From IMG/VR virus record IMGVR_UViG_3300044719_000253, positions 1 to 64,000 of that record: 64,000 nucleotides of DNA. One strand, given 5' to 3'. Every line of letters begins with the position of its first letter. Position 1 is the stretch's first letter. Positions 1 to 64,000 of this stretch are shown here, one piece after another. A program made the position numbers and the translations under genes. Under the pieces are notes generated by a model. The model was not told the DNA's origin and did no database searches. It worked only from the letters and a program-made list of their open reading frames with translations. Source of the DNA: a virus (lineage: Duplodnaviria > Caudoviricetes).

Positions 1-153
1 CTCTTTGATTTTGGTGCCGTAGTCACGTCGACATTCGGCAATGTAGTTCAGGCCTTCCAAACCACGTTCGCGAATCACGTTATGCATTTGCGCAGCGTTG
101 TCGAACCACGGCTGGGGTGGAATGTAAAAAAGATTGACGTGTTCTGCTTTCAT
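1..153 (-). CDS. hypothetical protein, partial (runs off left edge)
   Basis: ATG at 153 preceded by the AAGGATATC RBS motif and ATAACCAATAA leader; frame open to window edge. Confidence 0.7.
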   Translation of the reverse strand, partial: MKAEHVNLFYIPPQPWFDNAAQMHNVIRERGLEGLNYIAECRRDYGTKIKE

Positions 154-178
154 GGGTGATATCCTTCGTTATTATTGG

Positions 179-451
179 TTATTTCGATTGGTCCGAATGA
201 ATGAACTCGACATGTAGCTGATGCGCTACCCAGTCCCAGTAACCCAGCAGCAGATTATTGTCCCGGAAGAGTTCTTCACGCCATGCGTCACGGGTGTGCT
301 TCGGGTGTTCGCCGTTCCCGGTCGGGCTGTAACGTGCTGCCAATTGATCAGCGTTCAGCCTGTGGTCTGGGGTTTGTTCTTCCACGAGGATTTTACTTAC
401 CGCGTTGGTGAGACGTTGGATCTTGGTGAGTTTTTCTTGGTTAGTTGTCAT
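179..451 (-). CDS. hypothetical protein
   Basis: ORF with AAGGATATCATC-ATG RBS. Confidence 0.75.
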   Translation of the reverse strand: MTTNQEKLTKIQRLTNAVSKILVEEQTPDHRLNADQLAARYSPTGNGEHPKHTRDAWREELFRDNNLLLGYWDWVAHQLHVEFIHSDQSK

Positions 452-472
452 GATGATATCCTTAATTGTTAG

Positions 473-850
473 TTAGCCAATCGGGTAAATGTCACAGTAC
501 CCGAACACTGTTTGGCGATACGTGGGTTTGCCGCCTGTGAGCTTGGCGACCCGCCGGGCTTCCTGGTAATGCTCTTCCGTGGTATAGAGCACAATCCAGG
601 CGGCAGCCCATTGTTTCAGTCCTTCGACTTTGAGGCGCACATCTCCTTCCTGCTGAGGTTTGGTGCGGTGCCGAAACTTGATCAAGCCCAGCTCATTCTC
701 AGTGAAGGGTCGATCCGGACACTGGGATTGCATATACTCGCGCAGGGCGGCGAGAGTGGCCGGAATCGAACGGGTGGATTGAAACGAGGAATGCAGGTTG
801 CCGGTTTCCCGACGAATACGCATCATCGGGGCTTTACGTACAGTTACCAC
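473..850 (-). CDS. hypothetical protein
   Basis: ORF with AGGA SD, in tandem minus-strand array. Confidence 0.7.
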   Translation of the reverse strand: MVTVRKAPMMRIRRETGNLHSSFQSTRSIPATLAALREYMQSQCPDRPFTENELGLIKFRHRTKPQQEGDVRLKVEGLKQWAAAWIVLYTTEEHYQEARRVAKLTGGKPTYRQTVFGYCDIYPIG

Positions 851-864
851 TGATACATCCTTTC

Positions 865-2256
865 CTAAATGTTGATTTGCTGGAAGATTTGCTGGAACGC
901 TTCCGCAGGCTGTTCTACTGCTGCGCGATCTGCACCGATCACGGGCGCAAACAACGCGTTGGCGAATGTGGGTGAAGCATACGGTTCTGGTTCCTGACCA
1001 TCGATCCCCAACGTGAACAGACTACTGGCAAACAAATCGAAGGACCCTTCCAAATGGAAGGGGGTGTGATAGAGCGCGGTGATGTTATCGACCACACGCG
1101 TCTTCAGATCACGCTTGAATATCGCCAGTGTTTCCGTGCCGATACTGCCGGCGATGCCCACCGCACCGGTGATCGTGTCGGCCCCAGCATCGTCGATCGT
1201 CAACTGAACTTGACGGATACCATGCATGGCCATCGTGGCTGGTACGCTATGCGTCAGATGGTTTGCAACGCGAGTTCGCGGGCCCTTATGCTGCCACCCC
1301 ATGTAGTCAGTCTCCGAGTCCGGCACAGGCGCCGGGGCGAACTTCACGTTCTGGCATCCGACTGGATCGAGGCGACTGAGGGCGCCATAAGGAAAACCAC
1401 CCGCTGCCGTCCCGTCGACCACGTTAGCAATCCCCATCATGAAAGCATGCGCCATGTGGTGCTTGTCACGCGTGAAACGCACGGATTGCATCGCACGACG
1501 TCTCACGCTATTCCCCATCATTTCCATCTCGGCTTGCACGTGCCGGGAATACCACGTAAACATCTTTTCTGCCCATACCGTTGGATCGATTTGGGTGTAC
1601 TGCGAGAAACATGGCGTGACTGAACGCATGGTGCGTGTATCTGTAAAAGTCAAACTGCCCGACTTCAATATCGGATCATTCAAGATCTCGATCCTGGAAA
1701 AGACATCCGATGGGCGCAATAACTGCTTATTGTCCCCGTCTACGGAAAGAAAGTACGGATCGAATAACACTTGGTTTCCTTCGACTCGGATTTGGTCGCC
1801 ATAGTGCTGGGCATCGAACACGGAATTGATAAACAAGGTCGTGTTCGGGTCGATCGATTGACAATCCTTGGGGATAGGGCGATCGGTGTAGCCGGCGACA
1901 TACGACTTAGTGGGTGGCCAGCCCGGATGAGTAATTTCCAATTCGATTACAAAGCTCGATACATCGGCCCACCACCCCAATCCATTTTCTGCCGGGAACT
2001 TCACCGGTACCTCTTCGTGAAGATCAAAATCGTGGGACACCATCCCGATGGCAAGAGGCGGCGTGTCGTTCGTGGGACTTGGAGACACCGAATAGTTTTG
2101 CTCGGCGGACTGATATTTTGCCAACTCGGCGGCTTTGTGCATCACTGTTTCGTCGACCTCGACGACGAAAGGGTGCAAGTATTGCTTTGCGTGTTTCCCG
2201 GCCGGATAAAAATTGATCCCGCAGATACTGATTTTGTCTTGCGAACTACGACGCAT
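865..2256 (-). CDS. phiKZ gp68-like non-virion RNA polymerase specificity subunit homolog (probable divergent paralog)
   Basis: Motif order QYLHPF ... NGLGWW..SSFVIELE ... YVAGYTD ... IDPNTTLFINS matches my recollection of the gp68-family N-terminus (QY.RPY, NGW..R..F..EVE, YI.GYTD, IDP.M.FYINS); not database-verified. Confidence 0.6.
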   Translation of the reverse strand: MRRSSQDKISICGINFYPAGKHAKQYLHPFVVEVDETVMHKAAELAKYQSAEQNYSVSPSPTNDTPPLAIGMVSHDFDLHEEVPVKFPAENGLGWWADVSSFVIELEITHPGWPPTKSYVAGYTDRPIPKDCQSIDPNTTLFINSVFDAQHYGDQIRVEGNQVLFDPYFLSVDGDNKQLLRPSDVFSRIEILNDPILKSGSLTFTDTRTMRSVTPCFSQYTQIDPTVWAEKMFTWYSRHVQAEMEMMGNSVRRRAMQSVRFTRDKHHMAHAFMMGIANVVDGTAAGGFPYGALSRLDPVGCQNVKFAPAPVPDSETDYMGWQHKGPRTRVANHLTHSVPATMAMHGIRQVQLTIDDAGADTITGAVGIAGSIGTETLAIFKRDLKTRVVDNITALYHTPFHLEGSFDLFASSLFTLGIDGQEPEPYASPTFANALFAPVIGADRAAVEQPAEAFQQIFQQINI

Positions 2257-2290
2257 GATGATATCCTTTCTTGTTGGTTATGTTGCTAGG

Positions 2291-2659
2291 TTACGGGTGA
2301 TATGCGATTTGATACAGGGTCTTACCCGCATCTTGTCCATAATGCGAATGAATCACAGTCCGCATCTCTTCCAACGAATACAACTTACCCGCCATCGCAC
2401 ATTCGAATGGCTCCGGGTTTTTCGTGTAGATGGGTAGCTCGCGGTAGAACCGATGGTCGAGATAATTACCGTGTCGATCACAGTGCGCGACATAAGCGGC
2501 GCGTACCAAACTGTTTTCAAACAACGCGTCGGATTCTTCATCCCGCCAAGAGCCATTCGATCCGAACCAGTCGCACCATTTAGGGATGTCATAACCCATG
2601 AGTTTTTCATGCGCACGTTTCAAAGCTTCTTCGCGCTTTTGTTGTTTAGACTTAGCCAT
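2291..2659 (-). CDS. hypothetical protein
   Basis: ORF with SD. Confidence 0.7.
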   Translation of the reverse strand: MAKSKQQKREEALKRAHEKLMGYDIPKWCDWFGSNGSWRDEESDALFENSLVRAAYVAHCDRHGNYLDHRFYRELPIYTKNPEPFECAMAGKLYSLEEMRTVIHSHYGQDAGKTLYQIAYHP

Positions 2660-2667
2660 GACACCCC

Positions 2668-2973
2668 TTAATGGGTAAGTTCTCGTTCGCGCTCTTGGGC
2701 TTTCGGCGATTCAGGATCATCGTCGAGGACGAGCAACCAGTCTTCTGGACAGTGGCACTGAGTCATGTCCGGCAGGATCCCGTCGTTAGGGGTACGATCG
2801 AAAGGCACTCCGTCGACGTCTTCCACCACCCAGACTTCACCCCACAGTGTGTGCGGGGCACCCGTTTGAATATACCGCGCCGTCACGATACGGCCAACAG
2901 ATTTCCCATTGGGCCCATTTGCGGAACCGATGATGCGACAGCGGGCGCCAGGATATACTTCTTTCTTTGCCAT
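2668..2973 (-). CDS. hypothetical protein (possible SH3-like beta fold)
   Basis: PGARCRIIG..VGRIVT pattern; abuts neighbouring ORF. Confidence 0.65.
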   Translation of the reverse strand: MAKKEVYPGARCRIIGSANGPNGKSVGRIVTARYIQTGAPHTLWGEVWVVEDVDGVPFDRTPNDGILPDMTQCHCPEDWLLVLDDDPESPKAQERERELTH

Positions 2974-3224
2974 TACTGTTTCTCCATTGCTTTAATTTGC
3001 GAGATACGCGCTTCAGACAAACTGTATTTGCGCGCCACATCTTTACCCGAAACCCCATGAGTGAGTTCATACTGCACCATGCTGTTTCTGAGATTGGTAA
3101 TCTGGTTGGCCATGTCGTTCAGCATCTGAGCTTCGCCATTGGTGAGCAGATAACCGGAGGCAATCTCCTTTTGCACAGCGTCGATTTTGAGCTGAGCTTC
3201 TGTCAAGGCTTTATGAAGATCCAT
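2973..3224 (-). CDS. small coiled-coil protein with C-terminal HTH-like segment
   Basis: SGKDVARKYSLSEARISQI is HTH-like. Confidence 0.6.
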   Translation of the reverse strand: MDLHKALTEAQLKIDAVQKEIASGYLLTNGEAQMLNDMANQITNLRNSMVQYELTHGVSGKDVARKYSLSEARISQIKAMEKQ

Positions 3225-3234
3225 GTCGGAACTC

Positions 3235-3429
3235 CTATCGAATCATTGCTTGGGTGTAAACGATAACCTGTTGCGGGGGGAGATGACGATCCCGCGGATC
3301 CAGGCATTCTTTAACGCAGGTCGCGACACCACCCCACAATTCCCAGCCACCGTTCACAGCTGTCAGCACTTCGTTACGAAAATCTTCTGGATCATCCGCT
3401 TCGACAATCTTGTAATCATTCGGTCGCAT
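3235..3429 (-). CDS. DUF1737-like small protein
   Basis: YKIV...V...GWELWGG...YTQAM pattern. Confidence 0.6.
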   Translation of the reverse strand: MRPNDYKIVEADDPEDFRNEVLTAVNGGWELWGGVATCVKECLDPRDRHLPPQQVIVYTQAMIR

Positions 3430-3432
3430 TGT

Positions 3433-4173
3433 TTATCCTTCCGTTTTCTTGACCAGTTTCTTCAGCAAGCCACTGGGTTTGATATCCTTGATATACTGCG
3501 GGCCATTGCGATCACCATGCTTAACCGGGCCATTCGCTTTCAGGACCCGGATCTCGATGGGGTCAACTTTGTTTTTCTTCTTACGCCGTTCTGCACGATT
3601 AACGAACGGGTCGTAGTGAAACGGCACTATGTGAAATTTTGACGAAGTGTCCTGAAACGTACTGGTCAGCATTGCCAGCAACATGGACGTCTTGCCGCTA
3701 ATATTCGAATGACGCCCATGGATGTCGCCCAAAAGCAGTGGCTTAACTGCCGGTACGTCAACCACGAATTTCTTGACTTCCTTCGAAGAATCGCTAATGC
3801 TGCACCCCACCACAGCTGGGGTTGGGGTAACCAACAGCGAAGTTGGGTCCGTGTGGTTCGGTGGGATACCGAGGTATTCCAGCATGAACCGGTAATCATC
3901 CGATGCCGTCTCACCTTGTGTCTGGGCCCGTGCAATAGCGTCTTTGATATGTTGCACGTTCGGCGCTTGACTATAATGGCCAGAGGTCAAGGTATTGAAC
4001 CTGGCTTCACGGCACAGCGGGCAGCGCTTTTCTTCCCCAGGCATATGTCCGGATATACAAGCGTTGCGAATCTTGCGGGAGGTCGCGATATCGGCTTCGA
4101 CATCAATAGCGACCCCGCCACCCCCGAGGGGTTGGATCGAAATCCCTTTTGTTTCCAATGTCATGATATCCAT
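3433..4173 (-). CDS. hypothetical protein
   Basis: ORF with leader motif and SD. Confidence 0.7.
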   Translation of the reverse strand: MDIMTLETKGISIQPLGGGGVAIDVEADIATSRKIRNACISGHMPGEEKRCPLCREARFNTLTSGHYSQAPNVQHIKDAIARAQTQGETASDDYRFMLEYLGIPPNHTDPTSLLVTPTPAVVGCSISDSSKEVKKFVVDVPAVKPLLLGDIHGRHSNISGKTSMLLAMLTSTFQDTSSKFHIVPFHYDPFVNRAERRKKKNKVDPIEIRVLKANGPVKHGDRNGPQYIKDIKPSGLLKKLVKKTEG

Positions 4174-4200
4174 CTCTGTTGTTGGTTATGAAAAAACAAA

Positions 4201-4392
4201 TTAGACGGACGAGCACCACGGATTGAGTCCAAGTACGTCGATCAGTTCCGGGTACAACCGATTCGGCTCCCACTGTATCTTAGGAATCTCTTTTGGAGCG
4301 TATTCTGTTTTCGGAATATCTACCTCGATAACGATCTGTTTCGGTTGTTGCTGGAGGTAATTCCCGTACATCTGTTTACGTGACCCGCACAT
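4201..4392 (-). CDS. hypothetical protein
   Basis: Start moved to ATG 4392 (AGGAG SD) to avoid overlap. Confidence 0.55.
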   Translation of the reverse strand: MCGSRKQMYGNYLQQQPKQIVIEVDIPKTEYAPKEIPKIQWEPNRLYPELIDVLGLNPWCSSV

Positions 4393-4426
4393 GGCTATTT
4401 CTCCTTTGCAATATGTTGAGATGGTA

Positions 4427-5014
4427 TTATGGATACTGCGCGATCTCGGCGACCGCTTGGTCGAACTCGCACATGAAGTCGTTGATGACTTGAGTGTTGC
4501 CGGTTTGCGCGCCCAGCAACACCACGTTGTAAAAGTCGGTATCGCCGTCATGCAGTTCTTCCACTCCGCCTTCCGTCGAGATCGGCCACACCCGCACGGT
4601 GTGCGTCAGGCGCAGGTTAGTGGGCAGTGACAATGGATTGGCGAACAGAAACTTGGCGACTTCGGCATGGTCTTTCCCCAGCTGTGCCACCAGTTCTTTA
4701 TAGACCAGGTGACGCCGGGTATAGCTGTCGATCAGGCGCTTTTGCAGGTTCAAATACAGCTGACTCAGAATCGCGAAGCCTTCTTCGGTGGCAGCGAAGA
4801 TGATGTAGAAATCCGACCGTTTGGTGCGTTTGGTTTCTACCTCGCGCACCACATGGCCTGTGCAACTATAGACCGGAGCGACATGTGGCAACCGGTTGAG
4901 GAGCGGCATGCTCACTTTGAACTTCTCATCGATACCCGGAAAGCCGTCTTGTTCCCAGTCGAGGGCACGTTGCTTGAGGGTCTCGACTTGTTCTGCGGTG
5001 GAGAATACGGTCAT
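4427..5014 (-). CDS. hypothetical protein with TYW3/Taw3-like N-terminal motif
   Basis: IDE.....LLN.LP.V....SCTGH resembles the D..I..L...LN...T..SCxGH motif; function unproven. Confidence 0.45.
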   Translation of the reverse strand: MTVFSTAEQVETLKQRALDWEQDGFPGIDEKFKVSMPLLNRLPHVAPVYSCTGHVVREVETKRTKRSDFYIIFAATEEGFAILSQLYLNLQKRLIDSYTRRHLVYKELVAQLGKDHAEVAKFLFANPLSLPTNLRLTHTVRVWPISTEGGVEELHDGDTDFYNVVLLGAQTGNTQVINDFMCEFDQAVAEIAQYP

Positions 5015-5026
5015 CGAAGATTCTTT

Positions 5027-5443
5027 CTATGGTTGAAATGGGTTGCGGTGAATGCGACGCACAGTGGTCTTGCCACGCACCATGAATTCGTAAATCGCCT
5101 GGGCGGCCCGATAGTGTTCGTCATGATACAATTCAATAACGGGCGCGTTTTCCAATGGTATCTGACCGCGTTTTTCATCGTACTGGGTGTTAGATTCCGT
5201 GCCTAACACGACATCGATTCCGTCGGTCACCGAGTTTTGCTTCACCCAAGCGTATCGGCGGAAAATATGGCCGTCCCTCACCCGGAAGCGATAAGCGGAA
5301 TCGCCACCCAGCGTGGCCGCTTCAGCGACAATCTCGATATTGCCGTGGGTGTCATCTGCTTCCTGATAACCTGGCGAGGAGAGCAGGATATTGAAAACAC
5401 ATTCACCCAGCAGAAGACCGTGGTCTTTATAGAAATTAAACAC
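5027..5443 (-). CDS. hypothetical protein
   Basis: ORF with AGGAG SD. Confidence 0.7.
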   Translation of the reverse strand: MFNFYKDHGLLLGECVFNILLSSPGYQEADDTHGNIEIVAEAATLGGDSAYRFRVRDGHIFRRYAWVKQNSVTDGIDVVLGTESNTQYDEKRGQIPLENAPVIELYHDEHYRAAQAIYEFMVRGKTTVRRIHRNPFQP

Positions 5444-5452
5444 AATAGCTCC

Positions 5453-6040
5453 TTATTGGTTATCCGGTTGCGGTGGCGGAAGTTCTTTGACTTCGCGGAG
5501 GTCTTGGTCGATGTCATTTTCATCGAGGATTGAACGAATGACATTGCGGAATGTGAATCTGGCTGGCCGGTTATGATCCCGTTCGCTAAGTGCATTTTCT
5601 GCGTCCAGCACATCCAGCCGGTTTTGATTAAAATCGTAGTTGACCTGAAACGATTCAGACTGACCGCGCCGAGACTTGCTGCGTTGTATTGTCAGACATT
5701 TGACACCGTCAACGGATTCCACACTGTGACTGGACGAGTAGCCGCCGATGACAAAATCAGTGGCGGGTGACTTAGCGGCTGCCTTGGGGGTAACGAAGAC
5801 GATGTCATTTCTCGGTTTAAAGCTTCTCAGGGCAGCCAGGATTTCGGGGATGGCGGGTTGATGGATGGGGATACGATCCAGATAACGATCCAGCACAGCG
5901 ATCGGGGTACGGAGCGTTGCTTTGATCTCTTGTTCCGACAAGTGTTTCCGGGTGATTTGTTCCTGATGAACCGGCACCGGGTACGGAGCATCGAACGGTT
6001 TGTACAGACATACTTCACGAATGGCGTCTTGCAGGTTCAT
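5453..6040 (-). CDS. hypothetical protein
   Basis: Start at ATG 6040 overlapping upstream stop. Confidence 0.65.
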   Translation of the reverse strand: MNLQDAIREVCLYKPFDAPYPVPVHQEQITRKHLSEQEIKATLRTPIAVLDRYLDRIPIHQPAIPEILAALRSFKPRNDIVFVTPKAAAKSPATDFVIGGYSSSHSVESVDGVKCLTIQRSKSRRGQSESFQVNYDFNQNRLDVLDAENALSERDHNRPARFTFRNVIRSILDENDIDQDLREVKELPPPQPDNQ

Positions 6041-6564
6041 AATGCTTTTCCTTCCGACATGGCGCGATCCATTTCCAGGATTCGTTGTTGAGCCTGATCT
6101 AACCGGGCTTTCTTGACTAAGCCGGTGAGGTGGCGATACTGCTCGATGTAACTGACCGGCCACGATACGTTAGTAAATGGCCCCAGCGCGTGGATGGTTT
6201 TGGCCACCGATTCTGCTCGGCTCAAGGATTGGTCTGTCGCGGTGTCAACTTCCACGACATCGCTACCGGGGTGTTGCACGATGTAAGTCCGCCGTTCAGT
6301 CAACAGTTCCATCAATTCCTCACGCGTGGCGCAGTACACCCCGAGGATCTTGGCCACTGCGCACAGAAACACCACCTCATTCAGGTTGTAATTCTTGTGC
6401 GTGTTGGCCGGATCGAACACCGTGGAAACACGTCCATGGTCGATATCCATCAGAAAGTTTTCTTTCACCACCGCCAACACTACGGCTTTGGCATCCTGCG
6501 GTTTGGTCGGGGTGTAATGAAAGTTAGGCAAACCACCGAAGGTGACTTTGATATTGGATTTCAT
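6037..6564 (-). CDS. hypothetical protein
   Basis: Start at ATG 6564 with AAGGA SD. Confidence 0.65.
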   Translation of the reverse strand: MKSNIKVTFGGLPNFHYTPTKPQDAKAVVLAVVKENFLMDIDHGRVSTVFDPANTHKNYNLNEVVFLCAVAKILGVYCATREELMELLTERRTYIVQHPGSDVVEVDTATDQSLSRAESVAKTIHALGPFTNVSWPVSYIEQYRHLTGLVKKARLDQAQQRILEMDRAMSEGKAL

Positions 6565-6574
6565 GAAGGTTCCT

Positions 6575-6778
6575 TTAGCAAGCGCCGAGGGCCGGGAACT
6601 CACCGGAGTCCGAGTCTTTGAAGACGCGGATGGCGGGGTGTGGTTCGAGCTCGAACATCAGCTTGTCGACCGGATGGGTTTTCAGATGTTGCAGTTGTGC
6701 ATCTGTCAGCACGTAGACGTCTTGCATCGGGGCAGGCATCTCAGCAAACAGCACTTCGGGGCAGTAATCGTTAAACAT
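6575..6778 (-). CDS. hypothetical protein
   Basis: AAGGA SD and AACTAACAA leader. Confidence 0.65.
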   Translation of the reverse strand: MFNDYCPEVLFAEMPAPMQDVYVLTDAQLQHLKTHPVDKLMFELEPHPAIRVFKDSDSGEFPALGAC

Positions 6779-6847
6779 GTTGCTTTCCTTTAATTGTTAG
6801 TTATGAGTTTTAGCCATAGCTTAAATGGCTTGGGTGATTTTCTATTA

Positions 6848-6885
6848 ACGGCATAACCTCCCCTACCCGATGGGTAGGGGAGGGG
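6848..6885 (-). terminator. GC hairpin followed by TTATGCCGT
   Basis: ctcccctaccc / gggtaggg inverted repeat adjacent to acggcata on + strand. Confidence 0.7.
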
Positions 6886-6887
6886 AT

Positions 6888-7229
6888 TCATGCAGCGCGC
6901 AACTGGTGTGGCGGATAGATGACTTCTTTACGTTGTCCGTGGTGGTTTTCCGGGGACTTCCATTTCTGGAGCAATCCGCGGATGATGAAATTGCTGCCCA
7001 CCAACATCGACATGATCTTTTTGGATGGATTGGGATCTTTGCGCAGTTCCGCCAAGAACTTCATCTTGGCCAAATGGTCGAGCGACATCTCCAGCGCCAC
7101 GATATCGTCCTGCGTCCACACGGGTGGATGTACTACCGCAGTAAACTGACGCGGCTCCACCAGCGTATGCTCGGTCGTTTTGCAGTCAACCCACACGAAC
7201 ATGGTCACTTCATAACCTGGCACGCACAT
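6888..7229 (-). CDS. hypothetical protein
   Basis: ORF between hairpin and upstream gene. Confidence 0.6.
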   Translation of the reverse strand: MCVPGYEVTMFVWVDCKTTEHTLVEPRQFTAVVHPPVWTQDDIVALEMSLDHLAKMKFLAELRKDPNPSKKIMSMLVGSNFIIRGLLQKWKSPENHHGQRKEVIYPPHQLRAA

Positions 7230-7522
7230 TACGCAGTCTCCAATTCTTTGTTAGTTTTGAACATTGCCATAATTTTTTGTTCGCCCTTAGGAGAGTCTTT
7301 GGGTCGTAAGTCACCCGCTAGTGCAATAATACGGTTACCGGGATCATGCGGATAATTTGGATCATAGGTATCGGTGAGCCATCCCGTAAATCGCTTGCCA
7401 TCAAGTTTGTGAATGAAATCCCATGGCCCAGCCAGCACCGTGGTTTCTTGATCATTCAAGAACGCATCTTCCCCCACTTGGTTCTGCCAAATGTACACCT
7501 TACCAACTTCATACACGATCAT
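7229..7522 (-). CDS. hypothetical protein
   Basis: Start moved to ATG 7522 with AAGGAAGG SD. Confidence 0.6.
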   Translation of the reverse strand: MIVYEVGKVYIWQNQVGEDAFLNDQETTVLAGPWDFIHKLDGKRFTGWLTDTYDPNYPHDPGNRIIALAGDLRPKDSPKGEQKIMAMFKTNKELETA

Positions 7523-7994
7523 TCCCTTCCTTGGCTTGGACGGCTTGAAATTCCGTGGCCAGTTCGCTGAGCGCTTTTTGGCGTTCATAGTAGAGATCAC
7601 TGGCTTTCTTATTTTCTGCCACCAGATGGTCGAGCCACCAGGAGGCTTTGTTATAGGCGTCACGCACTTCTTCAGTGCGCATGTTGCGCAGCAACCGATC
7701 GATGAGTTCCAACCCATTTTGCACGAACAGATGTTCTGATGGGCGCATGCCAAACCCATCGATGCCGATACAGTGCGTACGCACCATGATGAGATGCAAC
7801 GACGCGATGGCGTTGTTCAACGTTTGCCCAATCCCGTCATCCGGTTTGAAGTAATCGTTGTATGCCACCGAACCTGCATACATGCGGTGCATGAGCTTGT
7901 TCCAGTCATCGAAGTTGCCGACTTGACGGACGATGTTGTCCAAGCAATGACGCGCGAGATCGCTGGACTTTTTAATGAAGCTGTTGGGGTTCAT
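7509..7994 (-). CDS. hypothetical protein
   Basis: Helical ORF; likely start MNPNSF at 7994. Confidence 0.65.
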   Translation of the reverse strand: MNPNSFIKKSSDLARHCLDNIVRQVGNFDDWNKLMHRMYAGSVAYNDYFKPDDGIGQTLNNAIASLHLIMVRTHCIGIDGFGMRPSEHLFVQNGLELIDRLLRNMRTEEVRDAYNKASWWLDHLVAENKKASDLYYERQKALSELATEFQAVQAKEGNDRV

Positions 7995-8158
7995 AAAATC
8001 CCCGACCACAAGTGTCGGCCGAGGGAACGCTGCTGTCACCCGACTGGAAGTCAAGGTAGGGCGGGTCGCGGGAAAGGAAGATTTACGAGAGTTACGGGCC
8101 ATGGTTGTTGTTAGTTGTGAAATGATTAAAGAGGGTGATCCTAGTTAGGCTCAATGGA

Positions 8159-8177
8159 GTGATATAGTCACAAAATT
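8159..8177 (-). promoter_or_regulatory. putative early promoter (TTTT-N-CTATATCAC)
   Basis: gtgatatag on + strand in intergenic DNA directly downstream (in transcription sense) of a terminator-like hairpin; motif recurs at least 6 times. Confidence 0.6.
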
Positions 8178-8227
8178 ACCTAGGGCCATGCTCTGTCAAC
8201 ATGATAGAGGTTGCCATAAAAAAGAAT

Positions 8228-8266
8228 ACGGCATACCACCTCACTCAGCCATGCGGCTGAGTGAGG
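8228..8266 (-). terminator. hairpin plus TATGCCGT
   Basis: cctcactcagcc atgc ggctgagtgagg 12-bp stem. Confidence 0.75.
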
Positions 8267-8271
8267 GGTGA

Positions 8272-8637
8272 TTAGTGGTTGGTCTGGGGTGGTTGGTCGG
8301 TAACCGATTCGCTATCGCTGTCGATCAGCCACAGGCCGAGGTTGAGATTGGTCTTGAGCAGTTCAACGTCCGGTTTGCTGCCGTCAACGAAACGCAACTT
8401 TTGGCAGTACGCGTCTTCGATCGCGATGTCGCGGTTGCTATGGGTGTGTACGGTGACCTCACCCGACAGTTCCGGGTACGTGTCCACCGGCTGGTCAGTA
8501 TCCGCATTGAGGACTTTGGCGGTCCATTTGAGGGTGACCGGTTCGTCGTGAGTGGTGGGAGCTGTGCCGGCAACCACTTGACCTTTGATGTTAAGCCAAG
8601 TGCGATGGGGGTGGTGCAAAACGACGGGTTGATGCAT
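8272..8637 (-). CDS. hypothetical protein
   Basis: ORF with GAGG SD. Confidence 0.65.
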   Translation of the reverse strand: MHQPVVLHHPHRTWLNIKGQVVAGTAPTTHDEPVTLKWTAKVLNADTDQPVDTYPELSGEVTVHTHSNRDIAIEDAYCQKLRFVDGSKPDVELLKTNLNLGLWLIDSDSESVTDQPPQTNH

Positions 8638-8681
8638 GTTAACCTCACGGTAAGGGCTAAGTGGGGTACTTTACTTCGTAC

Positions 8682-9203
8682 TTAATAGGGGAGAACATCG
8701 GTGGGGCGGGGCGTCAAAGGCCAACCGCTGTAATACGGATCACGGATGTTGTTATAGGGGTGAAACACTCGACTCGGGCGCGGATCAACCGGTTCACCGC
8801 CCACAATCGCGGACACCGCGTCGGGGTAGTGGCGTAAATGGGTATAAGGAATTAACAACGGCACTAGCGGCATATGCCAGCCACCGAAGGTGTAACCCAG
8901 ATAACTGTCCGCGCCATACAACCCACTCTCTTTAAATAGCCGGTGCATCTGGCGAATGTAGTGAACGATGGCGGCGTAGATGCGTTGTTTGTTGTAAGGG
9001 GTCGGCAGGTACTTGCAGAATGTATTGACTTGAATCGACATCGCCTCGATTGCTTCGCTTTCGTTATCGGCGATATTGAGAAAATTGATGGTCAGGATAA
9101 AGATTTCTTTTTCGGTTAACAGACCCCCACCATCGCGGTAGTCGAGGTCACAATAGTCTTCTAAGACCCGCATGAAACCACCCAAGGGTTCATAGAGATC
9201 CAT
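8682..9203 (-). CDS. hypothetical protein (phiKZ-like Tyr-rich type)
   Basis: ORF; start uncertain (9203 or 9254). Confidence 0.65.
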   Translation of the reverse strand: MDLYEPLGGFMRVLEDYCDLDYRDGGGLLTEKEIFILTINFLNIADNESEAIEAMSIQVNTFCKYLPTPYNKQRIYAAIVHYIRQMHRLFKESGLYGADSYLGYTFGGWHMPLVPLLIPYTHLRHYPDAVSAIVGGEPVDPRPSRVFHPYNNIRDPYYSGWPLTPRPTDVLPY

Positions 9204-9222
9204 GAGAAACACCCGATGGGGG

Positions 9223-9654
9223 CTAGGGGCGGTGGGCTTCATACAGGGCACCATTCCAAGTCAACTGGGGGATGCTGATCAATACGACATCATCAAAATG
9301 TGGATCTGGATGGGGGCTATAGGTGTACATCAATAACCCCTCTCGGTTGTACAGATGTAAAGATTCGGCTTGGAAGTAAATCTCCAGCGCCAAGCGTTTG
9401 AGGGCGTTGACCAACTGGGCTTTGCAATTCACCCATACGCCAACATTAGTGTCAAAGTTCTTCACCATCGCCACGATGTGTTCCATTGCTTTGTCACGAT
9501 AACGGACGGCTTCGATCACCACATACAGGATCTCATGAAAGGCTTGGTCAACGTCAGGAGTTAAATTCGGTAACAGAAAACGAAATTGTGTCACCCAACC
9601 TTCGGTATTGATAATCAAGCGCCGATGCGGTTGGATGCATGACTTGCTTTGCAT
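9223..9654 (-). CDS. hypothetical protein
   Basis: AGGAGG SD. Confidence 0.7.
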   Translation of the reverse strand: MQSKSCIQPHRRLIINTEGWVTQFRFLLPNLTPDVDQAFHEILYVVIEAVRYRDKAMEHIVAMVKNFDTNVGVWVNCKAQLVNALKRLALEIYFQAESLHLYNREGLLMYTYSPHPDPHFDDVVLISIPQLTWNGALYEAHRP

Positions 9655-9762
9655 TAACGCCCTCCTTTCTCAAGGGATAGGATGTACAGATAAAAGGATA
9701 CCGTAAAGTTTCCTGTGAAGAATGTCATTTTGATATCATTGACTTTACGGGGGTTCCTTTTA

Positions 9763-9782
9763 GTGATATAGAACCAAAAAAA
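9763..9782 (-). promoter_or_regulatory. putative early promoter (CTATATCAC)
   Basis: gtgatatag followed by an A-run on + strand. Confidence 0.6.
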
Positions 9783-9788
9783 GATAAC

Positions 9789-9825
9789 ACGGCATAAAGG
9801 CTGACGGGGGATTCCCCCGTCAGCC
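9789..9825 (-). terminator. hairpin plus TTTATGCCGT
   Basis: ggctgacggggg att cccccgtcagcc 12-bp stem right after the glycosyltransferase stop. Confidence 0.75.
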
Positions 9826-9827
9826 CC

Positions 9828-10832
9828 TTAGCCACGTGCTCGCTGTTGACCCGCCGTGAGCATATAGCTCAGGTGGCTGCGCATACTGCTGGCAAACAAC
9901 TTCATCAAAGTCGTGAGTGTCGACCCTTTACGCTCTGGGATGGTTTCAAACAACAGCTTGGCCCAGTTGGCAGCGCATTGACGGGTGGTGACTTCTTGTG
10001 CACGTTGATGTGCACGTTCCACCATGGCTTGGTACAACACAGGATCGTTTTTCAATCGCAGAATCGCTTCACGCGCTTCAGCTTCGGATTTGACTTCGAT
10101 GTAATCCAACTCATCGCGCTTGAGTTCCCGGAACGCTTGTTCCGGCCCCAGGATCGCCGGCACACCTGCCAACCAGGCGTTGATGAGTTTGCTGGCCGGC
10201 TTGTTGGCGTACAGACGCGAGGTATCTTTGCGCATAGCCACCACCACATCCACATCGCGATAGTCGTGCCAATTGACTTGATATGCGGTGTTGTTACCCG
10301 TGAACGTCACTGCATCCGTCCGCCATTCCATACCTTGCTCCCGCAGTGACTCCGCCCATTCCGGCGTGGTCAAGCCTTGGGCCATTTCCCCCACTGCGCC
10401 TTTGAACGCCACATTCTCGACTTTGCAATCCCGTGCCGGATCGCGCGCGATCAAACCGGGTTGCGGCCAGTGCTGAATGTGGAACGTTTTGTTGTTACCC
10501 GCTGAGTGGGCGTTTTGCACGATCTCGAAATCAGCATTAGCGCGATGCGGACGATCAGCCCGCACCACCACCAAGGTGAGGTCAGACAGCAGACTGCGGC
10601 CGCGCAACACATCGCTAACATGGTCAGCGTGTACCACGGCGATGCCCGAGGTCGGGACTTTATGGCTGAGTATAACCGGCAGACCCATCTGTTTCAGGCG
10701 CAGATAGGTTTGACCGATCCAGACTTGTACGCCGGTGCCAAACAATTGAAAATCCCGATCCGGATCGGCCTTGATGAGACTAGCGACTTGTTCAGCATCC
10801 GGGATGAAAAACGTAACAGCTTGATGTGCCAT
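9828..10832 (-). CDS. glycosyltransferase (GT-B, CgeB/Glyco_trans_1-like)
   Basis: KPASKLINAWLAGVPAILG..AF.EL...YI......AILRL...P.LY..M is the donor-binding C-terminal signature. Confidence 0.7.
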   Translation of the reverse strand: MAHQAVTFFIPDAEQVASLIKADPDRDFQLFGTGVQVWIGQTYLRLKQMGLPVILSHKVPTSGIAVVHADHVSDVLRGRSLLSDLTLVVVRADRPHRANADFEIVQNAHSAGNNKTFHIQHWPQPGLIARDPARDCKVENVAFKGAVGEMAQGLTTPEWAESLREQGMEWRTDAVTFTGNNTAYQVNWHDYRDVDVVVAMRKDTSRLYANKPASKLINAWLAGVPAILGPEQAFRELKRDELDYIEVKSEAEAREAILRLKNDPVLYQAMVERAHQRAQEVTTRQCAANWAKLLFETIPERKGSTLTTLMKLFASSMRSHLSYMLTAGQQRARG

Positions 10833-11050
10833 GATATTCTCCCTAATAGATAAAAGAGGCAAAGATACTTCTGTATCCTTATTCGCTAGTAGGATATAGA
10901 CTTGAAAAAATCTAGCGCCTTATAATCCCACGCTCAACAACTCGCTGATTTTATTTCACACAACTAATAAAGAAAATTGATAAAACGATACCAAAAAGTT
11001 GCCTAACAAAAAAAAGGCGGCATAACCAGGGGATTAACCCCCGGTATGTG

Positions 11051-11551
11051 TTATTTGATTTCACCACAATGACGGGGTGCGGCATAGATCGGATTACCCA
11101 AATCGCCGTAGATTCGCAGCGCCAGTTCTTCTGCACTCTGGGCGATTTGGCGGATATAGCCACCCAGTGTGACATCACGACTCGGGTCGCTCCAATACGC
11201 GACATACGTCATGACAATATCTTTGGGCAAAGCGATCCGCGCCGCTTCATTGGCCACCGCTTGCACGAACACCGCATCCCCGATACAACGAATCAACGTA
11301 CCCGCTTCAGCCAGTTCCCTGACTTTCTCCATTCCCATTTTGGTATTCTCACCGGTGTTATACGGCGGCACGCTCACCTCGCCTGCGCCGTTGCAGTGTG
11401 GACAGGTATTGTTCACCATCGCAATGGCCAGGTCTTCGGCTTCTTGGGATAATTGATTGGCGTGGTCGAGGATGAGTACCGTTTTGCGAGTAGCGACGGT
11501 TTTCTTACCTTTACACAGTGGGCAGGTTTGTTTCTTGGATTGATACAGCAT
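11051..11551 (-). CDS. protein with DnaJ-type zinc-finger motifs
   Basis: CPLCKGKK and CPHCNGAG (CxxCxGxG). Confidence 0.65.
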   Translation of the reverse strand: MLYQSKKQTCPLCKGKKTVATRKTVLILDHANQLSQEAEDLAIAMVNNTCPHCNGAGEVSVPPYNTGENTKMGMEKVRELAEAGTLIRCIGDAVFVQAVANEAARIALPKDIVMTYVAYWSDPSRDVTLGGYIRQIAQSAEELALRIYGDLGNPIYAAPRHCGEIK

Positions 11552-11643
11552 GGGGTTTCCTTTCTGTTGTTGGTTATCGACACACCATCGTTAGCGAGGA
11601 TATTTTTACGACGGCATAGCGAGAGGGCAAACGCCCCCTCGGC

Positions 11644-12135
11644 TTATGCTTTCTTGAGCAATACGGCGTGCAGCAACTCCAGTTCACGTTTGGTGACTTG
11701 ATAGACGGTTTCACCAGCCCGACCATAAGCACCCGGATCTTCCGAGATGATCGCTTCGAAGAGGTCCACGAATTCTTCTTTGGTGGCGGGCAGTGCTGTT
11801 TCGCGGGGTGATTCGCCAGTATTTGCGATGTAGGCGTCTACCGCCTTTTGGGCATAGAGCAGCGTCTGTGCCTTCGTGTAATAACCCACTTTCACGATCA
11901 GGCTCATCAGGATAGCTGGGCGGCCGAGTTCCGGATAGTGCGCCGCCATGGTGTCTTCGATGGCTTTGGTCATCTGCTCGGTCGCATTTGCGTGCGCCAT
12001 CCTAGCGATGTCCATGATGCACTTCCTGAAATCCCGGCTATCCAAGCCGAAGAGTTCTTTCATGATGCGCTTGGTCGAATCGTATTGATAATCCGTCAAG
12101 AAGTACGGGTTGGTATGTGGTGCTCTGTCGGTCAT
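11644..12135 (-). CDS. hypothetical protein
   Basis: ORF ending at a hairpin. Confidence 0.7.
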   Translation of the reverse strand: MTDRAPHTNPYFLTDYQYDSTKRIMKELFGLDSRDFRKCIMDIARMAHANATEQMTKAIEDTMAAHYPELGRPAILMSLIVKVGYYTKAQTLLYAQKAVDAYIANTGESPRETALPATKEEFVDLFEAIISEDPGAYGRAGETVYQVTKRELELLHAVLLKKA

Positions 12136-12202
12136 GACTTAACTTTCTTCTTCGGTACGTTACCCATGGCGATACAGTGAGGACAGGTGCAGCTACACTT
12201 TT

Positions 12203-12562
12203 TCATGTTGTTTCCTTTTTAAACGGGGTAAGAAAACGGGCGAGCCAGTCTTCACCAAATTCCGCCAATGTGATGTTTTCGAAGAACCATTCTTTTGTGG
12301 GCTGAATTCCTTCGCTGGCGCGCTGGCGGATATAGACCGAGAACGCTTGCGCGGATGGGTTGACTTCGATATCGCAGTAATGCGTGCCGTTGTCCCAGTA
12401 CAGACAGATCTCACCATCTTCGTTATGCCCGCCGTGCATGATGGGGATATAATCCGCCTGTAGCACTTTGGCCAACGCCAAAAAGGCGCGTTGGTATTTC
12501 CGCCGGGTGGGGCTTTTCTTGATGTCCGCCACCAGACGTTTGTAATCGTAACTGCGCCGCAT
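12203..12562 (-). CDS. hypothetical protein
   Basis: ORF with AGGA SD. Confidence 0.65.
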   Translation of the reverse strand: MRRSYDYKRLVADIKKSPTRRKYQRAFLALAKVLQADYIPIMHGGHNEDGEICLYWDNGTHYCDIEVNPSAQAFSVYIRQRASEGIQPTKEWFFENITLAEFGEDWLARFLTPFKKETT

Positions 12563-12625
12563 GTCCTATCCTTATTTTCAGACAGCATAAGAGGAGGGAC
12601 CGCAGCCCCTCCAACTCATACCACG

Positions 12626-13042
12626 TTAGTGTCCCATCGCGCGAGTTAACCACCACTCGTGCTCTGGCTTGATCTCCATGAAGTCTACCGTCTCGCTGTA
12701 ATACCCGTTGCTAGAGCCATGCCAACGAATATCCACATACCCCTTGATCGTGGCGAATTTGTAGAACGTCCAGGTGTTGCTTCCATCCTCCCAGTCAACC
12801 TCGATAGAGTTCTCAGGGCGGTCTTGGCTAACCGCTTCTTCTGCAAGCAGAATCGGCGATCCGATCAGATCATTGAAGTCTCCGACGATTGATTCGATTT
12901 CCACTGTCTCACAACAGTTTTGGTCGTGGTGCAGGGCGTATCGCACCCCTTCATCTGTCGTAAACAGGATCGCGTCTTTCATGCCGTTGACTTCGATCTT
13001 CACCAACGTTTTTCCCAACAGTGCAACAACTTCCATTTTCAT
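12626..13042 (-). CDS. conserved phage protein (H.Q.CCE.V ... TWTFYK.AT.KG.V.IRW.G.SNGYYSE family)
   Basis: Recognisable widespread phage family motif; function unknown. Confidence 0.75.
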
Positions 13043-13107
13043 ATCCTTGAGTTAGCTCGCCAATTGCGAAGCCTGCGCTTAGACGACTAACGCTTGAATA
13101 TGATTTA

Positions 13108-13311
13108 CTACTCAACCACTTCAACCCAAACACGCTTACGCCACAGATAGCAATTGGGTTTCTCGCCATCCGTGTAAACCACATAACCTTCACTGGTGCG
13201 CCATGCGCTGACGATCTTGCCTTTGTTGAGTTTATCCAGCGCGCGTAACTGTTTGTTCGACAGTTCATACGCGTGGATCGCCCGAGGGCGCATCGCTAGT
13301 TCTTCACACAT
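13108..13311 (-). CDS. hypothetical protein
   Basis: AGGAAGG SD. Confidence 0.55.
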   Translation of the reverse strand: MCEELAMRPRAIHAYELSNKQLRALDKLNKGKIVSAWRTSEGYVVYTDGEKPNCYLWRKRVWVEVVE

Positions 13312-13328
13312 AACGCCTTCCTATAAAG

Positions 13329-13413
13329 CGTGGAGGGGAGGAGTCGAACCTCGCCAGCGAACTGGACCTCCGCCACACAAGAGTGCCTCATAACCGATCG
13401 GCTAACCCTCCAC
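13329..13413 (-). tRNA. tRNA-like gene with 8-bp acceptor and 4-bp T stem (allo-tRNA-like), class II variable arm, possible GUG anticodon
   Basis: GTGGAGGG/CCCTCCAC acceptor, GCC/GGC D stem with GG, CCAG-TTCG-CTGG variable arm, GAGG-TTCGACT-CCTC T arm, G discriminator, no encoded CCA, irregular anticodon arm. Confidence 0.7.
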
Positions 13414-13420
13414 ATAAAAC

Positions 13421-13849
13421 TTACCGCACCAGCGTCATCCGCACGGCCCAGACCGATTTTTTCACTGGTGGGAGGTGCACCCACGGGGCCGGGTGATCGA
13501 CGACAGGACGGAAATAGGTAAATTTCCTCGACGCATCCGTCCCCCAGAGGTCGCAGTCTTTAAGGAGAACATTTTTCGGGACAACGATTCGATTCTTGGG
13601 GAAAATCGAAGCCGACTCGATGGTCATACTCAAGTTATCTTTGACCAAGTCCCAATGGTCGATCAGCTTGTTGTACGAGATGTTCCTGAAAGACGCCTCG
13701 GGACTGAACCGCACACGAATGTGAATCGGGTCGTGCGGATGCAGTTCCCGGTGCCTTTTGATCCACGCATCGCATTCTTCGAGGGTGTGAAAGTTAACAT
13801 CCTTGCCGGCACCGATTATTACTTCGATGCCTTCGTCTTGCTTTTCCAT
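13421..13849 (-). CDS. hypothetical protein
   Basis: ORF; start MEKQ at 13849. Confidence 0.65.
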   Translation of the reverse strand: MEKQDEGIEVIIGAGKDVNFHTLEECDAWIKRHRELHPHDPIHIRVRFSPEASFRNISYNKLIDHWDLVKDNLSMTIESASIFPKNRIVVPKNVLLKDCDLWGTDASRKFTYFRPVVDHPAPWVHLPPVKKSVWAVRMTLVR

Positions 13850-13872
13850 GTTACTTTTCTTTCTTCGAATGG

Positions 13873-14040
13873 TTACCACATCAATGTCATGCGGATCGCC
13901 ATGACCAACGGTTTGAGCTTAGGGCGCCACCATTGGCGAGGATTGAGGGGTGTGGTGCTCACCCACGTCGGAATCCCTTCGGTGCTACCGCGCCGCCACA
14001 CCTGGCCGTTTTCGATCTTGATATCAGGGTCATTCATCAT
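13873..14040 (-). CDS. small hypothetical protein
   Basis: Fills gap; start overlaps upstream stop region. Confidence 0.4.
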   Translation of the reverse strand: MMNDPDIKIENGQVWRRGSTEGIPTWVSTTPLNPRQWWRPKLKPLVMAIRMTLMW

Positions 14041-14329
14041 TGATTCGAATGCTCCAGTGCTCGAAGGCGTCGTCGGTTTTTCTCCATCGGTTATTTTCCC
14101 ACACGTGAGTGGGTCGATCACTCTCGGTGAATGAGATACCCACATTACCAGCCCATGATCCGACCCACACTTTGGTGATGCGTCCAATCAGGGCTGCGCG
14201 ATAATACTGGAGAACATTGAGGTCCTTGATTTCACCACATTCAAAGACACCGATCATGTTGGCCGAAAGGTTGGATTGAATAGAAATACTTTTACCGAGT
14301 GACCGGCCTTTTTGAATGATGACGTTCAT
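14030..14329 (-). CDS. hypothetical protein
   Basis: ATGA-coupled to upstream ORF. Confidence 0.6.
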   Translation of the reverse strand: MNVIIQKGRSLGKSISIQSNLSANMIGVFECGEIKDLNVLQYYRAALIGRITKVWVGSWAGNVGISFTESDRPTHVWENNRWRKTDDAFEHWSIRINDE

Positions 14330-14523
14330 GGGTGTTGTTTATCGATTTGTTGAAGCAACGCAAACGTCGACAGGCCGGTGAAACGCATATCGTCGCGCAT
14401 GCGGTTGCTGATCTCCACCGGCTTACCGTTTTTCATGATCACGACTTTGTGCAAGGGCGTGCGATTGATCGCGTCGATCTCCGCTTGCAACTCCCGCACC
14501 CGTTCCAGAGAAATTTCGTTCAT
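14326..14523 (-). CDS. hypothetical protein
   Basis: ORF in tandem array. Confidence 0.6.
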   Translation of the reverse strand: MNEISLERVRELQAEIDAINRTPLHKVVIMKNGKPVEISNRMRDDMRFTGLSTFALLQQIDKQHP

Positions 14524-14529
14524 GATTAA

Positions 14530-14877
14530 TTACACCCGAGGTTGATCTTTCTTGGGTTTGGGGCAAAGTGAGACAGCTTGCGCCCGACCAGGTTGCCACC
14601 ATGAGATTTTTTGCCAACCTTTCACGTCAGCTTCTTTTTCGAACCACGTTCTAACGTCTTGGTTGATCTCATTAACAACCGTCCTAGTTGCCAAGCAATA
14701 GCAATTCAACACGTCCAACAATGACATCGAATAGCCAATCGACGGTTCTCTATCAGAAGATTCCAACGCGGTTACCGATGGTATATAATCAAAATGAACA
14801 CCTTCCGGTCTGTGATAATTAAAACCAGGTATTTGAATCGCCGCGGTTTTCTTAACAGATGTTTTTCTGGTCGTCAT
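14530..14877 (-). CDS. hypothetical protein (AT-richer than neighbours)
   Basis: ORF in tandem array. Confidence 0.6.
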   Translation of the reverse strand: MTTRKTSVKKTAAIQIPGFNYHRPEGVHFDYIPSVTALESSDREPSIGYSMSLLDVLNCYCLATRTVVNEINQDVRTWFEKEADVKGWQKISWWQPGRAQAVSLCPKPKKDQPRV

Positions 14878-14879
14878 GA

Positions 14880-15554
14880 TTAATCCCAGTTAGAGGAAGC
14901 ACCGCCACCATCGAAAGTTCCGCCAGCGCCATCATAGTTGGGGGTGGTATCCGTAGCACTGGAAAAGTCCATCACCGCATTTACCGCATTGACGATTGCC
15001 AGCGAGTCGTCGAAATCGTTATTACGGCGCCGACGCGCCTCATCGTTTTCAGCTTCAATCCGTCGCAGACTGGCCAAAGCATCTTGTTCTTGTTGTCGGG
15101 CGGCCAGCAACGCTTGCTGTGCGTTCAGGCCATGGTGGTTGCTGACGGCCGGGGTGTTTTTAGCTTGCGCTAACGCGGCTTTGCGCATTGTATCCACCCC
15201 ACGTTGGGTTTTCTGAAAGCGTTCCACTTCCGGAGTGAGACCCAGATCCTTGGTCGTGATCGCGTGCGGATTACTGCGGTGCATCTGTTCCAGTTTCTCT
15301 AGCCACTGTTGCTTCGACTTGGCGTCATGGAGACGTTGTCGTGTGTCCGACTCATAAAACCCAGCAGTTGCGCGAGTACCAAGTTCTTCTAACGAACGCT
15401 GTTGCACTTCATGCAGATCCTTCGAAATACGGCGGATCGCTTCCGGATGCGATACGGACCGAGTCGTCTCGACACGAATCACTTGCGTGGTACTTTCAGC
15501 TTGAGTTGGTTGCTTCGTTTTGCCGCCAAACAGTTTCTTGAAAAAGTTCCACAT
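14880..15554 (-). CDS. hypothetical protein with Gly-rich C-terminal tail (GGTFDGGGASSNW)
   Basis: True start likely MWNFF at 15554 (GGAG SD); the upstream in-frame extension crosses a terminator motif. Confidence 0.7.
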   Translation of the reverse strand: MWNFFKKLFGGKTKQPTQAESTTQVIRVETTRSVSHPEAIRRISKDLHEVQQRSLEELGTRATAGFYESDTRQRLHDAKSKQQWLEKLEQMHRSNPHAITTKDLGLTPEVERFQKTQRGVDTMRKAALAQAKNTPAVSNHHGLNAQQALLAARQQEQDALASLRRIEAENDEARRRRNNDFDDSLAIVNAVNAVMDFSSATDTTPNYDGAGGTFDGGGASSNWD

Positions 15555-15572
15555 AAGCACTCCAAAAATTTG

Positions 15573-15941
15573 ACGGCATAACAAAAGGGTCAAGGGGTGA
15601 GACGCGGGGATGAGCATCGCGGTTACGCGCCACACCCACCCCCGTTCTCGATGACTCCAACAGCATCTGCCCGTCGTGGCCACAACGAACAAACCCATCA
15701 AAGGCTGCGCTCCCATGAAAGGGCCAACATCTTCCAAGCTCCGCTTTCGGTTACAAGGTCGAATCAGACAAAGCACAACTTGCCAACCGTCCGCCACGGT
15801 CCCTTGACAGGGGAACGCGCCAACGCACTGGCCGTACAGTTTCAGCACTCGTGTCAGGAATGCCACTAGACTCCCATCCAATCCCCTACCCTGTGGTCTG
15901 GGGGACGAGAGCAACGGCTACCACTGTTAAGTCCGTTGGTA
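15573..15941 (-). ncRNA. candidate ~370-nt structured ncRNA between hammerhead cleavage site and terminator
   Basis: Many short stems (15786-15800, 15800-15814, 15741-15750, 15594-15643); ends in hairpin plus TTATGCCGT; no SD-linked ORF. Confidence 0.5.
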
Positions 15942-16034
15942 TACATCCCACGCTGGAAATGTCGTGAGATGTTTCGAAGGGTTTGCAACCTTGCCTGTTA
16001 TCCAGGGGCCGACTTCCACGGCTCGTCAGTACCA
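15937..16034 (-). ncRNA. type I hammerhead ribozyme, variant with expanded stem II region
   Basis: Minus strand: TGGTA-CTGACGA-G...C-GAAAC-ATCTCACG-loop-CGTGGGAT-GT-A-TACCA; 5-bp stem I, 10-bp stem III, complete core, GUA cleavage site at 15942. Confidence 0.75.
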
Positions 16035-16262
16035 TTATTTAAAAGGGTGGGTTTACTAAGGTGACCTTAAAGTCTAAACAAGAGCTTTCTTGATACGATG
16101 ATCACTGAATGGACAATGCGACCCGCGGTCGATCCAGAGCAAACCCATTGGACGGATAAACGCAACAGGAGGAACCCAAATCTTAGTTGTAGAGTGTCAA
16201 CAACACAACCCCAGTAAAGTTAAGATAACTCTACTAGACTTAGATTCCTTCTGTCGTATTCA

Positions 16263-16337
16263 TGGTGCCGATAGAGTGAATCAAACACTCGACCTTACGC
16301 TTACAAGGCGTCTGCTCTGTCACTGAGCTATATCGGC
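16263..16337 (-). tRNA. trnT: tRNA-Thr(UGU)
   Basis: 7-bp acceptor GCCGATA/TATCGGC, anticodon loop CT-TGT-AA, encoded CCA; T loop reads TTTGATT. Confidence 0.9.
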
Positions 16338-16351
16338 ATGTTGTTTGCAAA

Positions 16352-16468
16352 ACGCGTACTGTTACGTCAAAGGAGATTCGAACTGCCATCTACTATTTCC
16401 CCGCGGACCAACACGGTCAACGCTTCGCTCCACTCATTAAGGATGGCTGCTTCTAAGCCAACCACATA
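16352..16468 (-). ncRNA. 23S rRNA H43-H44 (L11/GTPase-associated centre) mimic with internal insertion
   Basis: GGTTGGCTTAGAAGCAGCCATCCTTAATGAGT, then a ~60-nt insert, then GACGTAACAGTAC; matches recalled 23S GTTGGCTTAGAAGCAGCCATC..TTAAAGAGTGCGTAATAGC. Confidence 0.7.
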
Positions 16469-16485
16469 ATGCAAACAAAAAGTTG

Positions 16486-16794
16486 TTACAGCCAATAGTC
16501 CCGAGGGGCTTTGGCTTCGAGCATGACTTCGAATTCTTCACCACGCACATAACGATACAGTTGTGCTTTCGCTTTGCGGCGTTGTGGACGTTCGGTGGTG
16601 AGGTTACGGAACCAAGCCGGGCCGGGTTCTTTCCAAGTCATGGTCTTATCAGCGCGTTGTTTGGCTAAACGTTTTCGTCCTTCCTTGGATTTCGGATCGA
16701 TGCGGATACGGTCGCCATTGGCGTTGTAATCGTGCAAGACCCAGTCCCGGGTGTAGAAAAAGTTATGGCCTTTATCGCGGTAGGTACGAGACAT
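16486..16794 (-). CDS. basic Arg/Lys/Trp-rich small protein (MSRTYR-type) of phage tRNA regions
   Basis: GGAG SD; highly basic, suggests RNA or ribosome binding. Confidence 0.7.
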   Translation of the reverse strand: MSRTYRDKGHNFFYTRDWVLHDYNANGDRIRIDPKSKEGRKRLAKQRADKTMTWKEPGPAWFRNLTTERPQRRKAKAQLYRYVRGEEFEVMLEAKAPRDYWL

Positions 16795-16818
16795 CTCAGC
16801 TCCATGTGGTAGTTAAAC

Positions 16819-16827
16819 CTATTTCAT
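16819..16827 (-). other. minigene ATG-AAA-TAG with strong SD
   Basis: AGGAGG (16833-16838) 5 nt upstream of ATGAAATAG. Confidence 0.55.
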
Positions 16828-16892
16828 GGTAGCCTCCTATCAATAAAGGGCCCTAATCCCATCGGGGGTTAGGGAGGATGTATGCTGCTTAC

Positions 16893-16968
16893 AAAAAAAG
16901 AAGGCTTCATTGGCTGACTCGGGTTTGCAACCGTGTCGCCATGACGTTTTTTGTCAACCAATGAAGCC
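16893..16968 (-). terminator. intrinsic terminator with large loop
   Basis: GGCTTCATTGG/CCAATGAAGCC 11-bp stem followed by TTCTTTTTTT. Confidence 0.7.
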
Positions 16969-17062
16969 AGAGGGGTGCGCTAGAACCTCGGCACTAACTG
17001 AGGAGGAAGTACGTTGAAAGGTCCAGCTTTCTTAAGGTCCTAGCGCGAACGGGCGCCCGTGT
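16969..17062 (-). ncRNA. structured RNA with preQ1-I-like hairpin and competing 12-bp stem
   Basis: GAGG-TTCTAGCGCACC-CCTC at 16969-16990; alternative GCGCTAGGACCT/AGGTTCTAGCGC stem (17035-17046 with 16977-16988). Confidence 0.4.
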
Positions 17063-17165
17063 CAGCTTCTTGGAATTCACTTTTTAGCCTGATAGCGCCA
17101 TCTTTCATAATGACGACATCGGGTTAATCGGGAATAACTGACGTGGGCATTGATCGGGAGAAGAC

Positions 17166-17630
17166 TTACGCCTTCAAAAATTCTGATGCATACTGAACTG
17201 CCTTGATGGCGTCAGCGTTACCGCCTTTCAACATATTAGCCAAGAATTCGCCGCTGGCTTGAACAACCAAAGGGTTCTTTTGGCTGGCCCGGGTGAGCGC
17301 ATCGACAACGTTATCGAAACCCAGCGCGGTCAGAGCGGCTGTAGCGACATCTTCATCGTTAAGTTCTTGGCTGGGTTCCAGCGAGCACGGAACGTTGGTG
17401 GCACGCGAAGCGATGGTTTTACCTGCATCGCTCAGCACATACACGTTACCGTGCATGAGATATTCTTCTGGATCGTGTTCCGGACTGTGAATGATGCAGG
17501 TATCCAGACCCTGCTCATTGCGTTTGAACTCGACCTTCCCGCCATCTGGCAAACTGATCAGCTGGAAAGCTTTGAATGGGCTCGAATCCGGCATGTCTTC
17601 ATTCGACATGAGTTTGACAAAACCTGCCAT
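17166..17630 (-). CDS. hypothetical protein
   Basis: AAGGAG SD. Confidence 0.7.
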   Translation of the reverse strand: MAGFVKLMSNEDMPDSSPFKAFQLISLPDGGKVEFKRNEQGLDTCIIHSPEHDPEEYLMHGNVYVLSDAGKTIASRATNVPCSLEPSQELNDEDVATAALTALGFDNVVDALTRASQKNPLVVQASGEFLANMLKGGNADAIKAVQYASEFLKA

Positions 17631-17712
17631 GGTACATTCTCCTTGTAGCTAGTAAGTGGTATCTCTACCGTGATGATTTTACTCTGTTCATCAAACAGTC
17701 CTACGAAAAACT

Positions 17713-17831
17713 TGATGGAAAATGGAGAGATTCGAACTCTCGGTAGGTAGCTAGGATCACCCTTTGCCACTAGCCCCCACATCTATCATCCCACGATGAT
17801 CGATCGCCTTCAGCCACTCAGCCACACTTCC
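17713..17831 (-). ncRNA. tRNA-Ser-like RNA with aberrant anticodon arm and very long variable arm
   Basis: D arm GCTGAGTGGCTGAAGGC, T arm GAGAG-TTCGAAT-CTCTC, anticodon arm replaced by a 9-bp stem with 4-nt loop; no CCA. Confidence 0.65.
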
Positions 17832-17834
17832 GAC

Positions 17835-17975
17835 TCCCCGAATAGGAGTTCCGTTAATCCGAACGCATCGGATCACCTCATATCCCATCGACCTCGAAAG
17901 TCGACACGGCACGAGAGGATGCCATGAAGATCCACTAACGTGGTGAAGTCATGGAACGGGTTTGTGCTCTTTACT
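17835..17975 (-). ncRNA. unclassified multi-hairpin RNA between tRNA-like genes
   Basis: Stems CATGGCA/TGCCGTG, TCGAC/GTCGA, ATCCGA/TCGGAT, CCAC/GTGG, ACTCC/GGAGT. Confidence 0.4.
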
Positions 17976-17988
17976 ACAACAATGCGGT

Positions 17989-18145
17989 AGGTCGAGAGAG
18001 GGAATCGAACCCCCGTTCTACTACAACAGTTTATCTGGATACCCGCCCCGACCATTGGCCCGGTAGATACCCTACTGTTGGTTCAAATACTGATCACTTA
18101 ACCCAGGGAGCAATCAGCTGCGTCTTCCACTTCGCCATCTCGACC
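17989..18145 (-). ncRNA. expanded tRNA-like RNA (8-bp acceptor, 18-nt anticodon loop, ~75-nt variable region)
   Basis: GGTCGAGA/TCTCGACC acceptor, GCG-AAGTGGAAGA-CGC D arm, GGGGG-TTCGATT-CCCTC T arm. Confidence 0.7.
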
Positions 18146-18154
18146 ATTGAAACT

Positions 18155-18229
18155 TGGGCTTGGAGGGGAGATTCGAACTCCCGACCTCTGTCTTGGTTAT
18201 ATGCGCTCTAACCGACTGAGCTACCAGCG
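18155..18229 (-). pseudogene. degenerate tRNA-like element (D and T arms intact)
   Basis: TAGCTCAGTCGGTTAGAGC and GGGAG-TTCGAAT-CTCCC; anticodon and acceptor stems do not pair. Confidence 0.6.
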
Positions 18230-18240
18230 AGTATCTTCAT

Positions 18241-18307
18241 ACTCCCCAGGCTGGACTCGAACCAGGGACCTCAAACGACAGTGCTCTACCGCTGAGCTAC
18301 TCCGCGC
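18241..18307 (-). pseudogene. degenerate tRNA-like element (D and T arms intact, anticodon arm truncated)
   Basis: TAGCTCAGCGGTAGAGC and CTGG-TTCGAGT-CCAG; only about 10 nt where the anticodon arm should be. Confidence 0.6.
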
Positions 18308-18314
18308 ATTGACC

Positions 18315-18605
18315 CTATTCACACTGGTAGAACAAGTCTTCTTTCTGCAAGCTGAGTCGCTTCAGCGTGTCGACTTCTTCGTTCCATTGCTGGATGTTCA
18401 GATACACCAGGCTGAGGTACGGGGGCAGTTCAGCCGGGATGGTGGCACGCTCGACCGAGATGAAACGCCAGAGATTGAGGATCGTCTCGGGTACAGCGCG
18501 TTGGTATTCGATCCCCAGTTCGGCCATCTGTACTTGGGGATTCACGTCTTTCGGGGCGTTGAGAAGATCGTAAATGATGTTAACGCCAGTCGGAGTAGCT
18601 GCCAT
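18315..18605 (-). CDS. hypothetical protein
   Basis: ORF directly upstream of tRNA-like array. Confidence 0.65.
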   Translation of the reverse strand: MAATPTGVNIIYDLLNAPKDVNPQVQMAELGIEYQRAVPETILNLWRFISVERATIPAELPPYLSLVYLNIQQWNEEVDTLKRLSLQKEDLFYQCE

Positions 18606-18610
18606 GGTGT

Positions 18611-19111
18611 TTAGTCCTGACCGAGCTCAGCCTTCAGTTCTTTGGTGAACTGCGCGGAGGTGCCCGGTGCATGTTTAGGGGCATCGACCACGATGCCTTG
18701 GTTGGGGAGAACTTGGAACGCGCGATCGTCATAGAGTTCACGCATTGCCATGTCTTTGATGTTGGTGACTTCGAAGACTTGCCCGATGTGTTCTTGGCAC
18801 CAGGCTTCGATTGCTTGCCGTACCGCGGCGTTGATGCGATCGTCCGCATACGAAACCCGCGCGGTGAAGATCTTAACCCGCATCTCTTTGGCTTTCGCTT
18901 GGATGCGTTCGATCATGGCGGGGATCGGAGCCCCGATGTGCAAACAACCTTTCCATTCCTCGTGGATAGCGAGGGTTTTGTCAAGATCGAATCCACACCA
19001 CGGTTCCAGATATGGTTGTTGCTTGGCCAGCGCTTCGATGTAAGCCGGCGAATCGTTTTCTGCGCCTTCAGGCGTCTCCGACTCAGTGGCCAGATGTCGT
19101 TGCAGTTTCAT
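18611..19111 (-). CDS. HAD-family phosphatase (polynucleotide kinase 3'-phosphatase-like)
   Basis: Motif I FDLDKTLA, motif II IFTAR, C-terminal LYDDRA. Confidence 0.75.
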   Translation of the reverse strand: MKLQRHLATESETPEGAENDSPAYIEALAKQQPYLEPWCGFDLDKTLAIHEEWKGCLHIGAPIPAMIERIQAKAKEMRVKIFTARVSYADDRINAAVRQAIEAWCQEHIGQVFEVTNIKDMAMRELYDDRAFQVLPNQGIVVDAPKHAPGTSAQFTKELKAELGQD

Positions 19112-19144
19112 GGTATCTCTTTCAGTGGATATACATGCCAAGAC

Positions 19145-19658
19145 ACACTCAGGCGTCCCTAAATGTGACTCAGGCTATACACCAACGTGTACGACTTGCT
19201 CCACCATCATGGTCGACTCCCGTCGCGAAAAGATGGAACCCATAAGTGCTTTTGGGAATGAAGTCTCTTTAGAGGTCACTAAGGAGATCGATAGACCGGA
19301 GCCCATCCCACAGGCCACCTTAACGAAGCGTCGTCAAAGTACCTGTAGGCTATGCTCAGGCGTTCGTGGGAGTTTCTCCACAACACGTTTCTCACGTGAC
19401 ACGAACATGAAGATGCTGACTGGGAATTGGTCAGTCGCATCGCGGGCATTAACACGAGTCCTTACGCACGCTGACGCCTGCCAGCGAACGCCGAAAGCGG
19501 CACCATAGGCCGCCTGTTGGCGATACAGCCCCGGAAGCCTCCGAGGTTCTCGTATTAGCCCGACCACTTGCCCTCCCAAGTGGCGATGTTGGCCTGTGTG
19601 TTTTACGTGCGGACGTTGACACCCGCTCTTTTCAACACGTTTACTCCCCGGATCGGGG
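19145..19658 (-). ncRNA. candidate ~500-nt large ornate ncRNA
   Basis: No credible ORF; dense stems (19564-19583, 19529-19546, 19412-19441, 19384-19398, 19366-19381, 19177-19192); CCTGAG repeated three times. Confidence 0.55.
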
Positions 19659-19659
19659 G

Positions 19660-19725
19660 AGGCATAACTTGCTGTAGCTTTTTCACCGGACCCCTGATAG
19701 GGCGTTCTCCTCGGTGGGCTACAGC
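19660..19725 (-). terminator. branched hairpin plus TTATGCCT
   Basis: GCTGTAGC/GCTACAGC 8-bp stem followed by AAGTTATGCCT, just after the 19751 stop. Confidence 0.5.
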
Positions 19726-19750
19726 CAGGATACCGATTGCTCGGTATATG

Positions 19751-20113
19751 TTAGTCTGGGGCTTGGACGAATGTCACGTAATACTTGGCCCCGACTTTGA
19801 GTTGCTCGTTGACGTGTGGGTTCAGAATCGAACCTTTGAACTCCGCATAGGGCGTCCAATGGCCGAAGATGGCGTTTTCGGAAGCTTGTTGCTTTTCCGT
19901 CGAGCCTTCCCACACTGCACCGAAGTGAACCGTCTGACCCGGCAGTTCTTGGTTGGTAGCGCTGAAACCTTTCATTGGGTTCGCGCTGTGCAGTTGTAGC
20001 TTGCACACCATTACGGCACCTGGCACACCCGCATCGGCGAATTCGTCGACACCGGCTGCGTCCATTTCAGCCAGCTGGGCCAGCAACCACTTACGCGTGA
20101 TATTCAACTTCAT
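19751..20113 (-). CDS. conserved phage protein (AV...SEN..F...TP...I.NP...G..YY family)
   Basis: Recognisable motif; AGGAG SD. Confidence 0.7.
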   Translation of the reverse strand: MKLNITRKWLLAQLAEMDAAGVDEFADAGVPGAVMVCKLQLHSANPMKGFSATNQELPGQTVHFGAVWEGSTEKQQASENAIFGHWTPYAEFKGSILNPHVNEQLKVGAKYYVTFVQAPD

Positions 20114-20449
20114 TTACTGCTCCTAGTTTCTCTGGATAGGGAAACAGGGGGTTGTCTTACAGTCTTGCGCCCTGCGAAATGGGGGAAGGTCACGGCTCCT
20201 TCCAATCGGTTTCTCATCTACTCAAGTTTCGATTTGCCGATCGGTTTAGTCTCAGTTATCAAAGAACGCGTCAATGAAACTGGATGCGTTGTGATCCAGT
20301 AAGTAAGTTCGCCTGAACTTGAGTCTAGTTCGTCCAAACCAGACCATTCCAACCCGCTCCATCTGTCTGATCGGTGCGAAGCTGGAAGTGCGAAAATTTA
20401 TCTCGCACAGCATAAGCAGCGGTATGTAAATTAATACCGTCAGGCAATA

Positions 20450-20710
20450 TTACAATTTTGCAAAATACTGCGCCGCAATGGCCGGTATCTGTGCGCGATT
20501 AATACGCGGGCCACCTGGGTCCATGTACCAATCATGACCACTGAACTGACCCGGCTCATACGCCCACATCGCGAATCCGTGTACCAAATCTTGATTCGGC
20601 ACCAGTATCTTCTTTTCTGGTACCACAATCTTCATTAGGCTCTCGGCCCTGACGAATGCTGGTGCGGCAGCGGCAGCGAACATCGCTGAGAGGAATCCCC
20701 TACGATTCAT
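20450..20710 (-). CDS. small protein with twin-arginine (Tat)-type signal
   Basis: MNRRGFLSAMFAAAAAPAFVRA. Confidence 0.7.
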   Translation of the reverse strand: MNRRGFLSAMFAAAAAPAFVRAESLMKIVVPEKKILVPNQDLVHGFAMWAYEPGQFSGHDWYMDPGGPRINRAQIPAIAAQYFAKL

Positions 20711-20724
20711 GTCTTACCCTCCGC

Positions 20725-20994
20725 TTAACGGTAACGAACGCAATATGCGCCGGTGGCTTGATGGGTGAATCGCGCAAGCGCCATGCCGAGCTGGGCTTCT
20801 GATTCAGTGTAATGTTCGAGCAGAACTTGGTAAATGGAAACGCCACGTCTCTCCGCTTCTTTGGGGGCAATGCAGTAGTCGTATTGACTCGTATCAGGAT
20901 ACCATCCGTTGAAGCAGCGTTTCTCCAACCAAGCCTTATAAACCATCTCAAACTTCTGTTTTAAGACTTCTTCATCATCTTCCGCGGCGCTCAT
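20725..20994 (-). CDS. hypothetical protein
   Basis: ORF in array. Confidence 0.6.
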   Translation of the reverse strand: MSAAEDDEEVLKQKFEMVYKAWLEKRCFNGWYPDTSQYDYCIAPKEAERRGVSIYQVLLEHYTESEAQLGMALARFTHQATGAYCVRYR

Positions 20995-21012
20995 CGTTAC
21001 CCCTATTAATTA

Positions 21013-21549
21013 TTACCAACTCAGCCAGCTGAAGGAGTTGCTTTCCTTGTTGATCACTTTCAGTTGCACTTGGATCGGTGGCAGTAAAATCACTTCGTGC
21101 TGGGTCTTGATGTCTTTCAAATTACTCAGTTCGTGCACGATGACATTCAATTCATCGGTGATCACCAAACATGGCGTACGCTGCGGCTGAATCACGGTAG
21201 ATACCACCACATTGCCAAACGCATGGGCGATCGATTCTTCGGTACTGAACGACAGCGATCGATCCTCACTCTGGTAAGGGACGATTTGCCCGATATGGGC
21301 ATCTTCGCTGATTCCTAGGCTGTCTTGAAACGACCCCAGTCGAAAACCGCGGTACAGCTTCAGTTCAGTCGGGAGATCGTACATGTCGCGCACGAGTTGA
21401 CCCAATGCCGCCATCTGTGGAATCAAACGCCGGTCGGCAAACTTCACCCACTCCTTTAAGGCATCCATGAGTTGCGGATGTTGTTTGAAACGACGGATTT
21501 TCTCTTCCGAGATATTGTCCAAAGAAAGCGGAACAGCGGCATCGGTCAT
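21013..21549 (-). CDS. putative ADP-ribosyltransferase (R-S-E class)
   Basis: LYRG ... SLSFST ... QHEVILL in the canonical order. Confidence 0.6.
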   Translation of the reverse strand: MTDAAVPLSLDNISEEKIRRFKQHPQLMDALKEWVKFADRRLIPQMAALGQLVRDMYDLPTELKLYRGFRLGSFQDSLGISEDAHIGQIVPYQSEDRSLSFSTEESIAHAFGNVVVSTVIQPQRTPCLVITDELNVIVHELSNLKDIKTQHEVILLPPIQVQLKVINKESNSFSWLSW

Positions 21550-21609
21550 GGCGGGCCTCGATTGAAAGTTAAGGCCGCACAAAACGGCCACTATACAATC
21601 TACTTTCGA

Positions 21610-21981
21610 TCACACGTTGACGAAGGTATGCCCGGCAACACGCATTATTTCGTAGTAATCATAACCCGTGGGGTGATGGTCATGCAGCATTTTAATGTTA
21701 CGTGCCACACGTTCGAGCGTTTCCTTGTCGTACAACGGAATAACACGGTCATACATGCAATTGATGTCCATGTCGCCGATATGCGCACCATATCGAGCAT
21801 TACGATGTAGTTTATCGAGATACACTTTACTGAGTTCACCGCCAAATTGAGTTGGTGTGGGTCGACCGAAAAGAATGATCTCCTGTTTCGGCACCACGAT
21901 TTTCATCAAGTGCTCGGCTTTGACCACAGCCGGTGCCGCCATGGCGCCCAACATCACACCTAAGAATCCACGTCGCTTCAT
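21610..21981 (-). CDS. protein with twin-arginine (Tat)-type signal, paralog of 20450
   Basis: MKRRGFLGVMLGAMAAPAVVKAEHLMKIVVP. Confidence 0.7.
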   Translation of the reverse strand: MKRRGFLGVMLGAMAAPAVVKAEHLMKIVVPKQEIILFGRPTPTQFGGELSKVYLDKLHRNARYGAHIGDMDINCMYDRVIPLYDKETLERVARNIKMLHDHHPTGYDYYEIMRVAGHTFVNV

Positions 21982-21999
21982 AATGGTTCCTTTTGCTAG

Positions 22000-22419
22000 T
22001 TATTGGTTAAAAGCGTTACTGACGTGTTTGAGAATACCGTTTTCGAACGTCAGCGTGTATTCTACATAACGCCACACCGGAACGTCTTTGGTCGGTTCGG
22101 GGATGGAGTGAATGTATTTGTTGGGGTAACCGTATTCGCCCGGTTGCGGAATACCGGTATCGATATCGATCGTCCCCGTATACGCCACAAATGTGGGGAT
22201 ACAAGGATTTGTGTCGGTGTAACGGCCCGCTTTATAACGCATCAAACGGTTATTCTCGTCCACGGTATACACATCCGATTCACAGTCCAGACACTTGGTT
22301 TGAAACAACGCTGCGTCGGGTAATGACCGTAGTGACGACACGGATTCTCCATCCGGGACTTTCATCTGAAATCCATCCGGGGTTTTCCGATCAAAGTAGA
22401 AGCTATCGAAACAGCCCAT
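22000..22419 (-). CDS. hypothetical protein (MG.FD ... QTK..DC ... F..G family)
   Basis: AGGAG SD. Confidence 0.7.
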   Translation of the reverse strand: MGCFDSFYFDRKTPDGFQMKVPDGESVSSLRSLPDAALFQTKCLDCESDVYTVDENNRLMRYKAGRYTDTNPCIPTFVAYTGTIDIDTGIPQPGEYGYPNKYIHSIPEPTKDVPVWRYVEYTLTFENGILKHVSNAFNQ

Positions 22420-22442
22420 TTAAAACTCCTTATTATTGGTTA

Positions 22443-22805
22443 TTAAGCCAGCCTGAATTGGCGCTCGACTTGGGTGACTTCCATGAGCCGTAGATGGGTG
22501 CCATGCCCGAAGCAATTGCATGAACCTTCGACATTATCCCAATCGATTTCGTTTGCCTTCAGTGCATTGCACCATTCGAGTGGGCCACCTTTACGGAAGG
22601 TTTTGCTGTACATCTTCTTGCCCCCTTCGTAAAGACAAAGGCCTTCGTCGTTATAGGGTTCTACCTTTTCACCGTCATAAAACGCTTTGAGGGTGGCGAG
22701 GTCATGATAAGGACCAAACGACATGCTACCTTCGATCGGACCCATCATGGAGTTAAGGACCAACATGTAACCGTATTCGGCAATTCCTGTGATTTGATAG
22801 CGCAT
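22443..22805 (-). CDS. hypothetical protein
   Basis: Start at 22805 next to upstream stop. Confidence 0.65.
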   Translation of the reverse strand: MRYQITGIAEYGYMLVLNSMMGPIEGSMSFGPYHDLATLKAFYDGEKVEPYNDEGLCLYEGGKKMYSKTFRKGGPLEWCNALKANEIDWDNVEGSCNCFGHGTHLRLMEVTQVERQFRLA

Positions 22806-22807
22806 CT

Positions 22808-22966
22808 TTATTTCACCCAATGAGGACGTTTCCATGGATCGGTCGAGCGAGCGCAGAAGAAGGCTTCGGTGCGCTCCACAGCGCCGGGTTCACGGTTGTA
22901 GCGATCCCGGTACATTTGCAGATAAATACGGTAAGAGGAACCTTGAATTTCCGTCATTTGAATCAC
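22808..22966 (-). CDS. small hypothetical protein (52 aa, not in ORF track)
   Basis: GTG start with AAGGAG SD: MIQMTEIQGSSYRIYLQMYRDRYNREPGAVERTEAFFCARSTDPWKRPHWVK. Confidence 0.55.
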   Translation of the reverse strand: MIQMTEIQGSSYRIYLQMYRDRYNREPGAVERTEAFFCARSTDPWKRPHWVK

Positions 22967-23019
22967 AATGACTCCTTTATCAAAAAGAAAGCCCGGCGGT
23001 TAAGCCGGGCCTTATGTCG

Positions 23020-24684
23020 TTAGCCCATCAGAGCATCGTTGATGAGGTCATGCGTGATGGTGGGACGAGTTTGTTTCACCCCCATCATTTCGAACCGCAC
23101 CGGACCATGGTCCATCAACCCTTGCAACACTTGCATGAACCCGGCGGACAGGGTCAGGCGTGCAGCAGCATTGTGGTAGGTGATGGTGGTCTGGGCCAAC
23201 TGCTCTTGCGTTTTGGCACGGAACGAATCGTGTTCGGCGCGCTGCATTGGCGACGTGGCATAACCACGACTTTTCATCTGCGGAGCGAACTGACTGTCTT
23301 GATAACGGTTGGCATCGTCCACCGTTAAGTGACTGTGATTCAGCGCTGCGAGGAAATCAATCTCGCGGGTATCATGCTTGACGGCCTTGTCATCCTCGGT
23401 TTCCTGGAACGTGCCGATTTGGACGAGGGTGTTCGACAATGAGCCAATGCGCCATGGTTTCTGCATGAACGAAGCCCGGGTGAATTCCGCACCCATGTTG
23501 CCGTTCAACATCAACGATGCGCAATCCACGATCAGCGTAGTCACTTCGTGTTTTCCTTTCGCCGCTTCTGCCCACATCGAAAGCGTGTCATTGACGGTCG
23601 GGTTCATCAACATATCGAACGAGATCAAATGGCCACGGCCGATCATTTCGTTCAGCGTCTGAGCAAACCCCGGGGCACTAGGGTAGTCACCTTTAATGCG
23701 CTGCAATGCCGCAAAATCACTCCAAGTCTGCGTGCCATACATCGACTCGAACTTCTTACTCCAGAGCCCAGCCCGCATGAATGACGACACCATCAGTGCC
23801 GCTAGAGTCGGTGGCACCAATACCGTCCCGCACTGAATGACGTAGCGGATATCTGTCACCACGAATTCAGGGATGTAGTACGGCGTATCAGGCACCCACG
23901 GACGATCCGGCGCGGATTGTTCCGGCATATAGCGAAAATCGATATAACCGGAAACCGTGATGAGTTCGACCGGATCGAGCATCATGCTCAATGTGGATTG
24001 CCGACTACTGTGCGGGATCGATGACAACGTCAGCGTGATGTCGTTGCGCACCGGTTGACCAAAAACATCCGCGATGGGTGCCGCATCAAACGTATAATCG
24101 ACTTTGAACTCATTCCCAACACGTTCCGCTTCGACGAAATCGGGCAACATCTTCTTCACATCGGCGGCCTCTTTCGCGCTATGAATCCGCTCGAATTCCG
24201 CCCGGTTGTCTGCCGCATTCAACAGATGGTTGATGATCTCGCGGCACCTGGACAGATCGTTGTAATCGATCGGAAAAGGCTCGACTAACCCCAACGCGAT
24301 CGTCGATTTGGTATCCGACGCTTCCCCGAAGGCTTGGGCGATAATCGGCTGATTGTTGGGATGGTTCAGGTACTGGTAAATCGAATTGCCGAGGTTGACG
24401 TGTTTGATGATGACTTCGCTCTTATACGGCAGATACACCGACACGTACACCTTGCCAGTTTCCGGATCTGGGTAGCGCAGCAACAGCACCTTTTTCGGCG
24501 AGGGGACGTTGTGGTGGAAATCCAGTTCCAAGGTGGCGATCGCTACCTGGAAAGCGTTCTGGTATTCAGCGGCGAACCGTTGCGCCACCTCGAACAACAC
24601 GTTCAGGTCAGACGAGGCTTCATTGGATGACGTCGAGCCATAACGACGGAAATTGCGGTCAGCGCCAAAGAAATTGTTTTGCAT
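23020..24684 (-). CDS. phiKZ major capsid protein (gp120)-like divergent paralog
   Basis: DVFGQPVRNDI, VSGYIDF, YIPEFVVTDI, IVD.A..M.NG, DTREIDFLAALN match my recollection of phiKZ-like MCP motifs; shorter than the ~750-aa MCP. Confidence 0.5.
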   Translation of the reverse strand: MQNNFFGADRNFRRYGSTSSNEASSDLNVLFEVAQRFAAEYQNAFQVAIATLELDFHHNVPSPKKVLLLRYPDPETGKVYVSVYLPYKSEVIIKHVNLGNSIYQYLNHPNNQPIIAQAFGEASDTKSTIALGLVEPFPIDYNDLSRCREIINHLLNAADNRAEFERIHSAKEAADVKKMLPDFVEAERVGNEFKVDYTFDAAPIADVFGQPVRNDITLTLSSIPHSSRQSTLSMMLDPVELITVSGYIDFRYMPEQSAPDRPWVPDTPYYIPEFVVTDIRYVIQCGTVLVPPTLAALMVSSFMRAGLWSKKFESMYGTQTWSDFAALQRIKGDYPSAPGFAQTLNEMIGRGHLISFDMLMNPTVNDTLSMWAEAAKGKHEVTTLIVDCASLMLNGNMGAEFTRASFMQKPWRIGSLSNTLVQIGTFQETEDDKAVKHDTREIDFLAALNHSHLTVDDANRYQDSQFAPQMKSRGYATSPMQRAEHDSFRAKTQEQLAQTTITYHNAAARLTLSAGFMQVLQGLMDHGPVRFEMMGVKQTRPTITHDLINDALMG

Positions 24685-24712
24685 GATGATATCCTTAAGT
24701 AATTATTAGTTA

Positions 24713-25780
24713 TTAGAAGCCGATCTTGCGGCCGAAACGGTTGATGGTTTGGCGGGCTGCGTTCTCGGTAGACAGTGCTTCGGCCAATGCCCATTGCGGC
24801 TTTGAACTGAAATCACGCACTGGCAAACCGACATCTTCACGCGCTTTTGCCGCTTGAGCTTGATCGAGCAACTCGAACTTCAAGATGTCGAAACAGCGAC
24901 CCGCACGCAACAGCGCTTCGTCGATACGGTCGATTGTGGGGAGATTGGTGACGAAGACGATCTTCTTACCACTACGCTTCACCAAACCATCCGCGGCATT
25001 CAGTAACGTCGACATCAACAGGTTATCGTTTTCGCGGCGTCCCAAATGACGATCGATGTCTTCATACGCCAGGATCTTGGCCTTACGGCTACGATGATAA
25101 GCGTTGATCAGGCTGGGAGATTCGATCACTTCCTTGGTGTAAGCGAGCATGGCATTGTAGTTGCCTGAGGCGATCATGGAACGCAGGAACGTGGTTTTAC
25201 CAGTGCCGGGTGGCCCAAACATCATCAGCACGTTTTCATCGGAATCCATGAACATCTCGGTGTATTCTTTGATCGACACACCGAGCCATGGATAAAAGCT
25301 TGCATGGGCAACTTGGGCTTGGGTTTCCGGAATGAACGATCGCTCCCAGACCGGCTGTTTGCGTTCATCCATCTCAATGGCAGTGTTAATCGTGCTGCCC
25401 CGCATGGCGAAGACCTCATCAAACCAATCGACACATGCCTTGCATTCCGCCTGATCGCCCGCCATAACGAGTCGGACGTTGTGGTTCTCCGAAAACCCGA
25501 GATCGATTTCCGCGAGGGCGGTCCAGCACTCTTCATCATCACGCAGCAAAAGGGCTTCGAACCCATTCACACCCCTGATGATGATGTAACCCCGCGCTTC
25601 GAAGAAATCTCGTGCCTTCTTGAGTGTATCGTCGCTGTTAGCGGAATAGCGGGTGCGTGACCACGAATCAGTAGACTTCCTTGCTTCGGTGCGCGACAAC
25701 CGCAACGTGGACATCATATCCACGCCACGACGTTGACCACAGAGTTGATCCAGCAATTTTTCAATGGGAATGTTTTTCAT
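24713..25780 (-). CDS. AAA+ ATPase
   Basis: Walker A GPPGTGKT, Walker B LAYEDID, sensor TN, arginine finger ALLRAGR. Confidence 0.85.
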   Translation of the reverse strand: MKNIPIEKLLDQLCGQRRGVDMMSTLRLSRTEARKSTDSWSRTRYSANSDDTLKKARDFFEARGYIIIRGVNGFEALLLRDDEECWTALAEIDLGFSENHNVRLVMAGDQAECKACVDWFDEVFAMRGSTINTAIEMDERKQPVWERSFIPETQAQVAHASFYPWLGVSIKEYTEMFMDSDENVLMMFGPPGTGKTTFLRSMIASGNYNAMLAYTKEVIESPSLINAYHRSRKAKILAYEDIDRHLGRRENDNLLMSTLLNAADGLVKRSGKKIVFVTNLPTIDRIDEALLRAGRCFDILKFELLDQAQAAKAREDVGLPVRDFSSKPQWALAEALSTENAARQTINRFGRKIGF

Positions 25781-25823
25781 GGCGATATCCTTTTGTTGGT
25801 TATTTAGGTAACAGCTCAGGGTA

Positions 25824-25832
25824 GTGATATAG
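25824..25832 (-). promoter_or_regulatory. putative early promoter (CTATATCAC)
   Basis: Motif between terminator hairpin (25851-25890) and AAA gene. Confidence 0.55.
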
Positions 25833-25850
25833 TTGTGTTTTTTTCTACAG

Positions 25851-25890
25851 ACAGCATAACAACCTAGACTCCCAGGATAGGGAGTCTAGG
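25851..25890 (-). terminator. hairpin plus TTATGCTGT
   Basis: cctagactccc / gggagtctagg 11-bp stem. Confidence 0.75.
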
Positions 25891-25910
25891 TATTTTTACG
25901 TCATTGTATT

Positions 25911-26312
25911 TTACTTCGCGTACGTGCCTTCGACCTGACGAGCCATCCGGTCCAGCGTGCGTTGATTCAGCGAAGCGAGCGCGCCTTGAATATGTTCCAG
26001 AGCACGGGCGTTATACTCGCTGGCGAACTTACCCGATTGCAGTTCGGTCAAGCGATGCCCGCAGATGGCCAGCAAATGCTCGATCGTCACGCCGTTATGA
26101 CCGACTTCGGGAATTGGGCCATGCTGGAACAGGACGTCGACCGTGTTACGGATCTCGGTAGGGAAACCGAAATGTGGATGGTTGCTCATATCCAGATTGG
26201 TGATCTGGAACCACGAGTGATCCGACCCCACACCGAGTTCACCTTCAGCGGTGATCACGACTGGGGTAACCGGCAGGTCCGGGTGTTGGTGTAAGGTGAC
26301 CGTGGTGTTCAT
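25911..26312 (-). CDS. tad1: Tad1-like anti-Thoeris/anti-CBASS signal sponge
   Basis: FQHGP..E.G.NGVT.E.LL.I...RL..LQSG.F.S..NA.AL.H...AL..LN.R..DR..R.VEGT matches recalled Tad1 (FQKG..[58 protein letters not shown]). Confidence 0.8.
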   Translation of the reverse strand: MNTTVTLHQHPDLPVTPVVITAEGELGVGSDHSWFQITNLDMSNHPHFGFPTEIRNTVDVLFQHGPIPEVGHNGVTIEHLLAICGHRLTELQSGKFASEYNARALEHIQGALASLNQRTLDRMARQVEGTYAK

Positions 26313-26923
26313 GCGTGTTCCATGTAAGGGCATTTGCCCGGTTGGCGGTTCATGTCGAAGCGATACGCGCGCAGTGTATAGCCGATCGGCCGGATCTCGA
26401 AGTTATCCGTGACGGCATCGATCTGCACGATGCCGGTTTGCAGATTGACTGTCCCCATCACACGGATGGTCACGGTCGGATCAGCAAAGAAGAACTTGTA
26501 GGTCTTGTCGACCAGCTTGCTCAGCCAGGATTTGGCTTCACCGAACTTGTTCACCTTCACCGCCATGTCGAGTTGCCATTCCATGCGGTTACCCTTGACC
26601 TGGTCGAACTGCACATGGTAAAGCGAATCCGCCAGCTGGATGTAGCTGACATCGCCGTACTTGGTGCGATAGTACAGCCGATCGATCGACATATCCGGAT
26701 CGAGCACGTCGGTGATCGACATCTCGCCCATTACGTACAGATCGTCGTCCGCACTCAGGCTGAGCAGATCGAACTGAGCACCGAACTTCAGGGCCGAAGT
26801 CACGTACTTCGAGTCACCGATACGCCACGGATCGACGGCATCCGGGTGGACAAAGTACTGCGACGTTTCAGAGCAGAGGATAGGAAGCGCACGCTTCTTC
26901 CCAGGCAAAGGACCAAACCGCAT
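26309..26923 (-). CDS. hypothetical protein, weakly like phiKZ-type virion proteins
   Basis: TDVLDP...I..LY segment; start MRFG at 26923. Confidence 0.55.
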   Translation of the reverse strand: MRFGPLPGKKRALPILCSETSQYFVHPDAVDPWRIGDSKYVTSALKFGAQFDLLSLSADDDLYVMGEMSITDVLDPDMSIDRLYYRTKYGDVSYIQLADSLYHVQFDQVKGNRMEWQLDMAVKVNKFGEAKSWLSKLVDKTYKFFFADPTVTIRVMGTVNLQTGIVQIDAVTDNFEIRPIGYTLRAYRFDMNRQPGKCPYMEHA

Positions 26924-26936
26924 GTTATTTTCCTTG

Positions 26937-27218
26937 TTAGAGTTTTTTTGGTAATGGCATGGCGATCGGTGGCACAATCCCTTCAGGGGCTTGGACTGAA
27001 CCGACCACCACCGCTTTGACAACGAGTTGCTCCGGGCGCTTCAAACTCAAATGGGTCAAACCCAAATGCGGAATCATCGCCGAGATTTGAAACACTTCTT
27101 GACCTTCAGGTGGATCGATCAATACGGCATCACCTTCTGGTTCCGGGATCGAGATTACAATCCCGTCTGCGAAAGCTTCAGCAATTAGCCGCATCATCCG
27201 ATCACCATATTCTTCCAT
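26937..27218 (-). CDS. hypothetical protein
   Basis: GAGG SD before 27218. Confidence 0.55.
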   Translation of the reverse strand: MEEYGDRMMRLIAEAFADGIVISIPEPEGDAVLIDPPEGQEVFQISAMIPHLGLTHLSLKRPEQLVVKAVVVGSVQAPEGIVPPIAMPLPKKL

Positions 27219-27237
27219 CCGACCTCGGATCGGATTC

Positions 27238-27462
27238 TTACCCGCCATATTTCTGCCCCGTGGTAGATGGTTCCGGCGCCATCAAGGTCGGACCTTGGCC
27301 GCTATACGGGGCAACGATCACGAAATCTTTCGACTTGCTCGCCTTTTGTTGTTTGGCGGTGTTCATGCAGATCAACAGCACACTGCCGATCTTCGCTGCC
27401 CGCACCATCAACCGCTTAGCATCCGCCATGATGGATTCCGGTGTATCAATTTGGTCCGACAT
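27238..27462 (-). CDS. hypothetical protein
   Basis: AAAGGA SD. Confidence 0.6.
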   Translation of the reverse strand: MSDQIDTPESIMADAKRLMVRAAKIGSVLLICMNTAKQQKASKSKDFVIVAPYSGQGPTLMAPEPSTTGQKYGG

Positions 27463-27601
27463 GGTGTTCCTTTTTCAATACGGGGATGCCGGCATTGGTG
27501 AGCAACCGCTGCGCATCGTCGCGGGTGAGTTCACCTTTGACGACACGCTCAACAGTTACCTCTACCAACGTGCGTTGCTCGTCAGTAAAGACTTGGTCCA
27601 T

Positions 27602-28819
27602 TTACTCCACCTTATCGACTTCCGCCGAGAGCGACACCGCATTGGTGACGGCCAGGCCGGCTTGGACTTCATCCACCTTCAGTTCGACCGCGTTGACCGG
27701 ACTGCCTTGGATGGCGTTATTCCAGTCGACGTTGTTGGTCCAGTCGGCCGGGATGGTGGAGACGCCGGCCGGGATGGTATCCCCTTTGCCGATCAGGGTG
27801 TTGACGTCGATCGCGCTACCCAGCGCGGCTTCTTCCGACACCGGTGCCTGGGCCGACAGGGCATCGAGCGAAGTTTCCAGCGCAGCTTGGTGTTCAGCCG
27901 ACGGCGGTGGCACCAGTTCACCGATGTTGAGGGCTTGGACGACGGTCTCGACATCCGCTTCGCCGACTTTCACGCCACCGTGATCGATCGACAGGATTTT
28001 CGGTTTCGCCACGTGATCCAGATAGAAACGAGTCCAGTTTTCCGGATTGAAGTCAGCGCTGTCCAGCATCTGTTCGGCCGTCATCGGCGGCAGTTTCGCC
28101 AGTTCGTCTTCCGACGCTTCCAGGTGCCACCCTTGCGGGACGTCGAAGTGCATGACGATGCCCAGGTGTAGTTCGCCGACATCATTGGAATCGTCGACGA
28201 TGAACAGGTCACCGAAGCCGATGCATAACTGATAATGCACCGGGTCCGTGATTTTGAAACCACCACGATCGAGCAATGTGAATTCCTCCATCGCTTCGCG
28301 CAGGGCCGATTTCAGAATCGTTTCTTGCAGATCGATCACCGACTTGGTCGAGACCACGTCTTCCAGATCGATGTGGCCGCCGTAGCCGAGCGAGCCATTA
28401 CCGGCCAGGCGCGATTCGCCGACCTTCTGGGTGCGGCGGTACGGGAAGTACAGGTAGGTGCCGTCGTCTTGCAGTTGGCGCGCGATCATGTACGGCAGCA
28501 GTTGCTTGTAGCGCGGATCACCCTTCTTGTTTTCGCCCTTGGCGTTCTTGATCATCTTGACTTCGGTACGGGCGTCGGTGACCGATTCGATCGTGTACGA
28601 GGTCGATTCGTCCAGGTACTCGCGTTCACGGATGGTCAGATAGCTTTGCGCACCAGCGAGGAAGAGATCATGCGGGAAGTGGTTGATCGGACGACCGAAA
28701 GCATCTTCGGTCTTACCACTCGTGACCACCCGTTCGGTGCGGTAATACGCCGCATCCACAGCGAGGATGAATTGCGGTTTGCCTTTGTTGAGGTTGTCGG
28801 TGATGAAATGACGAGTCAT
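27602..28819 (-). CDS. Nudix-fold phosphoesterase (YmaB/COG4112-like) with acidic C-terminal extension
   Basis: SLGYGGHID ... ALREAMEEF ... DDSNDVGELHLGIV. Confidence 0.7.
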   Translation of the reverse strand: MTRHFITDNLNKGKPQFILAVDAAYYRTERVVTSGKTEDAFGRPINHFPHDLFLAGAQSYLTIREREYLDESTSYTIESVTDARTEVKMIKNAKGENKKGDPRYKQLLPYMIARQLQDDGTYLYFPYRRTQKVGESRLAGNGSLGYGGHIDLEDVVSTKSVIDLQETILKSALREAMEEFTLLDRGGFKITDPVHYQLCIGFGDLFIVDDSNDVGELHLGIVMHFDVPQGWHLEASEDELAKLPPMTAEQMLDSADFNPENWTRFYLDHVAKPKILSIDHGGVKVGEADVETVVQALNIGELVPPPSAEHQAALETSLDALSAQAPVSEEAALGSAIDVNTLIGKGDTIPAGVSTIPADWTNNVDWNNAIQGSPVNAVELKVDEVQAGLAVTNAVSLSAEVDKVE

Positions 28820-28836
28820 GTTGATTTCCTTATTGG

Positions 28837-29802
28837 TTATTGGTTGATGTTGACGATATCGTGGGTCGCTTCGGCTTCGAACACGAGGTTCATATCCACA
28901 GTCGCCCCCGATGAATTGTAATGGCCTTTGCCGCCCAATCGTGCAGCAATCTGCGACACGTTGGCCCCGCCATCCCGGCGGCTGCGGAACGAGTACTTGC
29001 GGCTCTTGTACTTGTAGTTATCCTCGAACAACACCACGAACGGTGCATCGGGATAACGGGTGTAGATGATCTCGCCTGCTTGGTTGACGAGTTCGGCCGG
29101 CATCATGCACACCGGGATGTTCTCGTAATCGAGGAACTTGGTGAAATGCAGGCCACGTCGGATCAGCGATTCCGCCATGGTCTTTTCTTGCTGTTGAATC
29201 ACCGACCCCACCAGCTTCAGTTCTTCGATGACGGTGGCGTCGGAAGTCAGCAAGAAGTTCGCCAGTTCCGCCAGCTTGGCTTCGTGAGGTGGGAATTTGA
29301 ATCGCAAAGCGCTCTGAACTTCGTCGGTCATGGGCAGACGTTTGGTCCACAGATCGTATTCCTGCGCATATTCTACCAGTTTGGGTAGCTTCGGGATCTG
29401 TGCGCCACCGCTTGATTTCAAAGAAAAGAATTCCCAGACCAAACTCGCGCCTGACCGTTCATTGTTAAATAACACGGTCAGCTCAGGAAATTCACCCAGA
29501 ATTGACGATCCCAGCCAGGGCTTCATGGCATCCGCATGGTGGTCGATGATCGTGAGTGACTTCATCGATCCGATGTGGTCCTGCAACACTTCCACCGGGT
29601 AAGTGAAGTCCACCAGGTAAACGTGTTTATCTTTCATCAGTTCCAGAGGCGGGACTTCGTTGTAGCGTACGGCCACACACTCGACTTTACCCTCGAAATG
29701 ATGATGCACGATCGCTGCCGCGATGAGTCCATCCATGCAATTGGCATGGTAACAGCAAACCACATCGTGGGGCGTGGTAGTCAGTTGCTCTTTCTTGGAC
29801 AT
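28837..29802 (-). CDS. DHH/DHHA1 phosphoesterase
   Basis: YHANCMDG, VDF, IIDHH, YDLW, GGKGH. Confidence 0.85.
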   Translation of the reverse strand: MSKKEQLTTTPHDVVCCYHANCMDGLIAAAIVHHHFEGKVECVAVRYNEVPPLELMKDKHVYLVDFTYPVEVLQDHIGSMKSLTIIDHHADAMKPWLGSSILGEFPELTVLFNNERSGASLVWEFFSLKSSGGAQIPKLPKLVEYAQEYDLWTKRLPMTDEVQSALRFKFPPHEAKLAELANFLLTSDATVIEELKLVGSVIQQQEKTMAESLIRRGLHFTKFLDYENIPVCMMPAELVNQAGEIIYTRYPDAPFVVLFEDNYKYKSRKYSFRSRRDGGANVSQIAARLGGKGHYNSSGATVDMNLVFEAEATHDIVNINQ

Positions 29803-29814
29803 GGTTGTTTTTAG

Positions 29815-30450
29815 TTATTTCGATGGTGGGTTGAGTTCTTTGGCATAGACTTTACCATCACCCCACGACCACAGACGAATCATGGGAGCAGGGGATTTAA
29901 AGCCTTCACCGCGCTTTCTCGATGGCCAGCGTACACTGCTATCGAAGTAAATACTGGAGACGCCATTTTCACTTGCGGTGAATTTGATGTCGAGAATTGC
30001 CGGGGGTTCGTTGTACCGATCCCGCAAGGGCCAGCCACCCAACGTCACCCCGAATGGGCCTTTCTCCAAGGGCCGCACCACGGTATGGCGCTGCACTAAG
30101 GGTCCCGCGGGGTTGTACATCACGTGGCCAATCCCTTTGGGTTCATGCACATGGGTGGGCCAATACGGGGCTTTGCGCATTGCCGAACAAACTGGGCACA
30201 AGTCCAGCGCGGCGGTGCCTTTTGCTTGGCTCGGGTCCTGGTACTTCTCCAGACCAGTCCACCCCAACCGCATCGCGTCTTCGACGATCTGTTGACGATC
30301 GATACTGCGGTACCCATTGGGTTGATACGGACCACCGCGGTCTTCATGGTTACCGCCGATATAGGTGTCACCACATTCATCGCATTCGAGACTATGGCCA
30401 CGCGCAGTAGCAAACAGCTCAATGCCCTCTACTTTAACAATGTGCGCCAT
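29815..30450 (-). CDS. hypothetical protein with Cys pairs
   Basis: CDEC and CPVC. Confidence 0.65.
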   Translation of the reverse strand: MAHIVKVEGIELFATARGHSLECDECGDTYIGGNHEDRGGPYQPNGYRSIDRQQIVEDAMRLGWTGLEKYQDPSQAKGTAALDLCPVCSAMRKAPYWPTHVHEPKGIGHVMYNPAGPLVQRHTVVRPLEKGPFGVTLGGWPLRDRYNEPPAILDIKFTASENGVSSIYFDSSVRWPSRKRGEGFKSPAPMIRLWSWGDGKVYAKELNPPSK

Positions 30451-30451
30451 G

Positions 30452-30607
30452 TCATCTTTTCCAAATCAATACACCCGCCCATATCAGGGCGTAACTGGCA
30501 CCCAAGGCGATCAGACCCAACACCATTGCAACGAATGCCAAGGCACCAGGAACCACACATAGGACCAACAGAATGAACAGTGCGAGATACCGCAGCATTT
30601 CTTTCAT
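30452..30607 (-). CDS. small hydrophobic membrane protein (51 aa, not in ORF track)
   Basis: MKEMLRYLALFILLVLCVVPGALAFVAMVLGLIALGASYALIWAGVLIWKR; abuts next start. Confidence 0.6.
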   Translation of the reverse strand: MKEMLRYLALFILLVLCVVPGALAFVAMVLGLIALGASYALIWAGVLIWKR

Positions 30608-30630
30608 AGACTTTCCCCTAAGAATACTTT

Positions 30631-30837
30631 TTAATTAGAAACAACTTTTCGGTGCCGTGGAATCCAATCGCACGCCAAGGCAATGCCGGTAAGTGCGCAT
30701 CCGGCGAACACGCCGACCCAAAGAAACTTCATCCAGGGCGCCCACACCCACATGGGCCAGTACAGTTGAAGCGCGAGCAATGTAAAATGCATCACGATCG
30801 CGACACCCAAACAAGTTTGCTGAATGTAATAGCGCAT
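30631..30837 (-). CDS. small membrane protein
   Basis: Two hydrophobic segments. Confidence 0.55.
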   Translation of the reverse strand: MRYYIQQTCLGVAIVMHFTLLALQLYWPMWVWAPWMKFLWVGVFAGCALTGIALACDWIPRHRKVVSN

Positions 30838-30915
30838 GATAAGTTTCCGAACAAGCAAAAAAAAAATAGACAGCAAAATAAATAGCCCCGGGTCATCCCC
30901 GGGGCTACCTATGCC

Positions 30916-31185
30916 TTAAACTACGTAACGCTCGGTTTGATCGGTATAGTGAAACAGCCAACGCAACTCTTTAAAGAGCGTGACCGGAAACCATACGAAA
31001 TGCGGAATGATGACCAAAGCGAACAACGCCGCGATGACGAAACGGCTGATGGAGTGCGGGAGCGCAAGGAATTGATAACCCCACCACCACACCAGCTTAA
31101 CGACTGCGGCTTCCCAGAATGCAGCACTGACCAGGTACACCAACCCGCACAGTACAAAGAAACCGACCTCTTTGCCCTTATGCAT
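30916..31185 (-). CDS. small membrane protein
   Basis: Two to three hydrophobic segments. Confidence 0.6.
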   Translation of the reverse strand: MHKGKEVGFFVLCGLVYLVSAAFWEAAVVKLVWWWGYQFLALPHSISRFVIAALFALVIIPHFVWFPVTLFKELRWLFHYTDQTERYVV

Positions 31186-31417
31186 CAGTATTCTCCTTCT
31201 TCAGTAAGTCATAATTTACTAACCCGTGTTCGCGTTCGAACGCCACCTTGTCATGCATTTGCATCAGGCGTCGGTCGAGTTCTTTCACGAGTCGTTCAAG
31301 AATGATCTTCGGAAGGTGTTGCGGGGCCACCTTCAACGCCGCAATGATCTCGACGTTGTTGGGGTCCCAGTACAACTGAGTGCTTTTCAGGAGCGGGCTG
31401 TTGTCGTCCTTATTCAT
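31178..31417 (-). CDS. hypothetical protein
   Basis: Overlap-coupled ORF. Confidence 0.6.
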   Translation of the reverse strand: MNKDDNSPLLKSTQLYWDPNNVEIIAALKVAPQHLPKIILERLVKELDRRLMQMHDKVAFEREHGLVNYDLLKKENTDA

Positions 31418-31784
31418 CGCGCCGCAGCGGTTCGAGTGCGGGTACCGGAGAGGCGGCCGCGCCGTGTTTCTTCAGATTAGCATCATAGGCCGCAGCTTCC
31501 GTCATCTTCGCTCGAACCGCCTTGTAGACCGGTCGGGTGATGATGTGCGGAATATAGCCACCCATGCCTTTGGCCGGATCACGGTGCTTGCTGATCTCGA
31601 CATCGAGGCCGGATGCGGCAGCTTGTGCCAGCAGCGTCGTCAACTTCACTTCGAGTGCTTCTTGGCTGATCGGATTCGCTACGGTAAACATCGGGTAGAT
31701 GTCATCCATTGTCACCACTTCCGCCTTGTGTGGACCCGTGAAACTTTGACTGGTGATCCGGACCATCGGATTTTGCGTACTCAT
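31410..31784 (-). CDS. hypothetical protein
   Basis: AAAGG SD. Confidence 0.65.
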   Translation of the reverse strand: MSTQNPMVRITSQSFTGPHKAEVVTMDDIYPMFTVANPISQEALEVKLTTLLAQAAASGLDVEISKHRDPAKGMGGYIPHIITRPVYKAVRAKMTEAAAYDANLKKHGAAASPVPALEPLRRDE

Positions 31785-31800
31785 GGTTTACCTTTCTGAA

Positions 31801-33132
31801 TTAACCGTTGGTGCCGTAAGACGGGTTACCATTCGAGGGATTCTTTACTGCTCCAGCTGGAACCCCCGACACGCCAAGCCCGTACATGTTGGGCAAATGC
31901 GCTAAGGCTGCTGAAGGGCGTTTCTGATAGAGACCAGGACGAGGATTCACCTCCGTAGACTTTCCCATGGAGGATTCCTCCTCGACTTCACGGTGGAGAG
32001 TCGTGATACCGTCTCCCTTGCGGTAGCTGAGGTGGTACGTCACCCCGTCTTTCTCGAAGATGAGCGTGTCGTAAGTGTCGCCAAAGCCGACGAAGTTTTC
32101 CTGCGTCAACTTCACTTTCACGTCTTTGAACGATGGACTATATGAGTTTTCACATTCTTCTTCCGTACGGGGCACTTTGATCATGAATGAGATCGCCATC
32201 TCGTCCTCCCCGATATAAGGGCCGGAATGATCCGCCATCGCCACGGCGCGATGTTTCTTTTCGCCGTTTTCGAAGCCAGTGATTTCGTAGAATGCCCAGC
32301 TATTCAGTCCCGTTTCCCCCATGACACTGAGCGTCTCGCGCACATCGCCGCCGAACTGATTCATTTCTTTCACGAACTCCACCATCGAGTCGAAGTTCAT
32401 GCCGGACGATTGTCGGGCGTCACACAGCGCCAGGTGGATGAAGGCCCGAAGATGGTTCTCCGTGCAATTCTTAAGGTTGCTCTGCACGTAATCGATCACG
32501 GTCGGAATTTCGAGGCGCTTGAACGGTAACACGTAACGGATCCGGCTCGGGCGGCCGAACATGTACTGCGACACACCATCTTTGTAATTGACCGTGAAGC
32601 AATACATTTTCTTAGTGCCGGTGTTGGTACCGTCAAGCAACCGCAGGATCGCGGTCTGTTCGTCCTTATCGTCGTAGGTCTTTTCGAACTCATCGAAGCA
32701 GACCAGGATTTGTTGGGTGATCGTCGACATGAACCAGTTCAGCAGCGAACCCGGAATCTTTTCGTCGATGAGGATCACCGGCAACCCCATCTCGATGACT
32801 TTGGCCGACAGAGCTTTGAGCAACATCGTTTTGCCCGAACCCTTCTCACCGATGAGGGCGATGCCGAGGTTCTTGTCATTGATCTCGTACGACTTGATGA
32901 AGCGCTCGACGTAACCATTGATCTTGCCACCCCCGTAAATCCGTTCCGGGAGTTTGAAGTTGCTTTCAGGGCGCAGGAACACCGACGGCGACAGTCCACC
33001 TTCCAACACCAGCGAATACACGCCAGGCGGGATTTCGGCAATGGCGCTGCCGCGCACCATCGCGTGCGGGGTGAGATTGCCGTCCGGGGCAACGTGGAAG
33101 ACGTATTTGGTTTCTTCTTTCTTGTGGTTCAT
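31801..33132 (-). CDS. AAA+ ATPase
   Basis: Walker A GEKGSGKT, Walker B VCFDEFEK, RPSRIRY finger. Confidence 0.85.
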   Translation of the reverse strand: MNHKKEETKYVFHVAPDGNLTPHAMVRGSAIAEIPPGVYSLVLEGGLSPSVFLRPESNFKLPERIYGGGKINGYVERFIKSYEINDKNLGIALIGEKGSGKTMLLKALSAKVIEMGLPVILIDEKIPGSLLNWFMSTITQQILVCFDEFEKTYDDKDEQTAILRLLDGTNTGTKKMYCFTVNYKDGVSQYMFGRPSRIRYVLPFKRLEIPTVIDYVQSNLKNCTENHLRAFIHLALCDARQSSGMNFDSMVEFVKEMNQFGGDVRETLSVMGETGLNSWAFYEITGFENGEKKHRAVAMADHSGPYIGEDEMAISFMIKVPRTEEECENSYSPSFKDVKVKLTQENFVGFGDTYDTLIFEKDGVTYHLSYRKGDGITTLHREVEEESSMGKSTEVNPRPGLYQKRPSAALAHLPNMYGLGVSGVPAGAVKNPSNGNPSYGTNG

Positions 33133-33190
33133 GGTGATATCCTTAGTTAGTTGTTGATTATGGTTGTACTACTTTTTGGGTGATGCCGGG

Positions 33191-33898
33191 TTAAGCTTTG
33201 CCCGGTAGCGGGTTCTCGCCTTGGGGTTTGCGCTGTGACAAGACGATACCGACTATCCCAGGCCGTTCACCGTTCTCGGCGGAATTGCGTACGATAACTT
33301 CACCCCAACCGGCTTTCGTATAAGCTTCGATCACGAGCTCTTTGTCACCTTTAGTGGCCAAACCTTCGACGGTAAAGGTGAACGTCGGGTTGGTATCGAT
33401 GCCGGTGACGTTATTACGCATCCAGCGTGCATCGTTGAGGTGCTCGTCGATATATACAATCGCTTTCTGCGACCAGTCCGACGCGCTTTGCATGGTGGCA
33501 ATGGCTTCAATAGCACTAACGGGCATACAAATTTCCTTTCTGTTGTTGGTTATGATTCTTCTGTCTGATGACCAAGACAGTGCTTTTTTGTAAAGATTGA
33601 TAAAGTGCGCCCAATCCCCTTTGTCTTTCAGGAACTCGCGGGGGGAAGATTGAGTACGGTAACGTGTGAAATCGAGTTCTGGTCGCGTTTCACGGAAATG
33701 ATGATACAGCCGCCGCACGAATCGCCGTAAGGTGTTGTACACATGCGCTTTCGTCATGCCGTATTTCACGACTAACTCAGCAACCGGCACACCCGCCAAC
33801 ACATCTTCGAACAGATCAATGTCATGGAAGATCCTAGGCGAAAGTTTATTGTCGTTCTTCATTGGTCCGCCCCATGAGTTTCTGAAGATAATCATCAC
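33191..33898 (-). CDS. HTH-containing ORF fused in frame to a second ORF with its own start at 33526
   Basis: GVPVAELVVKYGMTKAHVYNTLRR is HTH-like; leader ATAACCAAC and AAAGGA SD lie inside the frame before ATG 33526. Confidence 0.6.
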   Translation of the reverse strand: MMIIFRNSWGGPMKNDNKLSPRIFHDIDLFEDVLAGVPVAELVVKYGMTKAHVYNTLRRFVRRLYHHFRETRPELDFTRYRTQSSPREFLKDKGDWAHFINLYKKALSWSSDRRIITNNRKEICMPVSAIEAIATMQSASDWSQKAIVYIDEHLNDARWMRNNVTGIDTNPTFTFTVEGLATKGDKELVIEAYTKAGWGEVIVRNSAENGERPGIVGIVLSQRKPQGENPLPGKA

Positions 33899-34346
33899 CC
33901 ACAGTCACGCCGAGCTCCCGCAGCGCCCCGAGCAAACGCTCGATATGCTCGTTTTCTTCCTTCAAGACTTTGGTGTCGCCGGCACTGATTAATGTTTTGC
34001 ATTCTTCGAGGCTGACCAATTCCTCATTGATGGCAGCCAGAAATACGTCGAGATACTGGTCTGGCAACAACTGATCGTTAACTTTGACTTCCACGGCGGC
34101 GTTGTAAGATACCCGCGGCATGGCGAATACATCGGACATCACTTCCATTCCGTCCATGAAGCTCAGTAAAACGAACGCTGTAGCACGTTGCTGAAGGTTA
34201 TGCAGTGCATTGTCATGTTCTTCATCGGACGAACCGTTGGGATACAATCGACTATCGATGAAGTCACGGAGGGCATTCATGATGTCCTCGATAACTACGG
34301 AGGATTGCGAAACGTTGCAAATCGTAATAGTAGTACGGATGCTCAT
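33846..34346 (-). CDS. hypothetical protein
   Basis: Leader motif and SD. Confidence 0.65.
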   Translation of the reverse strand: MSIRTTITICNVSQSSVVIEDIMNALRDFIDSRLYPNGSSDEEHDNALHNLQQRATAFVLLSFMDGMEVMSDVFAMPRVSYNAAVEVKVNDQLLPDQYLDVFLAAINEELVSLEECKTLISAGDTKVLKEENEHIERLLGALRELGVTVGDDYLQKLMGRTNEERQ

Positions 34347-34479
34347 GGCGAACCTATGTTGTTGGTTATAAAGGGCATTTACAAATCATGGGTAAGGCTG
34401 GTGATTTTTTCTTGAAACGACATACATCCCCTATCCCCGGAGGGATAGGGGTGTGATGACCGCCGAAGGGTTCACTACA

Positions 34480-34488
34480 GTGATATGG
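34480..34488 (-). promoter_or_regulatory. putative early promoter variant (CCATATCAC)
   Basis: One mismatch to the recurring motif; intergenic. Confidence 0.4.
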
Positions 34489-34509
34489 ATGTCAAATCCA
34501 TTAGCGCCA

Positions 34510-34881
34510 TTATGGGGCTTTGTTTTGGCAACGGCAATGTGTGTGCACGTAATTGCATCCAGGACAAGGATGAGCTCCTTGGAGAATGACGTGTTTTAAA
34601 ATTGTGTCTTGAATAATCGCAGTTTCTTCCGGCGTATTACCGGGTAAATCCAATGTCATTCGATTGACGCGACACACATCTGGTTCGGGTTCAGCGGGTT
34701 TGGGTTTACCTGGCACATATTCCGGCATCGGTAGACCATTGAAGTGACACCGAATGGCTTCCTTCAACCACCCCTGATGGTCCTCGTCGCCGTGTTTGAT
34801 GGCATCGAACAAGGTCGCGATCCGGCGCAGCATTACGGCTGGATTGGCGAGTTCTTTGGTGCAGTCAAGTTCGTGGTCCAT
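34510..34881 (-). CDS. hypothetical protein with C-terminal Cys/His cluster
   Basis: HPCPGCNYVHTHCRC. Confidence 0.65.
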   Translation of the reverse strand: MDHELDCTKELANPAVMLRRIATLFDAIKHGDEDHQGWLKEAIRCHFNGLPMPEYVPGKPKPAEPEPDVCRVNRMTLDLPGNTPEETAIIQDTILKHVILQGAHPCPGCNYVHTHCRCQNKAP

Positions 34882-35142
34882 TTAGAAGCGCCCGTGTTTT
34901 TGCCAGACGCTGACCCAGGACGCGACCAGGCCATCGAGATTTTTCTTCGACACGCCGACAAAGGCGTTGCCGCGAAAAATCCGGACGATCTCTTCGAGCC
35001 GTAGGCCGCGCCCTGCACTGAGGTTGGTGATGGTGGTACCGGTTGCTTGACGGATACGCTCGTCCTGCCCTTCCAGCATCTTGGCGGGCAGGGACTTGAT
35101 GGTGATCCCATCGATGATGAGAATGCTTGGTGTGGTGGTCAT
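34882..35142 (-). CDS. hypothetical protein
   Basis: ATGA-coupled start at 35142. Confidence 0.55.
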   Translation of the reverse strand: MTTTPSILIIDGITIKSLPAKMLEGQDERIRQATGTTITNLSAGRGLRLEEIVRIFRGNAFVGVSKKNLDGLVASWVSVWQKHGRF

Positions 35143-35414
35143 GATTGATTGGCTTGGGCGGCGAGTTGGGCTTCGAGCGTTGGGACTGGGCGCCAATCCG
35201 ACAGGGTTGAACCATCCCGGGCGGTGGCCACCCACAGTTGCTCGAAACTCGACTGGTTGACTTCTTCCCCGGCTTTCGGCAGGGCGATGCGGATCTGGGG
35301 GGTGAGGGTGTAGGCCGTCACCGGTTCCTTGGCCTGCAACTCGTTGTATTGTTGCAGGGTGGGGAGCGTGTCACGGGTGATCACGTCTTCCAAAGGGGTC
35401 AATGTATCCATCAC
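35139..35414 (-). CDS. hypothetical protein
   Basis: AGGAG SD. Confidence 0.6.
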   Translation of the reverse strand: MMDTLTPLEDVITRDTLPTLQQYNELQAKEPVTAYTLTPQIRIALPKAGEEVNQSSFEQLWVATARDGSTLSDWRPVPTLEAQLAAQANQS

Positions 35415-35424
35415 AAACTCCTGA

Positions 35425-35913
35425 TTAACTGTACTCGAAACGGCGCTCGAACATTTTCGTCGCTTTCTCTACCGTGAGATTCGAATTGATCTTGGACGGG
35501 CAGGGGAAGTCCGGATCCTTTAACAGTTCCGGATCATCTCGCAGAAACCAGCAATCAAACAACAAACACAGCCGGGCGGCCCGGTTCGACGGCATCTGGA
35601 TCAAGCTCTGACCACTTTGCGCATGGATCCAAAACTCGTTGTTGTGTCCCGGGTACAGATTGCACCCGTCTTCTTGCAGAAGACGCAACGCTTCTTCCAA
35701 GTAGCTGTCTTTTGTGTCTTCCCACTCATCCACATGGCGATGTATGCCTTTGGCCAAATCGATCCGAAAGTTCTGGGCAGCCGCATGGACCGAGGCCAAG
35801 TCAAAAGGTAAATAAACCCGACGGTCGATCGAAAGTTTCTCATTGCCACTTTCAATGGTGCTGAGGCGACGGCCGGAAGCTTTCACAACGCGTTTCGTGC
35901 GATAAGTGCTCAT
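35425..35913 (-). CDS. hypothetical protein
   Basis: ORF downstream of DHFR. Confidence 0.65.
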   Translation of the reverse strand: MSTYRTKRVVKASGRRLSTIESGNEKLSIDRRVYLPFDLASVHAAAQNFRIDLAKGIHRHVDEWEDTKDSYLEEALRLLQEDGCNLYPGHNNEFWIHAQSGQSLIQMPSNRAARLCLLFDCWFLRDDPELLKDPDFPCPSKINSNLTVEKATKMFERRFEYS

Positions 35914-35918
35914 TGGGA

Positions 35919-36596
35919 CTATTCTTTCAGAGGTACGTTTTCCAACAAACGCAGACGCCAGTACTCGTAGCGCATGCTGAGGCCGCCACTGAGCTGATGG
36001 GTACTGTGGACCGGCGGGAACCAGTCCCGCTCATTGAATGTGGGGAAACGCGTATCGCACAACGCGTTATGTTGAATCCGGGTCAGGATCATGTCATGCG
36101 CCAGATTGAGGTCCAGCGCCTGGCGGTAAATCTCGCCGCCACCGATAATGAAGATCTGCTCATCAGCGGTAGCATCGAGGGCGTCCTCCAGACTCGGCAA
36201 TGCCACTAGATCGGTGTGGTTGTACTTGGCGTAGAACCCCGGGATATCCCGGGTGATGACAATGTTGACCCGATCCGGCAGGCACTTGCCATTGAGGGAC
36301 TCGAACGTCTTACGCCCCATGATCACCGTGTGGCCAGTCGTCAGGCGTTTGAATTGCTGCATGTCGGGACTGATCGCCCACGGGATTTGGTTGTCTTTGC
36401 CAATCCCGTTCTCGCTGTCCATGGCCGCGATGATGGTGATGTTCTTACCACCCGGGTTCGACACCGGAATCACATTACCGTGGGTGTTGAACCCGAAACG
36501 TGGTTTACGAATCAGCGCGCGCTTGAGTGCGTCCGTCCATTCCCGTTTGGAACGGCAATTGTTCAGTGTTGCGGTGAGGGCTTTGTCGAAATGCAT
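35919..36596 (-). CDS. folA: dihydrofolate reductase with N-terminal extension
   Basis: IAAM..NGIGKDNQIPW..S.DM..FK..T.G..VIMGRKTFESL..LP.R.NIVITR ... IIGGGEIY ... DT.FP. Confidence 0.95.
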   Translation of the reverse strand: MHFDKALTATLNNCRSKREWTDALKRALIRKPRFGFNTHGNVIPVSNPGGKNITIIAAMDSENGIGKDNQIPWAISPDMQQFKRLTTGHTVIMGRKTFESLNGKCLPDRVNIVITRDIPGFYAKYNHTDLVALPSLEDALDATADEQIFIIGGGEIYRQALDLNLAHDMILTRIQHNALCDTRFPTFNERDWFPPVHSTHQLSGGLSMRYEYWRLRLLENVPLKE

Positions 36597-36599
36597 GGG

Positions 36600-37346
36600 T
36601 TAACCTTTATATCGAAGGTGATCGGGGGTGTCCCAGAGGTCTTCCGAGAACAGATCCCGTTCGTGATCGGTGCGTTTGACTTGACCGGTGTGGAGAGCCA
36701 GCTCGCGGCCAGCTTCCCGACCGATAAAGCGATACTGGTTGGTCAAGAACCCTTGGGTATGTGGACGATGATTCGCGTCATACTGCGCCATGAACCAGAT
36801 ACAATGATGATGGCGGCCCGGTTTCTCGACACACCACATCGTGCCGGTATCATCCAGAATCGCCGACGCGATAATCAGTTCTTTCTTGCGCGGGCGCTTC
36901 TCGTAATACAACCCGTGGTATTCTTGCTGAGTCGGGGTAATTCGAAATGCCCGATAGCCGAAGGCCGCGTGAATCACTTCGTAGTCACCATAGAACCGGG
37001 CGGCATACAGCGTCGCGCTTACCAATACCAGCAATGCTGGATATGCACTGGCAAACAATACCCAGGCAGTCAGATACACTGCCGGAATGATGTTCTTTTC
37101 GAGCAGCATCGTATTCACGTCCACGAGCCAGGGTTGCAACAACGCGGTGATGATAATCCCGAACAACAACCCTTCGAGGATTTCGTAGGCGTCTTTGTAT
37201 TTCTTGATCAGTTTAGTTTGGACATACTGCTTAAAGGCGGTATAGAACACCGTCGCTCCTGTTATTAGAATTAAAACACTATTTCCGCTTGTAAGATCCG
37301 GCGCACTTCCATCCAGATCTCCCCCAAAAGATTCGTACCTCGCCAT
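36600..37346 (-). CDS. membrane protein with C-terminal conserved phage domain (GRH...QGF.T...R...A...GQ...LFSEDLW)
   Basis: Three hydrophobic helices in an AT-rich 5' half; start uncertain because of overlap with NADAR. Confidence 0.6.
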   Translation of the reverse strand: MARYESFGGDLDGSAPDLTSGNSVLILITGATVFYTAFKQYVQTKLIKKYKDAYEILEGLLFGIIITALLQPWLVDVNTMLLEKNIIPAVYLTAWVLFASAYPALLVLVSATLYAARFYGDYEVIHAAFGYRAFRITPTQQEYHGLYYEKRPRKKELIIASAILDDTGTMWCVEKPGRHHHCIWFMAQYDANHRPHTQGFLTNQYRFIGREAGRELALHTGQVKRTDHERDLFSEDLWDTPDHLRYKG

Positions 37347-38176
37347 TCCCGCATATCGTAGATGCGGGGATCCTCTTTGGCAATCCCCACCCCCCAGATC
37401 ACATCCCGCTCACTGGCTTCCACCAACACCGCGTTGCCGGTCGAGAGTAAATATTCCCGTATCTCTGTATGCTCACGGGCTTTCTGCAGACACCCGGTCA
37501 ACATGTAACGGCGCCGCTTAGCGGCCCATAGATTCTCATCGAATGGGCGTACGCCCCGCCCCAGCACTTTACAACCCTGGGGATTGGGTTCCGCTAGAAT
37601 CCGCCCGGCCTGGAGTTTGTCGTTAAACAACATGGCTTTCACGTACATCAAGAACTGTTCGCCATGTGCAAATGTCACTCCTTTGACGGTGAAACCAGAA
37701 GGATGGTGATTCGATAACACATCGTGTTTGCTGTAAAATGGCACGATATCTTGGATCAACGGAATTGACACCACGGCTTTGGGAATCTCTTTGTAATACT
37801 GAGGGCCATTGATCTCCCCTTTGAGTTCCACGGTATGGCCACGACTCTCCAAGTAATCCTTGAACTCATGAACGATCAAATGGCGGTGACAGAACTTGCC
37901 TGGCGTACAATAGCAGAGCGCTGCTATTTTTTCATGCTCTTCGAGTTTCTTCCAGACCGTCGGATTATCACGACGCGAATCGCGCATCATCCGTAAGTAC
38001 TGGTCGGTGTATTGCTCATCCGACAGGCGTTGTTCCTTGTGGGCCATCACCATATCCCAGCGGGGCGCAAACGCCTTCACACCAGATTTCACCGTGGTAT
38101 CGAGTACATGGATACCTTTGTCTTGCAAACCACGGCTGCGGGACATCTGGACAGTGTAGAGTTGATAGGTACCCAT
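37271..38176 (-). CDS. DUF488-like domain fused to NADAR (YbiA) ADP-ribosylhydrolase
   Basis: N-term FAP.W ... LCYC..GKFCHRH; C-term LSN.H.S.F ... EQF.M..KA ... K.LGR ... LVEAS..D.IWG.G ... G.NLLG.I.ME.R. Confidence 0.85.
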   Translation of the reverse strand: MGTYQLYTVQMSRSRGLQDKGIHVLDTTVKSGVKAFAPRWDMVMAHKEQRLSDEQYTDQYLRMMRDSRRDNPTVWKKLEEHEKIAALCYCTPGKFCHRHLIVHEFKDYLESRGHTVELKGEINGPQYYKEIPKAVVSIPLIQDIVPFYSKHDVLSNHHPSGFTVKGVTFAHGEQFLMYVKAMLFNDKLQAGRILAEPNPQGCKVLGRGVRPFDENLWAAKRRRYMLTGCLQKAREHTEIREYLLSTGNAVLVEASERDVIWGVGIAKEDPRIYDMREWRGTNLLGEIWMEVRRILQAEIVF

Positions 38177-38187
38177 GTTGACCTCGA

Positions 38188-38391
38188 TTAGATTAGTACA
38201 CGTTGTTCTGGTTTGGCTTCACGGCAATCTTGCCAGCCAAGTTTCCATTCCGCACTTGCCCGGTCGTCGTACGGTAGATTATTCACCCGCGCATTCCAAC
38301 CTTGACTGTAATGAGTTTTCTCGCCTTCAGCAGAGCGAGGCGTCAGTGAGATATCACCCATGATGATCCTTGTTATTTTGGTTAGCCTCAC
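38188..38391 (-). CDS. small protein with Rmf-like motif
   Basis: YSQGWNA...PY....SAEW..GW. Confidence 0.5.
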   Translation of the reverse strand: MRLTKITRIIMGDISLTPRSAEGEKTHYSQGWNARVNNLPYDDRASAEWKLGWQDCREAKPEQRVLI

Positions 38392-38529
38392 GCGAAGCTT
38401 TATCCACCACCAGGGCTTCTTGAATCACTTCGCGTGCCTGTTCGGCATTGCCGATACCGTAGATGTACTGGGCCTTCTCAAGCACTTGTTCAGCTACGGT
38501 GCGCAACACAGCATTGGCTTGGTCAGCGT

Positions 38530-39150
38530 TCATCCGTGACGACGCTCCTTACGGTTGACCGCCGGCGGCACTTCCCACGGGTTGTCTTGCTGTTCACGCC
38601 GGCGTTGGCTGAGAAGCTGATCGACCCCGGGCTGACAACGTCGACAACACTTCCGACTCTTCTTACCGAAGAAACTGCGCTGACACGTGTGGCACTTGTG
38701 CTGCGAGGTGTTCTTCTTCCCCATGTCTTCCAGCCAATCCAACGCGCGCTGTTCTTCAGCTGCTTTTAACCGTGTAGCGGCTTCCGCTTCGGTTTGGGCA
38801 CCTTGAAGGATATCACGCAGATTCGCCTTGAACTTTTCCACCCAGCCCATGTCAGCATGTTCAGGATCGAACTCGACATGGATGTTGCCGTTGTAGGTGG
38901 TCAGATCCCAGTTGGCCATATTGCCACAGGTCGGACAGACGAACCCATTCTCGATACGGCGCATACGTTGCATCGGCGTACAGGGGCCACAGTACGGCAC
39001 GTAATCCGGATCCTGCAGCTTCTTGGTCATGAAGTCATCACCGGGTACAATCACGCCCCGCGGATGGGCTACAGTGGCTTTCGGAATGCGATGGCGGGCG
39101 GCAAGTTCTGCCGCCAGCTGTTGCTCGTATGGAGTCAGTTCGCGCATCAT
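38530..39150 (-). CDS. zinc-binding hypothetical protein
   Basis: CGPC, CPTC, CHTC, CCRRC clusters. Confidence 0.7.
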   Translation of the reverse strand: MMRELTPYEQQLAAELAARHRIPKATVAHPRGVIVPGDDFMTKKLQDPDYVPYCGPCTPMQRMRRIENGFVCPTCGNMANWDLTTYNGNIHVEFDPEHADMGWVEKFKANLRDILQGAQTEAEAATRLKAAEEQRALDWLEDMGKKNTSQHKCHTCQRSFFGKKSRKCCRRCQPGVDQLLSQRRREQQDNPWEVPPAVNRKERRHG

Positions 39151-39156
39151 CGTCCC

Positions 39157-39306
39157 TTAAGCCGTGGTCAAGACTTCTTGTTCCACCGCCTGGGCGTGAA
39201 GCCAACCGTTTTGCCATTCCTGGGGCTGTGACGGATCGCACGGCAGGCCACGGCAAAACGCTTCAAAGCCGATTTCGAACGTCGTTTTTGCTTTCGGGAG
39301 TTTCAT
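39157..39306 (-). CDS. small protein with Rmf-like motif (49 aa, not in ORF track)
   Basis: MKLPKAKTTFEIGFEAFCRGLPCDPSQPQEWQNGWLHAQAVEQEVLTTA; AAGGA SD. Confidence 0.55.
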   Translation of the reverse strand: MKLPKAKTTFEIGFEAFCRGLPCDPSQPQEWQNGWLHAQAVEQEVLTTA

Positions 39307-39367
39307 AATTTTTCCTTGTCATACGATCCTCCTACCCTTGGGGTGGAGGATCGCGGGGTTTGTGAGG

Positions 39368-39949
39368 TTACTGCACTTGTTGGGTGTTGAGCTGATCCAC
39401 GAGCTGGCTCAGCTGTTCAAAACCGTTCGCGCGCAGCATCATGGCATACGGTTCTTCACCATCGCGGAAGAAGATCCGGACGTAGTCGCCAGTCACGTCG
39501 ACTGCGGATGCATGCGGGGCGATCCGTGCCACGACTTCGCGCAGCGAGAAATACGATGCGATCGAGAAGGCCGGCAGGGTTTTGCGGGATGCGGCGAATG
39601 CCAGGTCGTACAAACGGATTACTGTCGACGGGTCTTGCAGGGCGGCGCCGGGTGCGATTTCCATCGGCTCGGCGATTTTCTGGAAGAACACCGACGCATG
39701 GTCCGATTGATACGCCTGGTAACGTTTGACGGTCTGCCCGTCTTTCACCTCGGCCTTCAGCTTGTAGTCGAACGTGATCTTCGGGTTCGAGGCACCCGAC
39801 ATGGCCCAGCAGCGCAACGCGTCATCGATTGCGGTGATCAGTTGGCTGCGCTCGCCGCTGAACTGGCGATGGATCAGTTCGACTTCACGGGCGTTGAAAT
39901 CGAAATTGGTCAGGGTGAAATCGACGGTGCTGGTTTTCGTGGTTTGCAT
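39368..39949 (-). CDS. hypothetical protein
   Basis: AAGGA SD and AACTAACAA leader. Confidence 0.7.
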   Translation of the reverse strand: MQTTKTSTVDFTLTNFDFNAREVELIHRQFSGERSQLITAIDDALRCWAMSGASNPKITFDYKLKAEVKDGQTVKRYQAYQSDHASVFFQKIAEPMEIAPGAALQDPSTVIRLYDLAFAASRKTLPAFSIASYFSLREVVARIAPHASAVDVTGDYVRIFFRDGEEPYAMMLRANGFEQLSQLVDQLNTQQVQ

Positions 39950-40022
39950 GACTTTCCTTGGTTGTTAGTTGTGAGGTTGCTACGCGACAACTCCTACACT
40001 AATAAGAGCATCGCGTGAAAAT

Positions 40023-40283
40023 TTAATCTTTGATATTTTTAGTAAGATTCTTCAAAAACGCTGGCACATCCTTCGGTGCTTGCGCGTGGATCTTGGTTTT
40101 CTTGTGGCGTTTGGTTTGCACCGCAGCGCGTTGGTTACGGGCTTCGACTTCCAGCGCATGGCGGTCGATCTCATTTTGCCGCCGACGTTCGTTCTGAACG
40201 ATGCGATGCTGCCGATTGGTTTCAGCTGCGAGACCGAACGCTTTGTCGAAGTTAAAACCTGGGACGTAATAGAGCACCATCAT
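40023..40283 (-). CDS. hypothetical basic protein
   Basis: GGAG SD before 40283. Confidence 0.6.
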   Translation of the reverse strand: MMVLYYVPGFNFDKAFGLAAETNRQHRIVQNERRRQNEIDRHALEVEARNQRAAVQTKRHKKTKIHAQAPKDVPAFLKNLTKNIKD

Positions 40284-40342
40284 GAGATTCTCCAATTAAC
40301 AGACGCCTTGGCTCCTTAGGGGTCAGGGCGTCGGCCGGATAA

Positions 40343-40996
40343 TTACTTTTTGTAGGACGGAGCTTTGTAACCGTAACTCGGCGACGGTTTCGGGGCTGGC
40401 AGGGCGATGGGCTTGGCCAGGGAAACCCGGGGTGCCGGTTGCTTGTATGCCACCGCAGTATAGGCCGATGGTTTGTAATTCGCGGCCGGTGTGGGTGACG
40501 TGGGTATGGTCACGGTTTTCGGGGCGGTCAATGCCGAGGCAGTCATGGTGGGTGTCGGGCTGACTGTACCGGGCGCAGCATAGCTCGGCTTTACGGCTGC
40601 AGGGGCCGGCGTCAGCGGTGTCGGAGCGGGAGCAGAGGCCGGGGTAGCAGCAGCCGGCGGGGTGGTCTTGGCATCGGCAGCGTGGTTATTAACGATCACC
40701 GTCTTGTTGACTTGCGTCACGTGGGTCACGTTCTGCTGCACGGTCGGACGGTTGTCGTAGACCGGATGGGCGCCGCGATCGCGATCGGTGAGGGCCATGG
40801 TAGCGACCGCGCCAAGGGCGGCGCCGGCGACCAGTGCGGTACCGGTGTTGTCCGATTGCTGTACGACCACGGGAGCTTGGGCGGGAGCCGGGGCTTGTTG
40901 GACGACTGGGGGTTGTTGGTATTGGACTTGAGGAGGCTGATCGTTACCGCACGCGACGAGGGTGAGCAACGCCAGAATGGTGAAGAGCTTTTTCAT
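40343..40996 (-). CDS. lipoprotein with Pro/Ala-rich tail
   Basis: MKK-hydrophobic-LVAC lipobox; PAPA/PTPA low-complexity repeats. Confidence 0.75.
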   Translation of the reverse strand: MKKLFTILALLTLVACGNDQPPQVQYQQPPVVQQAPAPAQAPVVVQQSDNTGTALVAGAALGAVATMALTDRDRGAHPVYDNRPTVQQNVTHVTQVNKTVIVNNHAADAKTTPPAAATPASAPAPTPLTPAPAAVKPSYAAPGTVSPTPTMTASALTAPKTVTIPTSPTPAANYKPSAYTAVAYKQPAPRVSLAKPIALPAPKPSPSYGYKAPSYKK

Positions 40997-41062
40997 GTTA
41001 TTCCTTATGGATGTAGTTATGGCATAAAGACCCTAGCCCCTTCGGGCTAGGGCTTCATGATG

Positions 41063-42610
41063 TTACGCTACTGCGGCGACAGCATCGACCGATTGCGCGA
41101 ACGCCAAACGATTCGCCGCTTTGTCGATAGCACCTTTCTGCGCATTGGCGCGGGTGTCATCGAACGATTGACGCCAGTCACGATAGCCCTTGTCGAGCCA
41201 GCGACGGTGTCCAGGACCCGGCACGAACATCTCGTAGAGACTGTTCGATACCAGGGCGTCGAAGGTTTCGAGTTCACCGTTGTCGTTTTCACGATTACGG
41301 ATCAACCCCGACAGCGACTTCTTACCCAGGTCCGACTTCGGTTCCTTGAGCACGCGTTCCCACGATTCGCAGCGTTTCGCGATCGTCTTCATGCTGAAGC
41401 TCAGTTTGTCACGGGAACCTTCGTTGGTGATGCCGGCACCCATGCCGAGCAGGAAGTTATTGGTGGAGAACTTGTGGTCCACCACCGCTGCCCGCACGAC
41501 GGGTTCGAAAGTGCTGACGTTCATGCCGTCACCATACAGTGCCCCGATGCATGGGGGCAGGTCTTGGTAACCAGCCGCGTTCACGGTTGTGCCGAAGATG
41601 TCCTTCAGCCAGCCGAGCACTTGTGGCAACTTCTTCTTGGGGATGCCCGAATCCGGACGGATGACCAAACGGCCACCCGAGTTTTCGATTTCCACCTTGA
41701 AGCCAGCGACGTACACCGTGACGAAACGTTCATCGTCGTAGGTATCAGGCACCGTCGAGATCACCGGGATACCGATGCCGCGTTTGCTACGCTCGACCAC
41801 CGCGTTCAAGCGCCGCATCACCATCTGCATGCCGCCGAAATCGTCACGCGTTGCCGCGTCCGAGTTCAGGCAGACCGTCGTGTGTTCCGTGGCTTCCACC
41901 GAGCTGGTGTAGGCCTTGGGCGTGTTGTAGAGCGTCTTGATGTAACGATTGGCGCGACCACAATCACTGCCCAGGAACAGCATCGCGTGTGCAATGCCTT
42001 TCAGGACGGGGGTTTCATCTGGACCATCTGCACCACGATCACCGAAGTTGTGGATCAGATATTCCAGCATGTTGATGTTACCACCGGACAGGAGTACGTA
42101 GTACGCCATAGTGGTGAACATGTAGCGGCAGATGGTGGCCGTATAGGTCATCGACCACGACACCGACTGGATCACTGGCTCGAAGTACGGGACCAACCAC
42201 GCAGTGTGGTCATCGTCTTCGTTGGTCACCAGCAGAATCGGCGTCTGGGGCTTAACCACACGACCTTCTTCAACCCCGAACATGGTCAGAGGAATCCGAC
42301 CGCCGTAGGTGCGAAGGATGTACTCCCAGCCTTCGCGGTTGAAGTGATAGCCCTGCTCGGTAATTTCGACTTCTGCTTCGTCGATCATCCATTGTTCGAG
42401 ACGCGCCGTGGCGAACACGTGAGCGATGAACGTTTGTCCGGCGGCCACGATGTCGTCCGTGATCAGCGCGCCGTTGTCGTCGAACAGCGGTTTACGCGGC
42501 ACCACAGCTGAAACCAGCTGCTTCACACCAAAGGGAATTTCTTCCCAGTGGGCAAATTTGTAGGTGTCGCACCAGAGGATGATGTTGAAGGGTTTTACGA
42601 GTTCCAGCAT
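41063..42610 (-). CDS. nadV: nicotinamide phosphoribosyltransferase (Nampt)
   Basis: DTYKFAH, HNFGDRG, SVEATEH, VPDTYD, RPDSG, YGDG, GMGAG, FSMK, KKSLSG. Confidence 0.92.
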   Translation of the reverse strand: MLELVKPFNIILWCDTYKFAHWEEIPFGVKQLVSAVVPRKPLFDDNGALITDDIVAAGQTFIAHVFATARLEQWMIDEAEVEITEQGYHFNREGWEYILRTYGGRIPLTMFGVEEGRVVKPQTPILLVTNEDDDHTAWLVPYFEPVIQSVSWSMTYTATICRYMFTTMAYYVLLSGGNINMLEYLIHNFGDRGADGPDETPVLKGIAHAMLFLGSDCGRANRYIKTLYNTPKAYTSSVEATEHTTVCLNSDAATRDDFGGMQMVMRRLNAVVERSKRGIGIPVISTVPDTYDDERFVTVYVAGFKVEIENSGGRLVIRPDSGIPKKKLPQVLGWLKDIFGTTVNAAGYQDLPPCIGALYGDGMNVSTFEPVVRAAVVDHKFSTNNFLLGMGAGITNEGSRDKLSFSMKTIAKRCESWERVLKEPKSDLGKKSLSGLIRNRENDNGELETFDALVSNSLYEMFVPGPGHRRWLDKGYRDWRQSFDDTRANAQKGAIDKAANRLAFAQSVDAVAAVA

Positions 42611-42698
42611 GATAATTGGCTCCCAATTATTTACTTCACCGGTAAGGGACCGGCAACCCTCATGGCATCTGCCACTAATCTGTACTGCTGCTTGTTAC

Positions 42699-43826
42699 TT
42701 ACGCCGTGAAGAAATCCACGATGTCGTTGTGGTCGTCCCACATCTTGACACGACCGCTGATGATGTCGTACTTAGGGATCCAGCGGATCCCGCCATTCGG
42801 CAACGTCGGATGGGCGGCATCGTCACCACCGTTGGCACGGGGGAACTTACCGTCACGCGCTTCGATCTTGATGTACACGCCCAGCGTCGACTTCGGTACC
42901 GAAGACAAAGTCCGGCCCGGGTGATCGAACAGATGGGTTTGTTGGACGCAGTTACGGATTGTTTGTTCCGGCACCCGCAAGTTGGTCTCTTCGAACAGTT
43001 CCCGAATGGCGGTGTTAAACGCCGTTTCGTTCGTGTTCTTGTGACCACCTGGCAAAGCGACTTGCCCATAACCGAGTTCCCCGGCCCGGGTCACGGTCAG
43101 GATATGGCCGGCGCATTCCACGATAGCGTCACCGCACATGACATTCAACGCTTCCGGGTACGGATAGTTCTTGAACTTCTCCGGTTCCGTGTGCGTCAAA
43201 TAGTACCAGTCACGCTGCAACGGCTCGTTGAACTGGTGACCGTCGCGCAGGTAGTCGTACATCTCGGGGACCAAATGGTCTTGGAGACGCAGACCGCCCG
43301 GTGCAGTTTGCGAATGACGGAACCACAGCTCGCGCAGCCGTGTCGCATCGATGTCTTCGACCTTCCCCACGTCCTTGGTCTTCCACTGCGGGAAGGAGTT
43401 CATGTAGTAGGTCGATTCATCCTTGTCGGTACCGTACAGCGTGATCCGATCGGGATGGATACCGACTTGCTCGGCGTAGACTTCAGCATTCTGGTACACC
43501 CGCATCTTCCACCGTTCCTCGTTGTAGAGGGTGTCGTTCAGTGGCACGACCATGAATTGCCCATTCGGTTTGATCCGTTCGAGCACCTTAGTCATGAGCA
43601 TGGCACGGATGGCGTACTCGTGCGGGTTTTTCTTGGACACGCAACGATTCGCCGAACCGATCATGACCAGCAGATAGTCATTCTCAGCGGCCATGATGCG
43701 CAGGGTACGTTCATGCTGACGATGGATGAACGAGAAACGCCCGATCATCACACCCAACTTGGGCTTGGAAACAAATACTTCTGGTGCAGCGTGTTGCATT
43801 TTTCGACTCCCGAAAAATAAGCGCAT
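42699..43826 (-). CDS. nadM: bifunctional NMN adenylyltransferase / ADP-ribose pyrophosphatase (NadM-Nudix)
   Basis: IGRF..IH..H, IGSAN...KNP; Nudix box ALPGGH..NET..TAIRELFEET; GGDDA; DDH. Confidence 0.9.
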   Translation of the reverse strand: MRLFFGSRKMQHAAPEVFVSKPKLGVMIGRFSFIHRQHERTLRIMAAENDYLLVMIGSANRCVSKKNPHEYAIRAMLMTKVLERIKPNGQFMVVPLNDTLYNEERWKMRVYQNAEVYAEQVGIHPDRITLYGTDKDESTYYMNSFPQWKTKDVGKVEDIDATRLRELWFRHSQTAPGGLRLQDHLVPEMYDYLRDGHQFNEPLQRDWYYLTHTEPEKFKNYPYPEALNVMCGDAIVECAGHILTVTRAGELGYGQVALPGGHKNTNETAFNTAIRELFEETNLRVPEQTIRNCVQQTHLFDHPGRTLSSVPKSTLGVYIKIEARDGKFPRANGGDDAAHPTLPNGGIRWIPKYDIISGRVKMWDDHNDIVDFFTA

Positions 43827-43929
43827 CTTTCCTAGGTGCTAGTGGGCGGCGCGGTTCCCATTGGTTCAGAGCATGTTACGCATCAATAAAAAATTCCTGA
43901 TAAGCAACATCGAATTTCTGCTCACCTGA

Positions 43930-43948
43930 GTGATATAGACGCAAAAAA
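43930..43948 (-). promoter_or_regulatory. putative early promoter (TTTTTT-N4-CTATATCAC) for the NAD operon
   Basis: Exact motif upstream of nadM-nadV. Confidence 0.6.
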
Positions 43949-43955
43949 TAATAGA

Positions 43956-43991
43956 ACGGTATAGCCCCTAGCCACCTGTAGGTGGCTAGGG
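43956..43991 (-). terminator. hairpin plus TATACCGT
   Basis: ccctagccacc tgta ggtggctaggg 11-bp stem. Confidence 0.7.
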
Positions 43992-43997
43992 TAAATA

Positions 43998-44285
43998 TTA
44001 CAGCTTGACGCAGGACAGAGAAACCGGCTTCTCGTAACTGATACCACCGTAAGGCGAAACAGCGCTACATTGCACACCGTTGTAAATCCAGGTACTTACA
44101 TGGAATGTTTGACTGGTCGCATTGGTGTACTTGAACTCACTCACCGGCGGAGCAATAGCGCCCGCTTGTGCCGAATGGGCAAAGAACACTTGGTTCGTCA
44201 ACCATCCCACTACGAAGGCGAGAAACACCCACTTGAACAGCTCACTGCTCAATTCTTTCCATGCTTTCTTTTGATCGTAGGTCAT
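43998..44285 (-). CDS. small exported/membrane protein with Cys pair
   Basis: N-terminal TM segment, two C-terminal Cys. Confidence 0.6.
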   Translation of the reverse strand: MTYDQKKAWKELSSELFKWVFLAFVVGWLTNQVFFAHSAQAGAIAPPVSEFKYTNATSQTFHVSTWIYNGVQCSAVSPYGGISYEKPVSLSCVKL

Positions 44286-44288
44286 GGG

Positions 44289-45359
44289 TTACTCCCAGTC
44301 CAACGTGGTGGACACTTTGTTTTCGACAGGGGCCGAGGTGACTTGACGGCTTTCTTGCAGACCAAGCGCGTGTGCCATCCACGGGAACGGGTTGGCTTGC
44401 GGTTGGAAGATCGTACCCAGGCCGAGCTTGCTCGCCATGCGATTCGCCACGTGTTGCAGCAAATAGCTGTACTGGTGCGCCGGCACAGTGTCTTCGGGCA
44501 ACGCCGTAGCGATAGCGTGGGCCGCTTCCAGCGATACAGCTTCCTTAAACCTCAGTCTGATCAAATCAACCAGCTCCGTGGTCCAGATCTGCGGGTTCTC
44601 GTTCCTGATCGCTTGGATCACTTCGAGACCGAATTCGACTTGGGTTTGCTGATCACGCAGCATCAGCGAGAATTGCTGGACCAGATCCGGAAGTTCGTTT
44701 TGCAGACCATGCGCGAGAATGCGGGTAAAGTCGACAATCGAGAACAAACCCTTCATCGCGCAAGTGTACGTGACCAGCTCAAGTACGAACACGCCCGCAT
44801 CCACCGAAGTGTCGGTACGGAACTTTGGATCGCCCAACACATTTGCAGTCAGCTGCGCGTAGCGTTGTTTGTCATGGAACGATGTCGGTTGGTTAGCCGG
44901 ATCGAGCAACACGTCTTCGTTCAGCTTGAGCCGTTCGACGATATGAGCATAAGCGTGCGGTACGAGCGCTTCTTCGAAGCCCTGCCGCAGGATATACTGA
45001 CGTGCTTCCGGCGCCGTGATATGACGATAGATATTCATGGCCAAACTGCCGGCGGCGCCAACGGTTTGCACCATCGCGCCCACGGTCCGTTCGATACGTT
45101 TCAGTTCGAACGGCGTGATCATACCAGCCTCGATCTGCGCCGCGTCGGTATCCATCTTGTACTCTTGCGGCATCCAGTGGTTGTTGCAGCTGTCATTGTA
45201 CATCTGCCAGGCCCACTTGTACTTGAACGGCACTAACTGGTTAACGTCGGTGGTCGCATTGATCATGCGCTTGTCCGACGCATTCACACGCTGCGAGGTG
45301 TCGACATTCGGATCGACCGGTTGGACTGATACTGCTTCTTCATCAAAATTCAACTGCAT
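44289..45359 (-). CDS. nrdB: ribonucleotide reductase beta subunit homolog lacking most metal ligands
   Basis: DVNQLVPFKYKWAW, NHWMPQE, YRHITAPE.RQY.LRQ.FEEA and NPFPWM are clear NrdB; ligand motifs are degenerate (see findings). Confidence 0.9.
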   Translation of the reverse strand: MQLNFDEEAVSVQPVDPNVDTSQRVNASDKRMINATTDVNQLVPFKYKWAWQMYNDSCNNHWMPQEYKMDTDAAQIEAGMITPFELKRIERTVGAMVQTVGAAGSLAMNIYRHITAPEARQYILRQGFEEALVPHAYAHIVERLKLNEDVLLDPANQPTSFHDKQRYAQLTANVLGDPKFRTDTSVDAGVFVLELVTYTCAMKGLFSIVDFTRILAHGLQNELPDLVQQFSLMLRDQQTQVEFGLEVIQAIRNENPQIWTTELVDLIRLRFKEAVSLEAAHAIATALPEDTVPAHQYSYLLQHVANRMASKLGLGTIFQPQANPFPWMAHALGLQESRQVTSAPVENKVSTTLDWE

Positions 45360-45367
45360 GATATTCC

Positions 45368-45583
45368 CTAGTTTTTAATAAACAGATCGATGTCTTTTTC
45401 TTCCCATAAGCCATTGTCGCATTGATACCAAGGGTTGTCACGATAGGTATCGACTCGCGTACATTGGTGGCTTAAAATGAAGGTGGCTTTTCTTTTATCT
45501 TGCGTGTAATTTCGATAAATTGTAAACACAATGAGCAGTACGCTAACGGCAGCGCACCATTTAGCTACCTGTTTATCTTTCAT
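45368..45583 (-). CDS. small membrane-anchored protein, HxC...YxCxxG paralog 1
   Basis: TM segment plus HQC...YQCDNG. Confidence 0.65.
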   Translation of the reverse strand: MKDKQVAKWCAAVSVLLIVFTIYRNYTQDKRKATFILSHQCTRVDTYRDNPWYQCDNGLWEEKDIDLFIKN

Positions 45584-45831
45584 GAACCCGTTTCCTTTCG
45601 CAGATCGTTTTCCAGATGCAGACCATTGTCACACCGGTACACGGATTGGGATGGTTGACCAACCCGTCCCAACTCACGGCAGTGGTGTTGATCCAGATAC
45701 TGAATCAGATTGCGATCTTGATAGAGATGATGCTGGTAAAAACCATACACTACTCCACCAAAGAACGCAATCAAAATCCACTGAATGACCAAGTCACGGT
45801 AATTGAACCAAAAACGTCGAAAGAGATTCAT
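45580..45831 (-). CDS. small membrane-anchored protein, paralog 2
   Basis: TM segment plus HHC...YRCDNG. Confidence 0.65.
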   Translation of the reverse strand: MNLFRRFWFNYRDLVIQWILIAFFGGVVYGFYQHHLYQDRNLIQYLDQHHCRELGRVGQPSQSVYRCDNGLHLENDLRKETGS

Positions 45832-46130
45832 TTCAGTGCTTTCTCACGCAGTTCGAAGTCGAGCATCCGCCCGTCAGCGCACTGGTACACCGCACGCTTC
45901 TTGCGATCGCCACCCATGAAACTGTCGATCTTGCATTGGTGCCCATCGATATACGTCAACACTTTTCGGTCGTCTTCTTTACCGACTTTGTTGGACCAGA
46001 CGACGAGCCCCAGCACAACCACCAGAATGATCAAGAGAACCACCGCTCCAGCTGGAGTGAGGCTATCAGAACCGCTGGAGCTGCCGGCAAAGAAGAAATC
46101 ACTGCTGTCACTATCATTATCCCAGGACAT
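45828..46130 (-). CDS. small membrane-anchored protein, paralog 3
   Basis: TM segment plus HQC...YQCADG. Confidence 0.65.
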   Translation of the reverse strand: MSWDNDSDSSDFFFAGSSSGSDSLTPAGAVVLLIILVVVLGLVVWSNKVGKEDDRKVLTYIDGHQCKIDSFMGGDRKKRAVYQCADGRMLDFELREKALK

Positions 46131-46148
46131 ATCAACCTTTCTTTTTTG

Positions 46149-47216
46149 TTAAACCACCATTGGCGGAACAGGTGTTTTCAGAATGTGGGGATCATATCCT
46201 TCAAGCTTGAAGTCGTTGGGTTCCACCCACTTGAGCCAATTGACGGCTTCCTCCGTCGCTTTGTCTTTACCGACACGAATGACCAGTTCCTCATAAGTCG
46301 GTACACGGGGGTCGATATGAAGCGTCGGCGCTTCCTTGGCCTCGTTCGATAACAGCTCGGTTAGGTACTCTACTTGATTTTCATAAACGTGGGCGTCACC
46401 GATGAAATACGAAAGCTTCTTCGGTTTATAACCGGTCAGGTGGCCGACGATATGCATGAACAGCGCAGCTTCCGCCATGTTGAACGGTGCGCCGAGGCCC
46501 AGATCATTGCTGCGGATGTAGAGCACCATGTTCAGTTCTTTGGTGTAGCTGTCGGGCAGGAACTGATACAACAGGTGGCAAGACGGCAGCGCGACTTGAT
46601 CCAGCAAAGCCGGGTCCCATCCGTGGAACAGAATACGGCGGGAATCTGGGTTGTTGATGATGGTCCGCACGCAGTCGCCGAGCTGGTCGATTGATTTGTG
46701 AAAAATCACCCCTTGTGGTTTGCCATCTTCCTCGAAAGTGTGACCGATAGGGAACCAGCCATCCGCATTAATTTTGGCGACGATAGCAGTATAACGGTCA
46801 AACTCCTCCGTCGCAGCATCCATCGCCGGAGATTGGATGACCTTGTAACCATCCCACTCGCGCCAGGGTTTACCGTACACCGGACCGACATCGTCGACGC
46901 CTTTACGGAAAGGATTCGACAGCCATGCGTTCGGCGTGACGCCATGTTCATTGGCGTTTTGATCCCACACTTTGCAGTTGAGGGCGCGGAAGTCTGCTGC
47001 GCTGGTCAGAGCACGCAGAAAACCACAGGCTTCACCCTTAACTGGCATGAACGCCAGTTTCTTGAGGGTAGTAGCCGGAAATGCTTTTGACACGTCGGGG
47101 AACACCATGAATTCCCCAGTGGTTTTGTAAGCGTTAACACCCGTGCGATTGGGGCGCAAGTTATCCGGCACCATCACACGCTGGAGTAATGCTTTGTATT
47201 GATCAGGTTGGTTCAT
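46149..47216 (-). CDS. thyA: thymidylate synthase
   Basis: RTGV, GPVYG..WR.W, DQL, SRR, ALPSCH, RSNDLGLGAPFN, GDAHVYENQ; Asn in PFN indicates dUMP specificity. Confidence 0.95.
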   Translation of the reverse strand: MNQPDQYKALLQRVMVPDNLRPNRTGVNAYKTTGEFMVFPDVSKAFPATTLKKLAFMPVKGEACGFLRALTSAADFRALNCKVWDQNANEHGVTPNAWLSNPFRKGVDDVGPVYGKPWREWDGYKVIQSPAMDAATEEFDRYTAIVAKINADGWFPIGHTFEEDGKPQGVIFHKSIDQLGDCVRTIINNPDSRRILFHGWDPALLDQVALPSCHLLYQFLPDSYTKELNMVLYIRSNDLGLGAPFNMAEAALFMHIVGHLTGYKPKKLSYFIGDAHVYENQVEYLTELLSNEAKEAPTLHIDPRVPTYEELVIRVGKDKATEEAVNWLKWVEPNDFKLEGYDPHILKTPVPPMVV

Positions 47217-47261
47217 CGTTGATTTCCTTATTGGTTATTTGTTAATTGACTTGAATGTAGT

Positions 47262-47501
47262 TCATAGCACACCTGGGATCCTGACTGCATCCAACCCAAC
47301 ATCACTCGCCGTGGCGTCGCGCCATACTCGCCGCGTGTCACGCGCACGGTCGATGTGTTCGCGTAGATTGGTCGGTGGGCGTACGACGGTTTGTTCGACT
47401 TCGACTTGTAGGATGATTTTACCAAACCATCCTTTACGAACCCGTTTGTTACCGGTAAGTGCGCCGGCGTCCCACATGGGTATTGGCATGACCATGACCA
47501 T
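47262..47501 (-). CDS. hypothetical protein (R.R...FGK.ILQVE ... WRDAT family)
   Basis: Recognisable short phage family motif. Confidence 0.6.
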   Translation of the reverse strand: MVMVMPIPMWDAGALTGNKRVRKGWFGKIILQVEVEQTVVRPPTNLREHIDRARDTRRVWRDATASDVGLDAVRIPGVL

Positions 47502-47504
47502 CTC

Positions 47505-47729
47505 CTATTTCACGCAATCGGTGTACATGTCCCCTTCCGCATCCGGATGGGTGATACAGACTTTGGCATCCGCAGGAATTGAATGCATTCGCACCACGGG
47601 CTTCACGACATAACCCACTGGCACCACTTGGGTGGGTTCATGCAAAACAATCGCGGTCACGATCACCCCCGACAACACGCCACCCAAAAAGAATGCGACA
47701 TTGGCCAGAGATAAGACGTAATCTTTCAT
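47505..47729 (-). CDS. small membrane protein with Cys pair
   Basis: N-terminal TM segment. Confidence 0.6.
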   Translation of the reverse strand: MKDYVLSLANVAFFLGGVLSGVIVTAIVLHEPTQVVPVGYVVKPVVRMHSIPADAKVCITHPDAEGDMYTDCVK

Positions 47730-48010
47730 TCGGATGACCTCGACCGCAGAGCGTATTCGAATGCAGCCACCACGACGATTACCAAGATCACCCCCACCCC
47801 GAGGGTCCAGGCACCTTGGCGGGCGTAATCATCATTCACCGTGCTGGGGTCTTCTTTCTTTTTTTCGACCGTACCCACTTGGCTAGACGTGCTCGCCTCG
47901 GGGACGTGGGTGATGATGATACGGGGGGTGGCGGGGTTGAGCGAATGTGCTTCACCGGCGTGCGTGGCAGTAACGTGCCCGCTGGCCGCGTGGCCTGCTG
48001 TTGTAACCAT
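47726..48010 (-). CDS. small protein with C-terminal TM segment
   Basis: Hydrophobic C-terminus. Confidence 0.55.
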   Translation of the reverse strand: MVTTAGHAASGHVTATHAGEAHSLNPATPRIIITHVPEASTSSQVGTVEKKKEDPSTVNDDYARQGAWTLGVGVILVIVVVAAFEYALRSRSSE

Positions 48011-48118
48011 AATTGTTCCTTTTGTTCTTGGTTAAAGTCGCTGTGAATATTGTACTCGCACGTGCCCGGAAAACATACGTCGCCTTCGAGATCTTCCCGA
48101 AGGCATTTCCCGGGACAA

Positions 48119-48412
48119 TCATGCTCCTGGAGCAGATGCAGCGGCTTGGCCATGATTACCCGCCTTGGTGCGTGCTTCCCAGTTGCGTTTGAACTGCTCA
48201 ACTTGCTGCAAGCGCTGCATGAGTTTCTTGCCCTTCGCCATCAGCTCGGCGGCCTTGGCTTGCGAGATGTTACCCTGTATCGCCCGTTCGATAGACTTCA
48301 CTTCACCCAACAACGCCAGCGCGACTTTGTTAAGTTGCATGTCGTCCATCTTCTCGATACCGCGGTACATCACGCCACCGATCAACATGTTAATGTTTTG
48401 CTTCTTTTTCAT
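48119..48412 (-). CDS. basic coiled-coil hypothetical protein
   Basis: ATGA-coupled ORF. Confidence 0.6.
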   Translation of the reverse strand: MKKKQNINMLIGGVMYRGIEKMDDMQLNKVALALLGEVKSIERAIQGNISQAKAAELMAKGKKLMQRLQQVEQFKRNWEARTKAGNHGQAAASAPGA

Positions 48413-48840
48413 TTTGGATCTTCGGCGGGTTGGAGTTGATCGCGGTATTTGGGTTTCTGGGATTGCTTGTAGCGAATCTTGTCCAGGTTCTCCCAGCAGA
48501 ACTGCAAGTCATCGATTGCAGCTTTGCCCAGATCGATCTTGTGCAGATTGCACAGCGTGGCCAGACAGTTCAAGGTACCCGCGGCTTCTTGAGCCGACTC
48601 ACCCTTTTCCCGTCCGTAGACGTAACCCAGCATGAACATGACTTCGTCTTTGGTCATACCGACGGCCTGCATCAACTCGAAGGCTTCTTCAGCGAACCGC
48701 AACCGGGCTTCTTGTGGATCATTGATGACATTCTGCGGATAGCATTGATTCATCCAGTAAGCCCATTGTACTTGAAACAATTGCATGGACTCAACAAAAG
48801 CGGCTTGATCGAACGGGACTGGATAACTGTTGAGAATCAT
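48409..48840 (-). CDS. MazG-like (all-alpha) NTP pyrophosphohydrolase
   Basis: RFAEEAFELMQA ... QEAAG ... I..KQ..KP. Confidence 0.6.
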   Translation of the reverse strand: MILNSYPVPFDQAAFVESMQLFQVQWAYWMNQCYPQNVINDPQEARLRFAEEAFELMQAVGMTKDEVMFMLGYVYGREKGESAQEAAGTLNCLATLCNLHKIDLGKAAIDDLQFCWENLDKIRYKQSQKPKYRDQLQPAEDPK

Positions 48841-48851
48841 TACGCGTTTCC

Positions 48852-49508
48852 TTAGTTCAGATTTTCGAAGTTGGCATTGGCCCAGGCACGTACGCTGTCC
48901 GCCACAACGTCCGGTTCGGGCAACGCGTTGATGCGGTGTATTTCACGATAAGGTTCGTCATCGGCCATGTTGAAATTATTGACGAGCCGATCCTGGTAAC
49001 AATCATACACCTTGCGTCGGAACGTTTCTTCTTCTTGATCGAAGCGATCTTGTTTCTCGCTGCGTAGTTTCAAACGCCGCGTGGATTCTTCAAACGGGAT
49101 ATCGAAAAACAATGTGATGTGCGGCATACGACCACCGTACACATATTTGCCGAGATTTTGCAATTCCAGATTCATACCACGACCGTAGCCTTGGTAGGCC
49201 CAGGTCGAATCGTGGAACCTGTCACACAGCACAATGTATCCCTGTTCGAGGTGCGGAAGGATTTTCTTTTGCATGTGTTCGTTACGGGAGGCGAGAAACA
49301 ACATCAGCTCCGTAACTGGGTCCATCTTTTCATGCAACAGAATATCGCGAATCTTTTCACCCACGACGTTCCCGCCTGGCTCACGCGTGGTCAAGACCTT
49401 GTAACCACGTGAGCGCAGATGCTCAGCCAGGATCGCGACGTTAGTGGTCTTCCCGCTGCCGTCCACGCCCTCGATCGAGATAAACATGCCTTTCTTTTTA
49501 GAATTCAT
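48852..49508 (-). CDS. tmk: thymidylate kinase
   Basis: FISIEGVDGSGKTT, TREPGG, ELMLFLASR, LCDRFHDSTWAYQG, DRFD. Confidence 0.95.
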   Translation of the reverse strand: MNSKKKGMFISIEGVDGSGKTTNVAILAEHLRSRGYKVLTTREPGGNVVGEKIRDILLHEKMDPVTELMLFLASRNEHMQKKILPHLEQGYIVLCDRFHDSTWAYQGYGRGMNLELQNLGKYVYGGRMPHITLFFDIPFEESTRRLKLRSEKQDRFDQEEETFRRKVYDCYQDRLVNNFNMADDEPYREIHRINALPEPDVVADSVRAWANANFENLN

Positions 49509-50454
49509 ATTTCGGTTCCGGAAAATTGTTAACGACGAGTGAGAGTGCGGTTTTCTTCGGCTCGGGGGCGGGGTTCGTGACACGATCCAGTTCTTGTCGC
49601 ACCAGCTGGTAAACTTCTTCGGTAAACGGTGTATACATGATCCAAGTCAACGGTACCGACACGCGTAGGTTTCGCACCGCGATGGTCAAGGCCACGTGGA
49701 AGTAATACTCCACCAGCGGTTCGTTCATCGGAATTCGCAGTTGTGTCAGCGACCCATACACCACCCCGCGCAGCGAGGGTAACAGTTCATGCTGGGTAAT
49801 ACGAAACAGCAGCAACTCTTCCAGATGTGCTTCGCATTTGTGATAGAACTTCACCGCGTCTTGCACGTCAGGATGTGGAGGATCGCTGTTCTCGTAGGCC
49901 ATGGTGATGGTCTTGCTGGTGTTCTCGAAAAAGACCGGTTCAGCCCGCAGCCATTCATCGAACGTCAACCGTTCGCTAGAAGTATTGAAATGGCGCGCAC
50001 AATACTGTCGAGTCAACTCGTCAAGCAATACCATCTCGGCCGGAATCAGATAACCGAAATAGGCAGAGCCAATCGTGAGACCGCGGCGGTGATCGGCGAG
50101 ATAGGCTTCACGCTGTTGCGGGTCGGTGATCTGGCACCACTCAGGATTAACCTTCGCGATCCAGGCCCGCTCGTTGATCGGTAACGGAAACAAGGATTGG
50201 GCGACAATTGGCGGGATCATCACCGCCACGGTTTTATGGTAAGTCTGGTTGTAGGTTTGAAACACTTCAGCATTTACTCGCACCCAACCATTGTTACGGT
50301 GCCGATACAGCACCGGCCGATTGGCATTCGGATCAGGATAAGTGATGGTCGGGGTAGTATTGCGGGATGGTTTTAACCACGACCAGGTCACCCATACCAA
50401 CCCCACTAAGGCGGTGAAGGGTAGTATCCAGAAATAGAAGACGTATTGGAACAT
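49498..50454 (-). CDS. hypothetical protein with N-terminal TM segment
   Basis: Long ORF in array. Confidence 0.7.
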   Translation of the reverse strand: MFQYVFYFWILPFTALVGLVWVTWSWLKPSRNTTPTITYPDPNANRPVLYRHRNNGWVRVNAEVFQTYNQTYHKTVAVMIPPIVAQSLFPLPINERAWIAKVNPEWCQITDPQQREAYLADHRRGLTIGSAYFGYLIPAEMVLLDELTRQYCARHFNTSSERLTFDEWLRAEPVFFENTSKTITMAYENSDPPHPDVQDAVKFYHKCEAHLEELLLFRITQHELLPSLRGVVYGSLTQLRIPMNEPLVEYYFHVALTIAVRNLRVSVPLTWIMYTPFTEEVYQLVRQELDRVTNPAPEPKKTALSLVVNNFPEPKYEF

Positions 50455-50486
50455 GGCTGTCCAAACAAAAAAGAAAAGAAAGTAAA

Positions 50487-50518
50487 CCCCTCGCTCACTG
50501 AGCGAGGGGCTATGCCGT
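50487..50518. terminator. bidirectional hairpin: U-tract on minus side, TATGCCGT on plus side
   Basis: cccctcgctca c tgagcgagggg 11-bp stem. Confidence 0.7.
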
Positions 50519-50871
50519 CACAAGGGTTGCTTGAGTAACAGATCGAACGTGGGCAATTCGTACACCTGACGCAAGGTCGAACCAACGATATCGATCCGTG
50601 CAGGCGTACAAATCGCCGTACGTTTCGGTAACGTCTTATCGAGCAACATGATCTGCTTGGCGACTGAATCGGCGAGTTGCTTCGGGTTCTGCGCCAGCAA
50701 CTCGACATCGTCCACCAGAAAGTCACGCCGCTGCAACCCAAACCCGTCGACGTTGAACCAGACACTACCGTGGCGCTGGGTCACGGGTAAGTCAGGATTC
50801 AACGCCACCCGGATCGGCGCCCGGAGCGCTTGGCGCAGCGGATCTTGCGCTTTACGCTTTAGGAACTGCAT
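50518..50871 (-). CDS. hypothetical protein
   Basis: ORF in array. Confidence 0.6.
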   Translation of the reverse strand: MQFLKRKAQDPLRQALRAPIRVALNPDLPVTQRHGSVWFNVDGFGLQRRDFLVDDVELLAQNPKQLADSVAKQIMLLDKTLPKRTAICTPARIDIVGSTLRQVYELPTFDLLLKQPL

Positions 50872-51262
50872 GGTTCTCTGCCGGACGACGCAGGGTACGC
50901 GAGACCGGTGTCCGGTTCTGGGATTGGTCCCACGGACGCGGGGTCAGCACCGGCTTCGGTTCGTCTTCTTTCGGACGCAGCACCGGTGCCGGTTGCACCG
51001 CCAACACCGTGGCGTAGCTGCGCAAGCTGTGAACGATATAACCCTGGCGTTCAGCTTGATCCCAGACATGGGCCAAGACTTCCGGCGTCAGTTTGGGTGG
51101 ATCGATGCTGGCAAACGCGAAGCGCACCGGTTCGTTCTTCAGGCCGAGTTGGACGTTGTCGGCGAAGATGCTGCCGTGCAGCGGACGGATGTTGGAATCT
51201 TTGTGGAACAGCACCTTGTCGGTGATGGTGGTCTTGGGTTTCTTTTTGCCGAATTGGAACAT
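50852..51262 (-). CDS. hypothetical protein
   Basis: AAGGA SD. Confidence 0.65.
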   Translation of the reverse strand: MFQFGKKKPKTTITDKVLFHKDSNIRPLHGSIFADNVQLGLKNEPVRFAFASIDPPKLTPEVLAHVWDQAERQGYIVHSLRSYATVLAVQPAPVLRPKEDEPKPVLTPRPWDQSQNRTPVSRTLRRPAENHAVPKA

Positions 51263-51292
51263 GATGGGGTTTCCTTAAAATGATGTTATTGG

Positions 51293-51682
51293 TTATGCAG
51301 ACTGCGGTTCGAATACCGCGATCTGTTTGACGATAACGTTTTCCGCTTTGGGTTTGGCGATAAAGCGACGAACGATATGGGGTTGTTGCAAGCCATTATA
51401 AATGGCCGTGTGGTAATCAGGCGTGACAAAGTCGACAGCGCCAAACGGGAGCAAATCGAAGATCTCTTTACTAACCACGTACGGCCCACCTTTCGGATCA
51501 TCTTCCCACTGCGGGAAGATGACTTGGCGATAAGGTTGTCGGATGATATCCAGACTTCCGAGATGGCCGATCAGATTCTCTTCAATAACTTCTACGACCG
51601 GAGGATGCTCGCACGGTAACAACGTCGCACGTGTGCCGTCAGACCGGATGAAAACAATCGTTTCTCGTGTTAAGTTCTTCAT
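51293..51682 (-). CDS. hypothetical protein
   Basis: Preceded by ATAACCAACAACAACC leader. Confidence 0.65.
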   Translation of the reverse strand: MKNLTRETIVFIRSDGTRATLLPCEHPPVVEVIEENLIGHLGSLDIIRQPYRQVIFPQWEDDPKGGPYVVSKEIFDLLPFGAVDFVTPDYHTAIYNGLQQPHIVRRFIAKPKAENVIVKQIAVFEPQSA

Positions 51683-51755
51683 GGTTGTTGTTGGTTATCG
51701 AAGTGTTATAGGGTCTATAGAGGATACGTTGCTGGTAAATTTCTTACCGGTAAGA

Positions 51756-51950
51756 CTACTTACTTGATTTCGACTCAGCCATCTTCATTCCGACCAGACG
51801 GTTCAGAGTTTCGGCTGCTTGGCTGGCGAACTTGGCGGCGCTCTTGAGTTCTTGCAAGTCGGGTGATTCTTTTTCGAGGTTGTCGGTGATGCTGCTGGCT
51901 TGACGCAAGCTTTCTTTAGCTTGCAAGACATTACGGCGGATAACACTCAT
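51756..51950 (-). CDS. small coiled-coil protein
   Basis: AAGGAG SD. Confidence 0.65.
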   Translation of the reverse strand: MSVIRRNVLQAKESLRQASSITDNLEKESPDLQELKSAAKFASQAAETLNRLVGMKMAESKSSK

Positions 51951-52270
51951 GCTTAACTCCTTGTTGTTAGTTGTCTGTTAATATGTGCTATTCCTCGGCA
52001 CATAGTGGTTATATGTGTTTATTTTTACGTAGCGCCATTACCTTTTGAGTGAAATACTCCCTACTGGCCTCACGGCTGGTAGAGGTTTCACTTGCTACCC
52101 TTCCAACCCTCCATTCCCCTACCCACCCCTTTGCTCTCTATTATAGCTAGTAGCATAATGCTACTAGCTCACTTCCTTCTCTCCTCTCTACCATTAAGCT
52201 TCTCTGATCTCTCTGGATGTAATCTAAAAGGGATAAGAGAAGAGAGTCCGTCAGAGACTCTCCTGCTCAA

Positions 52271-52852
52271 TTATTCGACAATAGGGAAGAATGCTTTAAC
52301 AAGCTCATGGGTGCGAGGGTCTTGAGGGCGCTTGACGCTCACCGGACATTCAAGGTGACCCAGCGGGCCGCCGCGGGTGTCTTTTTCACGCCAGACAAAT
52401 TCCAGTACACCGTCCTTAATCAGACCGTATACCATCTTTTCATTATTGGTGAGAAGGTGAGGAAGATGCCCTTTGTACAAAAAGGCGGTTGCTAATCTGG
52501 TCAGGATCTTTTGTTCCCGCGTTTTCATTTCCTGAAGTTCAACGTCCACAGGCGCAACCGCGCTGGCTTCTGCTCGTGCCATCATGGCGGTATAACGGGC
52601 ATCGGCTTCCTTGAGGGCGAGGGCTTCTTGAGCTTGGGCTTTAGCAATCGCGCGGTCAAACGCGGCGCGTAAGTCGTCCGGGTAGATATTATCGACGAAC
52701 AGGGTGCGGATCTCTTTGAGCTGGGCGCTGGAGACTTCCGGCAGGTAATCCAGGGCGGTGAAGCTCTCGGCGCCATCGATATAAATACACCAGCCGAACA
52801 GCGGGTTGAGATTGGCGTAGACTTGGTTATTCACACCGTAGTAAATATGCAT
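52271..52852 (-). CDS. hypothetical protein
   Basis: Leader, SD and upstream promoter motif. Confidence 0.7.
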   Translation of the reverse strand: MHIYYGVNNQVYANLNPLFGWCIYIDGAESFTALDYLPEVSSAQLKEIRTLFVDNIYPDDLRAAFDRAIAKAQAQEALALKEADARYTAMMARAEASAVAPVDVELQEMKTREQKILTRLATAFLYKGHLPHLLTNNEKMVYGLIKDGVLEFVWREKDTRGGPLGHLECPVSVKRPQDPRTHELVKAFFPIVE

Positions 52853-52896
52853 GATTGTCCTTTGTATTGTTGGTTATCCTGGTAATCCTCGCTGTA

Positions 52897-52915
52897 GTGA
52901 TATAGGCGTTAAAAT
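52897..52915 (-). promoter_or_regulatory. putative early promoter (ATTTT-N5-CTATATCAC)
   Basis: Exact motif at the boundary after the tail gene terminator. Confidence 0.6.
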
Positions 52916-52923
52916 CTTTAGTA

Positions 52924-52968
52924 CGACATCATAATCTCCCCTACCCCGGAGGGTAGGGGAGCTATGTC
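52924..52968 (-). terminator. hairpin ending the tail fibre block
   Basis: ctcccctacc ccgga gggtagggga with TATG-type flanks on both sides. Confidence 0.7.
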
Positions 52969-52974
52969 ATTCAG

Positions 52975-55900
52975 TTACCACGACCGAGGCATTTTGAAAA
53001 CACCTCGGTAATTGATCACCTTGAATGAGTTACTGGTGACAGTAACAGCTGGTTGGTTATTCGCCGTACCGACAGCGCGCACCACGAAAGCACCGCTCAG
53101 GCCGGTGAACTGCGCCGACCAGCGCTTGCCCACGATGTTGGCGGTCCACGGACCCAGCGATGCTTTGGTCGAATCCGCGAAGTCCACATACACCTTGATC
53201 GAGCAGTTCGGATCACCTTGGGTATCGACCGTACCACCGATGTTGAAAGTGTTGTTGTCGAAACCACTACGGTTATCGAACGTGATCACCGGAGCATTGC
53301 CTTGCGAGGGCGAAGCTTCTGCTGCGATGATCGCCCCCGAGACCGGAATGATGCTAATGGCTTCACCACCCGACTGCGTACGGTTGTAACCACTGGGGTT
53401 GGTCAACGTCACCAACGGGGTTTGATAATTCCCCGGTGGCACGTTATCCCACTGTACGCTAAATGCACCCGCGGACAACACCACGGGGGTCGGCCCTTGT
53501 TGCACCGCGCCATTCGGGTTGTTTGCATCCGGGAACAACGTTGCCACACCCGAGGTCGGGGTGTAACGCGTGGTACCCGTGATCACAATCCGCTGGCAGT
53601 TCACGTCTTGCCCCGAGATGGTCACCACCGGCAGCACGTTCACGACCGTACCTTGGATAGCACCCACGTCCGGTGTACCACCACGACCAACACTGTACAG
53701 GTCGAGCATGTCGATCGCCGTATCCGACGCATGACCGATCAACGCACCCGCATCGTCCGGGCGGAAGTCATTGGTGGTGTTGCGCACCAAGTTCGTCCCC
53801 GAACCAGCCAGCACCGTCGTAAACCCGGTACTCGCCACCGCCATGGCATTGTCCGTATAGTTGTTATATACGTTAGCTGGGGCGATGAGGTTCAGGTTAT
53901 TGACTGGTGTGTTCCCGGCGTTGATGAATGCGTTATTGGCGATGATGCTGCCCATCGACGGTGTTTGATTCGGACCGTATGTGATCGGGAAACCCGACGC
54001 GCTACCGCGACGCACAAACGTGTTACGTTTGAACAGAGCCGTGGCCAACTGGCCACTCAAGCCATTGCTGGAGCTACCATCTTCCAGAATGAACAAGCAG
54101 TCCGTTACCGTACCCGTGCCGTTGTACTGCCCCGTGTAAATTGCGGTGGGGGCCGTGCCAGCGGCTTTCACACGATTACGCCGGAACGTCGTGATCATCG
54201 CCGTGCTGCCAGAACCCATGGCGATGCAACCCGACGATCCGGTGATATTGAACTTGAAATCTTGCAACACCGTACCTGCACTTACTAGCCATTGGTTGGT
54301 GATCGTGAGTTCGATACCTTCGGTACCATAGTCGGTCGGGTAACCTTTATCCAGGTAATTGGCGCTCGTACCAGGCACCGGTTGCAGCGTGACATTGAAC
54401 TGCGTGGTCGGGTTCTTCGCAGTAAACGAAGATTGCGCTGACACAGTTGAGCTCTCGTACACTTCACCCAGCAGCGATTGCTGATTTGCGGTCAAATCAA
54501 ACGTGGCTGCAAAATCGGTAAACGCTTTGATCGTTGCGAAGTCTTTACCGGTACCGATCGATTTCACCACCAGGGTCGGGGTGCTCGGGGTCGGATTGGG
54601 TACGATCGGCGGTTTTTCCGTAATCGACACCGAGTTGTTGGCCAGACTCGAATCGTTGGTGGTGGTGATGGTCTTCACCCCAGCCGATGCACCCGTATAG
54701 GTGAAGTTGGCCGACGGAGTGTTACTATCGAGCATGACGAACACCGGCGTGAACGTACCACCGTCACCATTGTCATTCGGGATCACCTTCACCGCCGATG
54801 CCACGTAACCGTCCAGCGCCACCGTGAAGTTCGTGCTTTGTACCCCGGCACGGGCCAAACTCGGACCGGTTAACGTGACGTGCGTAGCCGGCAACACCGA
54901 GTTATACGTGACCGCGGACGGGTTGGTCAGCGAGCCGTTGTTACTGATACTGATGCTGATGTTACCGGTCTGCGACGGCGTATAGGTGAATGTCACCGAG
55001 GGGCTCACGCCCGTCATCGTGAACGACGATGGGGTGAAGGTACCCCCCTTACCGCCGTCACTCGGCGTCACCGTCACCGACCCGCTGACTTGACCATTGG
55101 CCGACACCGTGAAGTTGGTCGAGGCTTGATTGACCTGACCCAGTGTCGGACCCGTCATCGCCAACGCGGTGGCGGGGACGATCGACGCATACGCACCGAT
55201 GTCCCACGAAGCCTGACGAGTGGTACCGATAATGTCAGTCACCTGGTAAGTGGCCTGCAGATTGATACCCTTCGCGATCAGATCACTGCCGGTTTTCAGA
55301 CGGAAGTCACTGGTCGTGCTGACGAACTGATTCGCGTACACCAGGTTCAGCAGGTTATGCGACGCCGCCGTACCACCCGGTGCTTGACTCCAGTCCGAAG
55401 CGTTGTAGTCCGACGCACTGAAGTTGTTCGGCACCATGTCGTTGTTTGCAAAACCGAACAACGCGCAGTTTTTCACTACGTTGGTATTGTAGTTAAGATA
55501 GATCGCTTGCGATTTTTCGCTTGCGCCCAGCGAGAACTGCGATGGTTTGGCGATCGTGCAGTTAATCAAGGTGGCGCCCGTGACTTTCACGCCCGAGCAG
55601 GCACCCGACTGCGTGCACAACACCAAGCAGTCCTGCATCGTGGCACCGCCCGCGACGTTGACCAGACCGTACGAGGGGGCGTTCGGGCCATAACCGGCGA
55701 AGATACAGTTCTTGACCATCACACCGGTCGCATTCGCCGTGATCGCAGTCGAACTGGTACCCGTGGCGTTGACCTGAAAACCATCGATCACCGTGTACGG
55801 TACTGTACAGTTAATCGCGGTGGCGCTGTTGGTGGTGGTATGAATCGCCACGCCATTCGCCTGGTTATACCACAGCGCGTTATTAGCGCGGTTGGGATTG

Positions 55901-56136
55901 GTACTGAATGATTGTCCCGGTCCACACATCAGCGTGATGAAGTGGGACGAGTCGGTGTTCTTGCTGGCGATATTGACTTTACCAGTAGTGTCGTTGAACT
56001 CCGAATCATTGTAAACCAAGCCCGTATAAGAAAACCCAGCCGCCACCAAGTCAGCTGGGATTGAATCGATAAACGCCTGGATCGTCGAATAATCGCGACC
56101 CGCAGCGCTACCGATAGTCTTAGTGATAGTTGCCAT
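52975..56136 (-). CDS. tail fibre/adhesin with two right-handed beta-helix modules and Ig-like repeats
   Basis: Duplicated start motif TIGSAAGRDYSTIQAF / SIGTGKDFATIKAF, each ending in DFR...G.D...DIGA / DVGA; two T..TGP...STNFTV...FTYT repeats. Confidence 0.75.
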   Translation of the reverse strand: MATITKTIGSAAGRDYSTIQAFIDSIPADLVAAGFSYTGLVYNDSEFNDTTGKVNIASKNTDSSHFITLMCGPGQSFSTNPNRANNALWYNQANGVAIHTTTNSATAINCTVPYTVIDGFQVNATGTSSTAITANATGVMVKNCIFAGYGPNAPSYGLVNVAGGATMQDCLVLCTQSGACSGVKVTGATLINCTIAKPSQFSLGASEKSQAIYLNYNTNVVKNCALFGFANNDMVPNNFSASDYNASDWSQAPGGTAASHNLLNLVYANQFVSTTSDFRLKTGSDLIAKGINLQATYQVTDIIGTTRQASWDIGAYASIVPATALAMTGPTLGQVNQASTNFTVSANGQVSGSVTVTPSDGGKGGTFTPSSFTMTGVSPSVTFTYTPSQTGNISISISNNGSLTNPSAVTYNSVLPATHVTLTGPSLARAGVQSTNFTVALDGYVASAVKVIPNDNGDGGTFTPVFVMLDSNTPSANFTYTGASAGVKTITTTNDSSLANNSVSITEKPPIVPNPTPSTPTLVVKSIGTGKDFATIKAFTDFAATFDLTANQQSLLGEVYESSTVSAQSSFTAKNPTTQFNVTLQPVPGTSANYLDKGYPTDYGTEGIELTITNQWLVSAGTVLQDFKFNITGSSGCIAMGSGSTAMITTFRRNRVKAAGTAPTAIYTGQYNGTGTVTDCLFILEDGSSSNGLSGQLATALFKRNTFVRRGSASGFPITYGPNQTPSMGSIIANNAFINAGNTPVNNLNLIAPANVYNNYTDNAMAVASTGFTTVLAGSGTNLVRNTTNDFRPDDAGALIGHASDTAIDMLDLYSVGRGGTPDVGAIQGTVVNVLPVVTISGQDVNCQRIVITGTTRYTPTSGVATLFPDANNPNGAVQQGPTPVVLSAGAFSVQWDNVPPGNYQTPLVTLTNPSGYNRTQSGGEAISIIPVSGAIIAAEASPSQGNAPVITFDNRSGFDNNTFNIGGTVDTQGDPNCSIKVYVDFADSTKASLGPWTANIVGKRWSAQFTGLSGAFVVRAVGTANNQPAVTVTSNSFKVINYRGVFKMPRSW

Positions 56137-56150
56137 GTTTCTTTAACCCT

Positions 56151-58850
56151 TTAGATAGGAGTCAGTGTTGCCGGAGCTTTGATGATACCGAGCTGTGGCC
56201 AGGCATACTGCATATCGGCGCCGGATTGCGAGTACGGTGCCGAGATAGCTTTGACTTTGGTGTCGAGGGTGTCCATCCAGCCTTGCACCATAGCACACGT
56301 AGCGGTGACGATATTGGTGCCATTGTCCATTGGGGCCGGAATATCCGAGAAGAAATCACGGCGGACGAAAGCCCACTGGAAGCGTGCGGTAGTAACAGCA
56401 TCCAGATTGGCGCACGTGATATTGCCATTCACGTCCGTCATCAACGTCTCTTGGCCGTTTTGTGGATTGTTCGTCACCCATTCCGGCCATCCCGAATACA
56501 TCGGCGGGTCCGGCAGACCAGCGGCCGCATCAGAGACGGCGTCACCATTCGAGGCAATGCGATTCGAGTATACGAAGTTCTTCTCGTACCGACCTTTGGT
56601 GTAGTACAACGACAGCAAGCTGTCTTGGTCCATACGGTCGATGATGAAACGGATCGCGATATCGCACTTGGATGAACGTGCGCGCATGGCAGCCATGCAG
56701 CCAGTTTGACGCATCACCGCCAGCACGGCGGCGAAATAACCCGACTTGGAGTCGCTCAGACCACGGTACCACTTATAGCCCTGGAAGCCGTCGACACTGG
56801 TGCCGTATTGCACCGACACCGGTTGACCGAAGGTACGGATACCGATCATGGTCGGATCCATCGAGTTGTTGACCATGGCCGGTACATAAACCTGGTCGTA
56901 CACCGTTTCCAGTTCGACTTGCAGACGACGCTCGATGGTTTCCCGATCGATACCCGAAGCGTGGGTCGTTGCAGTTTTCCATGCGACCACTAATTGCCAC
57001 ACACGCCACGCATGCACGCGCGACAGGAACAGACCCGGCATGCAAGACGTCGGGTAAGCATCCCCCAACTGACCGCAGATGTGGGCGAACAGACGCATGT
57101 TGCCGCTGATCGTGTGCGCTGGGCTATTGCAGAAAATCGTCGCCAGACCCGGCGCCACATACGAGTGGTGTTGATCGACTTCCCAACCATGCCAGAAGCC
57201 TTTATGACCATCGCGCACCGGCGCCGGCCAGTTACTTTGGTTCGGCAGTGTCTTCAGCGCCACCGTGCGCGGCAGGCCACCCGCCGAATACGTGTTGTTC
57301 GAACCGTAATACGCGAAGCCGAATGAAATCGTACCGTCACGCATCCACTCTTTCGGCGGCATCAGCAGCTTTTGCACGTCCACCGTGAACATGTGGTGCG
57401 AGTGGTGGAAATACCCGTGGTTATATGCGTCCAGCATCGTGCGGTTTGGCACGTTACCTTTGAGGCGGAACCCGTTCGGTCGTGTGAAGTAACGTACGAA
57501 TGGCGTATGCAGCGCACCGCGGTCAGCGCGTGGTCCACCCGGGCCGATGTACCAGTCATGACCACTGATGGAGCCCGGCTCGACATCCCAGCCAGTGATA
57601 CCACCGTGGTGACCTTCATAACCGTGATAGGTCTTGACATCGTACAGATACGGGTCGTCGTAAGTTTCACCCGCATGCGGGTTGCCGTCGGTGTAATACT
57701 CCGTCGGCCACTGGGGCAGGCCGTACCATTGCAGCGTCGAGTTCCACTGGCCACCGTACGCCAGCGGGATGTTGCCGTTGGTGGAGGCACCAGCTTTGGC
57801 GATCGAGTCGCGCATGTAGTGGTCGGTCACGCCTGGGAAATACTTCAGCGCATTTGAGCTGTACTTCAGCTTGGCCGATTGCCAGAAGTGCCATTGACCG
57901 CATTGGAAGTGTGGCCGCATCGGCAATGGGTAACCCGGACCCCATCCTTGCGACAGGCTCGGATCGTTGATCGCCAAACCGTCACGCATCTCGAACGTCT
58001 TGAGAATTGTGCCGTCGGCTTTGCGCACTTTGATTTTGTACGGTTTCGGGAACGTGGTATCGCGATCGACGCGGAACGTGTCCGAGAACGGGTACGAGGC
58101 CCAGGTACCGTACGGCTTGTGCGAGATGATGATCTGGTGCACCGGTGTACCGGGACTTTCCAGATTCAGGCCACCGTGTACCGACAACATCGTGACGCCG
58201 AACTCGAACTTACCATACACGATGGTCTGCGAGCTTTGGGTCATGCGCACATCGCCGATTTCTGCCGCCAGTTCTGAGTCTTGGTAGACGAAGTCGTCGT
58301 TGCGGGTATCCAGATTGATCGACTTCACCAATTTGGGCGACGATGGATTCGACCAGTCTTCCAGTTCCACCGACCACGGCGCGTTAGCGTCAAGCGACGG
58401 TGCTACCGGACCGGTACCCGACGGCATACTGCGCGGGGCGGCGATGCTGATCGTGCCGAAGGCCATACCGGTTTTGGCGGTCGGGCTTTGGGTGACCTTA
58501 AAGTCGGCCGAGCTGTTGCTCAATCCCAGCGTACCTTGGATCCAGTGACCATTGCCTTCGATGCGCAACACGCTGGCGCCCGAGCTCAAGTCCTGCGCCA
58601 TGCGGATGGTCGCGTTCTGGATGTTGCCGAATTTAGCAATCTGACCGCCGCTCATACCCAGAGCACTCGCGATCGTCGCGCTGAAGAATTCCGTACCGGT
58701 ATCGAATACGGTGGTGGATGCGGGGTCCGCACTGCGTTTGCAGCGAATGGTCAGGGCACTCCCCAGCTGTGTGAGCAGAGTATTGCACCAGTCGACCTTG
58801 CTCACGGCTGCTGCCAGAGCAGATTGCAAACCAGAATCAAAAGTAAGCAT
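56151..58850 (-). CDS. large virion-associated / receptor-binding protein of unknown fold
   Basis: 899 aa, aromatic-rich; N-terminal domain resembles the C-terminal domain of the 58915 protein. Confidence 0.65.
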   Translation of the reverse strand: MLTFDSGLQSALAAAVSKVDWCNTLLTQLGSALTIRCKRSADPASTTVFDTGTEFFSATIASALGMSGGQIAKFGNIQNATIRMAQDLSSGASVLRIEGNGHWIQGTLGLSNSSADFKVTQSPTAKTGMAFGTISIAAPRSMPSGTGPVAPSLDANAPWSVELEDWSNPSSPKLVKSINLDTRNDDFVYQDSELAAEIGDVRMTQSSQTIVYGKFEFGVTMLSVHGGLNLESPGTPVHQIIISHKPYGTWASYPFSDTFRVDRDTTFPKPYKIKVRKADGTILKTFEMRDGLAINDPSLSQGWGPGYPLPMRPHFQCGQWHFWQSAKLKYSSNALKYFPGVTDHYMRDSIAKAGASTNGNIPLAYGGQWNSTLQWYGLPQWPTEYYTDGNPHAGETYDDPYLYDVKTYHGYEGHHGGITGWDVEPGSISGHDWYIGPGGPRADRGALHTPFVRYFTRPNGFRLKGNVPNRTMLDAYNHGYFHHSHHMFTVDVQKLLMPPKEWMRDGTISFGFAYYGSNNTYSAGGLPRTVALKTLPNQSNWPAPVRDGHKGFWHGWEVDQHHSYVAPGLATIFCNSPAHTISGNMRLFAHICGQLGDAYPTSCMPGLFLSRVHAWRVWQLVVAWKTATTHASGIDRETIERRLQVELETVYDQVYVPAMVNNSMDPTMIGIRTFGQPVSVQYGTSVDGFQGYKWYRGLSDSKSGYFAAVLAVMRQTGCMAAMRARSSKCDIAIRFIIDRMDQDSLLSLYYTKGRYEKNFVYSNRIASNGDAVSDAAAGLPDPPMYSGWPEWVTNNPQNGQETLMTDVNGNITCANLDAVTTARFQWAFVRRDFFSDIPAPMDNGTNIVTATCAMVQGWMDTLDTKVKAISAPYSQSGADMQYAWPQLGIIKAPATLTPI

Positions 58851-58914
58851 GTCTTATCCTAGTTGAGTAACCCCGGGAGGTTTTCCTCCCGGGGAGTTGA
58901 ACTACGTGGTTCGA

Positions 58915-61900
58915 TTAGCTCAAACCATCGATGGAACGATCCAGCGTCATCGAGAAGCTGATGCTCACGCCCGTACCCGGTGCCGGGTTATCGTTGATTT
59001 CAATCATCTTGCCCGACCCGGTCGGACCGACACTGCCCTTGATCGAGCGACTGTAATCAGCTGCGCCTTGCAGCTCAAAGTGCCAGGTACCAGAGGTGAT
59101 ATCTGCTGCGACCAGTGGATCAGTCGGGTCTGGGGTACCGGTGTTCACCGTGACATTGGTGCCGTCATCATTCGCCACCATTGGGGTCGAGAAGGTCATC
59201 GGCACCACCAGGGTATTTTCCTGGTAAATGTACAGACGGTACGGCGCAAATGCACTCACGATCGCGTTGGCACCCGCCATCCGCTTACCCGGCGACGTAG
59301 CAGCCGAAATCGCCGCATTGAATTCTGACGTGGTTTGGCTATCCATCGAGAACGGGTACACGGTCGGGTCCGGCATCACATTCACCACCACTTGCACTGG
59401 GGCGCTGGTGGTTTGGTTACCGGCGGCATCCATCGCCACAGCCGTGAATGTCAGTGTGCCGTTGTCCGAACTGCTCAACGTAACGGTGCACGTATAGGGA
59501 GCAACAGTCGAGCTACCGATTTTGAGACCATCGCGGTAGAAGTCCACCTCGGCCACGCCAACATTGTCCGATGCATTCGCGGTCAGCGTAATATTGCCGC
59601 TGGAGGAAACGGTGGCGGCAGAAGAGGCCAGCGACACGGCCGGGGGCGTCGTATCCGGTCCAGCACTTTCCGGGCGCACCGACGGGGTCGAGGTCGAACC
59701 CGTGGGCGGGAACGAATTGAGCGTCGGGTCAGGACCGTAGATGATCGTCGGCTGCAGGTTATCTGCCCAGATGCTGTTACCGCCCGACGTGTTGTAGGTA
59801 CCACGTTTCGGAATGATACCGCCTTTGGATTGATCCCAACCTTCCGGACCAATCGGACCACCAGTGTAGACCAGCTGGAACGGCGTGTCCATGATACAGT
59901 GATTGGGCGAAGCGGTCAGGAATACGCAGTCAATGAAATACACCGTGACACTGGTGCTCATCTGTTGCACGAACGTTTCACTGAAATTACCGCCCGAGTC
60001 GTTTTGTAACAGGCAGTTACGGAAGATGTATTCTTGCTGGGTGTTGGCGCCATCCTTGGAGATTTCGTGTCCAATACCGATCAGGTTGTTCTGACCAACC
60101 TTCGCATTCATGATGAAATACGAGTTCACCGCATGGAACACACCACCATCCGGGATGTCGACTTCCCGGCTTCCCGCGCCACTGCAATAGCAACGATCCA
60201 TCAACACATAGTCCGCACGGGTCTTGAAGTCGTGACCGTACTGAGAGTTGGTGAAGCGCGAACGCAGCGCATATACCCGATTGTAGTGTTGCAGGTAGAT
60301 GTTGTGCGATTGGCCGTCGGTACCGGCGCCATTGTGATCCAGCACGCAGTCCACCAGTTCAATGGTGTAGCCGTTGCTGATCCGGTTAGCCGGATCGAGC
60401 GTCGCCGACAGTACGCCATCCTGGCAATCATTGATGACCAGACGTTCCATGCGCAGATACTGCACACCCGGGTTGTGACGGATAGCGGCACCACTCAAGT
60501 CGAACGTCCAAGCCCCCACGAAACGCATGTCGCGCACCAGTACGTGACCCGCTTCGACGTTGATGATACCCTTGCCCCAAGCCAAGTGCACGGTGTTGTC
60601 CACCTTGAGGGTCGGCACCCCCGCCACGGCGGGATCGCCTGCGATGGTGTAGTAACCCGGATTGAGCATCGGCACCGTACATTCGCTCATCTGGCCCGAA
60701 CGGGTGACGTAAATCAAATCACCATCTTTGGCGGCCGCGCCGGCCAGCGCCATGGTGTCGTATTTGGTGTTACCGATACGTGCGATACCGGTGATCGTAA
60801 AGCCATTGTAATAACGGCTGTAGAAAAAGCCGGTCGACGAGTAAGTTGCTTCCAGCAGGTCAATCGCCGAACCCGCCGTCGAAGGAATCGGATCGACGTT
60901 ATTGCCGAATTTGTACAGACGGTCTTTGGTGACCTTATGGTTACCCGCCATGTCTTGCATCAGCACGATCAGGTAAGTCTGGCCCGAAATACCATTGACG
61001 ATCGGCGGAATGGTAAAGTCTGCGGTGAGTTTGATCGTAAAGACATTGGCGCGGGAACCATCCAGCGAGGTTGGGGTGATGGTGGTGGAGTCCGTGAAGA
61101 TCATTTCCGATGCACCCACACCACTACCATTGCCACTGCCCGAACCAGCGGGACCCGTGTCACCTTTTGGTCCTTTCAGGCTGGCCAGCCAATCGATCGC
61201 GGTGCCGGAAAAGCCATTGTCCACTGCCAGCTGATAGGCGCTCTTACCCGTCGCACCATTGGCGCCGTCAATGCCGTTGTTACCCGCCGGACCGGTATCG
61301 CCCTTGGCGCCTTTCAGGCTAGTCAGCCAGGCTTGCTCGTCACCAACGAAGCCATTGTCCACCGCGATTTGGTAAGCCGAACGACCGTTCGCGCCAGCAA
61401 CACCCAGGAACTGACCGGCGTTAAACCAACCACTGTCACCCTTGACCCAAATATCACCACTGATGACATACGCATCCCCGGTGGTGCCTGCCGGCAAACT
61501 GGCTTGATCGGTCAGCGTGCCGCGGATGGTAAAGCTGTGGCCGTCTTGGCCTTTGAGCGAATCCAACCAATCATTGGTGGTGCCGATATAGCCATTGTCA
61601 GTGGCAATTTGATAGGCGGATTTACCATCAAGACCGTTCTGGCCTTTCAGGCTGGCGAGCCAATCCGCTTCAGTGCCCGTGAACCCATTGTCGAGTGCGT
61701 GTTGGTAAGCGGACTTGCCATCGACGCCATTGAGACCGTCGTGACCATTGAGACCGGCCACACCTTGATCACCCTTGGCACCCTTCAAACTGGCCAGCCA
61801 CGCTTGTTCGCTGTCACCGTACCCGTTTTGTTGGGCGACCTCGTAAGCGCTTTTACCGCGCACACCCTGGAGACCATCAGCCCCATCCCGACCATTCGTC

Positions 61901-62385
61901 CCTTTCAGGCTGTTGAGCCACTCGACTTTTGAGCCTTGGAAACCGAGGTTGAGGACCGCATCTTCATACGCGCTGGCGCCGGTGCGCCCGGATGGGCCCG
62001 ATACCGTGACGACCCAACCTGTATCCGTGCCGGTACCGACGGTGTTGACCACATTCACCAGCAGCAGGGTGTCTTGGTAACTGACCACCGGACCGAACAT
62101 GACCTTGTCGCCGCCGCTATTGGCGACGGTGATGTACTGGCCTGGTTGGAAAGATTTGTCATTGGGGATGGTCAGCGATTGCAAACCCATGCCCACCGTG
62201 AGGGTGGAGGTGCTCTCGGCACCCAGCGTGTCGAGGATCTTACCGTAGATGCCGCCGATGGTTTTGGCCACGGTCGGCACCAGCCCGCCATCCGTGGTGA
62301 CCGAGGTATTGGCATCGCCGTGCAGAATTTGATGGAGCTTACCAAAATCGGCGATACCTTGATTAATCGCGTCATTGAGTGACAT
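58915..62385 (-). CDS. tail fibre with collagen-like repeats, beta-helix and Ig-like domains
   Basis: About 6 repeats of G.SAY..A..NG..G....WL.SLKG..G; GAAIRHN..DCQDG..GQSHNIY beta-helix; DTTPPAVSL..ASDNVGV..V.FY Ig domain. Confidence 0.8.
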   Translation of the reverse strand: MSLNDAINQGIADFGKLHQILHGDANTSVTTDGGLVPTVAKTIGGIYGKILDTLGAESTSTLTVGMGLQSLTIPNDKSFQPGQYITVANSGGDKVMFGPVVSYQDTLLLVNVVNTVGTGTDTGWVVTVSGPSGRTGASAYEDAVLNLGFQGSKVEWLNSLKGTNGRDGADGLQGVRGKSAYEVAQQNGYGDSEQAWLASLKGAKGDQGVAGLNGHDGLNGVDGKSAYQHALDNGFTGTEADWLASLKGQNGLDGKSAYQIATDNGYIGTTNDWLDSLKGQDGHSFTIRGTLTDQASLPAGTTGDAYVISGDIWVKGDSGWFNAGQFLGVAGANGRSAYQIAVDNGFVGDEQAWLTSLKGAKGDTGPAGNNGIDGANGATGKSAYQLAVDNGFSGTAIDWLASLKGPKGDTGPAGSGSGNGSGVGASEMIFTDSTTITPTSLDGSRANVFTIKLTADFTIPPIVNGISGQTYLIVLMQDMAGNHKVTKDRLYKFGNNVDPIPSTAGSAIDLLEATYSSTGFFYSRYYNGFTITGIARIGNTKYDTMALAGAAAKDGDLIYVTRSGQMSECTVPMLNPGYYTIAGDPAVAGVPTLKVDNTVHLAWGKGIINVEAGHVLVRDMRFVGAWTFDLSGAAIRHNPGVQYLRMERLVINDCQDGVLSATLDPANRISNGYTIELVDCVLDHNGAGTDGQSHNIYLQHYNRVYALRSRFTNSQYGHDFKTRADYVLMDRCYCSGAGSREVDIPDGGVFHAVNSYFIMNAKVGQNNLIGIGHEISKDGANTQQEYIFRNCLLQNDSGGNFSETFVQQMSTSVTVYFIDCVFLTASPNHCIMDTPFQLVYTGGPIGPEGWDQSKGGIIPKRGTYNTSGGNSIWADNLQPTIIYGPDPTLNSFPPTGSTSTPSVRPESAGPDTTPPAVSLASSAATVSSSGNITLTANASDNVGVAEVDFYRDGLKIGSSTVAPYTCTVTLSSSDNGTLTFTAVAMDAAGNQTTSAPVQVVVNVMPDPTVYPFSMDSQTTSEFNAAISAATSPGKRMAGANAIVSAFAPYRLYIYQENTLVVPMTFSTPMVANDDGTNVTVNTGTPDPTDPLVAADITSGTWHFELQGAADYSRSIKGSVGPTGSGKMIEINDNPAPGTGVSISFSMTLDRSIDGLS
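61100..62000 (-). repeat. coding tandem repeats (collagen / SAY-WL motif)
   Basis: Imperfect repeats within the tail fibre CDS. Confidence 0.8.
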
Positions 62386-62409
62386 GTGAAATCCTTTGCA
62401 AATGCAAGG

Positions 62410-62916
62410 TTATAAATAGCCCTGGGACGGGAGAGTGATATTAACCAGTTCGCTCAGTAACGCCAGTTCGGGCGGCAGGTTAAAGGTATAATCCGCCGTG
62501 GTTTGCCCGTACCACTTGATCGCGGTCGGTTTAGCCACCAAAGCAATTTGACCTACGGTACCGATTTCCAAGACCGGCACGATGAAGGGTTCAAATTCTT
62601 CTGCCAGCAGATCAATCCCTTTGTTGGTACTGATCATGGCCAGAAACTCATCCGGGGTGATGGCGTCAGCGCTGACCACCCCGATATACCCCAAACCCGA
62701 CACCGCCAAGCGGTTATAGAACACGTTCATATTGCCACTGAACGAGCTATTCGGATTGGCACTCACTGTGACTTGGGTATTGCGACCCTGGTAGTCAACC
62801 ATGGTGGGGGCAGAAAACGTGACATCATCCACCGTCAAGGTGGTGTGATTGTCATGGTTAATCAAGTCGATCAATTCTTGCTTGGCCGTGATCGTCGGCG
62901 TGGAGGTAGTGGTCAT
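62410..62916 (-). CDS. phiKZ-like tail-fibre-associated virion structural protein
   Basis: ELIDLIN.DN...L....V.F..P....RNT.V.V.A...G...V.Y.RL motif typical of phiKZ-like virion proteins. Confidence 0.65.
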   Translation of the reverse strand: MTTTSTPTITAKQELIDLINHDNHTTLTVDDVTFSAPTMVDYQGRNTQVTVSANPNSSFSGNMNVFYNRLAVSGLGYIGVVSADAITPDEFLAMISTNKGIDLLAEEFEPFIVPVLEIGTVGQIALVAKPTAIKWYGQTTADYTFNLPPELALLSELVNITLPSQGYL

Positions 62917-62990
62917 GAAACCCTCAAATAAATATTAATTTACCTCATGGACATACCATAATTCACCGCCCAAAGGTGACATATGCACAA

Positions 62991-63028
62991 CGGGTCAGGC
63001 GGAGATCCGCCTGACCCGACTATGCTGT
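62991..63028. terminator. hairpin flanked by TATG motifs
   Basis: cgggtcaggcgga ga tccgcctgacccg 13-bp stem followed by actatgctgt. Confidence 0.65.
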
Positions 63029-63039
63029 CATTCCGAGGG

Positions 63040-63531
63040 TTATGCTGCCGCCCAGTCCGTTACCGGCAACTGCGCGATGGTTTGGCGCTGCAAACTGCTG
63101 GCCAGCCACTGGACGGCTTGGTACAACGTGCCAGGGTCGAACCGCCATGAATTCGGCAAGCCGAGGGCGGCACCGACCGCTTCCGAACAGAACCATTTGC
63201 GCTTGTCATCCCCCACCACGCTGAACAGGAAGTGGATATTCCCGAGCAGGTCGTAGGGTTGGCCCAGATGGTCTTGGAACCACTGGCGCGCTTTGGCTTC
63301 GAACAGCTCGGCTGGCAGTTCGATACAATCCCAATGAGTGGGATCGAATTCGATTTGGGCAAAGCGCACCCCTTTATCGATGAATGACGAGGAAGCTGCC
63401 ATGCCATCACTAAATTGGATTTCGCAGTGCGAGTAAATCGATTTAGTCACCAGGCGCACCCCGTGGCTATAAATACCAGCCAGGCCGGGACGGATAGCCT
63501 TGTAAAAATACACTCGAATCGTTTTGGACAT
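63040..63531 (-). CDS. permuted papain-like (YiiX/NlpC-P60-related) amidase
   Basis: YSHCEI...S...GVR ... G.PYD..G ... WFCSE.V. Confidence 0.7.
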   Translation of the reverse strand: MSKTIRVYFYKAIRPGLAGIYSHGVRLVTKSIYSHCEIQFSDGMAASSSFIDKGVRFAQIEFDPTHWDCIELPAELFEAKARQWFQDHLGQPYDLLGNIHFLFSVVGDDKRKWFCSEAVGAALGLPNSWRFDPGTLYQAVQWLASSLQRQTIAQLPVTDWAAA

Positions 63532-63560
63532 GTTAGACCTTTTTTGATTATGCGTGCAGA

Positions 63561-64000
63561 TTAAAGCGTGTCGGCGTAGGTCACCGGCCAGCCTGTGGTG
63601 TAGTCATAGGTTTCAGGGGTATTGGAGGCCATCACCGCGTCCGCATGGGTCTTGGCGTTATTGAAGACGGCGGTTTCGTTGGCAAAGCCCGCACTGATCA
63701 CCGCGTGCAGGGTCCCGACCGTGAAGGGTACGTAATCCCCCGACATGGTTTTCCAACCCGCTTCCAGTACGTAATCGGCCGGCAACGCATTGCGGATGGC
63801 GATGCCGTCCATCAGTGCGTATTGCGCACGGCTGGCATCGTCAGTGTGGAACCAGTATGGGATTCCGCCCACCGGCACCTTCACGCCCCCGGCTTTGCGT
63901 TTATCGCGAATTTCCTTGATGCGCAGGCACTGGTTGATACGCTGCTGTGCCAGCGACAGCGGCGGGAATGGATTGACCAGCATTTGAGCAAAATCGACAC
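63561..64000 (-). CDS. tail fibre assembly protein (DUF4376-like), 5' partial
   Basis: IRD.R..GG..V.G.WFHTD..SR.Q ... WKTM.G.YV; frame open to the right edge. Confidence 0.7.
   Translation of the reverse strand, partial: VDFAQMLVNPFPPLSLAQQRINQCLRIKEIRDKRKAGGVKVPVGGIPYWFHTDDASRAQYALMDGIAIRNALPADYVLEAGWKTMSGDYVPFTVGTLHAVISAGFANETAVFNNAKTHADAVMASNTPETYDYTTGWPVTYADTL

Follow-up and report, generated by a model that had tools for sequence, protein, structure and literature searches.

A large non-coding RNA with repeated modules in a clade of chimallin-encoding jumbo phages

The window analysed here comprises 64,000 nucleotides, the first 64 kb of the 226-kb IMG/VR virus record IMGVR_UViG_3300044719_000253. 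On its minus strand, positions 19745-19123, immediately upstream of a HAD-type phosphatase gene, we find an RNA which we read, with a probability of roughly 0.6, as a large non-coding RNA with tertiary structure that belongs to a family outside Rfam and acts as a free molecule rather than as the leader of the phosphatase gene. Judged from sequence comparison, the class is apparently undescribed, is real, has good comparative support and follows an unusual repeated-module plan.

Results

Locus and flanking genes

Almost all genes of the window lie on the minus strand. They include an AAA ATPase gene and a gene for a chimallin-type nuclear shell protein (PHROG 4795, E 4e-22; weak match to Pfam Chimallin_Phikzvirus), on account of which the source is considered a divergent nucleus-forming jumbo phage. 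The RNA is present as a single copy in its genome at a fixed syntenic place, and the coordinates of its elements and of the flanking genes are collected in Table 1. The small upstream protein matches phrog_6978 and many phage homologues with its C-terminal 87 residues and aligns through to the end of phrog_6978 and of these homologues.

In the initial annotation, the RNA candidate was confined to 19145-19658, described as the largest ORF-free gap of the region. The gap itself is real, but the RNA is wider, and by crude gene calls another gene-free gap of the window, at 17631-18314, is slightly larger.

Table 1. Elements of the RNA and flanking genes, listed in the 5' to 3' direction of the minus strand
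Feature	Position	Strand	Remarks
Upstream small gene	19751-20113	minus	stop codon borders the 5' side of the RNA
Non-coding RNA, whole	19745-19123	minus	~620 nt, between two minus-strand genes
5' hairpin ACCGA-GCAA-UCGGU, GNRA tetraloop	19732..19745	minus	directly 3' of the upstream stop codon
H0, branched hairpin X of module A	19671..19726	minus	ends just 5' of the CAA linker
CAA linker and H1* 5' strand GUUAUGC	19662..19671	minus	pairs with 19349-19355
H2, hairpin CUCCCC/GGGGAG	19641..19661	minus	UCCUUA/UGGGGA in most relatives
H3, hairpin with variable interior	19597..19639	minus	92% paired
H4 5' strand CAGGC and H5 hairpin	19565..19596	minus	H4 partner GCCUG at 19357-19361
Mid domain H6-H10, four-way junction	19443..19562	minus	junction letters GAGAACC and GUAAG invariant
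H11, hairpin with conserved loop CCAAUUC	19412..19441	minus	6/10 pairs compensatory
H12 GUUCGUG/CACGAAC, variable insert, then H4 3' strand GCCUG	19357..19406	minus	
H1* 3' strand GCAUAGC	19349..19355	minus	closes the ~310-nt inserted domain
H13, hairpin Z of module A (CUACAGG.../...CCUGUGG), and tail GAUGGG	19296..19348	minus	
Inter-module linker, variable	19260..19295	minus	poorly conserved; tRNA-like element in L030
H14, hairpin X of module B	19198..19259	minus	encloses GNRA hairpin CGAC-GGGA-GUCG (19214-19225)
AA linker and H15, hairpin Y of module B (GUCGUACAC-GUUG-GUGUAUAGC)	19174..19197	minus	
H16, hairpin Z of module B, stacked on H15	19138..19173	minus	basal C-G, U-G and G-U conserved
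Module B 3' tail CAUGUAUAUCCACUG	19123..19137	minus	ends just 5' of the HAD ribosome-binding site
HAD-type (DxDxT) phosphatase gene	18611-19111	minus	166 aa, ATG at 19111; neighbour, outside the RNA

Non-coding status

No credible ORF was found in the gap between the flanking genes, where the ORFs are short (47-81 aa) and mutually overlapping. A codon-usage model trained on the long ORFs of the same genome scored positive in the correct frame of both flanking genes and negative across 19113-19750 in all six frames. Substitutions in the RNA region relative to five homologues revealed no 3-base periodicity (e.g. 76/68/66), those in the HAD gene being distributed as 87/34/31 over the third, first and second codon positions, and 14-18 of the 19-24 indels separating the RNA region from the five homologues were not a multiple of three. 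The marks of protein coding, i.e. an open frame, codon periodicity and in-frame indels, were therefore all found to be missing. Translated small ORFs, which had been named in the initial annotation as one finding that would overturn the RNA candidate, left no signal in codon usage, periodicity or indels.

A decayed gene, or a region with small ORFs that code for protein, is an extremely unlikely explanation. An 81-aa TTG ORF at 19334-19579 and three shorter ORFs do lie on the minus strand, and the flanking genes share one reading frame; however, this frame, when read through the gap, is broken by three stops and yields an R/G/S/P-rich translation that is not protein-like. The negative coding scores, the absence of codon periodicity and the mostly frame-breaking indels speak against it equally, and coding would leave the compensatory base-pair changes described below unexplained.

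Folding and covariation

The minus strand folds with a minimum free energy of -267 kcal/mol, corresponding to z = -7.07 against shuffled sequences, versus z = -2.89 for the plus strand; the early impression of a region packed with stems was thus right for the minus strand. Two homologues fold at z = -4.3 and -4.1. RNAalifold predicted 144 pairs from seven sequences, 57 of them with compensatory changes. The revised structure has 17 helices with 130 pairs, counted on a 7-row alignment of six distinct sequences. In this structure, 93.3% of the cells are paired, compared with 38-45% when the 3' partners were slid by 1-3 columns as a control, and compensatory (double) changes occur in 57/130 pairs versus 9-16 when slid.

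The 3' domain, for which the alignment of all 11 lineages is unambiguous, gave 95.2% pairing cells (slid control 33-41%) and compensatory changes in 14/23 pairs. These values were reached by none of 500 shuffles, a test that is inflated by the relatedness of the sequences in what is a small family. In H15 and H16, three G-U pairs show no or almost no variation and would become A-C on the opposite strand, which fixes the minus strand as that of the RNA. Helices with compensatory changes across homologues, together with strand specificity, are what generally distinguishes a structured non-coding RNA, and both were found here. The proposal of an ornate non-coding RNA is accordingly borne out by a region that is non-coding, is conserved in about 11 lineages and carries compensatory changes in its helices; the homologue collection that had been suggested as a check supplied these lineages and changes.

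The motif CCTGAG, to which the initial annotation had drawn attention, does occur three times on the minus strand (19148, 19169 and 19355), but the repeat count is at chance level. The exact 9-mer ACGCCTGAG occurs twice, with ~0.8 repeated 9-mers expected per 640 nt; with one mismatch allowed, 12 matches were counted in the window versus 12.7 expected. Two of the three CCTGAG copies lie within conserved elements, namely the 3' strand of H4 and the Y/Z junction of module B (AUAGCCUGAG).

Structural elements

The GNRA hairpin at the 5' end is also present in L024, L028 and the distant L030, with GCAA, GCGA or GAAA loops. A hairpin at the place of H0 precedes the conserved (G)CAAGUU in 11/11 lineages. 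The long-range helix H1* is formed across lineages by the 5' block GUU(A/G)UGC and GCA(U/C)AGC ~310 nt downstream. It has 7/7 pairs in nine sequences (eight on alignment A2, and L034 in the reading of A1); the remaining two retain 6/7 and 5/7. The helix covaries, with AU, GU and GC at one position and a change from GC to AU at another in L031. H2 shows compensatory changes in 4/6 and 2/4 pairs in alignment A1, and its pairing is kept by double changes in the distant L028, L033 and L036. H5 is 100% paired, with three compensatory pairs. Its loop may form a kissing contact with that of H11 (GGA/UCC or AGA/UCU), tentatively proposed from the complementarity of three pairs only.

A covariance model of the mid domain (R1) recovered L030 with 38 bits (E 9e-7) and many compensated pairs, and weakly matched L036 at the expected place (E 0.2). 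With filters off, R1 gave no credible match in L031, L033, L042 and L038; judged by sequence, these four either have something else in place of the central domain or have diverged too far within it. The insert of H12 measures 30 nt in the window versus ~100 nt in L024, L028 and L029.

Further downstream, 8/17 pairs of H13 are compensatory, and this hairpin is homologous to H16 with its tail. The GNRA hairpin in H14, of the type CGAU-GGGA-AUCG, was found in 11/11 lineages with the loop GGGA or GUGA, and one U-A pair of its stem is replaced by C-G in 4/11. Over the 11 lineages, the eight pairs of H15 are 97.7% paired, three being compensatory and AGU, UGGU and GCC being invariant, and the ten pairs of H16 are 99.1% paired, eight being compensatory. 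Tandem U-G/G-U pairs are conserved at the base of each Z hairpin. Together with the GNRA hairpins and the invariant junction letters, these tandem pairs point to a defined three-dimensional fold, as far as can be read from the sequences.

Several candidate interactions were discarded. A closing helix GUGC/GUAC between the 5' block and the 3' tail, proposed by RNAalifold, pairs well in close relatives but reaches only 1-3 of 4 pairs in the distant lineages, and because of this failure it was replaced by H1*. A pairing of 5' CUCC with 3' GGAG was dropped since CUCC is already used by the well-covarying H2, and a contact between the loops of H11 and the GNRA hairpin was unsupported in L025 and L034. 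A likeness to the sarcin-ricin loop (UAAUACGAGAACC) sits in H7, an ordinary covarying Watson-Crick helix, and likenesses to 16S (AAGUCGUAAC) and to the 5' end of 23S were accompanied by no match to an rRNA model.

Modular plan

The RNA is built from a repeated unit in which a hairpin X, a CAA linker and a helix Y are followed by a hairpin Z stacked directly on Y and by a tail of the type GAGUG or GAUUG. The window holds two such units, module A followed by the compact module B (H14-H16). In module A, the order is H0, CAA, H1*, H13 stacked directly on H1* and the tail GAUG/GAGUG, and a ~310-nt domain with eleven helices (H2-H12), closed by GUUAUGC/GCAUAGC, takes the place of the Y loop. Module B runs from H14, with one or two GNRA hairpins, through CAA, H15 and the stacked H16 to the tail CAUG/GAGUG/GAUUG.

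Within single genomes, the 3' halves of modules A and B are plainly alike, and in L034 the same 16-mer tail (CUUUGGAGUGUGUACC) stands in both. A covariance model built on module B only also recognised module A of L034 with 19 bits and an extra module in L042 with 29 bits; in L038 it found, with 25 bits, a module lying 1.6 kb upstream of the phosphatase gene. L038, the only relative without a gap adjoining the phosphatase gene, has a ~330-nt RNA with a single module, in which the 5' block, the long-range helix and the tail are retained. Among the relatives, the number of modules per RNA ranges from one to three and the length of the RNA from 0.33 to 0.85 kb. Nested tRNA-like elements were detected at variable sites in L042 at 698-769 (Rfam tRNA, 24 bits) and in L030 at about 5698-5857.

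Homologues and distribution

Homologues of the RNA were reached via relatives of the HAD protein, which share 48-67% identity and are encoded on jumbo-phage contigs of up to 273 kb, several of which carry chimallin and PhiKZ-type capsid genes. Nearly every relative has a gap of 600-990 nt without genes immediately 5' of the HAD gene, and about 11 related metagenomic jumbo-phage lineages have kept the RNA. Five of these (L024, L028, L029, L025-27 and L034/35/40) are 52-67% identical over ~600 nt, which is similar to the DNA identity of the neighbouring protein gene. In the more distant L030, L031/32, L033, L036/37 and L042, only the collinear 5' and 3' blocks could be aligned. The tRNA-cluster context noted at the outset was confirmed, every relative carrying, behind the phosphatase gene, a tRNA array on the strand of the RNA, with the RNA at its head.

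Outside these lineages, the searches were negative. No match to the RNA was obtained by distant blastn against the INPHARED phages, none by a second covariance model (R2) in 49 other whole phage records, and the RNA was absent from 75 other IMG/VR loci with the same phosphatase core. Homologues of the upstream protein at 21 IMG/VR loci proved to be widespread and not syntenic, none of them with the RNA, and a chimallin query gave no match in IMG/VR. A narrow pattern of the 3' block gave one viral and two metagenome matches, apparently contigs of the L024 and L034 lineages. A broad module pattern gave three viral matches and 90 matches in 185,579 species genomes, none of which was confirmed by R2 or nhmmer. 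The match in L158 (22 bits) was set aside, as it looks like a chance match pre-selected by the search pattern itself. Since the RNA is absent from the other loci, phage records and genomes scanned, the family is, on present sequences, small and limited to a single clade of nucleus-forming jumbo phages that encode chimallin.

Comparison with known RNA families

At the gathering score, Rfam 15 gave no match inside the RNA in the window and 11 relatives, and none was obtained at E <= 10 with permissive filters for 18900-19950 and four further loci. Matches around the RNA were to tRNAs, tRNA-like and YrlA-like RNAs and noise. The negative results include GOLLD, ROOL, RNase P, group I and group II introns, small ribozymes and rRNAs. 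The GOLLD model (RF02032, gathering score 150 bits) did not match 18900-19950 at E <= 10, nor the inside of the RNA in L001, L028, L029 and L042 at the same cutoff; its sole row, of 17 bits, fell on the tRNA array of L028 on the opposite strand. The ROOL model (RF03087) was without a match at the gathering score in 12 loci and at E <= 10 in five sources. A literature search returned no description of this RNA.

GOLLD RNAs are often over 800 nt long, are encoded by phages or prophages and usually lie beside tRNA islands; their 3' region is well conserved, the 5' and central regions are more variable, and a linker occasionally harbours tRNAs (PMC12286853). The present RNA resembles them as a phage RNA at the head of a tRNA island in which the 3' module is best conserved and, in two lineages, tRNA-like elements are nested. 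Its sequence motifs are different, as is the arrangement of its helices with the repeated X-Y-Z module; it also differs in its length of ~620 nt, in its nucleus-forming jumbo-phage hosts and in the lack of a covariance-model match. ROOL RNAs, of about 580-660 nt, occur in phages and prophages near tRNA islands, have no known protein partner and are of unknown function (PMC12286853). Size, phage origin and proximity to a tRNA island are shared with ROOL; unlike ROOL, the present RNA has no covariance-model match, and the characteristic ROOL pseudoknots are not evident, with one tentative loop-loop contact.

Membership in GOLLD or ROOL is excluded because their covariance models fail to match, and from the sequences we interpret the RNA as representing a new class, GOLLD/ROOL-like in kind, among the large ornate RNAs of phages. 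The suspicion of a new class without a match to either family, voiced before any search, has thereby held against Rfam 15 even at E <= 10. The stable non-tRNA RNAs rnaC and rnaD of phage T4, of about 120-140 nt, are encoded within the phage tRNA cluster and co-oriented with it. Co-location and co-orientation with tRNA genes are the same here, while the present RNA is modular and exceeds them several-fold in length.

Group I and group II introns and RNase P likewise have GNRA tetraloops, long-range helices, invariant junction letters and a comparable size, so that a self-splicing intron, another ribozyme or a mobile-element remnant was considered. This is very unlikely, given that no intron, RNase P or small-ribozyme model matched even at E <= 10. 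No RNase P model matched inside the RNA, and its conserved blocks lack what we take to be the CR-I, CR-IV and CR-V sequences of RNase P. Furthermore, the flanking genes are complete and unrelated, the downstream protein having its own conserved N-terminus, which leaves no exons to join; homing endonuclease and reverse transcriptase are absent, and the RNA is a single-copy element with a fixed syntenic place.

The neighbouring phosphatase

The HAD protein bears the DxDxT, T/S, K and DD motifs of HAD phosphatases. It had no match among PDB sequences, and its fold was predicted with a mean pLDDT of 78. The nearest folds, all weak (Foldseek E 3e-3 to 3e-2, TM 0.35-0.5), were the capless HAD phosphatases BT_0820, the T4 Pnkp 3'-phosphatase domain, GmhB and a phage sugar-bisphosphate phosphatase. 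The N-terminal ~35 residues (M.L.RHLATES...) are conserved at the protein level via synonymous codon changes. This extension was matched almost only in the RNA-bearing clade, and nearly all of the 75 IMG/VR loci with the HAD core and without the RNA had no match to the first ~35 residues.

The strict co-occurrence of the RNA and the extended HAD form would fit an RNA that is a subunit or substrate of an RNA end-healing machine with the phosphatase, in which the N-terminal segment binds the RNA and the RNA recruits tRNAs or other RNAs for the removal of 3'-phosphates or cyclic phosphates. The T4 Pnkp 3'-phosphatase domain among the nearest predicted folds and RNA-ligase-like genes (faint RLIG1 matches) near the locus in L024 and L036 point in the same direction. 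Yet the fold matches are weak and include sugar-bisphosphate phosphatases equally, no solved structure is matched in sequence, and a conservation of the N-terminus at the protein level could serve any purpose. We regard this explanation as attractive but unlikely.

Transcription and mode of action

A phage promoter-like motif, composed of an AT-rich stretch and CTATATCACT, was found in 15 copies, all co-oriented with the genes. No copy lies between 25832 and 9771, and no terminator was found 3' of the RNA. It follows that the RNA is probably made within a long transcript, a minus-strand unit that would run into the HAD gene and the island of tRNA and tRNA-like genes. In the absence of a promoter and terminator of its own, a free RNA would need to be excised; no processing signal for its release was found.

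Such an arrangement makes a giant cis-acting leader (5' UTR) of the HAD-phosphatase/tRNA operon a serious rival, to which we assign a minor but real share of the probability. As a leader, the attached RNA would control translation start, transcript stability, processing or read-through downstream. Besides the lack of a terminator before the HAD gene and of an own promoter of the CTATATCACT class, a leader would account for the 3' tail, which ends about 5-15 nt before the ribosome-binding site (Shine-Dalgarno) of the HAD gene in 10/12 lineages, and for the co-occurrence of the RNA with the clade-specific N-terminal extension of the HAD protein.

Against a leader, lengths of 0.33-0.85 kb, 17 helices and one to three modules far exceed known leaders, and we know of no bacterial or phage leader near this length and complexity. 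In two lineages the RNA is not directly followed by the HAD start: ~330 nt with a 66-aa ORF lie in between in L031, and tRNAs and a 191-aa gene in L038. The number of modules and the nested tRNA-like inserts vary, whereas the HAD start region is constant. Moreover, no conserved alternative pairing was found by which the HAD ribosome-binding site could be masked. We prefer the reading as a free RNA in view of its size, the changing number of modules, the tRNA-like elements nested in it and the two lineages in which it does not adjoin the HAD start.

As is suspected for GOLLD and ROOL, the free RNA may be a stable molecule with a function of its own that is linked to the tRNA biology of the phage. 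A possible role would be that of a scaffold or self-assembling particle, possibly together with the neighbouring phosphatase. In its most specific form, this would be a self-assembling modular particle or RNP in which the scaffold of tandem X-Y-Z modules carries tRNAs or tRNA-like RNAs, covalently nested in some lineages, and, with the co-inherited HAD phosphatase, processes, protects or delivers the tRNA set; we put this forward as speculative and rather improbable in its details.

Significance

Few large RNAs with folds that are both elaborate and conserved are known, and the majority of these have proved to be ribozymes or remarkable assemblies. The function of GOLLD and ROOL is a standing question, to which the present family adds a third, unrelated example in the same niche, from host phages known only from metagenomes. 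It offers features that GOLLD and ROOL lack, namely a block repeated in one to three copies, a minimal version of ~330 nt in L038 and a co-inherited phosphatase gene. Even if it merely served as a leader, the RNA would surpass in size and elaboration every phage leader known to us. If the particle or RNP reading is true, it would be a third independent RNA machine of the GOLLD/ROOL type, and the candidate protein partner would make its function testable.

Genes around the large RNA and putative regulatory motifs

The HAD phosphatase gene downstream of the large RNA (18611-19111, minus strand) was found to carry, in RNA-bearing phages, an N-terminal extension of about 35 residues, reading M.L.RHLATES, an acidic stretch and then IEALAK.QPY (alignment A5). 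Its conservation is maintained through synonymous codon changes, and the extension was unmatched in nearly all of 75 other IMG/VR homologues of the HAD core. A small gene upstream of the RNA is syntenic in several relatives, with 178-aa homologues in four of the metagenomic jumbo phages (L024, L025, L028 and L034), and its product weakly resembled phage RNA-polymerase ADP-ribosylases (phrog_832, E 9e-4; phrog_29772, E 7e-9).

A sharp promoter-like motif was revealed in which a stop codon is followed by an AT-rich stretch and, after it, CTATATCACT; the distance to the gene start downstream is usually 14-130 nt. All 15 sites in the 226-kb genome have the same orientation as the genes, and the motif probably represents one class of promoters read by the RNA polymerase that the phage itself encodes. 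Leaders contain another enriched element, AACCAACAA, immediately 5' of start codons.

Features in the window and in relatives bearing the large RNA
Feature	Location	Strand	Remarks
Small gene	window 21013-21591	-	1.3 kb upstream of large RNA
CTATATCACT motif	window 52896-52905, 51702-51711, 43929-43938, 34479-34488, 25823-25832, 9762-9771, 8158-8167	-	promoter-like
tRNA-like match, weak or interrupted	window 18165-18224	-	Rfam tRNA
tRNA-like matches, weak or interrupted	about 17717-17831, 17990-18144, 18224-18301	-	window positions, from the coordinates of locus L001
tRNA-like element	L030:5698-5857		linker joining two modules of large RNA; distant relative
Additional X-Y-Z module	L042:613-691		inside large RNA; R2 (module B covariance model), 29 bits
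Degenerate tRNA-like element	L042:698-769		inside large RNA; Rfam tRNA 24 bits, E 0.38
Minimal large RNA, one module	L038:4099-4412		~330 nt

tRNA-like elements and module variants

Downstream of the HAD gene in the window, several weak or interrupted tRNA-like matches were detected, scoring 22-36 bits against the Rfam tRNA model; some of them contain long insertions. The sole ARAGORN call was a tRNA-Thr (16263-16337). In the tRNA island of L028, a YrlA (RF02553) match at 6112-6222 fell short of the gathering score (69), at 49.9 bits (E 8.5e-9), and weaker matches were located at 5104-5174 and 6970-7064. These YrlA-like matches suggest that the 'aberrant tRNAs' of these phages include tRNA-like Y-RNA relatives.

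tRNA-like elements were also found within the large RNA itself. That of L030 combines an acceptor stem (GGUAAGG/CCUUACC), a standard D arm and a T arm with an insertion of ~110 nt, which includes AGUACGAGAGGA, with 12 nt of identity to the 23S sarcin-ricin loop consensus. In L042, the degenerate element directly follows the extra X-Y-Z module.

The minimal RNA of L038 keeps both the 5' block and the tail, as well as the long-range helix (here GUUGUGC/GCACAGC), with three tRNA genes downstream and the HAD gene 1.6 kb away. This single-module RNA would make a good construct for structural work.

Follow-up and report, generated by a model that had tools for sequence, protein, structure and literature searches.

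What does a phage-encoded ribonucleotide reductase (RNR) small subunit do once its metal site has been replaced? All de novo synthesis of DNA precursors runs through RNR, and the enzyme is a classic drug target. The question is raised by a gene on the minus strand of the 64,000-nucleotide stretch of phage DNA analysed here (the window), whose product, P0001, was presented in a preliminary description as either a dead decoy or the seat of new radical chemistry. The window lies in an IMG/VR record of 226 kb (G000), 83% complete, and a protein identical to P0001 is encoded on a 269-kb contig.

Fold, metal site and retained motifs of P0001

The open reading frame is intact and runs from an ATG at 45359 to a stop codon at 44289-44291. 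About 7 nt 5' of the ATG, directly behind the stop of the upstream gene, is a Shine-Dalgarno-like AGGGA. The product matches the Pfam family Ribonuc_red_sm (PF00268) with an E value of 1e-40 over model positions 2-281 of 281. Its best solved relatives are Chlamydia trachomatis R2c (1SYY, 2ANI, 4D8F) and 6Y2N, with E values of about 1e-62 to 5e-64. A confident AlphaFold2 model (pLDDT 81.8), computed from an alignment of 37 sequences, is all-helical, with residues 1-22 and 337-356 disordered, and superposes on C. trachomatis NrdB with TM scores of 0.77-0.89. The ferritin-like R2 fold of a functional NrdB is thus present. The closest type is the Burkholderiales/Chlamydia-type NrdB, with about 41% identity to the Collimonas and Massilia proteins. 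The score against NCBIfam NF005550, 300.9 bits, falls slightly short of the cut-off of 309. Another member of the same clade, P0006, exceeds it with 404 bits, so some of these proteins can be expected to be named NrdB by annotation pipelines.

To read the ligand positions, P0001 was aligned both with the solved R2c sequences and with genuine NrdB proteins of Burkholderiales such as Collimonas and Massilia. The features of the gene are as follows, each with the evidence for it in brackets.

44289..45359, minus strand: whole gene, R2/NrdB-fold pseudo-beta P0001, 356 aa (intact ORF, Pfam, structure model)
45336..45359, minus strand: N-terminal motif MQLNFDEE (L-x-[WF]-[DE]-[DE]), an echo of the C-terminal tail motif (sequence)
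45162..45290, minus strand: residues 24-66, extended N-terminal arm, helix A and W-x-P-x-E loop (alignment)
45060..45062, minus strand: Val100 at ligand 1 (Asp/Glu), FFVTAD changed to AMVQTV; around it, helix B is fully relaxed across the clade (alignment)
45000..45029, minus strand: YRHITAPEAR, B-C loop and start of helix C, shared with canonical NrdB (alignment)
44949..44975, minus strand: EEAIHTHAY changed to EEALVPHAY; ligand 2 E130 kept, ligand 3 His replaced by V133, Y137 at the radical-Tyr position (alignment)
44739..44756, minus strand: MEGLFF changed to MKGLFS; ligand 4 Glu replaced by K203 (clade-invariant), a conserved Phe by S207 (alignment)
44640..44657, minus strand: RDESMH changed to RDQQTQ; ligand 5 Glu replaced by Q237 and ligand 6 His by Q240, R235-D236 kept (alignment)
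44292..44351, minus strand: C-terminal tail, residues 337-356, disordered, with the terminal T-T-L-D-W-E alpha-binding motif kept (alignment, model)

A functional NrdB carries six metal ligands, in the order D/E, E, H, E, E, H. P0001 retains one of them, E130, and holds V100, V133, K203, Q237 and Q240 at the other five positions, in agreement with the earlier claim that five of six had been replaced. All of the motif changes named in the preliminary description (at FFVTAD, EEAIHTHAY, MEGLFF, RDESMH and IEYQ) were found when their coordinates were checked. The last of these concerns the tyrosine that relays the radical to the large subunit (Y356 in Escherichia coli). The motif IEYQ has become VENK, which places N347 at the relay position, as had also been reported, and the adjacent K348 is clade-invariant. 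The radical-transfer relay of P0001 is incomplete even though W62 is kept, and the relay tyrosine is missing from every clade member. These losses support the view that P0001 would be able neither to assemble a dimetal-tyrosyl cofactor nor to pass a radical through the canonical relay.

The two ends of the protein, which were said at the outset to be retained in an N-terminal segment and an LDWE tail, are indeed kept in the alignment. Trp62 and Glu66 correspond to W48 and E52 of E. coli, and the equivalent of D237 is kept as well; in E. coli RNR, E52 is a residue of the alpha/beta interface (PMC11482829). At the motif level the alpha-binding peptide is preserved: among the 37 pseudo and canonical sequences that were aligned, L353 and W355 never vary. 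Of the 44 direct contacts between alpha and beta in the E. coli enzyme, 26 are made by the beta tail, in which Y356 of the radical path also lies (PMC11482829). An N-terminal motif of the MQLNFDEE type occurs in 93 of 110 canonical relatives and in 10 of 12 clade members, with M1, L3 and E8 clade-invariant. The residue at the Tyr137 position varies inside the clade and is His in P0007 and Phe in L009. Separately, the fact that Tyr137, Trp62 and Asp236 are still present could be a hint of residual redox function.

Selection, gene order and RNR gene content

Relatives of P0001 were gathered by a word-index search and a full profile search, and most lie on contigs of 270-320 kb. P0002 and P0003 are 75 and 69% identical to P0001, respectively, and P0004, P0005, P0009, P0010, P0006, P0007, P0121, P0122 and the L009 protein are 42-47% identical. 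The pattern of ligand loss recurs with small variations in at least nine other non-identical clade proteins, so it is not the result of chance or sequencing error. A maximum-likelihood tree sets the degenerate proteins apart on one side of a branch supported at 100/100, and the branches of these proteins are long compared with those of canonical proteins. Four changes are common to all clade members: the loss of the ligand His-3, the Glu-to-Lys change at ligand 4, the loss of the relay Tyr and the Gln-to-Lys change next to it. The other ligands were lost stepwise, and P0006 and P0121 still have four.

Ligand loss, long branches and the absence of nrdA are also what would be seen in a dying nrdB left behind after nrdA was lost, and neutral decay of an unexpressed gene had been named beforehand as one outcome that would undo the preliminary description. 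However, dN/dS for the pseudo-R2 is 0.12-0.19 (NG86, three closest pairs), and in the same genomes the neighbouring genes for thymidylate kinase (Tmk) and NAMPT give 0.09-0.22 and 0.08-0.14 by the same method; these ratios are rough because synonymous sites are near saturation. The reading frames are intact in all clade members, across about 44-75% identity, some residues are invariant in a clade-specific manner, and gene order is conserved between phages only 44-75% identical. The homologues are, moreover, not recent copies. The pseudo-R2 is under purifying selection and is not decaying, and a neutral relic is exceedingly improbable.

The conserved order of genes is Tmk, ThyA, several small ORFs, the pseudo-R2, a NUDIX/NMNAT-like gene and NAMPT. 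In some relatives, a Band_7 gene follows the pseudo-R2, unlike in this 64-kb window, where none was found, and NADAR and DHFR lie farther along in relatives.

Site-wise conservation was compared between 10 clade members and about 120 canonical sequences. Within residues 24-66, 67% of positions are invariant and identical in the pseudo and canonical groups, residues 111-130 are largely common to both, and the last 10 residues keep E-x-K-x-x-T-T-L-x-W, whereas helix B around ligand 1 is completely relaxed in the clade. Sixteen positions are clade-invariant yet unlike the canonical residue, and among the least conservative of these changes K203, S207, D210 and H139 adjoin ligand positions in sequence. 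A pattern in which the arm, the loop and the tail stay canonical and the metal-site helix B is relaxed fits what a binding protein would be predicted to show.

The phage genome does not supply a partner. The preliminary description had proposed looking for a second, intact nrdB and for an nrdA: G000 contains a single R2 gene, so no canonical beta is present in the phage genome, and profile searches of G000 found no RNR large subunit (PF02867), class III enzyme (PF13597) or NrdI (PF07972). The same three were absent from G001, G002 and G003, which are complete with terminal repeats, and PF02867 was absent from G006 (70% complete) and G007 (complete), which encode a more distant degenerate R2. 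Overall, six IMG/VR records encode a degenerate R2, four of them complete (direct terminal repeats, 100% CheckV), and NrdA was found in none; the five that were searched for NrdD and NrdI lack both. The cognate NrdA that accompanies a functional NrdB is thus lacking in G000, G001-G003 and G007. P0001 is an R2-fold protein but not a functional NrdB, since the ligands, the relay Tyr and a cognate alpha are missing.

Among the jumbo-phage records with a canonical NrdB, G005, G012 and G009 encode NrdA, which adjoins nrdB in G005 and G012. G008 and G013 (both complete) have a canonical NrdB without NrdA and show that some phages carry only a beta, apparently a functional one. Such phages match the bias toward R2 long noted in poxviruses and some phages (PMC2900304), and two nrdB-only phages are described in PMC3653736. 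Because the phage has no RNR of its own, any RNR partner of P0001 must belong to the host, and the earlier suggestion that the protein might block a phage RNR falls away. From the nearest canonical NrdB sequences alone, the host is inferred to be a member of the Burkholderiales.

The window also encodes a homologue of the nuclear-shell protein at 23020-24684 (phrog_4795, E 4e-22), and this PHROG match suggests that the giant phage forms a nucleus; PhuZ was not detected in G000 with Pfam Tubulin. When the shell protein and pseudo-R2 variants were compared by tblastn with about 50,000 cultured or deposited phage records, neither a close relative nor a cultured phage with a pseudo-beta was found. 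The Pseudomonas putida jumbo phages matched in this search carry NrdA and a two-piece R2 gene.

Ligand-poor R2 proteins in other lineages

The clade profile, which favours degenerate sequences, was searched against 1.8 billion cluster representatives. From the best 150 matches and 16 proteins of the first search, 84 representatives that covered the six ligand columns and the C-terminal helix were classified. Thirty-five had all six ligands, none had five and 49 had four or fewer. Among these 84, W48 is kept in every one of the 49 ligand-poor representatives and a terminal motif of the L-x-W type in 36 of them, and any Tyr in the tail zone occurs in 6 of the 49, compared with 31 of the 35 canonical ones. 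Many degenerate lineages have N-terminal extensions of 100-370 aa without a Pfam match, and the genomic contexts visible for these lineages are phage-like. The FastTree topology of the degenerate lineages cannot fix the number of origins. No description of a phage RNR pseudoenzyme of the P0001 kind was found in the searchable literature. Pipelines label such proteins 'ribonucleotide reductase subunit beta', and surveys of viral RNR filter out sequences without W48, Y356 or the ligands (PMC12918982), with the consequence that these proteins are both mislabelled and overlooked.

The residues at the old metal site vary widely among lineages, reading for example K-S-V-W-N-G-Q or Q-E-F-I-R-M-Q (ligands 1-3, the radical-site residue, then ligands 4-6). 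Lys or Arg occurs at ligand 4 only where ligand 2 is acidic (25 cases versus 0; Fisher p = 4e-8, uncorrected for relatedness), which suggests that a buried structural salt bridge has replaced the metals. The lineages have no pocket in common; what unites them is the scaffold together with the docking tail and the loop that faces alpha, and this points to a binding function and argues against new chemistry.

A metal-free or otherwise unusual radical chemistry, resembling that of class Ie and built on Tyr137 with a constellation of Lys203, Glu130, His139 and Asp210, would account for the retention of Tyr137, Trp62 and Asp236 and for the clade-invariance of several polar residues around the old site. 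Class Ie R2 proteins (NrdF VPK/QSK) also have Lys at ligand 4, having replaced three carboxylates (PMC11846895), and P0001 shares with them the loss of carboxylate ligands, this Lys and a Tyr beside the site. However, class Ie derives from class Ib NrdF, keeps both His and the radical relay, and requires NrdI and NrdE (PMC11846895), none of which is true of P0001. As the preliminary description had recognized, the pattern is unlike that of class Ie. In addition, Tyr137 is replaced by His or Phe in clade members, the old metal sites of other lineages hold unrelated and often hydrophobic residues, and the pairing of Lys/Arg with an acidic ligand 2 points to structure instead. New radical chemistry, the second of the two readings first offered, is very unlikely and was not borne out.

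Assignment of P0001 to established classes was also considered. It is not a class Ie protein, since both His are replaced (V133, Q240) and neither PF07972 nor PF02867 was found in G000-G003. Class Ic R2c proteins (Mn/Fe) have intact ligands, with Glu at ligand 1, and a radical-site residue other than Tyr; P0001 has lost the ligands and has Tyr at the radical site. Membership of R2lox was likewise rejected.

The N-terminal extensions bear on another explanation, in which P0001 no longer takes part in RNR function. A different partner, of host or phage origin, would now be bound by the R2 scaffold and the terminal peptides, with P0001 serving for instance as an anti-defence decoy or structural adaptor. 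Extensions of 100-370 aa in many lineages make new partners plausible. Herpesvirus R1 homologues, which are viral pseudoenzymes of an RNR subunit with unrelated functions, offer a precedent. Against this, the conserved parts are exactly those specific to RNR, namely the alpha-binding tail and the W48/E52 loop, which canonical NrdB has as well, and the gene neighbourhood is one of nucleotide metabolism. A role outside RNR is therefore improbable.

A candidate role at host NrdA and its known counterparts

As judged from sequence, P0001 is probably a non-catalytic, 'radical-dead' class I RNR small subunit that would occupy the beta site of host NrdA. Its action is most likely exerted by binding to the host enzyme and not by catalysis, because the metal site and the relay are lost and the tail for the large subunit is kept. 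The protein would have originated as a phage-borne NrdB of betaproteobacterial type that worked with the host large subunit after nrdA had been lost or where it had never been present, and a plausible path would lead from nrdAB, through nrdB only (with host alpha), to a dead beta. Along this path, ordinary side chains would have taken the place of the dimetal site, with Lys203 probably salt-bridged to the last carboxylate, Glu130, and the tail would have lost the tyrosine through which the radical passes to alpha. Selection would have kept the fold, the alpha-facing Trp/Glu loop, the N-terminal arm and, above all, the C-terminal docking peptide. The result would be a protein that fills the beta-binding site of host NrdA without starting catalysis, as R2 mutants in the relay Tyr do.

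The same conserved segments can be read differently. P0001 may form heterodimers with host NrdB, as Rnr4 does with Rnr2 and PfR4 with PfR2, to give an active alpha2-beta-beta-prime enzyme that the phage would thereby stabilise, multiply or re-localise, so that P0001 would act as a helper. Known ligand-less R2 paralogues behave in this manner (PMC3824934), the gene lies inside a block for dNTP synthesis, and the canonical beta-only phages G008 and G013 make it plausible that a phage beta works with host subunits. The arm and helix A are also almost letter-for-letter canonical, with over half of all residues of the protein changed, as would be expected if these parts touched a host partner that does not change. 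These segments may, however, face alpha instead, and R2 dimers are tight, so heterodimers would presumably have to co-fold with newly made host beta during a probable host shutdown. This alternative, though rather unlikely, is the main rival, and the almost unchanged N-terminal arm is suggestive of it.

For a P0001 that docks on NrdA, the net effect on the host enzyme might be that of a brake on dNTP synthesis, of a beta-prime-like partner of host beta or of a tether to phage nucleotide enzymes. The earlier proposal of a dominant-negative or regulatory beta is favoured by the lost cofactor and relay, the selection, the tail and the lack of a phage RNR. Opinion here leans slightly toward a brake or modulator. 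The DRT2, DRT4 and DRT9 defence systems are triggered by rises in dNTPs caused by phage NrdAB, and phages escape through mutations that impair RNR (bioRxiv 10.64898/2026.10.27.754916), so that damping RNR could be beneficial. A pure inhibitor, on the other hand, looks costly, because a phage without RNR and with a genome of about 270 kb should need the host enzyme. Two further observations touch on this subject. The dead-but-binding state persists in many lineages, which speaks for a brake, and the block of ThyA, Tmk, DHFR and NAD salvage is pro-synthesis and argues for a helper or adaptor as much as for a brake.

More broadly, and tentatively, dead-but-docking betas could be widespread phage effectors, perhaps of multiple origins, that throttle or re-wire host dNTP synthesis through the invariant beta-tail pocket of NrdA. 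Their purpose may possibly be to hold dNTPs below the level that triggers DRT2, DRT4 or DRT9, or to couple host RNR to the phage enzymes of dTMP synthesis. Peptide inhibitors act at this beta-tail pocket of the large subunit. To our knowledge, no natural protein that fills this pocket without catalysis has been described for bacterial RNR. If the proposed reading is true, whole phage proteins would do so, as natural protein ligands or regulators of the bacterial enzyme. It would also bear on the dNTP supply of jumbo phages without RNR, and may tie in with recent evidence that changes in dNTPs driven by RNR are sensed by several defence systems.

Among known proteins, P0001 is most readily compared with NrdB of the NF005550/PRK07209 type (solved relatives 1SYY/4D8F/4M1I and 6Y2N), with which it shares the fold, the N-terminal arm, the W-x-P-x-E loop, the R-D pair and the terminal L-x-W-[DE] tail, as well as a Tyr at the radical position as in class Ia members. 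It differs in having one of six ligands, no relay Tyr, no cognate nrdA and a score below the cut-off.

A functional likeness may be drawn to vaccinia virus and the poxviruses that encode only R2, in which a viral small subunit acts on a host large subunit, as is proposed for P0001. Efficient replication of vaccinia virus requires the complexes that its R2 (F4) forms with host R1, and replacement of the relay Tyr in the mutant Y300F makes the protein dominant negative (Gammon et al., 2010; PMC2900304). Loss of seven C-terminal residues abolishes both the binding of R1 and the dominant negativity of Y300F (PMC2900304). P0001 possesses the Y300F combination by nature, as its relay Tyr is absent and its R1-binding type of tail is intact, which leads to the reading adopted here that it docks on host NrdA without turnover. 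Y300F, however, is a laboratory mutant that harms the virus, whereas the state of P0001 is natural, ancient and selected, extends to the loss of the metal site and occurs in a phage of a bacterial host.

Ligand-less R2 paralogues are also known from cells as beta-prime subunits, the apicomplexan R2_e2/PfR4 and Saccharomyces cerevisiae Rnr4 (Y4), which serve as heterodimer partners (PMC3824934). P0001 shares with these the R2 fold, the loss of ligands under selection, the long branches and the basic residues in place of ligands. Rnr4 and PfR4 retain a function as subunits of the RNR complex, and a role of this kind can be proposed for P0001 by analogy. They are, however, paralogues in cellular genomes that also encode a canonical beta and alpha, whereas P0001 is viral and an orphan, and its putative partners are those of the host. 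P0001 resembles both kinds of protein, the beta-prime subunits of cells and the dominant-negative viral R2 made in the laboratory, but is a natural, orphan and phage-borne form.

N-terminal motif and extended R2-like proteins

The pseudo-R2 begins with a short motif shared with many of its relatives.

45336-45359, minus strand: N-terminal motif MQLNFDEE of the pseudo-R2, residues 1-8

The NrdB subfamily around the pseudo-R2 carries L-x-[WF]-[DE]-[DE] at the N-terminus, for example MLSWDDE in relatives, and this pattern echoes the alpha-binding tail L-x-W-[DE] at the C-terminus. The motif occurs in 93 of the 110 canonical proteins, 10 of the 12 members of the pseudo-R2 clade, and many distant degenerate R2 proteins, with the relatives noted to possess it including P0011-P0120, P0186, P0245, and others. 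The motif might be a second alpha-docking peptide or an autoregulatory peptide. To our knowledge, it has not been described.

A large group of R2-like proteins is 430-700 aa long (P0234, P0241, P0245, P0254, P0266, P0268, P0211-P0213, P0237, P0246, and P0259; loci L030 and L038). These proteins possess a long uncharacterized N-terminal extension, with the radical-Tyr position occupied by Trp, ligand 4 by Asn, and ligand 6 by Gln. They keep a G-L-G-x-x-x-W tail.

Gene neighborhood and phage type

41063-43826, minus strand: two genes adjoining the pseudo-R2, one NAMPT-like (PF18127, PF04095), the other encoding a 375-aa protein with a NUDIX domain
45368-46130, minus strand: three tandem small ORFs of 71, 83, and 100 aa, with ThyA on one side and the pseudo-R2 on the other
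46149-47216, minus strand: thymidylate synthase homologue, 355 aa
23020-24684, minus strand: nuclear shell protein homologue, 554 aa (PHROG family match phrog_4795, E 4e-22)

The NUDIX-domain protein may be an NMNAT-Nudix fusion. With the NAMPT-like gene it would make up a pair for NAD salvage. Such pairs have been linked to the countering of defences that act by NAD depletion. In relatives, NADAR and DHFR are additionally close by.

The three small proteins, which have no Pfam match, look like paralogues of one another: each contains a single hydrophobic helix, after which comes the motif Cys ... Y-[QR]-C-[DA]-[ND]-G. Relatives have three to four small ORFs at the corresponding site (L021 8948-9989; L023 9036-9980). 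The thymidylate synthase homologue has inserts relative to the Pfam model of 266 positions. In one relative (L021), the version at the matching locus is only ~33% identical, which points to replacement of this gene. The shell homologue shares only 23% identity with any deposited phage, and on this basis the phage is a deep-branching jumbo phage that probably forms a nucleus.

Jumbo phages with NrdB and no NrdA

Two complete IMG/VR jumbo-phage records, G008 (locus L035) and G013 (locus L010), encode a canonical NrdB with all ligands, the relay Tyr, and the tail, and NrdA is absent from both. These are apparently beta-only phages, which the host large subunit would have to serve, much as R2-only poxviruses use the large subunit of their hosts.
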